Positions 1-32,000 of a DNA stretch of 32,000 bases are shown here, in pieces. The notes beneath the pieces were generated by a model. That model did no database searches, was not told where the DNA came from, and saw only the letters and a program-made list of their open reading frames with translations. Made by a program: the position numbers and the translations under genes. Source of the stretch: Candidatus Saccharimonas aalborgensis (GTDB lineage Bacteria; Patescibacteriota; Saccharimonadia; Saccharimonadales; Saccharimonadaceae); contig NC_021219.1 in assembly GCF_000392435.1 (NCBI RefSeq), forward strand, positions 600,001-632,000. Reading direction: 5' to 3'. Within the stretch, counting starts at the first letter, position 1. Every line of letters starts with the position of its first letter.

Positions 1-1
1 C

Positions 2-61
2 ACCACTATCGCTGACGGAAACTACTCAGATGTTGTCACCTATACGGCAACAACCAACTAG
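2..61 (+). CDS. 3' end of an ORF entering from the left edge; probable secreted beta-sandwich surface protein tail (WxL-like or fimbrial-like C-terminal strand)
   Basis: Frame 2 is open from the window edge to TAG 59-61 (TTIADGNYSDVVTYTATTN*). The alternating beta-strand pattern resembles the last strand of the LamG protein at 1878..3263 (YSNIVTVTGTITP*). Too short to classify. Confidence 0.3.
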   Translation, partial: TTIADGNYSDVVTYTATTN

Positions 62-124
62 TATATTTGAGTGATCGCAATAATAAACCGCTCCGGCTTC
101 TGGGGCGGTTTTCGTACCAGAGAG

Positions 125-153
125 TTGTCCGCTTGTGCTTATCGAGGTATACT
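125..153 (+). promoter_or_regulatory. sigma70-type promoter, leaderless-type geometry
   Basis: TTGTCC (125-130), 17-nt spacer, TATACT (148-153). ATG 161 lies 7 nt after the -10 box and there is no SD. Confidence 0.45.
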
Positions 154-160
154 AGCTAAC

Positions 161-1066
161 ATGAGAATTACGGTATTAGCACGATGCGCACTTGTCGTGG
201 CAGGAACATTTTTGGTAGCGAGTGCACCCCAGGCAGTCCATGCGGCGGATCAGGTAGAGAGTATCACCCTGTCTCCAACCAGTAAGAAGTATACGTTTGA
301 TCCCGGATCAACAAAGGAAGATTCGTTTACTATCCTCAACGATGGTGAAGTGGCATACGACTTCTTAGTCTACGCAGAGCCATACTCACTTGATCCCGTA
401 ACAAGCCAACCTATCTATCAGGGGAGTAAGGCAGCAAACGCCGATGCCAATACGTGGGTGTCCTTCGCGCAGACTAGGTGGCACATTGATCCACATCAGT
501 CCGTACGGGTGCCGTATACAATTCGCGTCAAAGACACCGCTTCGCCCGGTGGACACTACGGGGTGATATTTGCAGAGACGCAGCCGCAATCGTCCGATAC
601 TCAGGGTGTGTCGCTTGGACGAAAGAAGCGCGTAGGGATGATCATCTATAGTACGGTTACAGGTGATCTAAAACCGGCGGGTGCAGTTAAGCAGATTCAG
701 ATCGACGGGTATCAGTCTCAGACGCCGCTTGAAGCATCGGTCCATATCGAGAACACAGGTAATACGGATTTTTTCCCCACCGTTAGCTACCGAGTGGAAG
801 ATGTCTTCGGCAATACAAAATACCAAACGACAAGCTCGGACCATATCGTGCTGCCCGGTATCACTCGGACGATTCCTATGAGTTGGGATCAGGCATCGTG
901 GTTGGGGTTCTATAAAGTCACGGTCAGTACAACGGTGTTGGGCAATACCACAACCCAGTCTTCGTACGTATTTGTCGCACCGCAGTGGTTTATTCTCCTT
1001 GTGGTAGTCTTGATAGCAACGGGTGTCGTTTATGCGATACGTAGTCACCAGACACGCCGTCGTTAG
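161..1066 (+). CDS. DUF916/DUF3324-like (CscA-type) cell-surface protein; signal peptide plus C-terminal TM anchor
   Basis: From ORF 71..1066; the preferred start is ATG 161 (MRITVLARCALVVAGTFLVASAPQAVHA, a signal peptide). There are two beta-rich halves (YTFDPGSTKEDSFTILNDGEVAYDFLVYA; PGGHYGVIFAE; HIENTGNTDFFP). The C-terminus has a TM helix WFILLVVVLIATGVVYAI followed by a basic tail RSHQTRRR. The family call rests on architecture and motif pattern only. Confidence 0.55.
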   Translation: MRITVLARCALVVAGTFLVASAPQAVHAADQVESITLSPTSKKYTFDPGSTKEDSFTILNDGEVAYDFLVYAEPYSLDPVTSQPIYQGSKAANADANTWVSFAQTRWHIDPHQSVRVPYTIRVKDTASPGGHYGVIFAETQPQSSDTQGVSLGRKKRVGMIIYSTVTGDLKPAGAVKQIQIDGYQSQTPLEASVHIENTGNTDFFPTVSYRVEDVFGNTKYQTTSSDHIVLPGITRTIPMSWDQASWLGFYKVTVSTTVLGNTTTQSSYVFVAPQWFILLVVVLIATGVVYAIRSHQTRRR

Positions 1067-1850
1067 GCGCGTTGCCGTTGCTGCAGTGGTCACCATGACC
1101 CTAGTTTTGGGGGCCGCCCCTAGCTATGCTCTCACGTCAAATAGTGGCACAACCATCAATGTTGGTATTTGTGGTACCTCTGGAAGCACGCAATTGGCTA
1201 TTAGTTCTCCAGTGGCAAATTCGACTGTGTCCTCGGTCCCTGTGACGATACAAGGAGTGGTCAACCGGATATCGCAAATTTCTGTCTACCGTGATGGTCA
1301 GTATGATGGCGTCATACCGCTTAACACTGGTGCAACTACGTTTAGTTACATTGCGACTATGACGGCCGGTAGTCACGTGTTTCGATTTGAGGGTGTCGAT
1401 ATTTGTCAGCAGACAACACCTGTTGCTGAGATAACGATTACCTATGATCAAGCTGTTATTATCACGCACCCATCAACTCCCGGGACAGCATCGAACCCTG
1501 GTACTACGACACCAGTGACTGGGCCGGGTATCACTGAGTTTTTAGAAGGCCTTCCGCCGATAAAAATTATTTCCGATGGGTTCTATAAGCTGCTGGTGTG
1601 GTTGGATTTTGCATCACCGACCTCCTTTAGCTCTGTACCACGGATGGCCCAGCGCTTTACAGGAATGACTGTTGGACTCGCACTACTATTTTTGGCGCGC
1701 CCGCTCCTCGATGGTTATCGCTATGTTCGTTACGTAAAACTTGGTTGGCGCGCCCGTCCATTGCCGCTAGTCCTCCGTAGCCATCCCCTGGTTCTCCTGC
1801 GTATCTCCGGACTTATCATTATCACTATCGTCATTCTATTTCTCGCATAA
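1023..1850 (+). CDS. secreted Ig-like-domain protein with two C-terminal TM helices
   Basis: GTG 1023 or ATG 1032 is the start, overlapping the upstream stop. Arg-rich n-region plus hydrophobic core and SYA|LT cleavage-like site. Bacterial Ig-like pattern (LAISSPVANSTVSSVPVTIQGVV..ISVYRDGQY..GSHVFRFEGVD). Pro/Thr linker. Hydrophobic C-terminus (MTVGLALLFLARPLL; LLRISGLIIITIVILFLA). Confidence 0.55.
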   Translation: MSFMRYVVTRHAVVRRVAVAAVVTMTLVLGAAPSYALTSNSGTTINVGICGTSGSTQLAISSPVANSTVSSVPVTIQGVVNRISQISVYRDGQYDGVIPLNTGATTFSYIATMTAGSHVFRFEGVDICQQTTPVAEITITYDQAVIITHPSTPGTASNPGTTTPVTGPGITEFLEGLPPIKIISDGFYKLLVWLDFASPTSFSSVPRMAQRFTGMTVGLALLFLARPLLDGYRYVRYVKLGWRARPLPLVLRSHPLVLLRISGLIIITIVILFLA

Positions 1851-1877
1851 GTTTGTCTCTGATATACTGAGAAAAGC

Positions 1878-3263
1878 ATGAGGGTATCTGTGAGGAACGT
1901 AGGTGTGCTGCTACTTGCCATTATGATAGGCGGTAGTTTTGTTAGCACAGTGAGAGCTGATCGATATAGCTCGTCTCATTATGTGATTGATGCCAGTGTC
2001 GTCGGCAATAGTTTCGGTGGTTCACAGAGCTCCACAAGTTACAAACTAACGAGTAGCGGCGGTGAGAGTATTGTCGGCAATGGACAGGGTGGCAGTTATA
2101 AGGTAGGAATGGGATACGTGGCGCAGTTAGATAAGAGTTTGACCCTGAGCTTGCAGCCAAGTGGTTTGAAGGCGTATTACCCACTCGAAGAAAATAGCGG
2201 TACGTTCACCAGAGATAGCAGTATAAACACTAGTAATGCCGATCTTCAAACCGGAACAACGTGGACGACGGGAAAGATAGGAAATGCGGTAAACACCAAT
2301 GCTAGCTCGTATGTGCAGGTACCCGATAGTACTAACCTCACGTTTAGTCAGAACATGACAGTCTCGCTCTGGGCAAATCAGGCATCAGCATCAACGGACA
2401 AGGCACTAATTGCTCATTGGAATCAAGCAGTGAGTAGTTCATGGGCGCTGCAGACCGGAACAAGTGCAAGTGTTCTGCGCGTTTTTATCGCGAACAGCCA
2501 GGGCGATACGGGCGGAAACTGTGTCGATACAGACGGAGCCTGGTCGGCTGGTTCATGGCATCATGTTGCGCTTGTCTATGATGGTACGCAAAGTACCGCG
2601 CTCGACCGAGCAAAGGTATACATTGATGGTGTTGTCCGCCCAATGTCTGTCTGCTTAGGAACGATACCAAGTTCACTGCAAGACAGCTCATCGTATCTAA
2701 CGATTGGCGCAATGCGCGGCCTTGGTAGGTATTTTAATGGTTCGCTTGATGAGGTGAAAATGTTTAATCGATCGCTCTCGGCCGATGAGGTCAAAGCTGA
2801 GTATGATGCGCAGGCGGCGGGCGTCTCGAGTGGTGTCACTTTGGGCACAATTACACCGGGCGTATCAAACAATGTGCTTGCTGACGCAGTGGTCGAAACT
2901 GATGCTAGCAGCTATACGCTTGCGATTAACCAAAACAATGATCTGACGAGTGGTTCCTATACAATCCCTGCTATTTCCAGTGGTACGATTGCTTCACCGG
3001 TTGCCTGGAACGAGGGGACAACTAAGGGTCTCGGATTTAGTCTTACGGCGACGAATGCTACTGCTATACCGGGATCATGGGGCAGTGGTGCAAATTATGC
3101 AGCGTTTCCCGGTACCGCCACCACTTTTTATACACGTACCGGCATGCCGACCGCAAAAGATTATGTTACTCTCAAAATTCGAGCAGATGTATCGACGACG
3201 CAGGTGAGTACAATCACGCCGTATAGCAATATCGTGACAGTGACAGGTACAATCACTCCATGA
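1878..3263 (+). CDS. LamG / concanavalin-A-like lectin domain surface protein
   Basis: Signal peptide VGVLLLAIMIGGSFVSTVRA. N-terminal triple S-x-x-Y motif (SSSHYVI, STSYKLT, GGSYKVG). Laminin_G_3 hallmarks: NLTFSQNMTVSLWAN, WHHVALVYDG..AKVYIDGV, YFNGSLDEVKMFNRSLSADEVKAEY. A C-terminal ~150-aa beta-rich domain ends YSNIVTVTGTITP*. The extended -10 TGaTATACT (1860-1868) sits 9 nt before the ATG. Confidence 0.75.
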   Translation: MRVSVRNVGVLLLAIMIGGSFVSTVRADRYSSSHYVIDASVVGNSFGGSQSSTSYKLTSSGGESIVGNGQGGSYKVGMGYVAQLDKSLTLSLQPSGLKAYYPLEENSGTFTRDSSINTSNADLQTGTTWTTGKIGNAVNTNASSYVQVPDSTNLTFSQNMTVSLWANQASASTDKALIAHWNQAVSSSWALQTGTSASVLRVFIANSQGDTGGNCVDTDGAWSAGSWHHVALVYDGTQSTALDRAKVYIDGVVRPMSVCLGTIPSSLQDSSSYLTIGAMRGLGRYFNGSLDEVKMFNRSLSADEVKAEYDAQAAGVSSGVTLGTITPGVSNNVLADAVVETDASSYTLAINQNNDLTSGSYTIPAISSGTIASPVAWNEGTTKGLGFSLTATNATAIPGSWGSGANYAAFPGTATTFYTRTGMPTAKDYVTLKIRADVSTTQVSTITPYSNIVTVTGTITP

Positions 3264-4144
3264 AATGTCGATTAGTTTTGGCGAGCGTCGTCGGTGTGTT
3301 GATCGGAGTCAGTGGGGGTACTCATTCGGTGCAGGCTGTATCGCTTAAGGTCACGCCGCTTGAGTATCGAACAACACTCCGCACGGGCGAGAAGAAAAAA
3401 GGATTTGTCGATATCGCCAACCCCGATACGGTCGCAGTAACGGTCACATTCACTGTCCAGGCATTTCGGCAAACTGATAATAATGGATCATTGCAGTTTT
3501 ATGACGACCCGCATATCGCAAAAGGCATTCAGCTTGACCTTGATAGTGTTAGGTTGGGACCTCGAGAAGTAATCCATCTGGCATTTTTGCTGGATGGATC
3601 AGTATTGCCAGCGGGTGACACTTATGCAGCGATCTTTGCGGCATCGACACCGTCATCGAACGGAATGGCGCAGGCAGCGCGAGTTGGGACGTTGCTTTCA
3701 ATTCAAAACGGCACACCCGCAGGTCACGAGGCAAAGGTTTCAGCACTTGCTGCCTCCTTCTTCCAGGTTGGCTCGGAACTTACTGCCACTATCGATGTTA
3801 TGAATCAAGCCGATCCGGCAAAGTATACTGGGTATTATCCAAAGATAGTCGTTGGCTCTGTTCCTTACGGACAAAAAACAGTCGAGGGTCCGCTCGTTTT
3901 TGCTGGCAGAACTCGCACGATTGATTATCGCCAGCCAGGGAACTATTTTGGATTTTTGTTGATTGAAGCCTCGGCTGAAGGCGGTAGTAAGTCACAGGTG
4001 GTGTTTGCGATAACTGGCTACTGGCGTTGGCTCATGCCGATTATCGCTGTTGCATTGATTGTGATAGCGCTCTATGTATATAACCAACGAAAAAAACACC
4101 GGTATCGTACTCACAAAAAAGTGACCAAAATCCCTGTTAAATAG
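3260..4144 (+). CDS. second DUF916/DUF3324-like (CscA-type) membrane-anchored surface protein
   Basis: ATGA start/stop overlap with the LamG gene (3260-3263). Signal peptide (LVLASVVGVLIGVSGGTHSVQA). Same layout as 161..1066: VSLKVTPLEYRTTLRTGEKKKGFVDIANPDTVAVTVTFTV, PAGDTYAAIFAAS, a second beta domain, a TM helix WLMPIIAVALIVIALYVY and a Lys/Arg tail. Confidence 0.5.
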   Translation: MKCRLVLASVVGVLIGVSGGTHSVQAVSLKVTPLEYRTTLRTGEKKKGFVDIANPDTVAVTVTFTVQAFRQTDNNGSLQFYDDPHIAKGIQLDLDSVRLGPREVIHLAFLLDGSVLPAGDTYAAIFAASTPSSNGMAQAARVGTLLSIQNGTPAGHEAKVSALAASFFQVGSELTATIDVMNQADPAKYTGYYPKIVVGSVPYGQKTVEGPLVFAGRTRTIDYRQPGNYFGFLLIEASAEGGSKSQVVFAITGYWRWLMPIIAVALIVIALYVYNQRKKHRYRTHKKVTKIPVK

Positions 4145-4173
4145 TTGTCATAAGCAGTATACTATACTATAGC
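4145..4173 (+). promoter_or_regulatory. candidate promoter of the first tail-fibre-like gene
   Basis: TTGTCA (4145-4150), 17-nt spacer, TATAGC (4168-4173). GGAGA SD at 4184-4188 lies 6 nt before TTG 4195. Confidence 0.35.
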
Positions 4174-4194
4174 CGTATTAAACGGAGATAGTAA

Positions 4195-4761
4195 TTGAGG
4201 TTCACTAAAAGACAAATTCAAGCGGTGTTATTCTTCGCAATACCAGTAATCATGGCATTCCTGGTCAATTTTGCGTTCCCGGCCTCTGTTCACGCCCTCA
4301 CCACCATCCCCTACAAGCTAAACTTCCAAGGCCGCCTGACCGATGCTTCTGGTAACCCTATGGCTGCTGGTACCTACAACATGAAATTCCGTATCTATGA
4401 TGCCAGTAGTGGGGGAACCCTAAAGTGGAGTGAGCAACGTGCCAATAGCGCTAGTACTGGTGTTACTGTCACCACTGGCGGTCTGTTCAGTGTCCAGCTC
4501 GGTGATGTATCGAGTCTGCCTGCTAATATCTTTAGTACCACCGACACTGCTACCCTGTACTTTGAGATAGAGCTCCCAACCCCCGCTACAGCTACCTGTA
4601 CTGGTGCATCTTGTGAATCCTACACTGAAGGACCTATGACCCCCAGAAACAAACTAGCCTCCAGCGCCTACAGCTTCAACTCCGACCTACTGGATGGGTT
4701 GGATTCGAGTGCTTTTGCGCAGGTAGGGGCAACACCAGCTTTACCGGTACACTTGGCGTAA
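4195..4761 (+). CDS. 5' fragment of a frameshifted tail-fibre-like surface protein gene (signal peptide plus shared N-terminal module)
   Basis: TTG start with a GGAGA SD. Signal peptide AVLFFAIPVIMAFLVNFAFPASVHA. Residues [14 protein letters not shown]...SSAFAQVGA are encoded by the 444-bp repeat. The ORF ends 29 nt after the repeat (TPALPVHLA*), while homology to the paralog continues in the -1 frame. Confidence 0.6.
   Translation: MRFTKRQIQAVLFFAIPVIMAFLVNFAFPASVHALTTIPYKLNFQGRLTDASGNPMAAGTYNMKFRIYDASSGGTLKWSEQRANSASTGVTVTTGGLFSVQLGDVSSLPANIFSTTDTATLYFEIELPTPATATCTGASCESYTEGPMTPRNKLASSAYSFNSDLLDGLDSSAFAQVGATPALPVHLA
4289..4732 (+). repeat. 444-bp direct repeat, copy 1 (identical to 6893..7336)
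   Basis: Compared base by base by eye: all 444 positions are identical, offset 2604 bp. The flanks on both sides are unrelated at nucleotide level. Confidence 0.95.
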
Positions 4762-4808
4762 ATCTGTCGAGTAGCACGGCATTTACTGTTGGCGCAAGTG
4801 GTACCAAT

Positions 4809-6146
4809 GTGCTGACGGCCGACACCACGAATGCGCTGGTCAAGATAGGTACTGCAGATAGCACTAGTCAGGTGCTGGTGCTCGACACCAACACTGCAGA
4901 TCCTGGAGCGGGCGCGACGTCGACCAACGGTGCGATGTACTACAATTCCACATCGGGCAAGTTTCGCTGCTACCAGGGTGCATGGACGGATTGTATTACT
5001 GCTGCTGGCGGCGCGACGCTGCAGACGGCCTACACCGCCTCGACTGGTGGCACAACACCGGAGATCAAGGCTGATGCCACACGGGCCGGGTTCGATATTC
5101 AAGATGCCGATACCACCATTGCTGGTACGTTATTTGCCGTGCGGGGGAGTAATGCCGGTGGGCTCGGTACAGCGCTCTTTGATGTTAGCAGCACTGGTGC
5201 AGCGCAATTTACTGTGCCATCGGCGTCGGCAACGGCTTTCACGCTACAAACTGCCGCCAGCACAAAGCTATTTGTCGCTGATAGTACAAGCGCGCGGATA
5301 TACATAGGCGGGTCAGCGGTGACAACCAATCCAATTACCCTTGTACTCAGCAACGCCTCGTCGGCATCCGACCCGACTGGGGTTGCTGGTTCGATGTACT
5401 ATAGCACCGCGAAAGATGCCTTTCGCTGCTATGAAGCTGGCATATGGCGTAATTGTATCGGCAATACTGACTCTACATCGGGTTATCGCTATGCCAATGA
5501 CCTGCTGGGGTCATTTACGACAACGGGTGATGTTTTCGCCAGCTCGACTGGCACCGGTGCTGCCACAGCGACGAGTAACGCAACCATTGCCACAAACCGC
5601 CCTGGTACATTTCGTTCGACGACTGGTACGACGACGACCGGACGAGCGGCATTCGGCTCGACAACAAATGCATTAGCATTAGGTGGGGGGCTCACACTGT
5701 ACGAAACAGCCGTCAACGTCACGACACTTTCTGGTGCGACGAATCGCTATAGCATGGTAGTCGGCTTCTATGATTCGACCACGGCTAACCAAGTCGATGC
5801 TGTCAGTTTTGTCTATGATGAAGGTGGTGTATCGACTGGTTCGACGGCGAGCGCAAACTGGCAAGTCGTCACGTCTTCGAACAGCACTCGGACGTGGACC
5901 ACCACCACCACGGCAGTCGGTGCAGGTACATGGGTTAAACTTGGCATCATTGTCAATGCAGCTGGTACCAGTGTCGGGTTCTATATCAATGGCACACTAG
6001 TGGCGACTCATACGGCCAATATCCCGACCGGTACTGCTCGAGCGCTTGGTTTTGGTTCACAAATACTCAAATCGGTCGGTACGACGGCTCGGACAGTCGA
6101 CATCGACTACTTGCAAGCCGAGATGGAATTCACGACGCCGCGGTAA
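4809..6146 (+). CDS. 3' fragment of the same frameshifted tail-fibre-like gene; ConA-like jelly-roll C-terminal domain
   Basis: This frame is open from 4629. From 4731 it reads NTSFTGTLGVNLSSSTAFTVGASGTNVLTADTTNALVKIGT, colinear with the paralog. Two G(A/S)MYY..FRCY..W..C motifs are present. The C-terminus (NWQVVTSSN..WVKLGIIVNAAGTSVGFYINGTLVATHTANIP..VDIDYL) looks like a LamG/ConA-type jelly roll. Confidence 0.6.
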   Translation: MLTADTTNALVKIGTADSTSQVLVLDTNTADPGAGATSTNGAMYYNSTSGKFRCYQGAWTDCITAAGGATLQTAYTASTGGTTPEIKADATRAGFDIQDADTTIAGTLFAVRGSNAGGLGTALFDVSSTGAAQFTVPSASATAFTLQTAASTKLFVADSTSARIYIGGSAVTTNPITLVLSNASSASDPTGVAGSMYYSTAKDAFRCYEAGIWRNCIGNTDSTSGYRYANDLLGSFTTTGDVFASSTGTGAATATSNATIATNRPGTFRSTTGTTTTGRAAFGSTTNALALGGGLTLYETAVNVTTLSGATNRYSMVVGFYDSTTANQVDAVSFVYDEGGVSTGSTASANWQVVTSSNSTRTWTTTTTAVGAGTWVKLGIIVNAAGTSVGFYINGTLVATHTANIPTGTARALGFGSQILKSVGTTARTVDIDYLQAEMEFTTPR

Positions 6147-6157
6147 TCGGGTATACT
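6129..6157 (+). promoter_or_regulatory. sigma70-type promoter, leaderless-type geometry
   Basis: TTCACG (6129-6134), 17-nt spacer, TATACT (6152-6157). ATG 6164 lies 6 nt downstream and there is no SD. Confidence 0.4.
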
Positions 6158-6163
6158 AATAAT

Positions 6164-6652
6164 ATGAAAGTAGACATGACATCAATGGGTGGTAGGGCGC
6201 GCAACGATGAAGATCGTGCAATTTCTACGTTACGCAGGCGGCCTGTTCTACGACGAGACATGCTTAGGATGACACGATTCTCGGTATTTGGTGCGGTGAT
6301 CTTTATTAGTGTCCTAATTTTTGCTGTATCGTTATATGTCCTCAATGGTCGTGATACATTGATTGATCCCTCGAAATATCAAGTGGTCTACCTTATAAAC
6401 GGACAGGCATATTTTGGTAAGTTACAGAATGTTCACGGTGAGTACTTGGTTATCAATAGCCCGTATACCGCACAAACAGCTCCGCAGCAGGCCAGTGACA
6501 AAGAGGCGGAGCAAGCTACGACACTTTTGCGTGTACGTGATCAGGTGTACGGCCCAGAAGACGCCATGTCCATAAAGTCGAGTCAGGTTGTGTTTTGGCA
6601 AAATCTTCGCGATGATAGCAAAGTGACACAGGCGCTCAAGAGTAAACAGTAG
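6164..6652 (+). CDS. small single-pass membrane protein, function unknown
   Basis: 162-aa ORF with a basic N-terminus, one TM helix (FSVFGAVIFISVLIFAVSLYVL) and an extracytoplasmic domain YQVVYLINGQAYFGKLQNVHGEYLVINSPY...VVFWQNL. It sits between the two repeat copies. Confidence 0.6.
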   Translation: MKVDMTSMGGRARNDEDRAISTLRRRPVLRRDMLRMTRFSVFGAVIFISVLIFAVSLYVLNGRDTLIDPSKYQVVYLINGQAYFGKLQNVHGEYLVINSPYTAQTAPQQASDKEAEQATTLLRVRDQVYGPEDAMSIKSSQVVFWQNLRDDSKVTQALKSKQ

Positions 6653-6704
6653 TACGTTCATACCATCTTTGGTAGTTATACCCAGTATTTGAATACTGCA
6701 TCGT

Positions 6705-6733
6705 TTGACGTTTCAAACCACAAGCACTATAGT
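6705..6733 (+). promoter_or_regulatory. candidate promoter of the LVIVD adhesin gene
   Basis: TTGACG (6705-6710), 17-nt spacer, TATAGT (6728-6733). A 15-codon ORF begins 5 nt after the -10 box (ATG 6739). Confidence 0.45.
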
Positions 6734-6825
6734 ATACCATGAGCCATACTCTCATTTCCTTTGAGTGGTGTGGAGAAAATAAATAATAAACGGGAAGAAA
6801 AATAATAAACACGACTAAAAAATCG

Positions 6826-9579
6826 TTGTTGTTATTGTTCGCGCTACCATTTATCTCCGGATTTGTAGCGCTGTTTTGCGTATCTAATAATATTCACGCC
6901 CTCACCACCATCCCCTACAAGCTAAACTTCCAAGGCCGCCTGACCGATGCTTCTGGTAACCCTATGGCTGCTGGTACCTACAACATGAAATTCCGTATCT
7001 ATGATGCCAGTAGTGGGGGAACCCTAAAGTGGAGTGAGCAACGTGCCAATAGCGCTAGTACTGGTGTTACTGTCACCACTGGCGGTCTGTTCAGTGTCCA
7101 GCTCGGTGATGTATCGAGTCTGCCTGCTAATATCTTTAGTACCACCGACACTGCTACCCTGTACTTTGAGATAGAGCTCCCAACCCCCGCTACAGCTACC
7201 TGTACTGGTGCATCTTGTGAATCCTACACTGAAGGACCTATGACCCCCAGAAACAAACTAGCCTCCAGCGCCTACAGCTTCAACTCCGACCTACTGGATG
7301 GGTTGGATTCGAGTGCTTTTGCGCAGGTAGGGGCAAGTAACACCTGGACGTCTACCAACTTAATCAAGGTTGATAGCGCAACAGCTTTTCAGGTTCAAAA
7401 TGCAGCTGGCTCAACGACGGTTATGAGGGTTGACACGACTGCAAATCGGCTCATGGTTGGCACGCTTGGCACAAGTACTGGCCAACTCTATGTCAGCGGC
7501 AGACTACCAACTGCTTCACTTGGTTCAGTGGCCGTGGGTACGGCGACCCGATCAGTCGCTGTGCAAGGCCGTTATGCTTATACTACAAACTCGACGTCTG
7601 GTGCCCTTAAAGTCTTTGATGTAAGTAACCCAGCAAGCCCAGTCAGTGTTGGCACCATCTCGAGTACTAACGCCTATTTCGTGGCGGTGCAAGGTCGCTA
7701 CGCCTACGTGACAAGTGCAGTTGGTAACACATTAAGCATATATGACGTTAGTAACCCAGCAAGCCCAACGAGTATGGGGTCAGCATCAGTCGCTGGCGCA
7801 TATTCGGTGTATGTGCAAGGTCGCTACGCCTACGTCGGTAGTAACAGCGGCACATTTACCATTGTCGATGTCGGTAATCCGTCCGCACCAATCGTTGCAG
7901 GTTCGCTTAGTATCGGTGCAGGCGCATTGCAGTCAGTCTATATTCAGGGTGTGTATGCCTATATTGTTGATAATACTAACTCAACACTAAACATTGTGAA
8001 TATTAGTAACCCCGCCAGCCTGAGCGTAATAGGCTCACTAGTAATCGGGACGAATATAAAAGCAGTTTCGGTTCAGGGTCGCTATGCCTATATTATTGAC
8101 AATGGCGGTAGCGCACTCAATGTGATTGACGTGAAGAATCCTGCTTCGCCAACCAGCGTCGGCTCAGTTGCGACTGGGTCTTCACCCCAGTCTCTCAGTG
8201 TGCAAGGCCGCTACGTATACGTCACAAACGGAACCGGTAACACTCTCGGTATTTATGATGTATCGACGCCGACCGCTCCTGCTAGTGTTGGAACTGTTGG
8301 TACCGGTAACTTGCCAATCGCCGTGAGCGTTGTTGGTCGCTACGCCTACGTCATTAATTACACGTCCAATACACTCACAACCTATGACGTCGGTGGTGCC
8401 TACGTTCAGCAACTCGAGGCCGGAGGGGCAGAGCTCGGTACGTTGTCTGTCAATGGCAACACGCAGTTGGTGGGTGACGCAATCATTAATGGCGGGCTGA
8501 GTGTTGGGTCGGCAGCGCAGATAAGCGGCGCACTGACAGTTGGGCAAAGTGTGCAGTTTAATGGTGACTTCGGTGTAGGTGGGCGAGTGAATTTGCAGAA
8601 TGTGATCAATTCGACGACGGCCGTGCAGATCAACAATGCCGCTGGAGTAAATTTATTTACGGCTGACACGACTAACTTTACGGTGCAGATAGGACTACTC
8701 GGAACCGATAGTAATGCCGCACTCTTCGTACTCGATTCATACAATCAAGCAACTGACCCAACTGGTTTCAACGGGGCCATGTACTACAACACTAGCCTTA
8801 ACAAGTTTCGCTGCTACCAGAATGGAGCATGGGCAGACTGTATTGGGAGTGGCTCGGGCGCTAGCCTCAGCGCCAATAATACGTGGACAGGAACCAATCT
8901 TTTCAAGACGACTAGCGCAAGTGCTCTCCAAATTCAAAATGCGAGCAGTGCCACTCTTCTGACGGCCGATACAAGCGCAAATCAAGTGGTGATTGGCAGT
9001 ACGAGCGACGGTATCACACTTGGCGCGAGCGGACTCCTCTATGTAGGTACTGGTCGACCGAGCGCTCAAATTACACTTTCGGCAGAGTACCCAGGAGCAA
9101 CGTTCACTGGCGACGGAACTAGCAATAACGGCTCACTTAGCAGCGATTTTTGTTCTGGCTCCTCACGACTCAATATCAACACGGGCGTCTGTGCCGCCAC
9201 AGAGACACATAATTACTATGCTTGGACAACCACCCAAGCGAGTGCACAGGACTACGATGTGTATGCTCGCTACCAGCTACCCAGCGATTACGACACGGGC
9301 AGCCTGACAAATCTTAAGATCTGGGGCTGGGGGACATCAACCACGACCGATCAAGTGACAGTGGCAATGTATGTCGACAGTAGTGGTACGGCGTGCAGTA
9401 CCAGCGGCAATGCAGTGTCAAGTAATGCAACTTGGGTACAAGTGACAGTTGCATCGCCGCTCGGTGCATGTACGCCGGTTGCGGGTGATATGGTGACATT
9501 TAAGGTGCGTGTGGTTGCTGGACAGAATAACTATGCACGTGCGGGAGAAATAAATTTTAGTTATAAGAGGAAATCCTAG
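6826..9579 (+). CDS. large tail-fibre-like surface adhesin with a 7-blade LVIVD beta-propeller
   Basis: Signal peptide [24 protein letters not shown]. The next 148 aa are identical to the 4195 ORF. Seven ~42-aa LVIVD-type repeats follow, then NTWTG-type fibre repeats and a [23 protein letters not shown] motif. The C-terminal beta domain is Cys-rich. The start is uncertain: TTG 6826 is the first classical start, and the frame is open from 6790. Confidence 0.8.
6893..7336 (+). repeat. 444-bp direct repeat, copy 2 (identical to 4289..4732)
   Basis: See copy 1. Identity starts in the last signal-peptide codons (HA|LTT) and ends at GGGGCAA (..AQVGA). Confidence 0.95.
7555..8397 (+). repeat. seven tandem ~126-bp coding repeats (LVIVD blades)
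   Basis: The consensus V.VQGRYAY(V/I)....(N/G).[13 protein letters not shown] recurs 7 times. The 23-nt string GTGCAAGGTCGCTACGCCTACGT occurs at 7687-7709 and again at 7813-7835, exactly 126 bp apart. AGTAACCCAGCAAGCCCA also recurs with the same 126-bp spacing, at 7623-7640 and 7749-7766. Confidence 0.85.
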
Positions 9580-9582
9580 ATT

Positions 9583-11982
9583 ATGGTGGCACGTGGATTA
9601 AAATTTGGAGTCCTATTAATGACTGTTACACTGATTTTTTCACTAGTGGTCTCTCGATTTGCGGGTGCGGCTATAAGTTATCGGGCAGCTGGTCTTGGCA
9701 ATAATGCGGGCGGTGCTACCACACTAAATGTCAGCAAACCTAGCGGTGCGCAAGATGGTGATATTTTGATAGCAGTTATCTCGGTTCGTGGTGGAACAAG
9801 TACAACAATCACACCTCCGGCAGGTTGGACGCTAATTAATAGTAATGATAGTACAACGATTTTAAAAAGCTCAGTTTTTTGGAAACAGTCTTCAGCATCT
9901 GACGATAGTATATATACGTTTAGTTTTAATTCGTCACAGAAAGCATCAGGGGTCATATCGGGTTATAGTGGTGTGGATACGGTGTCGTCACCAGTAAATG
10001 CACAAAACAGTCAGGTGAATGCCTCATCAACCTCTATGACGGCTCCAGATGTTACGACTACAGTTACTAATACGATGGTTATTGCCGCTTACAGTACGGC
10101 AACGGGCACCACTATGACTGCCGGAAGTAGTATGTCGTTGCGTGGCCAAGACGCGAGTACTGGCGGATCTGCGGCGACGCGTACAACATCTGGCTTGCAA
10201 GATATCATCCAGCCCACCACCGGCTCTACGGGTACAAAAACCATGACCACTGGCACGGCAGCAGTAAATATTGGTCATACGATTGCGCTTAAGCCAGCGG
10301 CGAGCGTGTCTCAGGTGGGCTATAGGTTTTTTGACAACACAGATAGTACTTCTGTTACAACTGCCATAGCTGCGAAGGATACTGCGGCCTCAGTGAGCTC
10401 GGGAGTACCATTTCGCTTAAGGATAAACTTGGGCGTATCATCGTCCGAAGGCTCGGCACTAGCGGGTCTGACGTACAAGTTACAATACGCGCTGCGGGGC
10501 GCCGATAATTCCTGTGATACATCATTTACCAGTGAGAGTTATGCTGACGTCTTGACGTCTGCAACGCCAGTAAGGTTCTACAACAATGTGACACCATCTA
10601 ACGGTGCAGCCTATTTGACTAATGCCAGCGACCCGACACGCTCTGGTGTCACGGCGGTTGGTCAAACCTATAACGAAGATAATCCCATATCAGTCACAAC
10701 ATCAACTCCAGCTGGTCAAGACATGTTGTGGGATATAGCGCTGATGACTAGTGGCGTTAGCGCAGGTGAGCACTATTGTTTACGTGTTGTGAAAGAGAGT
10801 ACGGGCGCTACTTTGAACGGAGGCTATAGTGTTATACCAGAGGTAGCCATAGTCGCCGCAACGGTCACACAAGCTAACTATCGTTGGTATAGTAATGCTG
10901 ACTCTACAACGCCGGGGAGCGTTCTTGCTGCACAAGACACTGCTGCTTATAGTGTTGCGGCAGGTACACCTATTCGGCTTCGTCAGCGTTTGGCGGTAGA
11001 TACAGCCAGCCTGGGGATAAACCAAGATTTTAAGTTACAGTACGCTGAACGTTCAGGTATCTGTGATACCTCGTTTAGCGGGGAGATGTTTTATGATGTG
11101 AATAATCCCGGAGGAGAAAACCAGTCTGTCACAGCGAATTCTACCATAGTTTCTGAGAATACATCGTACGGGACGTTTAGCTGGACATCACCACAAAATG
11201 CTGCCGGAGAAGACAGCACATATGCGCAGTTAGCAGGGGCAACTACTGGTTCGTACTATTTACAGTCTTCGCAGCATGGATTCAATATTCGGCCTGACGC
11301 TACTATTTCTGGTATTGAGCTGAAAGTTAGGGTGTACTATGAAGGCTATGACGCGTCGGATTCGAATGTTAGATTGGCAAAAGCTGGTATTCCGGTGGGG
11401 ACAAATCACGCGACAAGTGCTTCATTTAGCTACATGAGCCCAGCTTATTATACATATGGCTCACCGACTGATTTATGGGGCACAACTTGGACTCCCAGTG
11501 AGATAAATGATACAAATTTTGGCGGTATGTTTTCTGGGTGGACGAGTGATTCTGTTCCGGTAGGAACGCTGTATGTCGATAACATGCAAATAGTTGTCTA
11601 CTACACCGTTCCCGACATAATTAAGTTTTATGATAACGTAACACCCACAAATGCGGCTTCGATATCTTCTATCGGTAGTGATCCTACAAACGGTGTAAGA
11701 GGTACTATCTATCAAAGCTATCAAGAGGTAAATCTATTTTCAGCTAGTACGGTTGTAGCTGCCGGTAGCGACGGCTTATGGGATTTCGCGCTGGCAACTG
11801 ATTCGTCAGTAGCCGGTAAAACTTATTGCCTCAGAATGGTCAAAAGTGATGGAGGGTTGCTCGATACCTACACGAATATTCCCGAAATCAGTTTTGCATC
11901 AGCAGGCGGGCCAACGCTAGACCAAAAAACGCGCGGTGGCCAAGCTGTGGTCGACGGGGTGAAATCACCATATAGCTTCTAA
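9583..11982 (+). CDS. 799-aa secreted repeat protein, unknown function; duplicated ~180-aa module with a nested insert domain
   Basis: ATG 9583 lies 3 nt after the upstream stop, with AGAGGA 11 nt upstream. Signal peptide LKFGVLLMTVTLIFSLVVSRFAGA. N-terminal domain with GDILIAVISVRGG..ITPPAGWTLI. Modules begin VGYRFFDNTDS (10315) and ANYRWYSNADS (10873). Both end (H/T)YCLR(V/M)VK....IPE(V/I). Confidence 0.7.
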   Translation: MVARGLKFGVLLMTVTLIFSLVVSRFAGAAISYRAAGLGNNAGGATTLNVSKPSGAQDGDILIAVISVRGGTSTTITPPAGWTLINSNDSTTILKSSVFWKQSSASDDSIYTFSFNSSQKASGVISGYSGVDTVSSPVNAQNSQVNASSTSMTAPDVTTTVTNTMVIAAYSTATGTTMTAGSSMSLRGQDASTGGSAATRTTSGLQDIIQPTTGSTGTKTMTTGTAAVNIGHTIALKPAASVSQVGYRFFDNTDSTSVTTAIAAKDTAASVSSGVPFRLRINLGVSSSEGSALAGLTYKLQYALRGADNSCDTSFTSESYADVLTSATPVRFYNNVTPSNGAAYLTNASDPTRSGVTAVGQTYNEDNPISVTTSTPAGQDMLWDIALMTSGVSAGEHYCLRVVKESTGATLNGGYSVIPEVAIVAATVTQANYRWYSNADSTTPGSVLAAQDTAAYSVAAGTPIRLRQRLAVDTASLGINQDFKLQYAERSGICDTSFSGEMFYDVNNPGGENQSVTANSTIVSENTSYGTFSWTSPQNAAGEDSTYAQLAGATTGSYYLQSSQHGFNIRPDATISGIELKVRVYYEGYDASDSNVRLAKAGIPVGTNHATSASFSYMSPAYYTYGSPTDLWGTTWTPSEINDTNFGGMFSGWTSDSVPVGTLYVDNMQIVVYYTVPDIIKFYDNVTPTNAASISSIGSDPTNGVRGTIYQSYQEVNLFSASTVVAAGSDGLWDFALATDSSVAGKTYCLRMVKSDGGLLDTYTNIPEISFASAGGPTLDQKTRGGQAVVDGVKSPYSF

Positions 11983-12034
11983 ACGTAGTAGGGCACTACC
12001 TATGCTCAGCTACTAAGCGTATAATGAAAATACT

Positions 12035-12955
12035 ATGGTACGAGTGATTGATGCGACAGGTTTTGCTCGCGATACGCTGGCCGTTCGCGAAGAAAAGATC
12101 GATGTTGAAACCCAATTTGGGCGGATGATTCTGCATATTTTCAACCCATCAGTTTTTACGCAGCAACGCTATGGCGCACCTGATGTGCTGGTTCCGTATT
12201 CACAGGGATGGGCAGAGGACGAAGCGATGGTGAGGGCGGCTAGTAGTGCGCTTGCCGATGGCGGGAACTTTTTGGTTGCGGGTGTCACATATCCCGACCA
12301 CCGTATTGCAATGTCGGTACGCGACGAGCCTGCCTATCGCCGCGAAGCCTTCATGACCGCGCTTGAAGCGATACTGCAAGAAAAAGGTAGCGATTGGATA
12401 ACAGTGCTGCACGGGTACTCCCGGGGCAATGAAGCGATCATCGATGCTGCTCTGGCAACCCCTGAGTCTGTACAGGGCTTGTCGTTTGCAGGGCCGGCCT
12501 GGCTAACGCCGGGCGAGCGGCCGCATACTATGATGAGCAAAGGTGTGCGCGAAGGTTTATATAGTTTGCGCAAAGAAGATATTCCGGGCAAGATCGGCCT
12601 TGCACAGGCAGCGCTTGGACTCGGCTACTCACTTGTCACACGGCCGCTGGCACTGCGAAACGATGTCGCCGCTATTACCGGTACAGACCCAGCGCTAGTG
12701 GCATCTAAACTACAAAGAGTTACTGACCAAGGTATTCCACTGAGTGTAATGATTGGTTCCGAAGATAATATTTGTCCCGAAGAGGGTATTATGACGGTGG
12801 TGAATGCGATTAAAGTACCAGATACTATGCCACCGATTGATGTAAAGCGGACCAATGTGACGCATTTTGGTTACTACTCTCACGCATGGTCACTAGCAGC
12901 GATTGTGGGGCAGATTGAGTTACTCGCAAGCTATACGCGGAATGGTCAGCCCTAG
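12035..12955 (+). CDS. alpha/beta-fold hydrolase (Ser-Asp-His triad candidates)
   Basis: GxSxG nucleophile elbow in VLHGYSRGNEA. Later Asp (MIGSEDNICP) and His (NVTHFGYY) occur in canonical order. No signal peptide. Confidence 0.55.
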   Translation: MVRVIDATGFARDTLAVREEKIDVETQFGRMILHIFNPSVFTQQRYGAPDVLVPYSQGWAEDEAMVRAASSALADGGNFLVAGVTYPDHRIAMSVRDEPAYRREAFMTALEAILQEKGSDWITVLHGYSRGNEAIIDAALATPESVQGLSFAGPAWLTPGERPHTMMSKGVREGLYSLRKEDIPGKIGLAQAALGLGYSLVTRPLALRNDVAAITGTDPALVASKLQRVTDQGIPLSVMIGSEDNICPEEGIMTVVNAIKVPDTMPPIDVKRTNVTHFGYYSHAWSLAAIVGQIELLASYTRNGQP

Positions 12956-12971
12956 AAAGTGCAATACTTCC

Positions 12972-13856
12972 GTGCCTGAATTGCCAGAGGTTGAAACCGT
13001 CCGTCGTGGCCTAGAAGGGCTTATTGTCGGTCTTAAGATTACTCGTGTGCGCTGCATCGACTCGCCAAAGAGCTTTCCCAATAATCCCGCAGATGTCAGA
13101 GAGTTTCTTTATGGTGCACGGGTCGTGGCAATCCGCCGCCGTGCGAAAGTACTGCTGATTGAGCTAGATAATGACTATACACTAGTGATACACCTCAAAA
13201 TGACTGGACAATTAGTATATCGCGGTGAGCAAGTTTTTGGTGCAGGGCATCCAAACGATTCACTTGTTGGCGAGCTTCCAGATCGGAGTACGCGTGTCGA
13301 CATTACGTTTGATGACGGTTCACACCTCTACTTCAATGATCAGCGTAAATTTGGTTGGATGAAATTGCACCCTACCTTGGAGGTGCCGAATATTGATTTT
13401 ATGCAGCGGGTTGGGCCGGAACCACTCGAAGAAGCGTTTACGAGCAACGAGTTTATTCCACGTGTCCGCCGTCGCAGCAACACGACAATCAAAGCTGCTA
13501 TCCTCGACCAGACGGTGCTAGCAGGAGTTGGCAATATCTACGCCGATGAGTCACTGTGGGGCGCAAAAATCCATCCAGCCACGCGAGTACGTGAGCTAAC
13601 CGATGAGCAATTGGCGCTGCTACTCCATGAGATCAAGTACGTTATGAATCTTAGTATCGAAAAAGGTGGCAGCACCGATCGCAACTATGTGAACGCTGAG
13701 GGTAAGCGGGGAAGTTATATTGATTTTGCTCGTGTGTTTCGCCGCGAAGGACAGTCGTGTCCACGATGTGATACGATCATTAAGAAAACGAGAGTCGCTG
13801 GGCGGGGCACTCACGTATGTCCTCAGTGTCAGCAAGAGCATGGAGATATAGCATAA
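12972..13856 (+). CDS. mutM: formamidopyrimidine-DNA glycosylase (Fpg/MutM)
   Basis: GTG 12972 gives (M)PELPEVETVRRGLE; the catalytic N-terminal Pro requires this start. H2TH region (VLAGVGNIYADESLW) and C-terminal zinc finger CPRC..x16..CPQC are present. Confidence 0.92.
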   Translation: MPELPEVETVRRGLEGLIVGLKITRVRCIDSPKSFPNNPADVREFLYGARVVAIRRRAKVLLIELDNDYTLVIHLKMTGQLVYRGEQVFGAGHPNDSLVGELPDRSTRVDITFDDGSHLYFNDQRKFGWMKLHPTLEVPNIDFMQRVGPEPLEEAFTSNEFIPRVRRRSNTTIKAAILDQTVLAGVGNIYADESLWGAKIHPATRVRELTDEQLALLLHEIKYVMNLSIEKGGSTDRNYVNAEGKRGSYIDFARVFRREGQSCPRCDTIIKKTRVAGRGTHVCPQCQQEHGDIA

Positions 13857-14800
13857 TGATCACACTGATCGTCGGCAAGAATTCCTATCGGTCACAAGAA
13901 TTGGTGCAAAAAATCATCAATTCTTCCTCAGAAATGCCCGAATATATCGATGTTTCTGCACTCGAGATCGGAACTTTGGCGGATGCCGTAAAGGGCACAA
14001 GCTTATTTTCGAACGCACGGTTGATCATTATGAATGGCTTGTCGGAGCGAAAAGAGATGTGGGAAAAGCTTTCCGAATGGGTTGACGACATTTCCGCCGA
14101 TACCACACTTGTCTTGATTGAACCCGCTGTCGATCGACGTACCAAGGCGTATAAAGCGATTGCAGCAGCAGCCACTGTCATGACGGCGGAGCCACTGACA
14201 GACCGTGATCGAATCTCTGCCGAACAATGGCTTCAAACGACAGCTCAGTCGTATGGATTGTCGTTGTCAGCTTCCCAGACCAAGGATATGGTGTCCCGCG
14301 CCCTGGGAGTAGGTGAACGCCCTGGACAGTACACCATTGATCAGCAGCAACTTGTGACGGTGCTCGCAACGCTGAAAGATTCACCTGAAGTAACAGATGA
14401 GTTGATAGCAGCAGTGATGCCGCGTCCGGTAGGTGACTCGGTCTTTAGCCTACTTGAACTTTCCATCAATGGTAATCAAAGCGCGAGGAAGGCCCTGCTG
14501 GAGGACCTGCGTCTCAACGATGATCCATACCGAGTTTTCTCACTTCTCCTCAGTCAGTGGGCGCAGCTCGTTACTGTTGCTCTCGCCGGCACTAAGCGTG
14601 ATGATTTGGCACAGGAAGCGAACATTCACCCTTTCGTGATAAAAAAGATGCAGGCGCTGTCCAGACATATCACGCGCGAGCAATTACACACTATCACTGC
14701 GCTTTGTGCTGAGCTTGATAGTCGAATGAAACTATCGCAAGTTACGCCGTGGGATGCCGTCGAGAGACTACTGTTGGCAGTAGAGTTACGCAGCGACTAG
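13856..14800 (+). CDS. holA: DNA polymerase III delta subunit
   Basis: ATG 13856 overlaps the mutM stop (TAATG). A ~315-aa helical protein beginning MITLIVGKNSYRSQELV with a clamp-loader delta-like layout. It is convergent with rpsT, as in Bacillus (holA-rpsT neighbourhood). Confidence 0.7.
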   Translation: MITLIVGKNSYRSQELVQKIINSSSEMPEYIDVSALEIGTLADAVKGTSLFSNARLIIMNGLSERKEMWEKLSEWVDDISADTTLVLIEPAVDRRTKAYKAIAAAATVMTAEPLTDRDRISAEQWLQTTAQSYGLSLSASQTKDMVSRALGVGERPGQYTIDQQQLVTVLATLKDSPEVTDELIAAVMPRPVGDSVFSLLELSINGNQSARKALLEDLRLNDDPYRVFSLLLSQWAQLVTVALAGTKRDDLAQEANIHPFVIKKMQALSRHITREQLHTITALCAELDSRMKLSQVTPWDAVERLLLAVELRSD

Positions 14801-14829
14801 CGTTGGCAATTGCGGGGAGACGTAAGCTG

Positions 14830-15213
14830 CTATTTTTTTGTAGCAGTTTTCTTGGCGGCAGGTTTCTTGGGGGAAGCTTTTGTTGTCGCAGTCTTCGTAG
14901 CTACAGTTTTTTTCGCGGGAGCAGCTTTTTTTGCGGCTGCCGTAGGAGATTTCTTTTTTGCAGCGAGTGTTACGCCAGCAGACTTTGCTGTTTTGCTGAG
15001 TGCGGCCTTGCGGCGAGCAGCGGTTGCTTTTTTGAGAAGGCCTTTTTTGACGGCCGTATCGATTTCGCTATGAGCGGCAGAAAGAGAGGCGCTCGAAGGA
15101 GCGTTGGTAAACGCTTTTACGGCACCCTTTATATCACGCTTGAGGGTAACATTGCGCTCACGACGTTTTACCGTTTGACGCATACGTTTGATGGCTGATT
15201 TAATGATTGGCAT
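14830..15213 (-). CDS. rpsT: 30S ribosomal protein S20 with a ~44-aa Lys/Ala/Thr/Pro-rich C-terminal extension
   Basis: MPIIKSAIKRMRQTVKRRERN..AARRKAALSK matches the S20 core. AGAGG SD lies 9 nt upstream. The tail is AKKKSPTAAAKKAAPAKKTVATKTATTKASPKKPAAKKTATKK. Confidence 0.9.
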   Translation of the reverse strand: MPIIKSAIKRMRQTVKRRERNVTLKRDIKGAVKAFTNAPSSASLSAAHSEIDTAVKKGLLKKATAARRKAALSKTAKSAGVTLAAKKKSPTAAAKKAAPAKKTVATKTATTKASPKKPAAKKTATKK

Positions 15214-15262
15214 ATGATAATTCCTCTATCTTAATTTGGCTGCTAATTCAATCAAGGGATAA

Positions 15263-15291
15263 TTATAGCTCACTAACCCCTGTTTGTAAAG
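15263..15291 (-). promoter_or_regulatory. rpsT promoter
   Basis: On the minus strand: TTTACA (15291-15286), 17-nt spacer, TATAAT (15268-15263). Confidence 0.6.
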
Positions 15292-15303
15292 GGTATGAAA
15301 TGA

Positions 15304-15333
15304 TTGACGGGAATAAACTACTTATGGTATAGT
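15304..15333 (+). promoter_or_regulatory. promoter of the DHH-like gene
   Basis: TTGACG (15304-15309), 18-nt spacer ending in TGg, TATAGT (15328-15333). Confidence 0.5.
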
Positions 15334-15379
15334 GAGGCTGAACTTCTGAAAAAAATAGAAATAGTAGGAATACCAACAG

Positions 15380-17155
15380 ATGGCAGACACCGGCATTAAG
15401 CAGCAAATTGTCGACAAAATAAAAGACAGTAGCAATATTTTAGTGACAGTCAATAGCAACCCATCGGTTGATGAGCTTAGTGCAGCACTTGGTATTACGT
15501 TACTGATAAACAAGCTAAACAAACACGCCACTGCGGTGTTTAGCGGTGCTATCCCGCCAGCCATCTCGTTTCTTGATCCGGAAAAAACGTTTGAGAGTAC
15601 TGTCGATAGTTTGCGAGACTTTATCATTGCGCTCGACAAAGAAAAAGCCGACCATTTACGCTACAAAGTCGAGGGTGATGTCGTAAAGATATTTATCACG
15701 CCGTACCGAACAACTATCAGCAAAGATGATCTCGATTTCAGCCAGGGTGACTATAACGTCGAATTCGTGTTAGCGGTGGGAGTAAAGAACGAAGAAGACC
15801 TCGACAAAGCACTTTCTGCGCATGGTCGCATCCTTCACGATGCCACAGTAGCGGTCATTGCTTTAGATGACAGCGATCAGAAACTAGGAGGTCTTAATTG
15901 GATCAACCGTGATGCGAGCAGTTTCTCTGAGATGCTTGCTGAACTTAGCGGGTCTCTTGGTGGCGACAAAAAACTCATTGATGAGCAAATTGCCACGGCA
16001 TTTTTGACCGGAATCGTTGCGGCGACAGATCGCTTCAGCAATAACAAGACTACATCAAAGGTGATGACAGAGGCCGCGCAGTTGATGGCGGCAGGTGCGA
16101 ATCAACAGCTCATTGCCACGAAACTCGAGGAAGCTCACGAGATAGCGGTCGAGGCACCTGATTCGTCTTCAGTCGAAGATAACCAGAAGAAAGGTGATAA
16201 AGACGGCTCTTCAAAGGAGGCTCCGCCACAAACAGAAAAACCGGCAGATGGCTCGCTCTCAATATCGCATGAGATGCAGGGAGATATTCAAGAGGTAACT
16301 GATCAAGCAGTAGCCAAAGAGCAGGAAAGTGCAGCAAATAAGGCAGAGGCTGAACTTGCAAAACAGACACAAGAAGTCCAGCAGACTCAGCAGCAACAAG
16401 CTGCCGAGGAGGCGGAGCAAAAGCTTGCCGAAGAGCTCGCACAAACTGTGCCAGCCGCGGCACCTGTGCCTGTCGTCAACGCCGAAAGTCTAGCTGCATC
16501 TACCGCGCCAGTTGAGCCGCAACCGCTCAGAGGTGCAGTCAGCACTGATCAATGGCGTTCTCCTTCAAAGGAGCTTGCCGAACCGCTTATGGGCGGTACC
16601 TTAAATGCGACGACCGAACAAGCCGCCATCGATAAGCAACGTGAGCTTGATGACGACCGTAATCGAACAATTCTAAGTCACAACTCAAGTACCTACGCAA
16701 CCGCACCACCAATGTTCCAAGCACCACTCAATGCAGTCGCTCAGGAGGCGGCGTTGCCATCGGAACCTGCAACGGCCGACATCTTCTCGACAGGTGGACT
16801 TACTTCGCATGCTTCTATGATTGAGCCGCCCGCACCTGAAGCATCGGCGCCAACGCTGGCTGAGATTGATGCTCAGAATCGCGCCGATCACGAAGATGCT
16901 GTCAACGCCGTTAATTTTGCGCTAGGCACGGAGATGGCGACGGCACCCGCACCGGCTCTGCCTTCACCTTCGTTACCACCCTTACCGCCGATGCCGGACT
17001 TTTCGACGCTACCACCCTTACCGCCGACACCGAGTGTTAATTTCGGTGCAACGGTTCCTGATCAGCTTGGTGCCGTCTTACCACCAGTTGATCCAGCGAT
17101 CTCACCGGCACCCGCTCAGGCCGATCCCGCCCAATTCAAAATCCCTGGACGGTAG
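15380..17155 (+). CDS. degenerate DHH/NrnA-like domain protein with a ~340-aa disordered Glu/Gln/Ala/Pro-rich C-terminal region
   Basis: The N-terminal ~250 aa align by eye to the NrnA layout, but the catalytic motifs are replaced. H..PDGD becomes NSNPSVD. DHH becomes LDDS (VAVIALDDSDQKLG). GGGH/DTG-type motifs become TGIVAATDRFSN. The C-terminus is low-complexity and ends with repeated LPPLPP(M/T)P. Confidence 0.5.
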   Translation: MADTGIKQQIVDKIKDSSNILVTVNSNPSVDELSAALGITLLINKLNKHATAVFSGAIPPAISFLDPEKTFESTVDSLRDFIIALDKEKADHLRYKVEGDVVKIFITPYRTTISKDDLDFSQGDYNVEFVLAVGVKNEEDLDKALSAHGRILHDATVAVIALDDSDQKLGGLNWINRDASSFSEMLAELSGSLGGDKKLIDEQIATAFLTGIVAATDRFSNNKTTSKVMTEAAQLMAAGANQQLIATKLEEAHEIAVEAPDSSSVEDNQKKGDKDGSSKEAPPQTEKPADGSLSISHEMQGDIQEVTDQAVAKEQESAANKAEAELAKQTQEVQQTQQQQAAEEAEQKLAEELAQTVPAAAPVPVVNAESLAASTAPVEPQPLRGAVSTDQWRSPSKELAEPLMGGTLNATTEQAAIDKQRELDDDRNRTILSHNSSTYATAPPMFQAPLNAVAQEAALPSEPATADIFSTGGLTSHASMIEPPAPEASAPTLAEIDAQNRADHEDAVNAVNFALGTEMATAPAPALPSPSLPPLPPMPDFSTLPPLPPTPSVNFGATVPDQLGAVLPPVDPAISPAPAQADPAQFKIPGR

Positions 17156-17176
17156 CAGTAGCGTACAATACATAGT

Positions 17177-17845
17177 GTGGAAAACGATACGATACTGATC
17201 GATAAACCAGCCGGCATGACCAGTTTTGGTGTCGTTGCCCGAATTCGAAGAGTTCTTAGTAAGCGTGCAGGCAAAAAGGTGAAAGTGGGTCATACAGGCA
17301 CACTCGATCCATTTGCAACGGGGTTGATGATCTTGGTGACCGGCAAAGAGTGTCGTAACGCCATGCACTATACCAAGCTCGACAAAGTGTACGAAGCAAC
17401 ATTTGTATTGGGACAGGTTAGCACGACGGGTGATCCAGAGGGTGAAATAACTCTCTCTGAGCAAGAAGTGACTGCTGCGCCCCCACGAGCAACAGTTCAA
17501 GAGGTGTTAGAGCAATTCACTGGTGAGATCCGTCAGCGGCCGCCGATCTTTAGTGCTGTCAAAATTGGTGGTCAGCGTGCCTACAAACTAGCACGTGGCG
17601 GCAAAGAAGTCGAGATGCCGGAGCGCACCGTGACTATCTATTCGCTTGATATACTCGATTATCACTACCCAGAGTTAAAGATACGTACCCACGTTAGTAG
17701 CGGCACATACATTCGTAGCCTGGCTGTCGACATCGGCGAGGCGCTTGGTACTGGCGCGTATTGCCAGCGGCTTCGGCGTAGTAGTATTGCCAAGTGGAAT
17801 GTCGCGGACGCACAGACGCTGGCCGATTTCGGCATCGACGACTAG
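17177..17845 (+). CDS. truB: tRNA pseudouridine(55) synthase
   Basis: GTG start. ILIDKPAGMTSF, KVGHTGTLDPFATGLMIL (catalytic Asp motif), PPIFSAVKIGGQRAY. Confidence 0.93.
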   Translation: MENDTILIDKPAGMTSFGVVARIRRVLSKRAGKKVKVGHTGTLDPFATGLMILVTGKECRNAMHYTKLDKVYEATFVLGQVSTTGDPEGEITLSEQEVTAAPPRATVQEVLEQFTGEIRQRPPIFSAVKIGGQRAYKLARGGKEVEMPERTVTIYSLDILDYHYPELKIRTHVSSGTYIRSLAVDIGEALGTGAYCQRLRRSSIAKWNVADAQTLADFGIDD

Positions 17846-17874
17846 CATAAGAAGTTTGCTATACTACATCCATA

Positions 17875-18255
17875 ATGACCGTCTCACAAAAGCGCAAATT
17901 ACGGCGATTTTTGTTCATAAAAGAAATGATAATGACCGTACTTGTAGTCGGTAGCTTCGTCTTTTTGGCGCTCGAACATTTTGAACAACTTACGGACTCG
18001 CAGCTTGCTAGGGTAGAAGTGTACGAAATAACGGTCGCCTTCATCTTTCTGGCGGAGTTTTTGTTTGAGTGGTACTATGCCCGCGACCGCCGGAGATACC
18101 TCCGGACACACTGGTTTTATCTCATCGCGGCTGTACCGGTGCCAACGGCCACGTTTGAGTTGCTCAAGGGTATTCGCCTTCTGAGACTTCTCAAGTTGCT
18201 CAAAATCTTTGCTGCCTATCGCTACGAGCACAACACCCGTTTGTTCTCCAGATGA
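17875..18255 (+). CDS. stand-alone voltage-sensor-like (S1-S4) membrane protein; no pore domain
   Basis: 126 aa. Hydrophobic S1 (VLVVGSFVFLALEHF). S2 with acidic residues (ITVAFIFLAEFLFEWYYARDRRRY). S3 (HWFYLIAAVPVP). S4 with a positive charge at every third residue (LKGIRLLRLLKLLKIF). The stop follows immediately. The extended -10 TGcTATACT (17857-17865) sits 9 nt before the ATG. Confidence 0.6.
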   Translation: MTVSQKRKLRRFLFIKEMIMTVLVVGSFVFLALEHFEQLTDSQLARVEVYEITVAFIFLAEFLFEWYYARDRRRYLRTHWFYLIAAVPVPTATFELLKGIRLLRLLKLLKIFAAYRYEHNTRLFSR

Positions 18256-18269
18256 GAGAAGGCTGAAAA

Positions 18270-18298
18270 TTGACTTATTGCCGCAAGTATGATAATAT
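18270..18298 (+). promoter_or_regulatory. promoter of the 18328 ORF
   Basis: TTGACT (18270-18275), 17-nt spacer ending in TGa, TAATAT (18293-18298). An A-rich leader without SD precedes ATG 18328. Confidence 0.5.
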
Positions 18299-18327
18299 AT
18301 AGGTATACACGATAGAAAAATAAAAAA

Positions 18328-18747
18328 ATGAAGAATACTCGCTCAGTACCAGGTGAAAAGCCGACCTCAGATGAAGTTGACGCCTCAATTGCTGCGCTAG
18401 AATCTTTGCTTGATCGCGCCTTCTGTAGCGAGGATGAGCTGCGGATGATGTCACATGATCAACGAATTGCAGCTAGCGATGCGAGATTGTATGTCGTTGG
18501 TCTCTTTGATAAGGTTAATCGACTCGACCTAGAAGGTAATTGCAATACAAACGACAAGTCTGCTAGTGACGAGACGGAGGATGATGAGTTTTATGCCATA
18601 GTACCCTCACCGCGACCTTCAATCGATAGACCTCGACAGATTGCATGGGCATTGCAGCGCGGTATCTTGATGAACTTACACGTGCTAACCAACACAAAGC
18701 GGTGTGGGATTTTGATAATCAGCGCAAGCAGGTGGTTGAGGAGCTAG
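18328..18747 (+). CDS. acidic hypothetical protein; possibly the N-terminal part of the following gene (frame change near 18630-18650)
   Basis: 139-aa ORF with no motif I recognise. Its last ~34 aa (AWALQRGILMNLHVLTNTKRCGILIISASRWLRS) overlap the next ORF and look non-native. The next ORF's ATG has no SD. Confidence 0.4.
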   Translation: MKNTRSVPGEKPTSDEVDASIAALESLLDRAFCSEDELRMMSHDQRIAASDARLYVVGLFDKVNRLDLEGNCNTNDKSASDETEDDEFYAIVPSPRPSIDRPRQIAWALQRGILMNLHVLTNTKRCGILIISASRWLRS

Positions 18748-19898
18748 CCCAGTCACTGCGCGCGTCAATACCAAACCGAGATACGGCTCACGATTTCTTA
18801 GGCGCCCTTGAGGAACTGTCCCAAAACCATACATTCCGCGATACGAGCGGTCGGATACTGTCAGCAAATTTTGGGTATCTTGATCAGTTATTGGACGAAA
18901 AAGGCAAGGAAAAGTATTGGCAAATCGTGATGCAGCCCGAAGTATTCAAGACGGTCGGTAACGTATTTGAAAATGCAAACTGGACGAGGGACTGGAGGAG
19001 TGAGGAAAATGGATTTATCTTTCTCCATAACTTTTTAGCGAGGCTTGGTATCAAAGAAGTAGATGAGGTCGTGCGGACGGTCAATGAAGACTCGACAGAT
19101 CTCATGCTTTGTCTCTCTGGCCTTGAGCAAGAACGACCCGGTGCGATCCAGGTACTGCATTCATTTTATGGCATTCGAAACTTTGGTCGGTGGGGCAAAG
19201 AGTTCTTAACTGAGCAGTATGATTGTCATGGGGACACCACGAAGCCCTACGGCCTCCTTATTACTGCACTTGATGACCGGGGCGATGACGGAAAAGAAGC
19301 ATTTCGAAAAGATGGTGGCAGGGGAAAGACTCATTCACTTGATAAGCATTTCGTAAGGGCGATAGAAGTAGCATCGGCACCAGAGTTGGTGCAGAGGCTT
19401 AATTTGCTCAAAGATATGTATGGGCATGAGCACCAGATTGATTTCTGTGTTTTGACAGGTCATGGTGCATCTGAGTCAATCTGTCTCAGCGCAATTGGCG
19501 ACAAACTTGGTTCACTGGCAGTAGGCCAGGATTTTTCGCGTCTTTACAGATGGTTTTCGCCCGATGCGACGATTGTTTTGCAGTCTTGTTCGACTGGTGC
19601 TCAGGGCGGCCTTGCTCAGACTATCTCACGTCAATCAGGTTTGCGTGTGATTGCGCCGCCTGTCTCTGCGGGCTGCACGATGTATTATCGTTACGAGGGT
19701 GATAGGGTGATTGCAGAACCAGATTATCGTATTGCGGTAAATGAAACGAATGAGCTAGGAAGTTTTGACTATGTACAACCGGCTATGTATATAGCTGGAG
19801 AGTTAGTCGACCCAACATCAGGAGAATATACATCCTATTTTAAGGGGCTTGCAGAGCATCGAGCGGAGTCTCCCGATCGCAAAGGAAATGTTTGGTGA
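18645..19898 (+). CDS. His/Cys-dyad protein, clan-CD protease-like (CHAT / DUF4347 / caspase-fold-like) C-terminal domain
   Basis: A beta-strand followed by GHG (IDFCVLTGHGASES, His codon 19461-19463). 42 residues later a beta-strand followed by QSCSTG (ATIVLQSCSTGAQGG, Cys codon 19587-19589), then GLRVIAPPVSAG. This spacing and context are typical of caspase/CHAT/C80/DUF4347 folds. The N-terminal half is helical and unknown. Confidence 0.45.
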   Translation: MGIAARYLDELTRANQHKAVWDFDNQRKQVVEELAQSLRASIPNRDTAHDFLGALEELSQNHTFRDTSGRILSANFGYLDQLLDEKGKEKYWQIVMQPEVFKTVGNVFENANWTRDWRSEENGFIFLHNFLARLGIKEVDEVVRTVNEDSTDLMLCLSGLEQERPGAIQVLHSFYGIRNFGRWGKEFLTEQYDCHGDTTKPYGLLITALDDRGDDGKEAFRKDGGRGKTHSLDKHFVRAIEVASAPELVQRLNLLKDMYGHEHQIDFCVLTGHGASESICLSAIGDKLGSLAVGQDFSRLYRWFSPDATIVLQSCSTGAQGGLAQTISRQSGLRVIAPPVSAGCTMYYRYEGDRVIAEPDYRIAVNETNELGSFDYVQPAMYIAGELVDPTSGEYTSYFKGLAEHRAESPDRKGNVW

Positions 19899-19907
19899 CG
19901 AGGCTGT

Positions 19908-19936
19908 TTGACACTAGAGTATCTATCTGTTACAAT
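19908..19936 (+). promoter_or_regulatory. rpsO promoter, leaderless-type geometry
   Basis: TTGACA (19908-19913), 17-nt spacer, TACAAT (19931-19936). ATG 19945 lies 8 nt downstream and there is no SD. Confidence 0.6.
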
Positions 19937-19944
19937 CATCAGTC

Positions 19945-20211
19945 ATGATATCAAAGGACGATAAAGCAAAAGCGATAGCTTTGACTCAGGTCAACAAAAG
20001 CGACGTCGGTAGCCCACAGGCACAGATTTCGATTTTGACGGCTCGTATCAAAGAGGTGACTGAGCATCTAAAGGTCAACAAGCACGACAATATGGCGCGC
20101 CGCGGACTGATTCAGATGGTGGGGAGGCGTAAAAGGCTCCTCAAATACCTTGAAAGTACGGACTTTGAGGCCTACAAGGCAACGCTTGACAAACTAGGGC
20201 TTCGCAAATAA
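19945..20211 (+). CDS. rpsO: 30S ribosomal protein S15
   Basis: 88 aa. GSPQAQISILTARIKEVTEHLKVNKHDNMARRGLIQMVGRRKRLLKYL is the S15 signature region. Confidence 0.95.
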   Translation: MISKDDKAKAIALTQVNKSDVGSPQAQISILTARIKEVTEHLKVNKHDNMARRGLIQMVGRRKRLLKYLESTDFEAYKATLDKLGLRK

Positions 20212-20222
20212 GCCCGCAACCG

Positions 20223-20254
20223 CTCCCTTCCGCTACATGAGGGGAGTTTTTGTT
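20223..20254 (+). terminator. rho-independent terminator after rpsO
   Basis: Stem CTCCCTT (20223-20229) pairs with AGGGGAG (20240-20246), with one G-U pair. The loop is 10 nt, followed by TTTTTGTT. Confidence 0.55.
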
Positions 20255-20259
20255 ATACT

Positions 20260-20874
20260 ATGCCTATGACTAGAGTAGATACGATAAAGAGTGTTGTCTT
20301 TGCAACTGGCAATCACGGAAAAGCAAAGACGCTCGAGCGCTACCTAAAACATCACAATATAATGGTGCGAGTCGTTCCCAGATCACTCGATATCATAGAA
20401 CCGCAAGCCGATACAGCCGAGGAAATTGCCCTCATGAAGGGTCGGCAGGCGTACCAGCAGGTGCATGGTCCGGTACTTGTCGATGACAGTTCGTTTCATA
20501 TCGATGCCCTCGGTGGATTTCCCGGTCCCTACATCAAATACATGCTGACCACCATCGGTATCGACGGCATTATGGCGTTTATGGAGGGTCAGACAAATAG
20601 GAAGGCACATTTCCTGAGTTGCCTCGTCTATATTGACGAGAAGGGCAACGAGCATATATTTACCGATGAGCCATTTCGTGGCAGCATAGCTGAGCGGGCC
20701 GATACGTATGTACATCCGGAAGAATGGAGTCCATTGTGGCGGATATTTATCCCCGAGGGTCTGGACAAAACTCTCTCGCAGCTTAGTGCCAGCGAACGCA
20801 TGCTCACTTCTGTGAAGCGTGAAGAAAATGATGCGTACGCGAAGTTCTGTGGTTGGCTGAAAAGCTCACAATAA
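20260..20874 (+). CDS. non-canonical purine NTP pyrophosphatase (ITPase, Ham1/ITPA type)
   Basis: VVFATGNHGKAKTLERYL, EPQADTAEEIALMKGRQAY, VLVDDSSFHIDALGGFPGPYIKYM. The extended -10 TGtTATACT (20251-20259) abuts ATG 20260. The in-frame ATG 20266, 6 nt after the -10 box, may be the real leaderless start. Confidence 0.85.
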   Translation: MPMTRVDTIKSVVFATGNHGKAKTLERYLKHHNIMVRVVPRSLDIIEPQADTAEEIALMKGRQAYQQVHGPVLVDDSSFHIDALGGFPGPYIKYMLTTIGIDGIMAFMEGQTNRKAHFLSCLVYIDEKGNEHIFTDEPFRGSIAERADTYVHPEEWSPLWRIFIPEGLDKTLSQLSASERMLTSVKREENDAYAKFCGWLKSSQ

Positions 20875-20915
20875 GCGACTGCCATCAGGGGTTTGTCGGA
20901 CAGCAAAAGAAGCTA

Positions 20916-20944
20916 TTGCAAAATGTCTCATATCTTGGTATAAT
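20916..20944 (+). promoter_or_regulatory. strong orphan promoter
   Basis: TTGCAA (20916-20921), 17-nt spacer ending in TGg, TATAAT (20939-20944). Only a 33-codon ORF (20958..21059) follows. Confidence 0.5.
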
Positions 20945-21120
20945 AACCAAAAGAATCATGAATTCACTAGATCAAACAGGTGGGAATTCAGAACAACTTG
21001 ACGGTATCACCAACCTTTCTCGCCGCGGCGACGAAGTGATCGAGTATATATTTACGTAGTACGATACGTTTTACCTAGGTTGTATTCCATAATTGCTAAT
21101 AAATAATAAGGGCCGTCAAT

Positions 21121-21627
21121 TTGCCACTCATTGGCACCACAACACCAGGGCATGTCGATAATGGGACCTTTATCGCTGACAGAAGTGTCAGGATATACAA
21201 CAGCACTAATGGCACTGGCACAATGGGGAAAGTATTGTTCTTCAATCTCGGCAACAATGATCTAACAACAGCTGAGGCAGTCTGGGCACTTAAATCGATC
21301 ATGAACCGACGAAGCACCTTAGGTTTACCTAATCTGCTATTTTACACTATGATTGGACCATTCTCGCATACAACTTCAAATAGTTATCCAAACTGTCAGA
21401 TATATGACCACATTGATCACTACGCCATTCATGACGCGCTTTTTAACTATGACCTTGGCATGCCAACACCAAGCTTTCAAGCTGCCGCCACGTGCGCAAC
21501 TGATCCAGACTACCAGGTTAATCCACGAACAGCGTGGGTTTCAAGTACTGCCTACGTTAATCCAGTAACCCTTCAGCGTGTTGGCTTCTTCCAGCGTGAC
21601 TATGGATGGATTGGAATGATTCCGTAG
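21121..21627 (+). CDS. hypothetical protein or possible gene remnant
   Basis: The 168-codon ORF needs TTG 21121, or ATG 21223 for a shorter product. No SD, no signal peptide and no motif I recognise. It lies in a low-coding region next to an IS. Confidence 0.3.
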   Translation: MPLIGTTTPGHVDNGTFIADRSVRIYNSTNGTGTMGKVLFFNLGNNDLTTAEAVWALKSIMNRRSTLGLPNLLFYTMIGPFSHTTSNSYPNCQIYDHIDHYAIHDALFNYDLGMPTPSFQAAATCATDPDYQVNPRTAWVSSTAYVNPVTLQRVGFFQRDYGWIGMIP

Positions 21628-22057
21628 GTAGCAGTGGAACATCAGGTATGGGGTGGTACGCAAACCCCAGTACTACGACCCAAATAAGTACCGGTTCTAT
21701 CAAGAACAATTCGCCTTTCATGAAATATCAAACATTCTGGCAGAGATTCGTTCGGTAAAGCTTTTCGTGCTATGACAACATGCACTCCTCTTCTACGGGG
21801 AGTGCATTGTATAAAGAATGCGTGATTTTGTAGATACATCTATAGTGGGTCAGTGGTATATTTTTCTATCCCTACAAAGCAGCTCCTTGCTGACTGAACC
21901 TCATCGAGACGAGCGAGAATATGTTGTTAAAACACTCAGCAGAAAAGCTCTAAGGATTCACAGATTATTCCATCCAGCAATTAACTAACCCACTAATTAT
22001 TTAAAAATAATTTTTTGTAAACATGGATCACCACTATCCGGGTAGGTAGTAGCTTAG

Positions 22058-22086
22058 TTGACAAAATTACTCTGGCATGATACTAT
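22058..22086 (+). promoter_or_regulatory. consensus-like promoter pointing into the IS30 element
   Basis: TTGACA (22058-22063), 17-nt spacer ending in TGa, TACTAT (22081-22086). The IS left end lies 18 nt downstream of the -10 box. Confidence 0.55.
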
Positions 22087-22103
22087 ACACATATAACAGG
22101 TAT

Positions 22104-23160
22104 CCTAAATTCACCCCCCAATCAGGACACTCCCTCTAGAATTAATCCTTTCTCTTTTGCAACTTGTAATGAACTTTTGTAGCCGAGGATCTTCCTCGGC
22201 TTGTTGTTGATGCGCGTGAGCGCCATGTCAACATCCGTTTGTGTCACTGTAGCAAAGTCGGTGCCCTTCGGGAAGTAGCGACGCAGCATCTTGTTGGTGT
22301 TCTCGACACTGCCTTTTTGCCAAGAGGAATAGGGGTCAGTAAAGAAGACGGGCGCGCCCGTCTTCTTAGTGACGAGTGCGTGGCGCCTGTTCTCGATGCC
22401 GTTATCAGTCGTCATACTGCGAACCCCCAGCCCACTCGCGAGTCGCGAGATGGTGTGTGCGTACGGCTCTGGCTTCAGGTTAGGTACGAGCTTCGCTCGT
22501 ACCAGTCGTGAAGACCGTTCGGTAAGGACAGCGAGTGCAGAGACGCTCCCTGGGTGCTTGCTGCTCACGACGCTGTCGTATTCACAGTGACCGGTCTCGG
22601 CTCGGTCTAGAGCGACCAGCGGTCGCTCTGTGACGGAAGTGCGGTCGGGAATCATGACGTGACCCGCCCTGAGTTGTCTGCGTGGTTTCTTGCGGTAACG
22701 CTTCGAGTACAGCAACGGGCAGTACTGTTGTCCCCAGGCACTGCGCAACCATTCATAGATGGCCGTCTTGCTGGCATAGATACCAAGCGCTGAGTTGGCT
22801 CTGAGATAGCCGGCTATCTCGTCTGGATTCCAGTGCTCAGAGAGTTTCAGGACGATGAACGAGCGAAGCTCGTCATTGTCTTGAATCTTCTTGCCTTGGT
22901 AGCGAGCATACTTACGCCGTACATAGGCTTTGTGTTTGGCGTGGGTAGCGACGTATCTCCCATCCTTGAGGCTATTGCGTTGCAGCTCGGTCGCAATGGT
23001 ATTGGGACTGCGCCCCAATGCACGGGCGATGGCCCGTGCAGAATAGCCTTTGGTATGGAGGATGTCTATCTCGCTCCGCTCGGCATCCGTTACCTTTGAT
23101 GCTTTCTTCATGGTGTGTATTGTCTAGCATCGGGTGTCCTGATTCAAAACGGAATGGAGG
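22104..23160 (-). mobile_element. IS30-family insertion sequence, 1057 bp, apparently intact
   Basis: Left end CCTAAATTCACCCCCCAATCAGGACAC (22104-22130). The reverse complement of 23134-23160 is CCTCCATTCCGTTTTGAATCAGGACAC. 18 of 27 positions are identical, including an 11-bp perfect core. TAT flanks both sides (22101-22103 and 23161-23163), a 3-bp target duplication. It encloses one DDE transposase ORF. Confidence 0.75.
22122..23111 (-). CDS. IS30-family DDE transposase
   Basis: 329 aa. N-terminal HTH (GYSARAIARALGRSPNTIATELQRN). DDE region (SMTTDNGIENRRH; FFTDPYSSWQKGSVENTNKMLRRYFPKGTDF). Confidence 0.93.
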   Translation of the reverse strand: MKKASKVTDAERSEIDILHTKGYSARAIARALGRSPNTIATELQRNSLKDGRYVATHAKHKAYVRRKYARYQGKKIQDNDELRSFIVLKLSEHWNPDEIAGYLRANSALGIYASKTAIYEWLRSAWGQQYCPLLYSKRYRKKPRRQLRAGHVMIPDRTSVTERPLVALDRAETGHCEYDSVVSSKHPGSVSALAVLTERSSRLVRAKLVPNLKPEPYAHTISRLASGLGVRSMTTDNGIENRRHALVTKKTGAPVFFTDPYSSWQKGSVENTNKMLRRYFPKGTDFATVTQTDVDMALTRINNKPRKILGYKSSLQVAKEKGLILEGVS

Positions 23161-23201
23161 TATACACTTGCTAAAATCAAAAAGTTATCAAAGGAAAAAC
23201 C

Positions 23202-24773
23202 ATGGCGGAACGACTCAAGTCAGCATCACCCGAAGCACCTAATGGTGGTGGATTTGATCCTACTTTTACTGCTGAGTTGCGGGTGGGGCTAGACAGAGTA
23301 GTCGATGACTCAAGTGCTACGCTTGCTGCTGCAGGTGAAGCGTTAATCCAATCGGGTCGGCTTGGACATGTACCCCCAGATCTTGCGCTACCTAGTCCGC
23401 GCATCGAAGTTGCCACTGCAAGGCAGAGTGTTGCGTCGGCTTTTGAGAACAGTCCCGATACTATGCCAGTGACGCAAGATCCATCTTCACAAGTCGAGAG
23501 ATCGAACAGTTTCGCCTCGCTTCAAGAACAGGCGATACCGGCTGGACAAGCAGGTAGACGCATTTACGCTGAGGGTCCCGACGGTACACCACTTACAGGT
23601 GTTCAATGGGACGCTCTGAATCAAGAGGCTCTTTCTAACCGGGCCGGCCCCAGTGCTGCTGAGCTGCACGAAGCGCACATTGCAGAGCGAGCGCAGGCGT
23701 ATGCGGCAGACCAGGCATTGCTAAAGTCGCTGCCGCCAGAGTTTGTGAGTTCTGGTCTAGAGAAATATGGACGAGAAGGCTTTTTGGCCGTTCTAAAGGG
23801 AAAACAAGAGCCAAGTGCGGTTGCGATGAGCCGAACCGCTGATGGCGAAGCTACCTTTACTCATGCCACTACTGGTGAAGTGCTTAGTGTAGGTGAGGTA
23901 CAGGATCGTATTGATCATGCCGAAGCACGACGCATTGGGCACAGTGCTGCCAGTGTTGCCGAAGCGGCCACCACGCAGCTCCCATTCGCTGAAGAGCTTA
24001 TCGATACTGACAATGGTTTAGTATATGTGGAGAAGGGCCATCTTGGTGACGGCTTGGATATGGTAATAGAGATTAGGCCTGATGGTACGCTTGGTGACGT
24101 CGATGTTGTTGTGACCGAAGAAGCTCCCAATGGATCAAGTGAGACGCACGAAGTTGATGTTGTGACGCCAGAGTCAGATAACCCCGATGTTTTGATTGAT
24201 GGTGAGCCGGCTACGCCAAAGGAGGCTGCGACAGTTGAAGCAGTAATTGACCATGTCGGTGAAGTGGTTCATGAACAGCAGAGCAGAGGTAATATAAGTA
24301 ACCCCCAGGAAGTTCAGCGAGAAACGCTACCACAAGAAATGCAAGAAGTTGCCCAGGAAGTAGCACCAGAGGAAAGCCCAGCAGTTGAGCAACAAACTGC
24401 ACCCGAAGAGGCTGCACCGGTGGCAAATGGGGATGGCGAGGCAGTGCAGCCATCTAGGGCACAAGAACGCGCGCCGTTTAGTCTTGAGGTAGCAAACAAT
24501 AATGCAGTATCGTTTGTGAGCAACTATGCGCGTAACCCTAAAGTCCGTGAGTTGCTTGCTGCTTCAGGCGTGGACCTAGAGGATTTCCTTGCTCGGGGAG
24601 CTAGCGGTGAACTACGGATGACATCCGACAAGCTAGCGCACATGAAATCTTTCTTTGCTCAGAATAGCCCAAGGTCGCAAATTTGGAATGAACGACCCGG
24701 TAACGCTTCAGAACTGCAACGTGCTGCAGCTAGGGCGCGTCAGCAACTACTCTCGATTATCGATGGCATCTAG
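23202..24773 (+). CDS. 523-aa acidic, largely low-complexity hypothetical protein
   Basis: ATG 23202 with AAGGA 6 nt upstream. No signal peptide or TM helix. The centre is Glu/Gln/Ala/Pro-rich (PQEMQEVAQEVAPEESPAVEQQTAPEEAAP). No motif I recognise. Confidence 0.55.
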   Translation: MAERLKSASPEAPNGGGFDPTFTAELRVGLDRVVDDSSATLAAAGEALIQSGRLGHVPPDLALPSPRIEVATARQSVASAFENSPDTMPVTQDPSSQVERSNSFASLQEQAIPAGQAGRRIYAEGPDGTPLTGVQWDALNQEALSNRAGPSAAELHEAHIAERAQAYAADQALLKSLPPEFVSSGLEKYGREGFLAVLKGKQEPSAVAMSRTADGEATFTHATTGEVLSVGEVQDRIDHAEARRIGHSAASVAEAATTQLPFAEELIDTDNGLVYVEKGHLGDGLDMVIEIRPDGTLGDVDVVVTEEAPNGSSETHEVDVVTPESDNPDVLIDGEPATPKEAATVEAVIDHVGEVVHEQQSRGNISNPQEVQRETLPQEMQEVAQEVAPEESPAVEQQTAPEEAAPVANGDGEAVQPSRAQERAPFSLEVANNNAVSFVSNYARNPKVRELLAASGVDLEDFLARGASGELRMTSDKLAHMKSFFAQNSPRSQIWNERPGNASELQRAAARARQQLLSIIDGI

Positions 24774-24898
24774 GGAGTTACACACGGCGGGTGTTAAGTC
24801 GATCTCACAAGAGTGAATGGCCTTGGAGAGCTGGTAGTGTTATGTCGGCGTGAATGTATGAGGAGCGAGGGTATTTAGCAATCAGAAGCCTGGCATTG

Positions 24899-25027
24899 TG
24901 GTACAATAAACGTAAGTCGCTCGTACTCTGGTAAGTGCTGGATAGAAGCCTTTTAAAGAAAAGTTTCTACCCGTTACTTACCCCACAAGACAAAGGTGAG
25001 TGATCTAATAAAAGGAGGCTCAGATCT
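24899..25027 (+). promoter_or_regulatory. pnp promoter (extended -10) and structured 5' leader
   Basis: TGgTACAAT at 24899-24907. The leader hairpin pairs GGTAAGT (24930-24936) with ACTTACC (24976-24982). An inner TAGAA/TTCTA stem is separated from it by a symmetric 6x6 internal loop. AAGGAGG SD at 25012-25018. Confidence 0.35.
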
Positions 25028-27151
25028 ATGAGTATTATCAACCCTAATGGCAAGGATATTATTGCCGTTTCTACCGATTTTTGCGGCAAGAAACTGACGC
25101 TCGAAGTCAACCGCGTCGGCTTTCGCACCACCGCCAGTGTGCTCGTTACCTACGGTGACACTGTGGTGCTCGGTACGGCGATGGTGGGTACTAAGCCTGT
25201 TGTGCTCGACTATTTCCCCCTGAGCATCGACTACGAAGAAAAAATGTATGCAGCCGGCAAAATTAGCGGTAGCCGTTTCATCAAGCGCGAAGGCCGTCCG
25301 AGCGATGAAGCGATCTTGATCGGTCGACTCATTGATCGTCCTATCCGACCACTCTTTCCAAAGGGCTATCGCCAAGAAGTCCAGGTGGTCAGCAGTGTGC
25401 TCAGCATGGACCCGAATTTCCGTCCCGACATGGTAGCAATGATCGCGGCGAGTGCTGCGTTGATGCTGACCGGTACACCATTTGACGGTCCCGTGGCTGG
25501 TCTGCGCGTTGGTCGTGTGGCTGGTGAGTTTAAGGCGTTTCTCACTCCCGAGGAGCGTGCGGCGAGCGACCTTGATCTGGTAGTCGCTGGTATCGAGTCG
25601 GGTATCACTATGGTAGAAGCGGGTGCAAATGAAGTTGCCGAAGACGTCATCATCGATGCGATGCGTTGGGCATTTGAAGCATTTCAACCGGCGATAGCAT
25701 TGCAGCATGAGCTTGCCAAGAAAGTTGCGCCAGTTGCGCAGGAATACGATCTTGTGCTTCCAGACGAAACAATTCAAAAGGAAGTCGATCAATGGGTAGA
25801 AGGGAAGCTCGGTGCTGCGCTCCGCAAAGCATACCCCGAGCGCAATGAGCTAATCAATGAGCTTCGCTGGAGTTTCCATGAGGCGATGACTGAGAAAGTT
25901 GGTGATGACTATAGTGATGCAAAGGATGAGTACGATGAAGCATTTACCATGGCCGTTCACAAAGATGTTCGTGATGGCATTGTAAAGGACGGGGTGCGTC
26001 CAGATGGCCGTAAACTTGACGAGATTCGTCCGCTTAGCAGTGAGGTTGGCCTGTTGCCACGTGCGCACGGCTCAAGCTTATTTACTCGAGGGGTGACGCA
26101 GGGACTCAATATTGTGACTCTGGCGCCTCTGAGCTTTGCGCAAATTGTCGATACAATGGAGGTGACTGACGGTGAGCGACGCTACATGCATCATTACAAT
26201 GCTCCCGGCTATACAGTTGGTGAAGTGCGCCGTCTCGGTAGCCCTGGGCGACGTGAGATTGGACATGGATACCTCGCTGAACGGGCACTTATACCAGTGC
26301 TCCCTACCGAAGAAGAGTTCCCGTATGCGATTCGTAGTGTTACGGAGATCATGAGCCAAAATGGCTCAACGAGTATGGCGGCAACCTGTAGTTCCTGCCT
26401 TGCGCTTATGGACGCAGGCGTACCGATCAAGCGACCAGTGAGTGGTATCGCCATGGGTCTGATGGTAGATGGTGACACCCACTATGTATTATCTGATATT
26501 GCCGACGCCGAAGATTTTGCGGGTGATATGGATTTCAAGGTGACCGGTACTGAGCAAGGCATCACCGCCGTACAAATGGACATGAAGGTTCATGGTTTGC
26601 CTGTTGAGGTGCTTGCTGATGCGATTCGCAAGGCTGGTCCAGGTCGTCAACACATCTTAGAACACATGAAGAGTACTCTCGCTGGGCCACGTCAAGCGCT
26701 CAGCCCGTATGCACCGAGGATCGAGAAGATCAAGATCAATCCCGACAAAATTGGCGCGGTGATTGGTAAAGGTGGTGAAGTTATCAACAAGATTACCTCT
26801 GAGACAGGCGCCATGATCGACATCAAAGATGATGGATTGATCACAGTAGCCAGTAGTGACACGGCGAGTATCGAGAAGGCCCTCGAATGGATTCGAGGCT
26901 TGACCGAAGAGCCTGAAGTAGGCAAGATTTATACCGGTAAAGTTGTCACTATCAAGGACTTCGGTGCATTTGTAAACATCATGCCTGGAACGGACGGCAT
27001 GCTTCATATCTCTCAACTTTCAGATAAGCGAGTCGAGAAGGTAACAGATATTCTCAAGGAAGGGCAGATAGTCAACGTTTTACTCTCTGGTATTGACGAA
27101 AAGGGTCGTCTTAGCCTAACCATGAAGGGTGTAAGCCAAGACCAACTCTAG
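25028..27151 (+). CDS. pnp: polyribonucleotide nucleotidyltransferase (PNPase)
   Basis: 707 aa. Two RNase PH domains (YGDTVVLGTA; RPDGRKLDEIRPL; SNGSTSMAATCSSCLALMDAGVP). KH domain (IGAVIGKGGEVINKI). S1 domain (GKIYTGKVVTIKDFGAFVNI). Confidence 0.97.
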   Translation: MSIINPNGKDIIAVSTDFCGKKLTLEVNRVGFRTTASVLVTYGDTVVLGTAMVGTKPVVLDYFPLSIDYEEKMYAAGKISGSRFIKREGRPSDEAILIGRLIDRPIRPLFPKGYRQEVQVVSSVLSMDPNFRPDMVAMIAASAALMLTGTPFDGPVAGLRVGRVAGEFKAFLTPEERAASDLDLVVAGIESGITMVEAGANEVAEDVIIDAMRWAFEAFQPAIALQHELAKKVAPVAQEYDLVLPDETIQKEVDQWVEGKLGAALRKAYPERNELINELRWSFHEAMTEKVGDDYSDAKDEYDEAFTMAVHKDVRDGIVKDGVRPDGRKLDEIRPLSSEVGLLPRAHGSSLFTRGVTQGLNIVTLAPLSFAQIVDTMEVTDGERRYMHHYNAPGYTVGEVRRLGSPGRREIGHGYLAERALIPVLPTEEEFPYAIRSVTEIMSQNGSTSMAATCSSCLALMDAGVPIKRPVSGIAMGLMVDGDTHYVLSDIADAEDFAGDMDFKVTGTEQGITAVQMDMKVHGLPVEVLADAIRKAGPGRQHILEHMKSTLAGPRQALSPYAPRIEKIKINPDKIGAVIGKGGEVINKITSETGAMIDIKDDGLITVASSDTASIEKALEWIRGLTEEPEVGKIYTGKVVTIKDFGAFVNIMPGTDGMLHISQLSDKRVEKVTDILKEGQIVNVLLSGIDEKGRLSLTMKGVSQDQL

Positions 27152-27168
27152 CGGAACACGCTAGAGTT
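27144..27168 (+). terminator. hairpin overlapping the pnp stop codon (weak terminator or attenuator)
   Basis: AACTCTAGCG (27144-27153) pairs with CGCTAGAGTT (27159-27168) around a 5-nt loop. The T-tract is only 3 nt and partly inside the stem. The extended -10 TGgTATGAT (27169-27177) follows immediately. Confidence 0.3.
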
Positions 27169-27205
27169 TGGTATGATGAAGAAAACATAAGGAGAACTAC
27201 TTGTA

Positions 27206-27994
27206 ATGGACCCAAATCAGAATCAACCCAATCAACCGGTGCCGACCCCAGTTGAACCAGTCGCGCCTGTCCCCGCGTCAGCCCCTATGCAACAGCCTGC
27301 ACCGATGCCGTTTTCTCCACCGGTAGGAGCTCCTATGGTACCAGCCGCACCACAGAAATCGAAAAAAGGTTTGATCATCGGCCTTGTTTCAGGCTTTGTC
27401 GGGCTACTTCTCATCGCTGGTATAGGTGTGGCAGTTTGGATGATGAACTACTATGTGTCGAAGGATGATTACCAAAAGGCAGCCGATTCTTTCAATAAGA
27501 TTGTTGATCTTGACTCAAGCGTCGGTTCACTCAGTACCACAACATCAAGCTCGCCAGAGACACTTGACTCAAAGTTTAACGAGTTGAGCACACAGGTAAA
27601 AGGCATGGGCGATCTGAGGGCAATCCAAAAGGATGATAAACTCAATAAACTCTACAAGACCTTTAAGGATGAAACTGATAGGGTAGTGGTATTTGGTCAT
27701 GCTGTTGCAGAGTTTATACGAGCAGCCGACGATTGTAAGAATGTCGAAACAAAGGAAGATGTTCCTGCTTGTGTGACTAAACTGCGCGCCGTCAAAGACA
27801 AAGGTTCGCAAACAGTCACAGATTACGCTGAAGCACTTTCCAAGTACCTCGAAGATGCGATGAACGGCAAGCTTAACTCATCGGCCTATTATGACGCGAC
27901 AACCAAATTCACAAACGATAGCAAGTCGCTCAAGAACGGCTATACTGATAGCGGTAACGCACTCAAAGACGCTATCAACGCAAAGTTGAAATAG
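27206..27994 (+). CDS. single-pass membrane protein with a Pro/Gln-rich N-terminus and a helical ectodomain
   Basis: AAGGAG 11 nt upstream. The N-terminal ~50 aa are Pro-rich. TM helix LIIGLVSGFVGLLLIAGIGVAVWMM. The rest is hydrophilic and helical. No motif I recognise. Confidence 0.65.
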   Translation: MDPNQNQPNQPVPTPVEPVAPVPASAPMQQPAPMPFSPPVGAPMVPAAPQKSKKGLIIGLVSGFVGLLLIAGIGVAVWMMNYYVSKDDYQKAADSFNKIVDLDSSVGSLSTTTSSSPETLDSKFNELSTQVKGMGDLRAIQKDDKLNKLYKTFKDETDRVVVFGHAVAEFIRAADDCKNVETKEDVPACVTKLRAVKDKGSQTVTDYAEALSKYLEDAMNGKLNSSAYYDATTKFTNDSKSLKNGYTDSGNALKDAINAKLK

Positions 27995-28020
27995 ACTCTT
28001 TGAGACCTTAGTTTCAGACT

Positions 28021-28056
28021 AATCGCTCCTGTACAATAGTAGAGGAGCGATTTTTT
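28021..28056 (+). terminator. rho-independent terminator whose 3' arm contains the UDG gene's SD
   Basis: Perfect 10-bp stem AATCGCTCCT (28021-28030) / AGGAGCGATT (28043-28052) with a 12-nt loop. The T-run 28051-28056 abuts ATG 28057. Confidence 0.7.
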
Positions 28057-28638
28057 ATGACTAAACAAACCGAGATGGCTGTACTACAAGAGATGATAGT
28101 TGCAAATGAGGTGTGTCCTGAGCTGAGGAGATCGGCGACCCAGTTAGTTATGGGCGCTGGCAGTCTCGATGCCAAAATCGTATTTATTGGAGAGGCACCG
28201 GGCAAAAATGAGGACGAGCAAGGGGTGCCGTTTGTGGGTGTAGCAGGTAAGTTCTTAAATGAAATGCTTACTCTGGCTGGGATGAATCGTGACGAAGTGT
28301 ACATCACAAACATAGTCAAGTATAGGCCACCCAACAATCGTGACCCTCTGCCCAATGAGAAACAAGCCTTCTGGCCTTATCTCATACGCCAGCTTCAAAT
28401 TATTGATCCTCTCCTCGTCGTGACGCTTGGTAGGCATAGTATGGAGTATTTTCTGCCTGGTAAGAGTATCGGTCAGATTCATGGTCAACCCAAACGAATA
28501 CAATTTGGTGACAAGAAAATAGTTATCGTACCTCTTTACCATCCAGCTGCAGCCTTGTACAACGGCGGTATGAGACAGCTTCTCATGGATGATTTTGTCA
28601 GTTTACCGACCATTCTTGACGCTGCCACTCGTCAATAA
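28057..28638 (+). CDS. uracil-DNA glycosylase, family 4
   Basis: FIGEAPGKNEDEQGVPFVGVAGKFLNEML is family-4 motif A. LYHPAAALYN is motif B. Confidence 0.88.
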   Translation: MTKQTEMAVLQEMIVANEVCPELRRSATQLVMGAGSLDAKIVFIGEAPGKNEDEQGVPFVGVAGKFLNEMLTLAGMNRDEVYITNIVKYRPPNNRDPLPNEKQAFWPYLIRQLQIIDPLLVVTLGRHSMEYFLPGKSIGQIHGQPKRIQFGDKKIVIVPLYHPAAALYNGGMRQLLMDDFVSLPTILDAATRQ

Positions 28639-28658
28639 CGGTGACAAAGAGGCAACTG

Positions 28659-29441
28659 TTAATTCTGTGTGTCTGAAGTGTCTTTTAGAGCGGTTTTGAG
28701 AACGGTACGAGCTGCCTCAACCGTTTGTTTCATGGTCTCATTGTTGGCTTTGATAGCAGCATCACGGGTAGTGGCCAACGCTTTGATTTGAGGACCAAGT
28801 TTTGCATCTTCCTGCTTGGCGGCGCTAAAGGTTTCACGAGCTTGCTTGAGCGATGCCCGGAACGTCTCAGCAGTAGTTTGGGGGTTCGTAGCACAACTGG
28901 CTTTTGCGGTCGCAACAGCTGTTTTTACAGAGTTTGTAAACGTAGCAACTCGAGTGTCTACTGCACTGCGGTGAGCAGCAATAAGAGCATCGACTGCTGT
29001 ACGGTACTGTGTGCGAGCTTTGTCATTTGCCATCTGTCGAGTCTCGATAGCATTTTTAATCGTTTTTACGTAGGTTGCAACCGCAGCCTTTTGTCCGGGA
29101 GTTTTTGCAAGTGACTCTAGCTTTGAGAAGTTTTCATCTCGCTTTGTTTCCCACGTTTTACGATCGGCCATGAGTTTCGCATCTACCGAGCTTCGGTTGG
29201 AAGAGCGTTCTTTGTCTGCTGTATCACGCGTTGACGATAGTTTGCCTGAGCGGCTGGAGATTTCACCAGATGTTTTGGTTGTGATGTCGCTCAGTGAGCG
29301 GCAAAAACTGCTCTGCCCGCCTGTCGTTGTCGGTTGTTGGTTGTCTGGTTGTGCTTCTATAGCGAAAGACAGCGTAGGAACAAGTGCTATCGCGAAGCTG
29401 AGACCGACAAGAGAAGTGGTATGTTTAAAACTTTGTTTCAT
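28659..29441 (-). CDS. secreted alpha-helical Ala/Lys/Thr-rich protein, unknown function
   Basis: Preferred start is ATG 29441 (MKQSFKHTTSLVGLSFAIALVPTLSFA, a signal peptide) with AGGAG 6 nt upstream. The longer 334-aa reading adds an implausible Pro/Arg/Cys-rich extension that overlaps the upstream gene. Confidence 0.6.
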   Translation of the reverse strand: MKQSFKHTTSLVGLSFAIALVPTLSFAIEAQPDNQQPTTTGGQSSFCRSLSDITTKTSGEISSRSGKLSSTRDTADKERSSNRSSVDAKLMADRKTWETKRDENFSKLESLAKTPGQKAAVATYVKTIKNAIETRQMANDKARTQYRTAVDALIAAHRSAVDTRVATFTNSVKTAVATAKASCATNPQTTAETFRASLKQARETFSAAKQEDAKLGPQIKALATTRDAAIKANNETMKQTVEAARTVLKTALKDTSDTQN

Positions 29442-29889
29442 CGTAGGCTCCTGAAATATTGTCGACTTCCTTACTGATTGTTTCAACTTCCTTGGTATCT
29501 TGGGCCGTCTGTTCTGACGCATCGGTGATATCGCGATTAGACTCATCGATAAGCTGTGAGTTAATTGCATCTTCTGGAGCGAGTGTGGTGGAAGTAGGCG
29601 CCTGGGTGGTTTTTTGTTGTGTGGCCACTGGCTTTTGGGTGTTCGACATGTACAGGTAGGCAACCACCAGCGCAGCTATAACGACGACAGCGAGGGTGAT
29701 TAGTACAACTAAGCGCTTCTTTGATGAGGAACGCACGACAGGTAACGTTTGAGGAGATGAGGGTGATGTAGCCTCCAGTTCCTCGCCCAGAGGTGATTCG
29801 GGCGCTGTTATTGGTGATCGTTCTGACGGCAAGCTCGGTGGTGGGGTCTGCTCAGCCTCGGTTGGGGGGTTGGGAGCATTTGTATCCAT
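29425..29889 (-). CDS. single-pass membrane protein with a Pro-rich N-terminus
   Basis: 154 aa. Pro/Ser/Glu-rich N-terminus. TM helix LVVLITLAVVVIAALVVAYLY. Acidic ectodomain. The extended -10 TGcTATACT (minus strand, 29904-29896) sits 6 nt before the ATG and there is no SD. Confidence 0.6.
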   Translation of the reverse strand: MDTNAPNPPTEAEQTPPPSLPSERSPITAPESPLGEELEATSPSSPQTLPVVRSSSKKRLVVLITLAVVVIAALVVAYLYMSNTQKPVATQQKTTQAPTSTTLAPEDAINSQLIDESNRDITDASEQTAQDTKEVETISKEVDNISGAYDETKF

Positions 29890-29904
29890 GTGGTCAGTAT
29901 AGCA

Positions 29905-29924
29905 AAATCTGCTTAAATCTGCTT
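29905..29924. repeat. tandem 10-bp direct repeat in a divergent promoter region
   Basis: AAATCTGCTT occurs twice (29905-29914 and 29915-29924). It occupies the -35 region of the minus-strand promoter. Confidence 0.6.
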
Positions 29925-29947
29925 AAGACTATCAATATACTTATGGT

Positions 29948-29975
29948 TTGGAACGAAAACGTCGCTTGCTACAAT
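29948..29975 (+). promoter_or_regulatory. promoter, leaderless-type geometry
   Basis: TTGGAA (29948-29953), 16-nt spacer, TACAAT (29970-29975). The in-frame ATG 29983 lies 7 nt downstream. ATG 29974 overlaps the -10 box. Confidence 0.45.
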
Positions 29976-30738
29976 GGCCAGTATGTCTAGTTACGAGGCG
30001 AAAAAGCCAATCATTGATACTATCCTGGCGAATCATCGTACCGAAAACCTTGATAGGATCGTCGACGCACTTTCTGATTCTGACGGATCGATACTGGCGC
30101 TTGAAGCTGCTGGCGAAACGAAGGCAGAACGCGCTTGCATTGAGCGAGCACTCAATGCTTTTGTGGCGGGTAACCCCTGTCAAGAGGACATGGAGTTTCT
30201 GATAGAGATAGGCGACGGCCTATTCGATCGAGTTGCGACGCGTTTTGAGGGTACAGGAAAAAAGCTTTACCTTGTTGATGCCTCCTGCGAGGACAGGGTG
30301 TTTCGCTATATTCATCGCTCCGATCAACAGTTTGATTCGCTTGAAACCCTAATAAATAGGGACGCGGATATTGATCTCCTGAGGCATGTGATGCGATGCC
30401 TGGTGGTAGTGGATGCGAGAGCAGTTGCACTGAGAGACCGCCTAGTGGCGCGCCAGGTGCGACAAATTATGCAGATATATCCTGGTGAAAAGATAACGCT
30501 CTTTCAGGGTGCACTTCATAGCCGAGTGAGCCATGAACTTGCGCGGACCGCCAGTGTCTCACGGCTATTTGTACCGTCATTAGCGGAGGAGACAACGTAT
30601 CATCCTCAAGTAAAGATGAGCTATGAAGGTTACGACCATGCATTGCGACAGCAACTTTTTCTCGGTAGTATAGCTGATGATGTGATTGACGAGTCATTAC
30701 TTCAATTTATGCTCCTCTACGAACAGATACGGCCGTAA
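29974..30738 (+). CDS. cytoplasmic hypothetical protein
   Basis: 254-aa ORF; the real start is probably ATG 29983 (MSSYEAKKP). No signal peptide, TM helix or motif I recognise. Confidence 0.6.
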   Translation: MASMSSYEAKKPIIDTILANHRTENLDRIVDALSDSDGSILALEAAGETKAERACIERALNAFVAGNPCQEDMEFLIEIGDGLFDRVATRFEGTGKKLYLVDASCEDRVFRYIHRSDQQFDSLETLINRDADIDLLRHVMRCLVVVDARAVALRDRLVARQVRQIMQIYPGEKITLFQGALHSRVSHELARTASVSRLFVPSLAEETTYHPQVKMSYEGYDHALRQQLFLGSIADDVIDESLLQFMLLYEQIRP

Positions 30739-30741
30739 TGG

Positions 30742-30770
30742 TTGCATTTCGTAAAAAATTGTGCTATACT
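30742..30770 (+). promoter_or_regulatory. RNase J gene promoter
   Basis: TTGCAT (30742-30747), 17-nt spacer ending in TGc, TATACT (30765-30770). A ~100-nt leader follows, with AAGGAG at 30858-30863. Confidence 0.5.
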
Positions 30771-30875
30771 GCAGGATAATTGTCAGAGGGGTAGCTCGTC
30801 TTATCGTCGATACCAACCTCTCACACCTCATTTTGAAATTATTTTATACACAATAACAAGGAGAACAAATAATTT

Positions 30876-32000
30876 ATGGGTCAACGACGACTCTCAAAAC
30901 CGCAGGCAGACGATGCCAGCAAGCGGCCAATGGTTGCTAAACAGAAATCAAATAATACAGTGCTCAACGCCACAACCACCCGCAAGGGCGAGGTGTTTCG
31001 GGCCCAACGACGTACCAGTGACAATGTCAATATGCAGGCGAGCCAGCATATGATCAATGTACCGGTCAACAAATCTATTTATAACGGCTATGGCGGCAAG
31101 CAATTTAGCCTTGTCGACCAGCCAAAACGGCCGCGGGCGCCCCGCCCAACCCTCAAGATCATCCCAATCGGTGGTGTTGGCGAGATGGGTATCGGCAAAA
31201 ACATGACGGCCATTGAGTTCGACAATGATATCATCATTATCGACATGGGCTTTCTGTTTCCGGGTGCTGATTATCCGGGAATCAACTATATTACCCCAGA
31301 TATCACGTGGCTTGAGGAGAACAAACATCGTATTCGTGGCCACGTGTTCACTCATGGACACCTCGATCACATCGGGGCGTTCCGCCACTTGGTGCCAAAG
31401 ATTCCAGCGCCAGTGTATGCCAGCAAGTTTACCCTTGGTATGCTACAGCGTACGATGGAGGAAACGGATGGGGCGTATACGCCTGATTATCGTGAGCTCA
31501 ACCCAGAAGCGCACGATATCGTACAAATCTGTGATTCATTTAGTATCGAACTAGTTCGCGTCAATCACTCGATTCCAGATGCGACTGCTGTGGTGGTGCG
31601 TACGCCTGTCGGAAACATTTTATCGAGTGGCGACTGGCGCATCGAGGAAAACCCGGTTGACGGAAAGAAGTTTGATCTACCTCGGCTGAGCGAAATCCAA
31701 CAAAAAGAAGGCTTTTTGGTTTTTCTGAATGAATCAACCAACTGTGAGAGTGATGGCACACATACCCACGGTGAATTTGATATCCAACACAGCATGGGTG
31801 AGGTGATGGAGAAATGGCCCAATAGCCGCGTCATTATTTCGAGTTTCTCAAGTCAGTTACATCGTATGCAAATGATTCTGGAAGAAGCGCAGCGCCATGG
31901 TCGCAAAGTCGCTTTTGCTGGCTATAGCATGATCCAAAACCTCGAAGTTGCCCTGCGCACTGGCGCAATCAAGGTCCCCAAAGATACTGTCGTAAAGATG
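30876..32000 (+). CDS. rnj: ribonuclease J (metallo-beta-lactamase / beta-CASP), 3'-truncated by the window edge
   Basis: Not in the ORF track because no stop is reached. I translated 375 codons without a stop. LKIIPIGGVGEMGIGKNM, HVFTHGHLDHIGA (HxHxDH), SSGDWRIEENPVDG. A ~85-aa basic N-terminal extension precedes the catalytic core. Confidence 0.9.
   Translation, partial: MGQRRLSKPQADDASKRPMVAKQKSNNTVLNATTTRKGEVFRAQRRTSDNVNMQASQHMINVPVNKSIYNGYGGKQFSLVDQPKRPRAPRPTLKIIPIGGVGEMGIGKNMTAIEFDNDIIIIDMGFLFPGADYPGINYITPDITWLEENKHRIRGHVFTHGHLDHIGAFRHLVPKIPAPVYASKFTLGMLQRTMEETDGAYTPDYRELNPEAHDIVQICDSFSIELVRVNHSIPDATAVVVRTPVGNILSSGDWRIEENPVDGKKFDLPRLSEIQQKEGFLVFLNESTNCESDGTHTHGEFDIQHSMGEVMEKWPNSRVIISSFSSQLHRMQMILEEAQRHGRKVAFAGYSMIQNLEVALRTGAIKVPKDTVVKM

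Follow-up and report, generated by a model that had tools for sequence, protein, structure and literature searches.

A probable compact, usher-less Pam-type pilus operon with a LamG-bearing tip subunit, next to an adhesin module, in Candidatus Saccharimonas aalborgensis

Saccharimonadia live attached to host bacteria, and little is understood of how they choose and hold their hosts. The Pam pilus of the CPR bacterium Candidatus Mycosynbacter amalyticus, which forms filaments, involves two PapD-like chaperones with a C-terminal TM helix (PamC and PamD), a TM-anchored terminator (PamR) and a tip subunit (PamT) (Troman et al., bioRxiv 10.64898/2026.03.03.709456). The WxL/Csc clusters of Lactobacillales and Bacillales encode CscA, or WxLIP, which combines DUF916, DUF3324 and a TM segment (PMC10599100; PDB 9i1y, 9i25). 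Haloarchaea carry Tat-fimbriae (tafi; TafA, TafE, TafC and TafF), with TafC as a LamG-bearing terminal subunit (PMC11821415), and Bdellovibrio carries mosaic adhesive trimer (MAT) fibres with a constant N-terminal domain and swappable tips (PMC10769870; NCBIfam NF053851).

The locus compared here with these systems opens a 32,000-nt stretch of the Candidatus Saccharimonas aalborgensis genome (NC_021219.1, positions 600,001 to 632,000), called the window below. In the ORF list all genes across 1-11982 are on the + strand and closely spaced, with an overlap at 1023/1066, an ATGA at 3260-3263 and a 3-nt gap at 9579/9583. Hydropathy placed an N-terminal hydrophobic segment in each complete product of the locus and C-terminal TM helices in 161..1066 (aa 266-297), 1023..1850 (aa 249-267) and 3260..4144 (aa 250-276). 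The first-pass annotation had reported the single strand, the tight packing and a signal peptide or membrane anchor on every complete product, and our ORF coordinates and hydropathy agree; it had also seen no LPXTG protein, and a scan of all frames of the window found no L[PA]x[TSA]G sorting signal with a hydrophobic tail. No usher-like ORF was found in the window (ORF list, Pfam), and promoter and terminator scans gave scores at chance level. Positions 1..4144, together with the pilin gene cut by the window edge, probably form a compact Pam-type pilus operon, usher-less and of the donor-strand type. Its order is pilin tail, chaperone 1, PamR-like anchor, PamT-type LamG tip and chaperone 2 (Table 1), and 4195..11982 is a separate adhesin module syntenic with the pilus operon. 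The public names of these genes are still "hypothetical" or "LamG domain-containing".

Table 1. Features of the locus, with nucleotide positions in the window
Feature	Position (nt)	Strand	Residues (aa)	Description
Major pilin, 3' end	2..61	+		19 codons and stop; full gene ~200 aa in relatives
g1, chaperone 1	161..1066	+		Signal peptide, two beta-sandwich domains, C-terminal TM helix, basic tail
g2, PamR-like terminator/anchor	1023..1850	+		Signal peptide, N-terminal strand TTINVGIC, Ig-like domain, Pro-rich linker, C-terminal membrane segments
g3, tip adhesin	1878..3263	+		PamT-type subunit with inserted LamG lectin domain
g3, start			28-85; 86-95	Signal peptide; Ser/Gly/Tyr repeat region (28-85); first pilin-domain strand (86-95)
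g3, LamG	~2163-2834		~96-319	225 residues
g3, remaining pilin-like domain	2835-3260		320-461	
g4, chaperone 2	3260..4144	+		Architecture as g1
g5, fibre	4195..6146	+	~650	Single MAT-like fibre gene, C-terminal tip SO2946-like_C
g5, annotated ORFs	4195..4761; 4809..6146	+		
Direct repeat, copy 1	4289..4732	+		
g6	6164..6652	+	33-63 (TM)	Small protein, one N-terminal TM anchor
g7, fibre	6826..9579	+		MAT-like N-terminal module, LVIVD beta-propeller, shaft, C-terminal tip
Direct repeat, copy 2	6893..7336	+		
g7, LVIVD propeller	~7564-8460		247-545	
g8	9583..11982	+	799	Secreted two-repeat protein with signal peptide

The pilin gene is represented in the window by its 3' end, whose translation, TTIADGNYSDVVTYTATTN and a stop, matches the end of L001:6178-6786 in the closest relative. 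In 35 of the 43 related loci the chaperone 1 gene is directly preceded by one for a ~200-aa secreted pilin homologue, which in some loci is present twice. This truncated ORF had earlier been taken for a beta-domain partner; it is the end of the ~200-aa pilin, with no large beta-domain protein there. The C-terminal tails YSDVVTYTATTN (2..61) and YSNIVTVTGTITP (1878..3263), each followed by a stop, were confirmed in the sequence, and by eye the C-terminal motifs of the pilin and g3 are collinear with WxL motifs. Matches to the NCBIfam Pam models (NF058578 PamR, NF058579 PamT, NF058581 Pam_pilin_C) lie far below the curated cut-offs, which matters for annotation, as the current cut-offs miss the genes of this locus. 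CPR_Pam_pilin_C is matched by 30 of the 40 pilin-family members (best E 4.7e-8), all under the 55-bit cut-off, with the closest relative's pilin at 17 bits, and Pfam SCPU by 9 of the 40. A conserved strand precedes the pilin domain in the family alignment, the window itself holding 19 pilin codons. Since pilins of this locus type have ~200 aa and a single domain, against the two domains of the filament-forming PamA and PamB, their polymerisation is something that we infer. The anchor g2 matches CPR_pilus_PamR with E 4.6e-4 (19 bits, cut-off 300), as do 8 of the 21 members of its family (best 1.3e-5), and Pfam Glucodextran_B with 27.7 bits; its N-terminal strand and TM are conserved in the family alignment, and the gene was recovered from no more than 25 of the 43 loci.

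The proteins g1 and g4, described from the outset as sharing one architecture, are paralogues (BLASTP 24% identity, E 1e-5; hhalign of both families, 100% probability). Their proposed likeness to DUF916/DUF3324 (CscA-type) proteins holds up as a remote one, through structure, ectodomain profiles and intermediate relatives. The AF2 model of g4 (pLDDT 92.9) folds into two beta-sandwiches, with a TM helix spanning 255-285, and Foldseek matched it to CfaA, CsuC, FimC, PapD and WxLIP 9i1y/9i25, all with E between 1e-8 and 1e-7 (~6e-8 for the Enterococcus faecium WxLIP structures). Against a 77-sequence WxLIP profile, the ectodomain of the g1 family reached an hhalign probability of 90.9% (E 1.2e-6; 207 columns, both domains covered) and that of the g4 family 53%, with scores of 50 and 36 against a null of 10-23. 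With E. coli FimC, SfmC and YadV, hhalign gave 0.1-0.7% for g1 and at most 1.4% for the two families, which had no PapD Pfam match (PF00345/PF02753). In the window, g1 and g4 fall below the Pfam thresholds of DUF916 (PF06030) and DUF3324 (PF11797), and PF06030 is matched by 6 of 10 remote and 2 of 41 close relatives of the g4 family. We class g1 as a WxLIP/DUF916-DUF3324-like protein of the PamC/PamD type, PamC and PamD being compared by description.

The LamG fold first noticed in g3 is present, with 92 bits to Pfam Laminin_G_3. Ahead of it, aa 10-95 match the PamT N-terminus (E 2.4e-7; 30 bits, cut-off 240), as do 17 of 41 family members, and behind it the C-terminal domain aligns with the small-pilin family (hhalign 95.5%, E 1.5e-8). 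In BLASTP against L059:2557-3282, a LamG-less PamT-type protein of 241 aa, aa 10-95 of g3 aligned with 2-85 (E 1e-12) and aa 320-444 with 88-226 (E 1e-10). As both ends of g3 align to this LamG-less protein, LamG is a clean insertion, and the alignments show g3 to be a PamT-type tip subunit in which LamG is inserted in a loop of the pilin domain. The AF2 model (pLDDT 83) leaves aa 36-80 disordered, and Foldseek ranked lectin-like receptor-binding domains of toxins and a carbohydrate-binding domain highest. The N-terminal region, which is conserved and disordered, might serve as a donor strand, in which case g3 would be an internal subunit and not the tip.

Our survey of relatives recovered the order pilin-g1-(g2)-g3-g4-fibre-g6 in 43 Saccharimonadia loci, down to ~35% identity, so that the gene order, which the first-pass annotation had put forward as a test, is conserved. 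Exactly two chaperone genes are present in each complete locus, and the distant 39%-GC operon L059 has PamT, a two-domain 338-aa pilin, two chaperones and a fibre. DNA identity to the closest relative (L001) is 86-98% over window 75-1974, 30-69% over ~2075-3920 (the g3 body and the g4 ectodomain) and 72-84% thereafter; in this relative the tip-adhesin body and chaperone 2 have been swapped as a ~1.9-kb cassette. As g4 co-varies with g3 in the swap, it is probably a partner specific to the tip adhesin.

The same genes could also encode a static Csc/WxL-like complex, in which g1 and g4 are WxLIP-type scaffolds that hold small beta-domain and LamG proteins non-covalently, and no pilus is made. 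We consider this unlikely, even if it would suit the sequences of g1 and g4, which are nearer to WxLIP than to chaperone-usher chaperones, the WxLIP structure matches, the by-eye alignment of the pilin and g3 motifs, and the Firmicute AF2 model in which a WxLIP hairpin completes the WxL sandwich (PMC10599100). However, Pfam detected a WxL domain in none of the window products, in keeping with the lack of a clean WxL motif reported earlier, and in none of the 40 pilins, which scored 16-17 in hhalign against 18 WxL domains, the null level. There is no LPXTG protein, the subunits match pilin families (Pam_pilin_C and SCPU), real filaments are built in M. amalyticus by relatives of this operon type, and the conserved strand ahead of the pilin domain has a similar one in g2.

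Downstream of the pilus operon, the fibre gene g5 is broken by a 4-nt deletion at 4732/4733 and annotated as two ORFs. The frame of the second is open back to 4629, and the part 5' of its start codon looks homologous to g7; the g5 orthologues in L043, L015 and L022 are single intact ORFs. Bdello_MAT_N, whose cut-off is 60 bits, is matched by g5 with 33 bits (E 4.2e-8) and by g7 with 24 bits (E 2.1e-5), and SO2946-like_C by g5 with E 1.3e-41. The direct repeat, 444 nt and 100% identical, encodes the N-terminal module common to both fibres, which by domain matches and repeat comparison have this constant module and differing tips. For the g7 propeller Pfam returned six stretches (E 2.4e-40) and the motif count gave seven QGRYAY blades with a 43-aa period, matching the seven blades first counted. 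No match of g7 to PHROG tail-fibre families was found, and no S74 protease domain was detected in the fibres. The gene for g6, which had no match in family searches, lies 3' of the fibre gene in about two-thirds of the loci that reach far enough. The internal repeat seen earlier in g8 was borne out: a ~185-aa domain occurs twice, at 43-46% identity, and a ~170-aa insert interrupts the second copy. Homologues of g8 lie 3' of fibre genes in L017, L020, L030, L005 and L022; it had no match in Pfam, NCBIfam or PDB and is likely to be a surface protein or an adhesin. Recombination diversifies both modules, as would be expected of host-recognition gear.

One could imagine a single machine whose pilus, or whose g1/g4, carries the MAT-like fibres and the 799-aa protein as mounted cargo. 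In most loci, including the distant L059, a fibre gene comes after that of the second chaperone, and the Pam preprint calls a tail-fibre-like gene central to the pam neighbourhood. This reading is nevertheless improbable: none of the HMMs for the pilin, g1, g2, g4 and the C-terminal domain of g3 matches the fibre or repeat proteins, and the fibres come with a signal peptide of their own and with a constant N-terminal module that is thought in Bdellovibrio to bind a cell-surface element. Furthermore, the fibre genes of L021 lie several kilobases 3' of the operon, past fpg and holA, and L033 has no fibre gene after g4. Synteny is what suggests a functional link between the pilus operon and the fibres. 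The original picture of a Csc-like scaffold displaying lectin and fibre modules survives in its WxLIP-like anchors; its partners are not WxL proteins, and display of the fibres finds no support because they lack any domain to which the anchor proteins could attach. That all these are unrelated secreted proteins sharing a surface-protein neighbourhood with no assembly pathway is hardly credible: although every family match is sub-threshold and promoter and terminator scans stayed at chance, the five-gene order persists across the 43 loci to ~35% identity with genes that overlap or abut, four of the five components have independent matches, each to a Pam component, g1 and g4 fit the description of the PamC/PamD chaperones, and g3 and g4 were replaced together.

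For the favored Pam-type pilus, we propose that all products, which carry signal peptides, would be exported by Sec. The ~170-aa mature pilin would be one incomplete Ig-like domain after a conserved N-terminal strand. Like PapD or WxLIP, g1 and g4 would lend a strand of their own to the groove of unassembled subunits and retain them at the membrane, g1 serving the pilin and g4 the tip adhesin. The subunits would polymerise by donor-strand exchange, with g3 as the distal start of the fibre and its LamG lectin domain facing the host surface, and g2 would insert its N-terminal strand into the last pilin while its C-terminal helices tether the fibre to the membrane. The adjacent module would contribute a small membrane protein, the repeat protein and MAT-like fibres that form trimers, in which the cell-proximal N-terminal module stays constant and the tips can be exchanged. 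Attachment, the role suggested at the outset, is the most plausible one for the locus.

A probable Pam-type pilus with a sugar-binding tip and swappable fibres makes the locus a good candidate for host recognition and grip. It offers a five-gene operon with a lectin tip, of which tip and chaperone are swapped between near-identical strains, and fibre genes whose base is constant and whose tips can be exchanged. A broader idea, possible but tentative, is that the Pam pili of CPR and the WxL/Csc clusters of Firmicutes are two branches of one ancient usher-less monoderm system, in which a DUF916/DUF3324-type protein chaperones strand-deficient Ig-like subunits. The Saccharimonadia locus would be its minimal form, and the cassette of LamG tip and chaperone an exchangeable host-range determinant. 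If so, WxLIP/CscA proteins would be assembly chaperones and WxL proteins may form short donor-strand fibres; that WxLIP can be reinterpreted as a chaperone is suggested by the anchored proteins here, which are related to both systems. The Pam preprint (10.64898/2026.03.03.709456) never mentions WxL and the Firmicute WxL/WxLIP paper (PMC10599100) never mentions chaperones or PapD, and the locus connects these two literatures, which do not cite each other.

Among the known systems, the Bdellovibrio MAT fibres resemble g5 and g7 in their constant N-terminal module, fibre and diverse C-terminal binding tips, with evidence that tips have been exchanged where the module ends, and in both cases the bacteria prey on or parasitise others. 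They differ in that the N-terminal matches here are sub-threshold, the cell is monoderm and the tips include an LVIVD propeller and SO2946-like_C. The tafi are likewise donor-strand fimbriae with a LamG terminal subunit and a membrane protein proposed as terminator or anchor, and 38 of 41 g3 relatives match the TafC model via LamG. However, tafi use Tat and not Sec, have no chaperone genes described and carry LamG C-terminal to the pilin-like domain of TafC, whereas in g3 it is inserted, and the similarity is confined to the LamG part. Chaperone-usher pili (Fim, Pap, CFA/I, Csu) share the chaperone fold (Foldseek E ~1e-8 to 1e-7), a weak match of 9 of the 40 pilins to the archaic pilin family SCPU, and a tip adhesin made of a lectin and a pilin domain with a dedicated chaperone; here there is no outer membrane or usher, the chaperones are TM-tethered, and no profile similarity to FimC/SfmC/YadV or FimA-type pilins was found (hhalign at most 3% probability).

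The WxL/Csc clusters have an anchored two-domain protein homologous by fold, profile-profile comparison and intermediate sequences, a strand of which is predicted to complete the partner's sandwich, and which adjoins small secreted beta-domain proteins and a large protein with that C-terminal domain and a binding module. In contrast, the locus has no recognisable WxL domain, W-x-L motifs (PF13731), small LPXTG protein (CscD) or sortase, has two anchored paralogues per locus instead of one, adds a PamR-like protein and belongs to another phylum. Closest of all is the Pam system, of the same class Saccharimonadia, with Sec export, no usher, two PapD-like two-domain proteins with a C-terminal TM helix (PamC/PamD by description), a PamR-like TM anchor with an N-terminal strand, a PamT-type subunit, a pilin related to the C-terminal domain of the Pam pilin and an adjacent tail-fibre-like gene. 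PamA, PamB and PamE are two-domain proteins with a nine-strand N-terminal sandwich and a linker, whereas the mature pilin here is a single unit of ~170 residues; there are three pilin genes against one or two here, PamT here carries a 225-residue LamG, the gene order is different, and the neighbourhood is ATP synthase there and fpg/holA here. Pam filaments have been observed in M. amalyticus, and the present locus is known from its genes. The combination, thought at first pass to be undescribed, matches the Pam pilus operon of CPR (bioRxiv 10.64898/2026.03.03.709456; PamR, PamT, Pam_pilin_C): a Pam-type system is already known, and this locus is a variant of it that differs in such features as the LamG-bearing tip and the single-domain pilin.

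Export signals are found at the locus occupying the first part of the window (1-11982), where nine + strand ORFs lie. A Kyte-Doolittle scan placed a hydrophobic segment at the N-terminus of every complete product and C-terminal membrane segments in g1, g2 and g4, and the tight packing described in the first-pass annotation was recovered at each junction (overlap 1023/1066, ATGA at 3260-3263, gap 9579/9583). Two corrections are needed: g5 is a single broken gene, and the ORF cut by the window edge is the end of a pilin gene. No sortase, usher or LPXTG protein is encoded at the locus, and the absence of an LPXTG/LAXTG sorting signal was confirmed in every frame. The remainder of the window holds housekeeping genes (fpg, holA, truB and pnp) and an IS30-family transposase gene (E 2e-59), ~10 kb downstream of the locus and one of the few sizeable minus-strand ORFs in that part of the window. 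GC content is ~50% along the whole window and reveals no compositional island.

Features of the locus and its surroundings, in window positions
Feature	Position	Strand	Description
Pilin gene, 3' end	2..61	+	19 codons; stop codon 59-61
Hairpin with T-rich tail	103-130		between pilin stop codon and g1 start
Promoter-like site	125-153		overlapped by the hairpin
g1	161..1066	+	chaperone-type protein
g2	1023..1850	+	PamR-like protein
g3	1878..3263	+	LamG protein
Low-identity block	~2075-3920		compared with L001
g4	3260..4144	+	chaperone-type protein
g5	4195..4761 and 4809..6146 (g5b)	+	fibre gene
Direct repeat, 444 nt	4289-4732 and 6893-7336		in g5 and g7
g6	6164..6652	+	
g7	6826..9579	+	fibre gene
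g8	9583..11982	+	799-aa repeat protein
IS30-family transposase	22122-23111	-	

Promoter and terminator scans stayed at chance level. By analogy with chaperone-usher operons, the hairpin listed in the table could attenuate read-through past the major pilin gene; sites like this hairpin and promoter (103-153) were at least as frequent in shuffled sequence.

The synteny of the locus is conserved. A scan covering a single genome for each species uncovered 43 related loci, the best being L001 from a Ca. Saccharimonas aalborgensis MAG, and the majority of them show the order g1-(g2)-g3-g4-fibre-g6-fpg-holA. Exactly two chaperone-type genes are present in every complete locus. All loci are labelled Saccharibacteria, Saccharimonadia, Patescibacteria or uncultured bacterium, except L008 (DATMTU010000030.1), a Saccharimonadia-type operon in a MAG labelled Dongiaceae (Alphaproteobacteria) that is probably a mis-binned contig. 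Following the remote chaperone homologue P0446 led to a more distant operon (L059:2557-9366; JGI 3300028459, 39% GC). This operon, useful as a reference for the system, encodes a LamG-less 241-aa PamT-type protein, a 338-aa two-domain pilin, two TM-anchored chaperones, one of them matching Pfam DUF916 (E 1.5e-5), and a MAT-like fibre.

The central structural claim of the first-pass annotation, that g1 and g4 resemble DUF916/DUF3324 proteins, is upheld. The two are paralogues (BLASTP E 1e-5; family-to-family hhalign 100%), and the named sources of the 226 detectable homologues of g4 are Saccharimonas, Saccharibacteria or Patescibacteria, except one MAG labelled Dongiaceae. Direct Pfam and NCBIfam scans found no match to DUF916, DUF3324 or WxL in the window proteins at E<=1, and the chaperone profile matched nothing when PDB sequences were searched. 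An AF2 model from 41 sequences (pLDDT 92.9) gives g4 a confidently predicted fold, in which a signal peptide precedes two beta-sandwich domains and a TM helix (255-285), and Foldseek matched this model to two equally strong groups of PDB entries (E ~1e-8 to 1e-7): the chaperone-usher chaperones CfaA, CsuC, FimC and PapD, and "WxLIP from Enterococcus faecium" (9i1y, and 9i25 with a WxL protein bound). As the direct Pfam scans missed DUF916/DUF3324, the link was tested in three further ways. For profile comparison, WxLIP sequences were taken from annotated WxL clusters on Firmicute plasmids and then from 75 more WxLIP proteins, nearly all with PF06030 and PF11797. A six-sequence profile gave hhalign values of 86-92% with full-length proteins and only 16% and 4.6% without signal peptide and TM helix; the profile was therefore enlarged to 77 sequences before the link was accepted, and for the same reason we regard the link as remote. 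With hydrophobic ends removed, the enlarged profile matched the g1 family at 90.9% (E 1.2e-6; 207 columns covering both domains) and the g4 family at 53% (E 1.4e-4), with scores of 50 and 36 compared with 10-23 for column-shuffled controls, and E. coli FimC/SfmC/YadV reached 0.1-0.4% in the ectodomain comparison. Finally, the g4 profile was searched exhaustively with HMMER and reached 886 cluster representatives at E<=1e-3, and 6 of the 10 remote members scanned matched PF06030 directly (best E 1.5e-5, 25.5 bits, gathering score 27.3). The proteins g1 and g4 are thus related to WxLIP, a link visible only via fold, profile-profile comparison and intermediate sequences.

This relationship is a point in favor of reading the locus as a static WxL-like complex. 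WxL-type partners were not recovered at the locus: Pfam detected no WxL domain in the window proteins or in 40 members of the pilin family, and hhalign of the pilin and the g3 C-terminal domain against 8, then 18 WxL sequences (local, global and low-mact) remained at the null level. Bridging through two W-less WxL-like proteins beside a divergent Firmicute WxLIP also gave null-level results, and WxL homology was rejected as unproven. We consider a static WxL-like complex unlikely, and the other readings of the locus rank lower still. The bridging proteins lie on a spore-forming Firmicute contig (L058) with Ena appendage genes nearby, where they (L058:7127-7759 and L058:8937-9596) flank P0315 (L058:8001-8927), a WxLIP with PF06030 only. 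Both are ~210 aa long, have lost the tryptophan of the second motif and end in PYSSTLTLSLISGP and PYSTTLTFSLIAGP. The end PYSSTLTLSLISGP is close to that of g3, PYSNIVTVTGTITP, with no statistical bridge; their second motif looks intermediate between WxL and CPR pilin tails, without statistical support, and the collinear motifs T[DN]..G[WY].L and Y..[TD].[LV]T[WY] may serve as a sequence lead only.

The evidence points instead to a Pam-type pilus, which we regard as the probable identity of the locus. Weak but specific matches were obtained between g2 and the NCBIfam model "pilus system RbmA-like protein PamR" and between the g3 N-terminus and "CPR-type pilus protein PamT," both models deriving from a 2026 preprint on Ca. 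Mycosynbacter amalyticus (bioRxiv 10.64898/2026.03.03.709456). That study describes, from cryo-EM, filaments in which donor-strand exchange joins the pilins PamA and PamB; PamC and PamD, PapD/FimC-like chaperones of the same operon, which retain a C-terminal TM helix that their Gram-negative counterparts lack; PamR, an RbmA-like protein with an N-terminal strand and a C-terminal TM helix, proposed as pilus terminator and anchor; PamT, the proposed tip subunit; and a tail-fibre-like gene as a conserved neighbour of the operon.

In the related loci, a ~200-aa secreted protein is almost always encoded directly upstream of g1, sometimes in two copies. The L001 copy ends in GNYSDIVTYTATTN, matching the codons at the window edge, and the truncated ORF is therefore the ~200-aa pilin gene. 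Members of this family matched NCBIfam CPR_Pam_pilin_C (30/40, best E 4.7e-8), Pfam SCPU, the archaic chaperone-usher pilin family (9/40), and WxL (0/40). The Pam_pilin_C match begins near residue 67, and ahead of it a conserved mature N-terminus (consensus T.NTTVNA...S.IS) sits where PamA/B have their donated linker strand. A PDB sequence search with the pilin profile returned only chance antibody and CopC matches, the PDB set searched apparently lacking PamA/PamB entries. Relatives of g2, 8 of 21 of which matched PamR, carry a similar short strand directly after the signal peptide, e.g. TTINVGIC. The PamR-like gene between g1 and the LamG gene was undetectable even by HMM in roughly one in three related loci (L003, L006, L007, L009, L011, L013, L014, L021, L025, L029, L033 and L038), several of which carry two or three pilin-like genes instead.

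The predicted LamG fold of g3 was confirmed by Pfam (Laminin_G_3). Its C-terminal 144 residues share homology with the small pilin (hhalign 95.5%, E 1.5e-8), with cross-matches by plain HMM search in several loci, and homology connects the pilin, this domain and Pam_pilin_C. In the AF2 model (pLDDT 83), the LamG jelly-roll and the C-terminal beta domain are both confident and the highly conserved Ser/Gly/Tyr-rich residues 36-80 are disordered; in a Foldseek search of this model LamG dominated, which was uninformative on the pilin-like domain. Residues 10-95 and 320-444 align with residues 2-85 (E 1e-12) and 88-226 (E 1e-10) of the L059 PamT-type protein, so that 225 LamG residues correspond to a two-residue loop. 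The g3 protein is accordingly a subunit of PamT type whose pilin domain is interrupted, after its first strand, by a lectin domain. Through LamG, 38 of 41 g3 relatives matched the model of TafC. This protein, the terminal subunit of donor-strand fimbriae in haloarchaea, also bears LamG (PMC11821415) and provides a functional precedent for such a subunit.

DNA identity to L001 is 86-98% over 75-1974, 30-69% over the ~1.9-kb low-identity block (L001 ~8700-10600) and 72-84% after ~3923; protein identity is 97% for g1, 94% for g2, 49% for g3 and 59% for g4. The block starts at about g3 residue 65 and extends to where the g4 ectodomain stops; the LamG subunit body and the second chaperone's ectodomain have been replaced as one cassette. 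That lectin subunit and chaperone travel together suggests that g3 and g4 are a cognate pair, paralleling the PamT:PamD pairing modelled in the preprint supplement (bioRxiv 10.64898/2026.03.03.709456), and joint replacement is the pattern expected of a host-specificity determinant.

The fibre genes g5 and g7 share a 100% identical direct repeat encoding the mature N-terminus of both products. Identity ends at GGGGCAA, after which g7 continues with GTAACACC and g5 with CACC, g5 lacking 4 nt (junction 4732/4733); g5 is broken exactly at this recombination junction. The g5b frame is open back to 4629, its sequence upstream of the start codon looks g7-homologous by eye, and L043, L015 and L022 each carry the orthologue as a single ORF. 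Given the 4-nt loss, the open frame and the intact orthologues, the two ORFs are one gene, which either is a genuine pseudogene or looks broken through an assembly error at the exact repeat. Gene conversion or tip-swapping that joined the copies imprecisely could account for the junction, as could an assembly artefact. Programmed frameshifting was rejected, as the site has no slippery heptamer and orthologues are intact; a deletion or assembly artefact is more likely. For g7, no ATG, GTG or TTG lies upstream of the TTG at 6826, and the signal peptide that starts there lacks a charged n-region. Translation could begin at a rare ATA start at 6805, in frame just after TAA at 6802; the resulting N-terminus would parallel that of the other fibre (MRFTKRQIQAVLFFAIP).

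Pfam placed SO2946-like_C in g5b and bore out the LVIVD propeller of g7, in which seven blades of 43 residues are visible. Both fibre N-termini weakly match Bdello_MAT_N, from the Bdellovibrio MAT family with its invariant cell-proximal N-terminal domain and swappable tips (PMC10769870). PHROGs gave no phage tail-fibre family, so the term "tail-fibre-like" rests on MAT_N only. The g8 product is a secreted repeat protein, with two copies of a ~185-aa domain (43-46% identical), the second split by a ~170-residue insert as a domain within a domain; it matched no known family, and PDB sequence searches with g5b, g7 and g8 were empty. The suggestion of a scaffold displaying fibres fared less well: the fibre and repeat proteins have no pilin-like, chaperone-like or PamR-like domain, and therefore nothing shows that g1/g4 display them. 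The association of fibres with the operon is one of synteny, which the preprint's neighbourhood analysis and the distant L059 operon show as well.

In a Pam-type pilus, g1 and g4 would act by strand complementation, the single-domain pilin would polymerise, g3 would sit at the tip and may bind glycans through LamG, and g2 would be terminator and anchor. The Pam operon architecture (two TM-helix chaperones, PamR, PamT and a tail-fibre-like neighbour) is the architecture at this locus; the combination, first thought undescribed, belongs to a system type already published with NCBIfam models and is not categorically new. What is new is a compact variant with a single-domain pilin and PamT::LamG, carried by at least 43 species-representative genomes, mostly labelled Saccharibacteria or Saccharimonadia, and the way in which tip adhesin and chaperone behave as a cassette. 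Since the connection is made neither by the Pam preprint (bioRxiv 10.64898/2026.03.03.709456), where WxL is nowhere mentioned, nor by the WxLIP paper (PMC10599100), where chaperones are nowhere mentioned, we also count as new the relationship of TM-anchored Pam-type chaperone-like proteins to Firmicute WxLIP/CscA.

Follow-up and report, generated by a model that had tools for sequence, protein, structure and literature searches.

Two neighbouring genes for predicted secreted fibre proteins in the window, a stretch of 32,000 nucleotides from the genome of the very small, parasitic bacterium Candidatus Saccharimonas aalborgensis (Saccharibacteria, CPR), share an N-terminal module that is identical in every base. 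With a probability of about 85%, as judged from comparison with related strains, this identity stems from recent gene conversion between old paralogs, accompanied by ordinary homologous recombination at a hypervariable locus for fibres like the mosaic adhesive trimers (MAT) of Bdellovibrio. The repeat encodes the first ~147 mature residues of both proteins. The locus comprises the following features.

4195..4761, + strand: leader of gene 1 (signal peptide 1) and module, with a premature TAA at 4759-4761 after nine out-of-frame codons; the start in the public annotation is ATG 4252 (169 aa, P0001)
4289..4732, + strand: repeat copy 1, the mature N-terminal (MAT_N-like) module of fibre gene 1, with exact identity to copy 2 (relatives share only 4289-4728) and a match to NF053851 (E 4e-8)
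between 4728..4729, + strand: frameshift site, where one A is absent compared to all relatives (GGG[A]GCAAC); restoring this A gives a 631-aa protein identical to P0023
4731..6146, + strand: body of gene 1 in frame 3, a fibre shaft followed by a C-terminal SO2946-like_C domain, from translation, ORF frame analysis and PF22237 (142.6 bits)
6164..6652, + strand: gene for a single-pass membrane protein of 162 aa between the repeat copies, kept by every relative with two fibre genes but missing from L018 and L019
6705..6733, + strand: sigma-70-like promoter match 5' of gene 2, TTGACG-17-TATAGT (10/12), a consensus match only
6826..9579, + strand: gene 2, with signal peptide 2, the module, six LVIVD beta-propeller repeats (PF08309, 136 bits) and a C-terminal region; 917 aa from TTG 6826, and 916, 914 or 871 aa in public annotations
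6893..7336, + strand: repeat copy 2, the same module in fibre gene 2, with exact identity to copy 1 and 100% identical in every LVIVD-carrying relative
9583..11982, + strand: gene for a 799-aa protein with no family match, which accompanies the LVIVD cassette and is missing where position 2 holds a beta-helix fibre

The two repeat copies (4289-4732 and 6893-7336) form a direct repeat with a spacing of 2604 bp and agree at 444/444 positions, and in a self-comparison of the window 444 nt is also the longest exact match between them. This identity is beyond chance. A preliminary description of this DNA had reported the perfect repeat and had let it start in the last codons of two different signal peptides, and both statements were borne out, as the 5' edge lies at the second base of a Val/Ile codon (..V-H-A|L-T-T versus ..I-H-A|L-T-T). 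At the 3' side the identity in the window ends directly past GGGGCAA, in agreement with the earlier placement after ..AQVGA. In the population, however, the shared tract is only 440 bp long and ends after ..AQVG (4728 and 7332), as given by the gene-1 junctions of the relatives; the final 4 nt (GCAA) match in the window only because one A is missing in gene 1. The flanks had been described as free of nucleotide similarity and the bodies as distant protein homologues. The signal-peptide regions are indeed essentially unrelated (45% identity, ungapped) and the bodies show 43% identity across 79 aa at the protein level, but they also share a single similar nucleotide patch of 76 nt at 75%.

As an alternative, the duplication or its perfect identity might have been made by the assembler or during polishing, so that the genome would hold one copy or two diverged copies. 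The source genome is a metagenome assembly, short-read assemblies are unable to bridge the repeat, and the sole odd base of gene 1 lies exactly at the repeat edge. However, each of the single-contig genomes CP064959, CP065015 and CP065017 contains both copies, with 0 mismatches between them over 440 bp, and the same holds for two contigs from other projects (348 kb and 11.8 kb). The largest spanning contigs measure between 936 kb and 1.007 Mb, followed by the one of 348 kb and by smaller ones. In addition, short-read assemblies break 30 or 127 nt inside the repeat, as they do at a true repeat; such breaks, k-1 or k bases into it, attest both entries and both exits in independent read sets. The artefact reading, which the preliminary description had kept as its alternative, was therefore rejected as highly improbable.

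The same description spoke of two neighbouring adhesin genes and missed a frameshift in gene 1 of the window. It falls on the edge of the repeat and puts the module out of frame with its own body (ORF 4195-4761, ending at TAA 4759-4761). The body itself matches PF22237 along the whole profile (positions 1-163 of 163) and above the gathering score. At the gene-1 junction all relatives read GGGAGCAACACC, versus GGGGCAACACC in the window, and GGG-A-GCAAC is present at 13/13 related junctions, where it encodes the intact 631-aa protein. As written in the window, gene 1 is a predicted null allele that leaves a stub of 169/188 aa. The missing A may reflect either a genuine mutation private to this genome or a mistake in consensus calling or joining where the repeat ends. 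P0001 and P0020, the products of the frameshifted gene, occur only on the source contig of 1,013,781 bp, and the frameshift allele was not found in any other assembly compared. In reads that run leftwards from unique body-1 sequence, GGGAGCAAC would mark the intact form and GGGGCAAC the frameshifted form. As it stands in the reference, the frameshift divides a 631-aa gene into two 'hypothetical proteins' of 169 aa and 445 aa, which calls for caution against reading gene 1 as a pseudogene before the reads are checked.

In an exact protein look-up among contigs neither P0001 nor the 917-aa product of gene 2 was matched, gene 2 being annotated with other start codons. None of 12 guessed edge-truncated product variants of Logan contigs was on record by exact look-up (0/12), a result that is uninformative on the frameshift allele, and two pattern scans of a metagenome collection over the gene-1 junction (intact and frameshifted alleles) returned 0 matches, the locus apparently being missing from this collection. 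Other frameshifts occur in relatives at places spread over the locus, among them a G-run deletion at 4411; they may be sequencing errors. A first protein search, in which most hits were 90-250 aa long and several had tails that looked out of frame, had hinted that a frameshift or recoding site is conserved behind the module. This idea was rejected, since in an exhaustive search hundreds of long proteins have the domain at their N-terminus; the short hits are for the same reason taken as contig-end fragments together with a bias of the word index.

The module begins at the predicted signal-peptide cleavage site (..HA|LTT). In the AF2 monomer model it is beta-rich with 7 strands (pLDDT 77). The profile NF053851 (Bdello_MAT_N) matches both module ORFs of the window with E-values of 4e-8 and 2e-5 and the fibres gX and intact gene 1 of two relatives with 2e-6 and 1.4e-5. 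It matches 8/10 family representatives, and four of the alignments cover approximately positions 6-161 of the 162-position profile, at scores of 23-38 bits that stay under the NCBI curated cut-off of 60. By these values the module is a distant but significant homologue of the Bdellovibrio MAT N-terminal domain and lies outside the Bdellovibrio subfamily. In the exhaustive search 14,069 cluster representatives carried the domain at E <= 1e-3; among the top matches it is N-terminal or nearly so, usually preceded by a leader of 30-60 residues, and the proteins measure 160-2500 aa. No homologue was found in the PDB, either in a sequence search with the module (best E 0.72) or in a fold search with its model (best E 8e-3, TM 0.33), and a scan of viral contigs with the module alignment (one peptide pattern) found no relatives. 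In gene 2, six stretches match PF08309 above the gathering score at 136 bits, and a DNA periodicity of 126-129 nt at 7617-8351 corresponds to these LVIVD repeats.

Could selection at the protein, DNA or RNA level preserve the identity by itself, without recent recombination between the genes? The module protein is almost invariant in all paralogs, with 2-9 amino-acid differences in 144-146 codons, and dN/dS values of ~0.04-0.07 indicate very strong purifying selection on its amino-acid sequence. However, equally constrained pairs differ at 39-80 nt, mostly synonymous, whereas the pair in the window has 0 differences across 146 codons (dS 0); the other module pairs, paralogs and alleles alike, have a dS of 0.41-1.54 and a dN of 0.017-0.063. 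Selection alone is thus scarcely credible. The preliminary description had stated that the identity does not look like purifying selection. This stands for the zero differences, which recent conversion explains, but not for the protein sequence, which is strongly constrained.

In two strains, L006 and L014, the gene-1 module differs from the gene-2 module at 39-48 positions in ~440 nt, nearly all synonymous (dS 0.41-0.48). In both, this unconverted gene-1 module adjoins a gene-2 module that is 100% identical to that of the window. Measured against a dS of 0 for the window pair, this upholds the earlier proposal of recent gene conversion. Relatives with synonymously diverged modules had been named as what would speak against that proposal; they do occur in L006 and L014, but they favour conversion. 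In L006 the gene-1 module further contains short internal patches that match either the window module or the neighbouring gX, which reads as a pattern of repeated conversion. The module of gene-1 allele A has a dS of 0.41 and 0.48 to alleles B and C, which is close to the dS of 0.30-0.43 for the adjoining body, and from the dS comparison alone the conversion probably ran from gene 1 to gene 2. The gene-2 module is 100% identical across strains that differ by 0.2-2% in other regions, so part of the identity reflects the recent spread of a single allele in the population and not repeated conversion.

Instead of conversion, the module could have been newly grafted, or added by segmental duplication, onto a gene that formerly had none, and the sharp edges and unrelated bodies would fit such an event. 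Against this, each fibre gene at the locus carries the module in every strain, the gene-1 alleles B/C, gX and the beta-helix allele being at 84-91% nucleotide identity, and residual homology is present in the signal-peptide and post-module regions. Both genes were therefore module-bearing paralogs before the event, and a graft is very unlikely.

More than 15 related assemblies, including single-contig genomes of ~1 Mb, retain the two-copy layout; proteins of the relatives are recorded under the name Candidatus Saccharimonas aalborgensis. The structure expected from the deletion between the repeats, which the preliminary description had predicted, was found in L018 (ERZ15185911, ENA) and L019 (JGI 3300042204). 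In both, the promoter and signal peptide of gene 1 are fused to the module and LVIVD body, the 162-aa gene is gone, and the product is an identical 907-aa protein (P0037, SP1-module-LVIVD). The two are independent assemblies of one lineage and share the private SNPs 838T and 856G; both contigs are short-read assemblies, with ~2x coverage in L018, and a skip of the assembler from copy 1 to copy 2 is possible. The relatives also supplied the variation in copy number and in bodies for which they were to be compared: position 2 holds a fibre with a beta-helix/NosD tip in L009 and L013, and L006 has an extra, third fibre gene (gX, 670 aa), the tip of which matches phrog_13925. Across strains four body types are found at the locus, namely SO2946-like_C, LVIVD propeller, NosD/beta-helix and the gX tip (phrog_13925). 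As they appear in the assemblies, the extra fibre gene and the beta-helix tip are alleles in the population, and the deletion fusion probably is one too. In the 799-aa gene, the SNP pattern between strains is strongly mosaic. As a side observation, the repeat also breaks the assembly of the GTDB species representative (L028, L044).

Such variation could be the work of a dedicated, programmed system for cassette switching or phase variation of host-recognition fibres, in which the module would be the recombination handle and the edge frameshift the OFF state. Close strains do differ at one locus: the window has a null allele, while other strains have a deletion fusion, one more gene, different tips or mosaic patches of conversion. 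The frameshift also falls right on the edge of the tract, and there the GCAA of the two genes is one base out of register. However, the site has no site-specific recombinase, invertase, diversity-generating retroelement, inverted repeat or simple-sequence tract: none of the window ORFs scanned with Pfam and NCBIfam carries a recombinase, reverse-transcriptase or other programmed-variation domain, the window contains 0 inverted repeats of at least 30 nt, and the frameshift context GGG[A]GC is not a repeat tract. Nor are there silent cassettes, as each gene has its own leader, and the restriction of the frameshift allele to one assembly, together with the scattered and possibly erroneous frameshifts of the relatives, also speaks against a switch. 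A programmed system is therefore unlikely.

Gene conversion with ordinary recombination would work as follows. Genes 1 and 2 would be paralogous secreted fibres, each with its own promoter and signal peptide and built from the shared beta-rich N-terminal module of ~147 aa, a shaft and a differing C-terminal tip, which is SO2946-like_C in gene 1 and the LVIVD propeller in gene 2. By analogy to the MAT fibres, the module probably serves to dock each fibre to one shared partner on the cell surface. Constraint on the module protein would leave the paralogs with DNA similarity sufficient for homologous recombination of the RecA type, and in the lineage of the window the module of one paralog would have been overwritten by that of the other through non-reciprocal recombination (gene conversion). 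The conversion tract would begin where the signal peptide is cleaved and stop at the first indel past ..AQVG, giving the 440 identical bases, and the identical tract would then permit unequal crossing-over. General homologous recombination is the mechanism we infer; anchoring and host recognition are the presumed functions of the fibres, for which a trimeric build and surface location are putative.

For the choice and binding of hosts by Saccharibacteria and other CPR episymbionts, type IV pili have been the main candidates so far. By sequence, Saccharibacteria have fibres of the same build as the MAT fibres with which Bdellovibrio recognises prey, with a constant N-domain that is extremely constrained in protein and tips that are exchanged, fused and lost between close wastewater strains. 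The locus thereby yields concrete candidate determinants of host range and a natural allelic series for testing them. A more speculative and rather doubtful extension is that the MAT_N-like module not only anchors the fibre but also serves as the handle by which episymbiotic Saccharibacteria recombine a repertoire of host-recognition fibres. If true, populations would continually fuse, delete, duplicate and import tips via the module, some of them shared with phages (the gX tip, phrog_13925). Single fibres could be switched off, for example by a tract-edge frameshift, and the range of attachable host bacteria would be altered. This would be the CPR counterpart of MAT 'tip swapping' in Bdellovibrio and of the mosaicism of phage tail fibres, visible in a natural strain series.

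The MAT fibres of Bdellovibrio bacteriovorus have a beta-rich conserved domain of ~130 aa directly past the signal peptide, for which no homologue exists in the PDB, and 'tip swapping' was only speculated on (Caulton et al., 2024; PMC10769870). Both systems thus have a signal peptide followed by a conserved beta-rich N-domain of ~130-150 aa without a PDB homologue, a long shaft with a diversified C-terminal tip and several paralogs per genome, and both are found in bacteria that live attached to other bacteria. The present scores (23-38 bits) are below the cut-off and mark a distant superfamily relative; the organism that carries it is a CPR episymbiont, which resembles Gram-positive bacteria and lacks an outer membrane, and no Pfam match to the S74 chaperone/protease domain is reported here. 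The tips are an LVIVD propeller, SO2946-like_C or a beta-helix, the trimeric beta-prism shaft and the surface display being putative, and tip exchange and fusion, a speculation in the MAT paper, are shown here by strain comparison.

A 'tail fibre-like protein' is also reported to adjoin the Pam pilus operon of CPR bacteria (bioRxiv 10.64898/2026.03.03.709456). The CPR/Saccharimonadia setting is shared, and fibre-like genes adjoin genes weakly similar to PamT and PamR. These matches, however, reach only 19-30 bits against cut-offs of 240-300, and within the window no PamA or PamB pilin and no ATP synthase neighbourhood was identified. A literature search found no paper linking Saccharibacteria to LVIVD proteins, MAT fibres or gene conversion.

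In other variable surface genes, such as the opa and pil genes of Neisseria, and in the mosaics of phage tail fibres with their constant N-terminus and variable C-terminus, paralogs are known to evolve in concert through gene conversion and unequal crossing-over. As in these systems, the identity tract is limited to the conserved module, mosaic patches occur along with deletion and duplication products, and the receptor-binding ends vary. In difference to them, the locus has no silent cassette arrays, guide sequences or invertases and consists of 2-3 expressed tandem paralogs, with variation known between strains. Recombination at this fibre locus is a familiar kind of evolution in an unfamiliar organism.

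The 444-bp direct repeat claimed in the preliminary description was confirmed by a repeat search and string comparison. Positions 4289-4732 and 6893-7336, 2604 bp apart and in direct orientation, are identical at 444/444 positions, which is the longest exact match in the pair and cannot be due to chance. The repeat encodes the N-terminal module (about 147 aa) of two neighbouring secreted fibre genes, gene 1 and gene 2. Identity starts in the cleavage region (..V/I-H-A|L-T-T), at the second base of a Val codon in gene 1 and an Ile codon in gene 2, and in the window it ends after GGGGCAA. The flanks were described as unrelated, and indeed the leader regions are only 45% identical (ungapped) and the bodies are distant homologues as proteins (43% identity across 79 residues). 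However, one 76-nt patch of 75% nucleotide identity is kept between the two bodies, and nowhere else are they similar at this level. The patch is a cysteine-containing motif, G(A/S)MYY..(K/D)(F/A)FRCY(Q/E)..(A/I)W..CI, that recurs along the shafts of all fibres and may mark further module boundaries.

4935 and 5394, cysteine motif in gene 1
8779, cysteine motif in gene 2
L009:5087-8422 (contig of a related assembly), three occurrences of the cysteine motif

Looking up exact copies of the flanking proteins (294 aa and 162 aa) recovered more than 15 related loci, which were sorted into six groups. The two-gene layout of the window is also present in CP064959 (979 kb), CP065015 (1,007 kb), CP065017 (936 kb), a 348-kb contig and others, and in all of these modules 1 and 2 are identical across 440 bp. 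Short-read assemblies stop 30 or 127 nt inside the repeat, as a true repeat predicts. Since contigs from independent projects span both copies and the breaks lie inside the repeat, the duplication is real, and the assembly artefact considered earlier as an alternative is highly improbable. In many independent short-read assemblies (contigs L001, L002, L020, L021, L022, L010, L028 and L044) the contig boundaries lie 30, 127 or 137 nt into the module; the fibre locus is thus systematically fragmented in public MAGs of the species, including the GTDB species representative.

Unconverted modules were found in two related contigs, L014 and L006. Their gene-2 modules are 100% identical to that of the window, whereas between their gene-1 modules and the gene-2 module 39-48 of ~440 nt are different. 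These differences are overwhelmingly synonymous and therefore the module protein must be under very strong purifying selection (dN 0.017-0.063 across module comparisons). The unconverted modules show a dS of 0.41-0.48 against gene-1 alleles, and the remaining paralog comparisons reach 0.73-1.54. The zero synonymous divergence of the window pair thus requires recent conversion, as had been proposed. That selection alone keeps the modules identical is the least probable explanation of all, as other module pairs have diverged synonymously; the earlier dismissal of purifying selection was right for the identity, but not for the protein, which is strongly constrained. A recent domain graft instead of conversion is also improbable, though less extremely so, because the module is already present in every fibre at the locus. 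Between gene-1 allele A (window-type) and alleles B and C the dS is 0.41 and 0.48 for the module and 0.30-0.43 for the adjoining body. The module of allele A is about as diverged as its body and so looks native to gene 1; conversion therefore probably ran from gene 1 to gene 2, though the comparison is only suggestive. In the L006 gene-1 module short patches match either the window module or the neighbouring extra fibre gene gX, the pattern left by short conversion tracts that occurred repeatedly.

In the window the copy-1 module is out of frame with its own body, a frameshift overlooked in the preliminary description.

4195-4761, ORF of signal peptide 1 and module, reading ..AQVGA-TPALPVHLA up to a stop at 4759-4761
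about 4731 to 6146, gene 1 body with SO2946-like_C (PF22237, 142.6 bits), in a different frame from the module
4728-4729, single-base deletion, splitting an otherwise conserved 631-aa gene into ORFs 4195-4761 (169/188 aa) and 4809-6146 (445 aa)

The gene-1 junction reads GGG-A-GCAACACC (..AQVG-SNTSFTG..) in 13/13 junctions recovered from related assemblies, whereas the window reads GGGGCAACACC, with one A fewer. When this A is restored, window gene 1 gives a 631-aa protein that matches P0023 at every residue; P0023 is encoded by CP064959, CP065017, one more MAG and one Logan assembly. The population-wide common tract is therefore 440 bp, to 4728 and 7332, and the last four matching bases (GCAA) of the 444 result from the window deletion. 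Thus the 3' edge placed after ..AQVGA is true of the window string, but not of the relatives. Right at the edge of the repeat both genes have GCAA, shifted by one base relative to each other, which gives three candidate origins of the frameshift: loss of 1 nt, conversion whose tract was resolved within the shifted GCAA, or a contig-join or consensus error via GCAA microhomology. The broken gene 1 of the window is a genuine null allele or else an error of consensus or joining. The frameshift products P0001 (169 aa) and P0020 (445 aa) are on record for the 1,013,781-bp source contig only. Exact look-ups of predicted truncated products in Logan contigs, and pattern scans of a metagenome collection that apparently lacks the locus, did not recover the allele, and the starts of Logan contigs give weak, conflicting hints, with L002 consistent with a 440-bp and the L020/L001 pair with a 444-bp repeat. 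Other gene disruptions in relatives (splits into 56+503, 130+502 and 843+54 aa) lie at scattered positions, and one disruption is the loss of a single G from the G-run at 4411. These splits may be sequencing errors, of the homopolymer type if the genomes derive from long-read data.

The preliminary description had predicted that deletion between the repeats would join leader 1 to the LVIVD propeller body of gene 2, with loss of the 162-aa gene (6164-6652). Exactly this structure is present in L018 (ENA, SPAdes, about 2x coverage) and L019 (JGI), where a single 907-aa gene, in which leader 1 and just one module precede the LVIVD body, immediately follows the 294-aa gene and the 162-aa gene is missing. 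The private SNPs 838T and 856G occur in both contigs, and the encoded protein, P0037, is identical in the two. An assembler skip over the repeat could possibly produce such a fusion, but the allele is probably real.

The preliminary description had also proposed to look for the module on other C-terminal bodies, and these were found in L009, L013 and L006. The lineage of L009 and L013 is more divergent, and its flank 3904-4194 differs by 20% from the window. However, gene 1 and the 162-aa gene (also in L012) show 2 differences in about 1950 bp, and such a near-identical cassette beside a diverged flank points to very recent exchange between lineages. At position 2 they carry leader 2 and a NosD/beta-helix fibre of 1111-1153 aa, whose module has 84% nucleotide identity and about 96% protein identity (6 of 144 residues differ). 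They lack the 799-aa gene, which is missing from every locus that has a beta-helix fibre in place of the LVIVD fibre and thus appears to be part of the LVIVD cassette. This gene (9583-11982) has no family match; its SNPs form a block-wise mosaic, and it varies by a 3-nt indel (9981-9983), between strains that are otherwise 99.5-99.9% identical. In L006 the third fibre gene gX (L006:5548-7560, 670 aa) has a leader-1-like leader and a module with 86% identity. Its tip (residues 403-670) matches the last 268 profile positions of the phage family phrog_13925 (E 1.7e-61), suggesting that these bacterial fibres and phage proteins have tips in common.

The locus is best explained by ordinary homologous recombination at a module that all fibre paralogs have in common and whose protein sequence is constrained. 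A non-reciprocal event would have homogenised modules 1 and 2 between the cleavage site and the first indel that follows ..AQVG. The perfect 440-bp repeat formed in this way would then allow unequal crossing-over, giving the deletion fusion and probably also the L006 expansion, and with the conserved module and flanks whole tip cassettes could be replaced by recombination between strains. A dedicated programmed switching system is unlikely, since the variation is demonstrated between strains only and dedicated machinery was not found in the window ORFs scanned. These ORFs contain no recombinase or reverse-transcriptase domains and the repeat search of the window found no inverted repeats. The fibre locus shows no prophage signs. 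A 328-aa ORF about 13 kb away (22122-23111, reverse strand) has an HTH_38 domain (E 9e-17), which in IS30-type transposases occurs N-terminally. The search found no catalytic domain in this ORF, and it is probably unrelated to the fibre locus. Downstream of the fibres lie the housekeeping genes fpg, holA, truB, S15 and PNPase. Directly upstream (71-4144) four consecutive genes weakly match PamR/PamT (CPR Pam pilus), TafC and Laminin_G_3/Glucodextran_B, and together with the fibres they may make up an operon for an adhesin or pilus-like structure. According to a 2026 preprint, a 'tail fibre-like protein' consistently adjoins pam operons (bioRxiv 10.64898/2026.03.03.709456).

The module has no Pfam family match. 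However, NF053851 (Bdello_MAT_N) matches both module ORFs of the window (E 4e-8 and 2e-5), the fibres of two relatives (E 2e-6 and 1.4e-5) and 8 of 10 diverse family representatives, with four alignments covering nearly the whole 162-position profile, although all scores are under the curated 60-bit cut-off. In an exhaustive search 14,069 cluster representatives were related at E <= 1e-3, 227 of them at E <= 1e-30. In the top matches (160-2500 aa) the domain is at or near the N-terminus, mostly behind 30-60 leader residues, and the bodies of sampled relatives are beta-helix/NosD, LVIVD propeller or unannotated types. The AlphaFold model (pLDDT 77) is beta-rich with seven strands and a disordered neck, and neither sequence nor fold search found a PDB homologue.

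Conversion, deletion and tip exchange are well known in paralogous adhesin and tail-fibre genes with constant N-termini, and we found no paper tying Saccharibacteria to conversion at a locus of this kind, or to MAT-like or LVIVD fibres. New here are the setting and the series of natural alleles. It is conceivable, but rather doubtful, that the locus is the episymbiont's host-recognition repertoire, diversified with the module as recombination handle. The mosaic adhesive trimer (MAT) fibres of Bdellovibrio, described in 2024, have diversified tips and an N-terminal domain without structural homologue in the PDB, presumed to bind a cell-surface element (PMC10769870). By the NF053851 match, the beta-rich fold without PDB homologue and the varied bodies the window fibres are MAT-like in architecture, but with scores below 60 bits they fall outside the Bdellovibrio subfamily.
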